Shown here in pieces: positions 1 through 14,756 of a stretch of DNA of 14,756 nt. Position 1 is the first letter of the stretch. Each line of letters opens with the position of its first letter. Made by a program: the position numbers and the translations under genes. The notes under the pieces are model-generated. The model was not told the DNA's origin. It saw only the letters and a list, made by a program, of their open reading frames with translations, and ran no database searches. The stretch lies in assembly GCA_964035545.1 (NCBI GenBank), contig CAXIUT010000202.1:1-14756 (forward strand), read 5' to 3'. Source of the DNA: Bugula neritina. Lineage: Eukaryota; Animalia; Bryozoa.

Positions 1-93
1 CCCAACCCCAACCCCAACCCCAACCCCAACCCCAACCCCAACCCCAACCCCAACCCCAACCCCAACCCCAACCCCAACCCCAACCCCAACCCC
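1..93 (+). repeat. Left telomere, (CCCCAA)n, C4A2 ciliate type
   Basis: Perfect tandem CCCCAA from base 1 to 93, C-rich strand at the 5' end as expected for a left chromosome end; unique sequence starts at 94. Confidence 0.99.
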
Positions 94-221
94 TGAATTT
101 TAGTTTTCAAAATATGAAATAAATTATAATTGAAATAATTATTTATTGAATATAGAAATAAATTAACAAACATTCATAGAAATCATAGCTATGATGATAG
201 AAATAATAAAAGTCAGTTTTA

Positions 222-2023
222 TCATTAGAGATATCCCTCAAAAACATCCTTCATATCACTACCCTTCTTTATTAACAAATTCAACTCACTCTCAATAGCT
301 TTTATCTACTGTCTCTACATCTACTTCTAAAAAACTCCCACAAAAGCTTTGTACACCTGATGCTGCTTGTTTACTATGATCTCGAATCCCTTCAAAGCCT
401 TACTTGCTATCTTTTTTTATCTGCCCTCACTTGGAGGATCTGCTCTTACTGATTGTACTATTTTAGGAGAGATGATAGGTTCAGATTGTTGGATTGAATT
501 TCTGCCCATTTTTTACATTTCCTTCATAATGTTATCTCTCTTTTACTGTAGCACTTTGATATTTCTATCTTTTTGGTTTATTTTATCATGAAGTTCTTAA
601 ATTTAGTTTCTAAGGTTTTAATTTTCTGCAAGAATAGCTCTATTTTGTTCTTTAGTTGATGTAAGCTCATTTTTTAATTTCTATTTTTCCTAGTCTATTT
701 CTTTATCTTTCTCATCTTGACTCTCCTCTTCTTTACTATTACTTATCTTAAGAGAAAGTCCTTCTTAAGGCTGCAAATTATTGATTTTATACTCAAAATT
801 ATTCTATAACTACTGCTTCTATTGCCTCAACACCTGAATCTTATATTTATATTCCTTTAATTTTATCTCCATATGATTGATCTTCTTATCTTTTGTTAAT
901 AACTGCTCATACATCTTGTCCATTGATGCTTTGTTATCAGTTATCTGACCTTCCATGATGTTCAACTTACGATTAACCGATTACAACTTAATACGTTACT
1001 GGTTTAGTTAGGATTCATGCTTTCTTGCCTTTATTTTGCTTTATTATTCCTTCTAGTCGATTCGTTGATTCGAATTTACCTTCTACTTCTCTAAAACTTA
1101 ATTTTTTGCATAACTTTTTCTCAACTAGTGATCTTTTGTTTGAATAATTCGCATCAACTTCTCAGTCTAAACCGAATAGTTTTCAATCTAATCTTAATAT
1201 ATCTTTATTTTGTTTATATAATTTTCTATCTATATTTTATACAAACCGTTCTCATTTTTTACTTATTCATTCTAAAGCCGATATTTATCACTTTCTTCTT
1301 GACTTAACTAATTTTTAAATTTTTGCAAAATTTTTTGTTATATTTTATCTGTTTATTTATCAATATTATGCTTTTAATTATGCTTATTACTAGTTTTTAA
1401 CTCTTTGATTTCCTACATTAAAGAAGGAATCAAATTATTATAATTTTTTTATTTCTAGTATTCTTTAACTTTAGCTTAAGCCTCTTCTAATTTATCTGAT
1501 ATTTATGAAAAATTGTTTTTTAAAGTTTTGTTTTGTAGTTATATCTTCTTACACAACCCATATTTCTAACGATACATATTAACTATCAAACCCATTGTTT
1601 TAAATTTTTATACAGAAACATCATTTTCTTTTAAGTATTAAATTTAACGTTGATATGATGACTCATTCTATGAACTAACAAACTATAAATTAGATTGCAA
1701 AGTATCGAATTTTATTGTCAACTACTCATGTTCATTAGTCATCCGAATCACCTGACCCTGAACCACCTCAATCTTCTACGTCAACTCATCACATTTATCA
1801 ATTGCTCGATCATACTCGCTCTTACCCAGTGTTATCTTTTTTAATTAAGAAATACCTTTTACTATAGAATACCAACATGTTTTTCTTGGTGATGAACCAA
1901 CTCGAGCAAAGCTTTGGCATTCATTTTCGATGTAGATTTTTAATCAGTAGAATACTTTTTTTAAGGAATAGAGAAGATATCAGTATCCTTTTTCTTTTTT
2001 CCACCAACCAACTTATCCAACAT
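222..2023 (-). CDS. Long coiled-coil protein of unknown function, 593 aa, 2 exons (intron 1836-1855)
   Basis: With TAR=Glu, ATG at 2023 (MLDKLVGGKKKKDTD...) reads to TGA at 224-222 with no other in-frame TGA after removing one 20-nt GT..AG intron. The product is very E/K/N/Q-rich with heptad-like segments (e.g. ILAENENLRNEIEELHDKINQKDRNIKVLQEK). Confidence 0.85.
1836..1855 (-). other. 20-nt spliceosomal intron (GTATTTCTTAATTAAAAAAG)
   Basis: GT..AG and AT-rich. Unspliced, the frame hits TGA about 75 nt downstream; spliced, it joins a 1.6-kb open frame. Confidence 0.8.
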
Positions 2024-2056
2024 TTAAAATATAAACTATCATAACAATCAATTAAA

Positions 2057-3976
2057 TCAACCTATTTGAACCAACTCATTACGCTATTGCAAATGACTAC
2101 ACATAGCATTCGTAAAAGCATCCAAGTACTAGTTAGTATATGACTTCTTGGCATGTGAAATAGTCGTCCTAATAGGAAAATCTTCAAATAATGTTTTCTA
2201 TTTCTGAGAGGCAAGATATTTCTGGAATTTCTTGTTTTGCTATTATGATAGTAGATGCTGTTGTCTGAAAAAGATTGAAAGATCTTTAATGGCCGGGTCA
2301 GCTTCTTTGCTATAATTATTTCTGAGTTCTGCCAGTTAGTTATAAAATTTTCCTATCGATTTGGAATTAGACTATTAACCCTTATCAATAGGATCAATAT
2401 CTTCTTAAGGTGCTATTTTTAATTGATTAAATTTAGATTGTTTAAGACGTTCTTCTTCTTCTTGTTCTCGAATCAAAGAAGTATTTCTTCTTTTAAGGGC
2501 ATTATTTGAACTTCTTTTGATGTTTTTATTTCTTAATCGTTTGCAATTCATCAATTCTTCGACATTAGCAACACATCCTTTGGGTAGTTTCTTCTAACTT
2601 CGACTTGGATTAATATTTTATGTTTGATTTGGAATATACTTACGAGTAAAATATTTAGTCGATCTCAAATTCTATCGGTTCTAGAGTAAAATATCTTGCT
2701 ATCTGTCTCTAAATTCTGAGTTCATACAGGTTTAATTACTTTAGTTGCTAGGCTCCTCTCCACAATCAATCTAAAATTACTCCGCAAAAGCGAGTGGTTT
2801 GCTCATTCTTTTCTTTTTAAGAATACTTCCGTTGTCGATTGCTTTTTTACTATTATGAAGAAATCTTTGCTGACTAACATGAAAATTAGATTTTCTAGCG
2901 GAATTTTACATTTAAGATACATCACGTGAAGACATTCCAGATTAGCTGTTATCCAAATTCATGTCAATTGTCATATGTTTCTTCTTTATCTTGAATTAAA
3001 AAGATTAGGCTTGTTGGCAACTGGAAAATTCTTAGTTATTGTTTTATGGTTTATGTTGTTGTTCAAGTGATTCAGGTTTTTTCGGCCTTCTTACAAATGA
3101 TAGAGGTGATTCGACGGATTTAAGAGGTTCAAGTGATTTAGGTTCAATAATGTTGATACTTTGGGTTGTTTCATAGCTCGGAACCTACTCAGTAAAAAAT
3201 ACAGGTTTATTTAAAAACCTACTTTGAGAAGAATTGCTTCCATGAGAAAGCTTTGTTGATTTTGGAACCTTAACTGTATTCCTTTATCTTCTTTAAGTCT
3301 ATTAATTATCTTTTTTCATATTTTTCACTGTTGATCTTCCACTTCTCAAATAAGAATACTCCTGTCTTTGTTTTTTAATTGTTTTATCTTCAGATTATAT
3401 TCCTGATAATTAAGGTTTGTATGTAGCTGTAGTCGGTCTTGAATTCCCTTTTGTTGAATCAGTAAAAAAATACTTAAGAATATACTAATCAGTTGATTTA
3501 GTTCCCTTATTTGAAAATTTACTTTTATTTGATAATTTTCCCTTAGAAAGATAGTTACTAGAATATTATTTAGTCCATCTAAGAAACTCCTACTTAGACA
3601 ATTCTATCTGTCTCAAAATCTAATTTTTAAAAGAATTTGATCCAACAATGAAATCCTTCAACCTCGTTATCAAAACATCACAAACTAAACTATATTTAAT
3701 CGCCACATCTGACTTCTTTATCTAATTCTGTTTAGTAGTTAATTTTTTCATAAGAGTCAATGTCTCCTTGAATAGTCTCAACTAATGATCCCTTCTTATT
3801 TGTCTATCGATAGAAGTTAAAGTATGAATATGTTAAGTATTTTATGAAGTCAACTTGTAGACTCGATTACGAAATGATGGCAGTTTATCCAATTCCATGG
3901 ATATTAGTTGGTAGAGATCGAGTAGTTAGACTATAAAGTGTTCTTTTTTTTTCAAATAATTATTGATAGCTATCAT
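2057..3976 (-). CDS. Hypothetical protein, 639 aa, helical N-terminus and K/S/N/E-rich, probably disordered remainder
   Basis: 1920-nt TGA-free frame under TAR=Glu, from ATG 3976 (MIAINNYLKKKEHFIVELLDLYQL...) to TGA 2059-2057. No family motif recognised. Confidence 0.82.
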
Positions 3977-4012
3977 TTTCTATATAGAAAACAATCATTA
4001 TAAATATCTTTT

Positions 4013-6430
4013 TCAATTCATTTTGGGATAATTTCGACGTCTCCTAGATTTTATACGACTGTGATATGAATTCATATCAATAAATTCATTATTTTCTTAT
4101 GGATAGTTACTTATATACACTGATGAAGAAGGAGTTTCTATTTATGCTTCAGCATTAATAGATCTTTTTGACCTTTGCTTTATCTATTGGCTATCAATTG
4201 TATTTTTAGCTGTTTTCTTGATCGATGGAAGACTCGATACATTTCTGGCTACTTAGTGTTATAACTAGAAAAATAGTTAAAAAAAACCTATGGCTAATGA
4301 GTTATCAAGAAGATGTGTCTTGAAGCTTGATACTTTTCTATTAGCCAACTCTGACAACTTAATCATAGTATTCCCTTAAATGAATTGTTTATTTCTATTC
4401 ATGGACAAAAGATAAACTTCAATTGGAGTTTCCATATTAACATCATGTATAACAATATGATTATTCCATTAAATTAAGTTATTATTACTACTTTTAGTCT
4501 ATGTCTGATATTTATTATTTCCTGCCTTAATCAGACATCTTTTAGTCGTGCCAAAAGATGATGTATAAACGGTAACTTTTATTTATTTTATGGTTAAATT
4601 GTATAGATACTCGTTTATTGGAATAGTTTATTCTAAAGATTTATTTTGAATTTATTTTTTATTTATATTCTATAAGTGATCTGTAGAACAAGCTGTTGAT
4701 GACTTTATTCTGTAGTCTATACTTTTCTTCTTTCTTTTCATTGTTACTGGCTCAATAGTCATCTTCTATTATTGAGATGATTTATCATTAAAAGCTATTT
4801 CACTAATTTATTCATCTATTTTATTATTTGAAAATAATTTTGAATATTTGATAGATTATTCTAGAGAATTTTAGTTTTTCTGGACACTGATATCTTTAAG
4901 AAGAGCCTTTTATTATGAAGAAATACTTTTTTATTTATTCTATTGAACAAGATCATTTTTAGATTTTTTCTTTTATAATATAGTATCCTAACGAAGTCCT
5001 CTTCGATTTGATTTATTACCTTTATTAATCTCATTACTTGATTTGTTAATATGAGATATTTATCCCTAATTTTTGTCATATCTCTTTTATCCATTTAAAG
5101 TTTTCATTCTATGACTGATACTTTTTGGATAGTATAAAGTTTTATTATCAACATAGATATTAATAGGAGATTAATTGATAGATTAGTTTTATCTTTAAGG
5201 TTACTCAGTAATACAATTTTGATAAATATCCCTTCTCTTTTTTATTTGCATTGATATTTTATTTATGTTTTGATAATTTTCTCTAGAATTTGATGGAGAT
5301 TGAAGATATTTTATTGAATTTATCGGTATATCTATTGACTCTTATTCTTTTTATTCTGTATTTTTCAAATATTTTATGTTTTTTTGTAGATTTTTCAATT
5401 TTTAATTAATTTTAGACAAAGAAACTTTTTAACTATTTTATTATGATAATTAACTTTAATCTTATAATGAGGCTTATTAAATTCTTTAAGTATGATATCT
5501 TTTTCTTTTTCTTTTGACACTTGATATAAGATAAGTAAGTTTGTTCAAACCTTCTTTTTTTATTTAATTATCATTTATAAATCTACTTTTTTAAGTTGAT
5601 AAATGTTCTATTACATCTTATTTCTCTTAGTTTAAAAAATAACTTGCATTCTTTTTATTTATAATAGATTTTTTCTGCTACTAAGGTTGTTAATTTCTAA
5701 AAGAGAATGATTAATTTTTGTTAGTTTAAATTTATTTTTTCTAAATAGATTTTGATGATTGATTAAAAATAGTTTATCTTGATTTACTTGGTTTTGATGA
5801 CTTTTACTATTAATAAATCGGTCGTCCTTCCATGAGTTATTTAACCACATTATTCGAAAAATATAAAAATTACCTATAATTATCAAGTTAAGCTTTACAC
5901 TTTGATAAATACTATTCCATTTAACTATTGATTTCTTTAAGCTATGATGTCTGCAAAGCTGTTTCTTCACTCACTACATCTTCCATCCTAAAATGAAAGA
6001 TAATTGTCTATGTCTGCTTTTTATCACAAAATTTATACAGATCACCCTATGTACAATAGTTAACTTCAGGACAAGCTTCAGAAATTAATTATGTTTTGTT
6101 ATTATTATTTCTATAGAGTTCGATATTGATTAGTTCTTTGGTATTTGGATAACAAGACCAAAGTTTGAAGACATGCTAGTATCCAGATATCAATTAGATT
6201 TATATTATTCGAGTAGTCTATCGTACCTTATTGATCAATTTGATAATGTAGTTCTTATTTAAATGTTCTTTACTTTTTTTGATTTGTCTTATGATTATCT
6301 TACTATATTCAGAAATAAAATGTTCTCTCCACTCATCAATTATACCTATTATTAATTGCAATAACCAAAAATAAAATTAATTAACTTCTAATTGACCTTT
6401 TTTAAGTAGGAAATATACTCTACCTTTCAT
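4013..6430 (-). CDS. Hypothetical protein, 805 aa, with a putative C2-like domain near the C-terminus (about 4260-4610)
   Basis: 2418-nt TGA-free frame from ATG 6430 to TGA 4015-4013. The segment YLYNLTIKEIKVTV...CLIKAGNNKYQTETKSSNNNLIEWNNHIVI...PIEVYLLSMN...IEGNTMIKLSEL resembles the C2 beta-sandwich pattern. The exact start and the domain call are less certain than the ORF. Confidence 0.78.
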
Positions 6431-6440
6431 ATTATAATTT

Positions 6441-6959
6441 ATGATTTACCATAGAATTACGGTATAACTCGCTAAAAGTTCAAAAGGAAAATGTAAAAAA
6501 TGTCAAGGAATCATCCTACAAGATACACTCAGAGTACTCGTTAAAGATGACCGGAAGTTTAATGAGTATATTTAAACCCATGGAGGTCGTTCTTAGTTTC
6601 ATGGTTAAGGGATGTATAGAGGAGGATATATTGAAGCACCTGAAGGAGTCATCTCTATTGAAAAGTATTATGTTCATCTGAATTGTTATGTACCTATTCA
6701 CAAACATCCTTTTGAAAAGTAATATTTCAAATTAGACAACTTCAAAAATCATCATAAAACTACCTTTAATGAATACTTAGAATCAAAAACAAAAGCAACT
6801 AGAGTATCAGCAACCTAACCTAAACCAGCTTAAACAAAAAATAAAACTAAAAGAAAAAGAAAAATGATCTAAAAAGACGTAAAAAGTAGAAAAGTGATGA
6901 AAGTTGCCACTAAAGTAAATACTTCAAAGACAAAGCCAAAGAAAGGGAAAAGAAAATGA
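6441..6959 (+). CDS. Small PARP-type zinc-finger protein with Lys-rich tail, 172 aa
   Basis: MIYHRITV-E(TAA)-LAKSSKGKCKKCQGIILQDTLR...KYYVHLNCY matches the zf-PARP pattern (EYAKSxRxxCxxC..I....LR...HxxC). Ends KTKPKKGKRK-TGA at 6957-6959. Confidence 0.85.
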
Positions 6960-6989
6960 TTAATTCATAAAAAAAATAAACTTAACATA

Positions 6990-7649
6990 TCAAATAAGTT
7001 GTTTATTTAAGTCAGTAAGAGGCACATACATAACACTAAGAATCTTTTTTTATTCTAGTTTTCCATTCTTTTTACTAATCAATAAATAGTCTTGAAAGTC
7101 ATTTTTCCCTCCAACTGGAATAATCATTTGCCCTCCTTCTGCCAATTGTTCAATAAGTCCTTAAGGAACTTTATCAGCAGCTGCTCCCACATGGATAGCA
7201 TCGAATTCTATCCCTTTATCTTTCGTCCAACCTAGCCTTCCGTCTCCCTGTTCTATCCTTATTTTTTATTTCAATATTTCAGGATTATCTTTTTGGATAT
7301 TTTCTATAGATTTAGTTACCAACTAAGGTACATGTTATATTCCAAATACTTTACCACTTGATGGAACCAATAAAGCCATAGCAGTTGTTAGGTAACCTGT
7401 TCCACTACCAATATCTAAGGCATATTTAGCAGTTTTAAGTTTGTCATAAAGAAGTTAAAGAGCATATGCATGCATATGAGGTGCTGATATAGTTGCTCCA
7501 TATCCTATTCTTTGAGGAGAATCTTGATAAGCTGAATTTGGAGCATAAAATCCTCTATCAACTTGCTCCATTACTTTTGCAACCTCAGGATTTTTAATAA
7601 CGTTTTTTAGAACTAAGTTTTGGATCATGTCTTTGTTTGCTTTGTTCAT
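6990..7649 (-). CDS. PCMT1: Protein-L-isoaspartate (D-aspartate) O-methyltransferase (PIMT), 219 aa
   Basis: Complete motif set: [37 protein letters not shown] (SAM motif I), VFGI-E-HVP-E-LV, GDGRLGW, FDAIHVGAAA, LIEQLAEGGQMIIPVG, VMYVPLTD. TGA at 6992-6990. Confidence 0.97.
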
Positions 7650-7858
7650 TGTGGATTTGTTATAATGATTTATAAAAGGAGCTTAAACTCTATTTTAAAA
7701 TAAAGATAGATGAAGTTATTTTGATGAAGAAGAATATATTCTAAAGAATCATAAATTCTCTTCATATTTTAGTTAAAATAAAAGAAACATTTAGACTATA
7801 AAGGTAATGAATAAAATATATTTATTGTTAGAATATAACTGTTTTAGATTGAATTAAA

Positions 7859-8554
7859 TCAAAATTAACTTCTGTTTTAGGACATATTTTCTTATTATTT
7901 TTTCCATTTTATCATTTGATTATTTCTCTAAATAGCTTCGAGGTCTATATCTTTCAACTCTGGATACTAGATAATTTATTTTCCTTAACTCGATATTTAT
8001 TTGGTTGGAATTTCATTGACCTGTTGATCATCAGGCAAATTTCTTGGATCAATCACCCACCTCTATCTGTTGTTTAATCTATCATTTTATTTAATTACTA
8101 ACAATATCCCAATACCCACTAAGAATAGCCCCATTTGAGAAAACATACTTAATTGAAGAAGAGTAGAATATTGATCCCTTTTGCAAACATCTCTATAAAA
8201 ATCATTAAACATTATAAATCCAATAATAGGCCAAACCAAAAGAAACAAAAGGAAAAAATTCCTGAAAACTTTTATAAAGATAGGCAAGTTACTTCTATTC
8301 CTTTATGGTAAACATTTCATTATACCTACGACACATGGTTGTATTAAAAACTAAGTGATGTTTACTGCCATGGCACAATAAATCCATTCATCCATTGATA
8401 TATTGATTGCTGCATTTTCAGGTATAATCGAATTTGATTAACACGTACACAACCATGGCACAAATATAACTGAAAGAAATATCTATGCAAGTCCTATGAC
8501 ACTGAATAGAAATAAGAGAATTTTTAAACACAGGCTCATACTGATTTTATTCAT
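7859..8554 (-). CDS. Multi-pass (about 4 TM) membrane protein, paralogue A, 231 aa
   Basis: TGA-free frame from ATG 8554 (alternative in-frame ATG 8539) to TGA 7861-7859. Four hydrophobic stretches, motifs CxxNSIIPExAAINxSMxxWIY and LVWPIIGFIMFNDFY..C...YST, and an acidic C-terminal tail. Confidence 0.88.
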
Positions 8555-8758
8555 CTTAATTAATATATCACATTCATTATTTGATTACTTAAAAAAGTAA
8601 TGTCTAAAATATATACTATCGATATCTAATAAATAACATTTATCTCTTTTTCTATTTTCTAATGTGTTGCTTAATTCTGTCCTATGCTGATATCACTCGA
8701 TTTCTTAAAATCATTCCTCATAAAAATACATATTAAATATGATGATAATGGAATCAAA

Positions 8759-8866
8759 TCAAAAAGAATTTATATTGCTTTCCTTTGCACTTCTGCATCA
8801 GTTAAAATCACCTCCTTTTCATGACCTTCTCCTGCATAATTCTTAACAGCTTCTTTTTCATCATAT
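8759..8866 (-). pseudogene. Relic 3' fragment of paralogue C carried along in the duplication
   Basis: Near-identical to 9841-9985 (encodes YDEKEAVKNYAGEGHEKEVILTDAEVQR) but lacks all upstream coding sequence and is about 37 bp shorter before the old stop. Confidence 0.85.
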
Positions 8867-8955
8867 GATAGATAAAAAAATCATTTAGACTATAAAGGCA
8901 ATTAATGAATAAAATATTTTATTGTTAGAATGTAATTATATAAGATTGAATTAAA

Positions 8956-9627
8956 TCAAAATTAACTTCTGTTTTAAGACATATTTTCTTATTATTTTTT
9001 CCATTTTATCATTTGATTATTTCTCTAAATAGCTTCAAGGTCTATATCTTTCAATTCTGGATACTAGATAATTTATTTTCCTTAACTCGATATTTATCTG
9101 GTTGGAATTTCATTGACCTGTTGATCATCAGGCAAATCTCTTGGATCAATGACCCATCTCTATCTGTTTAACCTATCATTTTTTTTAATTGCTTAAAATA
9201 AAAAACAAATATTCACTAAGAATAGCCCCATATGAAAAAACATACTTAATTGAAGAAGAGTAGAATATTGATCTCTTTTGCAAACATCTCTATAATAATC
9301 ATTGAACATTATAAATCCAATAATAGGCCAAACCAAAAGATACAAAAAGAACATATTCCCTAAAACTGTTAACAAGATATTAAAGTTACATCTATTCCTT
9401 TATGGTAAACATCTTAATATATTTAATACACATGGTAGAATTAAAAAAAAAGTGATATTTACTCCCATTGCTACATAAATCCAATCATCCATTGACATAT
9501 TGATTGCTGCACTTTCAGGTATAATAGAATTTGATTAACACATACACACAAGTGGCACAAATAGAACTGAAAATAAAAACTATCCAAGTACTACGACAGC
9601 TGCGATAAGATAAAAACACTGGTTCAT
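8956..9627 (-). CDS. Multi-pass (about 4 TM) membrane protein, paralogue B, 223 aa
   Basis: ATG 9627 (MNQCFYLIAAVVVLG...) to TGA 8958-8956; colinear with paralogue A, with an almost identical C-terminal tail. Confidence 0.88.
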
Positions 9628-9840
9628 ACTTATTTTATCTAATTAATATATCACAGTCATTATTTGATTAACTTAAAAAGTAATATCTAAAATATATACG
9701 ATTGATATCTAATAAATAACATTTATCTCTTATCTATTTTCTAATGTGTTGCTTAATTCTTTCCTATGCTGATATCATTCGATTTCTTCGAATCATTACT
9801 CATTAAAATACATATTAAGTATGATGATAATGGAATCAAA

Positions 9841-10533
9841 TCAGGAGGAATTTCTATTACCCAATAATCTTTAAAACATATTCTAGTAAATATTCTTATT
9901 CCTTTGCACTTCTGCATCAGTTAAAATCACCTCTTTTTCATGACCTTCTCCTGCATAATTCTTAACAGCTTCTTTTTCATCGTATATTGGCTAAACTGGA
10001 ACTCTTTCGATCTGACCACTACTCAGCAAATTGTTTGGATCCATATCTCTCTTTCTGTTCTCTTACTATGCCTGCTTACATGCCATGCAGCACAACAACA
10101 GAATGCTCAAAACAATCATACAAAAACATGCCATTGAAGAATAAATACCCAATTCTATGATAGTCGAGTAGTTATCCACAGTCGAACAGGCAGTTTAGTA
10201 GTAATCATTGAACATCACCAAGCCAATAATGCTCCAAACCAACATAAATATTACATAAAGGATATGTATGAGGACTATCATGCACATAGCACCCTCACTG
10301 TTGGATCTAGATTTAGACCCTCCACATGAAAGACAGAAAAGAAAAATAGCTGCCCCCATTCCTCCATAAATCCAATCCTCCATCGACATGTTGATAGCTG
10401 CTCCTTCAGGAATAATGCTATTGTAGTCGCAAGTGCCCATAATAGGCACGATGAAGATCGAGACTATCTACTGTTATAGAAATAAAAGACCAGTTAGAAC
10501 CAAAAATAGAACTGCACAGCAACCTCCCTTCAT
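9841..10533 (-). CDS. Multi-pass (about 4 TM) membrane protein, more divergent paralogue C, 230 aa
   Basis: ATG 10533 (MKGGCCAVLFLVLTGLLFL...) to TGA 9843-9841; shares CDYNSIIPEGAAINMSMEDWIY and LVWSIIGLVMFNDYY..C...YST with paralogues A and B. Confidence 0.88.
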
Positions 10534-10714
10534 ATTATTACTAATTAATTAGATATTAAAGATGTAATAAATAAGATATAGAGGGTGATTAATATCACTC
10601 CAAAAAGACATCATCTACCACTTCTTATTCATGAAAGAATCTGATTAATAATCTAATACTTAAGATAAATTAATGGCTGATATACATAATTGACATATGA
10701 TACAATTGATACTA

Positions 10715-11428
10715 TCAGAACATCTCCTCTTCCTAGATATTTTTATTTATCGGCAACTCAGACAACCCTTTATGTCCTTTCTCTCCCTTCTATCCATATA
10801 TTACCTCGTTTATCATAAAAATCTTTACATCGTTGCTCTACTTCACACTCAAAATCTTCTTTATGTGATCCAACTTGTCTTTACGACTGTTCTCGTGACT
10901 ATGATTCGACTCCTTCTTCTTCATCACAAAACTCATGTTGCTGAGGTTGCTCTGGGAGATGCTCTGATTTAGTTTAGGACGGTGAATGAATGAATTTTTT
11001 TGTGCATGATGGGAGAAAAAGGCTTATCCATTTCTTCTAGCTAGAGGGTCATAGTTTATCACTGGAGTTGAGGTCTTTTATAGGAATCTTTTAAGCCATT
11101 GAATGGTCTCTAGATTATCTTGGTATTTAGCTTTAGCTAATTTATTTACATCAACTTTTCTGGTGCCTCCTATTTTTTATAAAGATTTTTGGAATATTTT
11201 GAGATTGTTAACAAACTCATACTAAAACTTAGCTTTCCAATTGATTTTAGGCATTGCTACAACATTTTTATGATGTGCATCAATTAATTGGCAATAGATG
11301 GACCCAGATCCGAGATCTTCTATGAAGATAAGATCCAATTTAAGTGTTTAATTGATCCACTTAAGCAACTAGTTTTTGGATACAAAATAAGCTGAATCCA
11401 TGAGGCCGATCACTGTTTCGTTGGACAT
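10715..11428 (-). CDS. EB1: EB1/RP-family microtubule end-binding protein (CH domain), 237 aa; an in-frame ATG at 11488 would add 20 aa
   Basis: IGLMDSAYFVSKN-E-LLKWIN, GSGSIYCQLID, KINWKAKF-E-YEFVNNLKIFQ, KAKYQDNLETIQWLKRF and YDPLARR are hallmark EB1 CH-domain motifs. The protein ends EEEEMF, like the EEY/F tail. Confidence 0.94.
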
Positions 11429-11524
11429 AATATTGATTATAACGTTTAATAAAATATCATACTAATAACAGCCTCCTCTTTAAAACATTTCAACTTATAA
11501 ATATCACTAAATGAACGATCACTA

Positions 11525-12295
11525 TCATAGAACTCTACAATTCTGACAACTCTACCCATAACTATTCCTAATCGCATCAACATTGATCTGCCCACTACTA
11601 TCGCTCAACTGCGACAAAGATATATTGATTTTCATGCCTCTACAAGAATTACAATACATTTTGATGTTAGGCGAATAGATTGATTTACATTTAGGACATT
11701 TATACAACCCATTTCCTCCCATATATTTTATGATCTTCAAACGATGATCATTCAAACAATTCAAATGAAAACAGTGATCCTCATTGCAGCCCACTATCAC
11801 CCGACATCGCTAGCCATCCTTTGTCTGACTGTTGCAAATCGAACAGTTCTAGCCTTGTTTCGAAGAGGAAGTGAAATCATCACCTAAATCCCATCTTTTG
11901 AATTGACTTTGTTATGTTATATATGGATTTTGTTAGCTTGATTTATTTTATACTTCTTTAGGTGGCTGGTTTAATAGTTTATAGTTAGTGTTAGTCTTTT
12001 ATTGAACTTGTCTTTATTGCTGAGGTTGTCTATTGGATACAGGTTAATCTACTCTAGGAGCAACGATAAGATGAGTTTAGTTGGTACTTTAATTGACACA
12101 TAATCCTCTACAAAACCATACAACAGCAATAACAGCAACAAGAACGACTATTAATCCAATGGCAGTAGCAAAATTAAAGAACTGAAAGGCATCAAAGAAC
12201 TAGTGACTCTAAGAGATTGATAAATGAGTTGATCTAAGTTGCAGACTATTGAACATTAGAATGAAACAGCTGAAGACAGTTAGTTGAACAATCAT
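11525..12295 (-). CDS. Membrane-anchored RING-H2 protein (putative E3 ubiquitin ligase) with extra C-terminal CxxC pair, 256 aa
   Basis: Hydrophobic N-terminus, TM helix FATAIGLIVVLVAVIAVVWF, then C-x2-C-x15-C-x3-H-x2-H-x2-C-x19-C-x2-C (CSIC...CNEDHCFHLNC...CPKC), followed by CNSC-x31-CQNC. TGA at 11527-11525. Confidence 0.88.
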
Positions 12296-12348
12296 ATTTA
12301 AAATAACATATATAGATAAATTATTGATTTTATTGATTGGATATAACG

Positions 12349-13510
12349 ATGTCAAACCAATACAAAAGAACACAAAACGAAGTAGATCTAATCGGTGGAA
12401 CGAATAAATCAATACCAGTAGACATGATAGCCAAAGATATTTACAACCAACATGCAATCAATAAACATACTCCCATCAAAAATATACAAAATAATTAAAT
12501 ACACCAAGAATAATATCATCTGCCCAGCATGAAAAAACAAACACAATATGCCTAATACAACGCATCGAACCTATCCAAAAGAGATAAACAACATAGAACA
12601 CTAAAATAAAAACATATAGCAGGAACTCAACAACCATACCAACAACACCTTAATGTACAGAACAATGGCTATAAAAATCAAGGCTATCAAAAGATAACTA
12701 ACAATCAGATGACTAGTAATCAACATAATGGTCAACTTGTCAATCAAAATCATAGTATAAGTCAAAATCAATTAATTCAAAATAATTCAAATATTCAAAA
12801 TACTCAAACAATTCAAAATAATCAAACGATACCCAATACTAATGGCCATAACATTAACTCATATCCCCATCAACATGTAAACACGTTGTTATTTAGGTCC
12901 ATACCCATCATCAAACAGTACCCAATCATATCACTCCTCCACCACCCGAACGCTATGTCTAAAAAATACCCTACCAGTAAAAATATATCGACTACATCTA
13001 ACAAAGAGTCTGCGTCCCAGTCTAACGCGCCTACACAGACTACTACCAAGTATAACATATCACTGATTATGTACCCATTCCCAAAGAAGATACCATCTAC
13101 GTAACAGAACCTCAAGAAGTAGTCAACATGAAAGTGTAATACGTCCCAGTCGATCAGTACCTCACTCATAACATAGACGAATCATTCACTTCAAAGAGGA
13201 AGATGCCAAATACATCAATATCAACCAAAATGATATGACCCATACCTTCCAGCCAGGACAAACACCATAAACATACTATCAACCCAAACAATAGATTTAC
13301 TACCAAGAAGGACAACAACAAGTCAACCCAAACAACTACCAAGTGGAATACGCACCAGAGCAAGAGTACATAGTTCAAGGCAGTCAATTTCAACCAAGAA
13401 AATCAAGAACAAATTTCGTAACGACTGACGGCTATGACGCCAACGAGAAGATCAGACAAATTGATAGAATTCTGACTGAATCAGCTGTTAGGTCAAGTAG
13501 AGTAAAGTGA
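12349..13510 (+). CDS. Epiplasmin-like cortical cytoskeleton protein, 373 aa, 3 exons (introns 12877-12896 and 13157-13176)
   Basis: Q/N/H-rich N-terminus, then ERYVEKIPYQEKYIDYIEQRVCVPVERAYTDYYQVEHITDYVPIPKE...KVEYVPVDQRIIH, which resembles the V/E/Y/P-rich central domain of ciliate epiplasmins. The spliced frame ends at TGA 13508-13510. Confidence 0.8.
12877..12896 (+). other. 20-nt spliceosomal intron (GTAAACACGTTGTTATTTAG)
   Basis: GT..AG; its removal puts the epiplasmin-like domain in frame with ATG 12349. Confidence 0.82.
13157..13176 (+). other. 20-nt spliceosomal intron (GTACCTCACTCATAACATAG)
   Basis: GT..AG; its removal gives YVPVDQ-RIIH and extends the frame to 13510, whereas the unspliced frame stops early. 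Confidence 0.78.
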
Positions 13511-13580
13511 TATCTAAACCTATTATTAAATATATATTAAATAGTACTATAAAGTGGTATTTTTAATATTTGAATTGATT

Positions 13581-13663
13581 GGGGTTGGGGTTGGGGTTGG
13601 GGTTGGGGTTGGGGTTGGGGTTGGGGTTGGGGTTGGGGTTGGGGTTGGGGTTGGGGGGTTGGG
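13581..13663 (+). repeat. Internal (GGGGTT)n tract in right-end orientation; probable true right telomere of the 13.6-kb chromosome
   Basis: Tandem GGGGTT starting 70 bp after the last stop codon, with one variant G6 unit at 13653-13658 just before unique sequence resumes at 13664. Confidence 0.97.
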
Positions 13664-13771
13664 AACCACCAAAACAAACACAAAAAATAAATATATAGTG
13701 CCTCAGTCATCAGGACTAGCTCCCAGCAACCCTCCCATCAATAACATACTTGTACATGAATAAATATCAAG

Positions 13772-14663
13772 AAATACCCAAAAAATCCATAAATCAGAGA
13801 CTACCAACAGTAGATAGTCTTCAATTGTGTATGCATGAACACTTTAGTATGTCTGCCTACTGGTCTAGGTAAGACTCATATTGCTGCTGTAGTAATAGCT
13901 AACTTTGTTAAGTGGTTTCCCAATAAAAAAATCATCTTTTTGGCACCCACAAGACCACTAGTCACTCAACAGATGTCAGCTCTTTGCACGATGAGAGATA
14001 TGGTGCCAAGAGATATTGTATTTTAGGCTAGCGGCAAAATACAACCTCAAAAACGATAGCAACTATATTAAAAGAACCAAGTTATATTTGGAACTCCTCA
14101 AACCATCGATAACGACATAAAAAGCAACAAATTGGATAAATCCCAAATAATTCTAATTATTTTTGGTAGATATTTTAATTAATACAGATGAATGCCATCG
14201 TTCCACAGGTGAAACCTCGTATGCAAAGATAGTGCGAGTAATGCAAGATGTAGAGCATGGATTTCGAATAATCGGTTTATCGGCTACTCCAGGTCACTAG
14301 CCATAAAGAGTCCAATAAGTAATAACAAATTTGAATTTATCAAAGATGATATATAGAGATGACCAAGATCCCTCAGTTAAAAAATATCTAAACTAAAAAA
14401 AGATATAACCTATCCAAATCAAAATCAATCAAACTATCACTTAAATCAGTTAAATAATAAACTAGTTTTCAAGACCATCTGTTGGTTTACTATTGAAGAT
14501 GAAGTTAGTTAGTCCTTGGTTGGTTAAAAATGGTATAAAATCAACTAGTTTTTTTATGTTGAGATAGTAATTTAGTCAGAAGATAGGACCCTTAAATAAG
14601 AAATAAAAACAGATGGGATATAATGCATTAAAAATATTATATTTTTTAATATAATCCAGAAAA
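13772..14663 (+). CDS. FANCM: FANCM/Mph1/Hef-family SF2 helicase, partial (5' and 3' truncated; intron 14166-14187)
   Basis: YPKNP-E-IRDYQ (Q motif), [13 protein letters not shown] (I), [12 protein letters not shown] (Ia), [18 protein letters not shown] (II, formed by splicing) and [11 protein letters not shown] (III). The frame runs into the telomere without a stop and motifs IV-VI are absent. It may extend upstream to 13664 through a candidate 20-nt intron at 13752-13771. Confidence 0.9.
14166..14187 (+). other. 22-nt spliceosomal intron (GTAGATATTTTAATTAATACAG)
   Basis: Splicing reconstitutes TTT G|AT GAA TGC CAT = F-D-E-C-H (helicase motif II) and restores the frame to motif III. Confidence 0.93.
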
Positions 14664-14756
14664 GGGGTTGGGGTTGGGGTTGGGGTTGGGGTTGGGGTTG
14701 GGGTTGGGGTTGGGGTTGGGGTTGGGGTTGGGGTTGGGGTTGGGGTTGGGGTTGGG
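14664..14756 (+). repeat. Terminal right telomere (GGGGTT)n
   Basis: Perfect tandem GGGGTT to the end of the window. Confidence 0.99.

Follow-up and report, generated by a model that had tools for sequence, protein, structure and literature searches.

Among nuclear codes in which UAA and UAG (together UAR) are sense codons, the Mesodinium code (table 29) reads them as Tyr. In the Blastocrithidia code (NCBI table 31) UAR can mean Glu, while UGA is Trp and UAA also terminates. The nuclear code of peritrich ciliates reportedly goes back to the work of Sanchez-Silva et al. in 2003 on Vorticella and Opisthonecta, and is said to have been described later for Campanella and Carchesium. That peritrichs read UAR as Glu is stated in two papers (PMC11687900, PMC10553269), and a third (PMC4967479) cites Sanchez-Silva et al. 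2003 as the original report. Three peritrichs have tiny introns within a narrow length range (PMC13685798). A split code, with UAA as Lys and UAG as Glu, has been described for Oligohymenophorea sp. PL0344 (PMC10553269).

The stretch of DNA analysed here, called the window throughout, is a 14.8 kb contig (C211) of a 216-Mb bryozoan assembly. It appears to use a code that is already described, UAR as Glu with UGA as stop (NCBI table 30). As in peritrichs, UAA and UAG are both read as Glu and UGA is the only stop, and we see no difference in the code itself. The likeness extends to an AT-rich ciliate macronuclear genome and to tiny introns of narrow length range; the difference from the peritrich systems is that the organism is here a passenger in a bryozoan assembly. 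PL0344 is alike in having UAG as Glu, in stopping at UGA alone and in possessing tRNA(CUA) genes, but UAA in the window is Glu and not Lys. Blastocrithidia can also read UAR as Glu, whereas UGA terminates here and no in-frame UGA is seen. The standard ciliate code (table 6, UAR as Gln) reassigns the same two stops and keeps UGA as a stop, with Gln in place of the Glu found here. The result has practical weight more than conceptual weight. Ordinary annotation with the standard code would break every gene of the window, and the code therefore matters mainly for annotation: table 30 is needed for the window and, on the contigs sampled, for other telomere-capped small contigs of the assembly. These telomere-capped contigs are thereby marked as belonging to a ciliate cobiont, to be separated from the bryozoan genome.

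Source of the window

The large contigs of the assembly are those of an animal host, which uses the standard code, and a ciliate is the source of many small contigs that bear C4A2 telomeres, among them the window. None of the contigs seemed to be human. On the large contigs, exon matches to HSP70, CCT and dynein genes are mostly stop-free and intronless copies lack any stop. On the small contigs the same families are interrupted by TAA and TAG only. C4A2/G4T2 telomeres are present at both ends of the window, as they are on many other small contigs. Three arrays were read directly on the forward strand of the window: a 5' telomere (C4A2)n at 1..93, an internal (T2G4)n array at 13580..13665 and a 3' telomere (G4T2)n at 14664..14756. 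The internal array is likely the true 3' end of the chromosome, and a layout of this kind recurs on other small contigs. The fragment appended beyond it (13666..14663, forward strand) is unique within the assembly and contains part of a FANCM-like helicase gene. We regard it as very probable that the window represents a ciliate macronuclear chromosome, co-sequenced with a bryozoan host, jointly with a code in which UAR is Glu and only UGA is a stop.

In the explanation that we propose, the organism would be a peritrich. The C4A2 telomeres and the introns of 20-21 nt are consistent with such a source although not specific to it, and the source may be either a peritrich or an independent lineage with the same reassignment.

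Reading frames and genes

Read with the standard code, the window contains three ORFs of at least 100 codons. When TGA alone is taken as a stop, there are frames of 829, 645 and 573 codons; in 200 Markov shuffles the longest frame was 303 codons on average and 508 at most. This longest TGA-free frame holds an 805-codon gene (4013..6430, reverse strand) with 56 TAA and 18 TAG in frame. Its function is not assigned, nor is that of a 639-codon gene (2057..3976, reverse strand; 24 TAA, 17 TAG); both have a TGA terminator. A coiled-coil-like gene (222..1742, reverse strand), 506 codons long when counted from its first ATG, has 26 TAA and 23 TAG in frame and ends with the TGA at 222-224.

A Pfam search with the stop-free pieces of the window matched PCMT with four pieces in collinear order; weaker matches were to zf-PARP, CH and ResIII. 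The zf-PARP-like piece (6468-6572) is a weak match to PF00645 with an E value of 2.7e-4, below the curated cut-off, and belongs to a small gene at 6441..6959 (forward strand, TGA terminator). An EB1-like gene at 10715..11428 (reverse strand, TGA terminator) carries the CH domain, for which the Pfam match is weak. The FANCM-like part in the appended fragment runs from the DEAH to the SAT motifs on the forward strand and is open from about 13995, without a start or a stop; besides a weak ResIII match, it aligns with residues 142-178 of FANCM in PDB 9el5_A. The remaining genes comprise three membrane-protein paralogues in tandem (7859-8554, 8956-9660 and 9841-10797, reverse strand), each with TAA and TAG in frame and a TGA terminator, a Cys-rich, RING-like membrane protein gene (11525..12295, reverse strand, TGA terminator), and a Q/N-rich plus epiplasmin-like coding region with two overlapping open frames (12349..13238, forward strand). 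No Pfam family was matched by the tandem paralogues or by the RING-like gene. The paralogues, when compared with each other, offer too few codon exchanges to inform on the code.

TAA and TAG at conserved residues

The initial annotation had placed TAA and TAG at conserved Glu positions in several of these genes, and all seven of the cited codons that we checked lie where it put them. They include the TAA directly preceding LAKS in the zf-PARP-like gene (6465-6467, forward strand) and the TAG of the RING-like gene (11810-11812, reverse strand). In the FANCM-like fragment, the position of the TAG following PGH is corroborated by one relative, whose ORF ends there.

The gene for protein-L-isoaspartate O-methyltransferase (PIMT; 6990..7649, reverse strand) has 219 codons, five TAA and one TAG in frame, and a TGA terminator. 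Its four pieces are collinear with PF01135 (PCMT) and align to human PIMT (1i1n). Adjacent pieces cover residues 8-68 and 70-108 of 1i1n_A, so that exactly one residue is left for the TAA between them. Both of the cited PIMT TAA codons fall where the homologues mostly have Glu. At the first, in HAYAL-x-LL (7455..7457, reverse strand), the homologues have E 38 times, Q 5, S 3 and V 2, and one PIMT paralogue of the metagenome relative L088 has a sense Glu codon. At the second, in GI-x-HVP (7335..7337, reverse strand), homologues have E 10 times, D 5 and K 1, and the L088 copies have D and E. The TAG in HVP-x-LV (7323..7325, reverse strand) is opposite E in 9 homologues and G and Q in one each, with E in both L088 copies. 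Public gene calls on related DNA contain PIMT fragments that stop just before the first TAA (7 cases), the second TAA (5) and the TAG (4).

Three relatives were available for the EB1-like gene. They have E or D at the TAG at 11369-11371, D, D and S at the TAA at 11348-11350, and E at the TAG at 11222-11224, where the ORFs of two of them terminate exactly (all reverse strand); both TAG codons had been cited correctly. Overall, the PIMT and EB1 homologues have Glu, and at some sites Asp, opposite three TAA and three TAG codons of the window.

TGA as the terminator

Every full-length ORF of the window terminates at TGA. Elsewhere in the ciliate contigs, five CCT/Hsp60 genes reach TGA 0-6 codons past the conserved C-terminus, where the alignment to the host ends, and in four HSP70 C-terminal tails a TAA or TAG lies ahead of the TGA. 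GT..AG introns account for the two TGAs that fall within conserved matches: the first lies inside an intron of 21 nt and the second is out of frame once an intron of 20 nt is removed. No true in-frame TGA was seen in the conserved matches examined. These comparisons support UGA as the sole terminator, with no sense meaning in the genes examined; the release factor eRF1 would then recognise UGA only.

The same gene ends bear on the likeliest of the rival codes, a context-dependent one in which TAA or TAG also ends some genes, as in Condylostoma or Blastocrithidia, or TGA doubles as a sense codon. The gene ends examined, about two dozen and read from DNA alone, leave some space for such a code, but it would have to accommodate the uniform use of TGA in the window, the position of TGA in the CCT/Hsp60 genes, the TAA and TAG that precede TGA in the HSP70 tails and the lack of a true TGA within conserved matches. 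We think it very unlikely.

tRNA genes

The initial annotation had suggested looking for tRNA-Glu genes with UUA and CUA anticodons. The ciliate contigs carry two tRNA(CUA) genes (C10:16787-16858 and C256:3981-4052). Searches of the assembly with patterns, with BLAST using the CUA tRNA and with a covariance model gave no tRNA(UUA), the patterns being narrow and the ciliate share of the assembly being incomplete, with only 4 dynein heavy-chain genes. TAA is commoner than TAG, yet the tRNAs found have only the CUA anticodon. In the proposed mechanism, a Glu-charged tRNA with a UUA anticodon would read UAA and, by wobble, UAG. A 'TTTAA' match on contig C73 was rejected as a tRNA(UUA) gene, since the tRNA there is of mitochondrial type and its anticodon is UAA (Leu).

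When the first base of the anticodon was allowed to vary, a search with the 33-base core of the C10 tRNA matched 35 metagenome contigs, with CTA in 35 of 35, and the family is nearly invariant over these environmental contigs. Judged by sequence identity, the bodies of the tRNA(CUA) genes are ambiguous and not clearly of Glu type: the C10 tRNA has 64% identity to the tRNA-Glu(UUC) of the ciliate itself, and 69%, 72% and 74% to host tRNAs for Glu, Gln and Lys, respectively. It is conceivable, but unlikely, that UAG is read by tRNA(CUA) genes of a family not descended from tRNA-Glu, or that a separate, non-peritrich ciliate lineage has reached UAR as Glu independently.

Codon identity across the genome

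Twelve conserved ciliate genes on 11 contigs other than the window were aligned to the host's own copies, giving 4886 codons. The test was limited to the locally best host reference and to the coding strand, the latter because six-frame host references from both strands brought in antisense-alignment noise that made TAG ambiguous. The 91 TAA sites were opposite E 38 times, D 17, Q 8, K 5 and Y 1. The log-likelihoods for TAA were -186.6 for E, -234.6 for D, -246.3 for Q and -298.2 for K, placing Asp 48, Gln 60 and Lys 112 units behind Glu. The TAG sample is small (24 sites in the genome, in addition to 3 in the window); the genome sites were opposite E 14 times (58%), R 3, Q 1 and Y 0. Here the log-likelihoods were -45.8 for E, -64.6 for Q, -66.7 for D and -76.5 for K, with gaps of 19 units for Gln and 31 for Lys. 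As controls, the share of sites opposite E was 57% for GAA and 56% for GAG, and eight sense codons, each omitted in turn, were all assigned correctly by the same method. About 40-55% of the TAA and TAG sites are opposite residues other than Glu, a share similar to that for GAA and GAG, which may leave room for a minor second reading.

Exchanges between relatives in the 35 metagenome contigs give the same picture. TAA is exchanged with GAA or GAG 285 times, against 56 with CAA or CAG and 13 with AAA; the corresponding counts for TAG are 161 with GAA or GAG and 34 with CAA or CAG. By single codons, TAG is exchanged with TAA 112 times, with GAA 86 and with GAG 75.

The data support TAA and TAG as Glu codons, Glu being the best fit for both by wide likelihood margins. 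The earlier assignment of both codons to Glu, with TGA as sole stop, is thus borne out in the window and in the 12 genes on the 11 other contigs, where the rival residues fit far worse. In the CCT gene of contig C80, which contains TAG only, an apparent L, C and A opposite TAG was rejected: the orthologous host subunit has Glu at two of the three sites.

Because the tRNAs found have only the CUA anticodon and are of uncertain identity, we also considered a meaning of TAG partly unlike that of TAA, such as Glu together with one other residue. Such a reading, which we hold to be somewhat less probable again than a context-dependent code, could draw on the small sample, the 10 of 24 TAG sites opposite other residues (three of them R) and the ambiguous tRNA. 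Against it, TAG is opposite E about as often as GAG is, is matched in the window by E in 9 of 11 PIMT homologues and by E or D and E in EB1, and is freely exchanged with TAA, GAA and GAG in the relatives.

The common code, with UAA and UAG as Gln, occurs more often in ciliates than any other variant (PMC11687900); Gln is also the second- or third-best fitting amino acid, and the host tRNA-Gln has an anticodon arm similar to the one in the C10 tRNA(CUA). Nevertheless Gln is opposite only 8 of 91 TAA and 1 of 24 TAG sites, with likelihood deficits as given above, and exchange with CAA/CAG is about fivefold rarer than with GAA/GAG. The Gln-rich tract of the window at 12709-12876, already remarked upon for its use of CAA without in-frame TAR, indeed contains 11 CAA, and both TAA and TAG are absent. 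We judge this code highly improbable. Least probable is a split code like that of PL0344: C4A2 telomeres of Oligohymenophorea type, the Glu-like behaviour of TAG and one window paralogue pair with TAA opposite AAA agree with it, but Lys is far behind Glu at TAA in the host alignments (5 against 38 of 91 sites, 112 log-likelihood units) and in the exchanges among relatives (13 against 285), and K occurs at most once at the PIMT TAA sites (E 38/48 and 10/16).

A Tyr reading, as in Mesodinium, finds Tyr opposite 1 of 91 TAA and 0 of 24 TAG sites. We retain, with high confidence, a chromosome of a bryozoan-associated ciliate whose nuclear genes follow table 30, with UAA and UAG as ordinary Glu codons and UGA as the only terminator. 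In the HSP70 motif HLGGEDFD, a TAA stands at the position of the invariant Glu.

Two organisms in the assembly

The window, with a G+C content of 29%, is the entire contig C211 of a 216-Mb assembly of 321 contigs in which two organisms are mixed. HSP70, CCT and dynein genes on contigs C1-C9, each several megabases long, contain ordinary introns; stops are largely absent from their exon matches and wholly absent from the copies that lack introns. On small contigs (12-98 kb), many of which begin with C4A2 repeats, matches to the same gene families are interrupted only by TAA and TAG. Contigs of the first kind are referred to here as host and those of the second as ciliate contigs. One further contig, C73 (70.6 kb), bears AT-rich organelle-type tRNAs (two Leu-UAA, Phe and Glu) and is a candidate for the ciliate mitochondrial genome. 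Another, C214, has at least 11 densely clustered organelle- or bacterial-type tRNA genes.

Reading frames of the window

Three ORFs of at least 100 codons are present in the window if it is read with the standard code. With TGA as the sole stop there are frames of 829, 645 and 573 codons, the longest of which is longer than any obtained in 200 Markov shuffles (mean 303, maximum 508). All of the in-frame TAA and TAG codons cited in the initial annotation that were looked up were found at their positions. Stop-free pieces bounded by TAA or TAG gave four collinear matches to Pfam PCMT within the PIMT gene (6990-7649, minus strand), and weaker matches to zf-PARP, CH and ResIII were also obtained from stop-free pieces. 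Two adjacent PIMT pieces correspond to residues 8-68 and 70-108 of human PIMT (1i1n_A), so that exactly one residue is left for the TAA at 7455-7457. Upstream of PIMT on the same strand, a multi-pass membrane protein that matches no Pfam family is encoded at 7859-10797 by three paralogues in tandem, of which two share 77% identity and the third has about 36%.

The amino acid encoded by TAA and TAG

The assignment of both codons to glutamate was examined with 12 conserved ciliate genes (5 HSP70, 6 CCT and 1 Hsp60) on 11 contigs besides the window. These were translated with X at every TAA and TAG and aligned, on the coding strand only, to the host copies as a standard-code reference; the probability of each host residue given the ciliate residue was estimated from sense codons in the same alignments (4886 well-aligned codons). 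At 91 TAA sites the host residue was most often E (38), followed by D (17), Q (8) and K, A and S (5 each); at 24 TAG sites it was E in 14, R in 3 and others once each. Glutamate had the best log likelihood for TAA (-186.6, against -234.6 for Asp, -246.3 for Gln and -298.2 for Lys) and for TAG (-45.8, against -64.6 for Gln, -66.7 for Asp and -76.5 for Lys). The share of sites opposite Glu was 57% for GAA, 56% for GAG, 42% for TAA and 58% for TAG, and in a leave-one-out control each of 8 sense codons was assigned correctly. One TAA occupies the invariant Glu position of the HSP70 motif HLGGEDFD.

Homologues of the window genes were also compared. A word search with a 75-residue N-terminal PIMT piece yielded 65 short PIMT fragments, which were aligned to the read-through gene. 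The fragment columns contained E 38, Q 5, S 3 and V 2 at TAA 7455-7457; E 10, D 5 and K 1 at TAA 7335-7337; and E 9, G 1 and Q 1 at TAG 7323-7325. Other fragments stopped immediately before these codons (7, 5 and 4, respectively), as expected if standard-code gene calling had cut relatives with identical codons. In a related ciliate with the same code (loci L088-L093, from JGI metagenomes 3300073939, 3300073940, 3300073660 and others), G4T2 arrays are present and PIMT occurs as a tandem pair of genes, both terminated by TGA. Window positions with TAA or TAG have sense Glu or Asp codons in this pair, and vice versa; one TAA of the pair lies opposite a Gln of the window. The two genes adjoin shikimate-pathway fragments (SKI, DHQ synthase), a neighbourhood unlike that of the window. 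In the EB1-like gene (10715-11428, minus strand), three relatives have E or D at TAG 11369-11371, D, D and S at TAA 11348-11350, and E at TAG 11222-11224. For the FANCM-like piece (within 13666-14663, plus strand) there is a single relative, whose ORF ends precisely at the window TAG following PGH.

The rival that most deserved a test was the code of Oligohymenophorea sp. PL0344, in which UAA specifies lysine and UAG glutamate (PMC10553269); it was rejected for this ciliate. With glutamate best for each codon in the 12-gene test and the PIMT and EB1 columns mostly Glu or Asp, the initial annotation was right in both observation and interpretation. The code itself, with UAR as Glu and UGA as stop, is already known from peritrichs (PMC11687900, PMC10553269), and its original report is cited in PMC4967479. 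The value of the result lies in annotation and in splitting the cobiont from its host.

TGA as stop, and introns

That TGA is the sole terminator was borne out both in the window, where it ends all full-length ORFs, and in the conserved genes. In five CCT/Hsp60 genes a TGA lies 0-6 codons past the end of the host alignment, and four HSP70 C-terminal tails have TAA or TAG upstream of TGA. Only two TGAs fall within conserved matches, and introns explain both: the first is located in a 21-nt GT..AG intron, a length that keeps the reading frame, and the second is out of frame after removal of a 20-nt intron. Removal of these introns restores the conserved sequence. The ciliate introns are 20-21 nt, GT..AG (C231, near position 1289 of locus L072, and C204, locus L068). 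Three peritrichs likewise have tiny introns of a narrow length range (PMC13685798).

tRNA genes

The initial annotation had proposed a search for tRNAs with UUA and CUA anticodons. Pattern searches found two tRNA(CUA) genes on ciliate contigs (C10:16787-16858 and C256:3981-4052), as well as a canonical tRNA-Glu(UUC) on C54. Searches with patterns, BLAST and a covariance model detected no tRNA(UUA), an absence that means little since the assembly contains the ciliate genome only in part. The C10 tRNA has in common with tRNA-Glu and tRNA-Asp the UCC...GGA acceptor ends, a four-base variable loop and the T-arm. Its identity to ciliate tRNA-Glu (64%) and to host Glu (69%), Gln (72%) and Lys (74%) tRNAs does not separate the candidates; neither tRNA(CUA) is clearly Glu-like by this measure, and the C10 and C256 copies share only about 75-80% identity with each other.

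Thirty-five metagenome contigs (L118-L152) contain a 33-base core of the C10 tRNA when the first position of the anticodon is allowed to vary, and every one of them has CTA. In orthologous ORFs on these contigs TAA exchanges with GAA/GAG (285), TAG (112), CAA/CAG (56) and AAA (13), and TAG with GAA/GAG (161) and CAA/CAG (34). The constant anticodon, together with the predominance of GAA/GAG among these exchanges, indicates that this family of tRNA(CUA) genes accompanies the UAR=Glu code. The tRNA is nearly invariant over the 35 environmental contigs; the acceptor stem has an A-A mismatch in the C10 copy and pairs perfectly in the environmental copies.

Telomeres and contig layout

The window starts with a (C4A2)n telomere (1-93), has an internal T2G4 array at 13580-13665 and ends with a (G4T2)n telomere (14664-14756). 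Positions 1-13665 probably form a telomere-to-telomere chromosome, followed by a 1-kb fragment with its own G4T2 end and without a C4A2 start. Such a layout could be a chimera that arose at telomeres in the assembly or in reads, or it could be the trace of new telomere addition. The appended fragment occurs once in the assembly, and its FANCM-like helicase gene is truncated at both ends. Contigs C10, C11, C14 and C15 share the layout, with a single C4A2 start and several G4T2 arrays in the interior.
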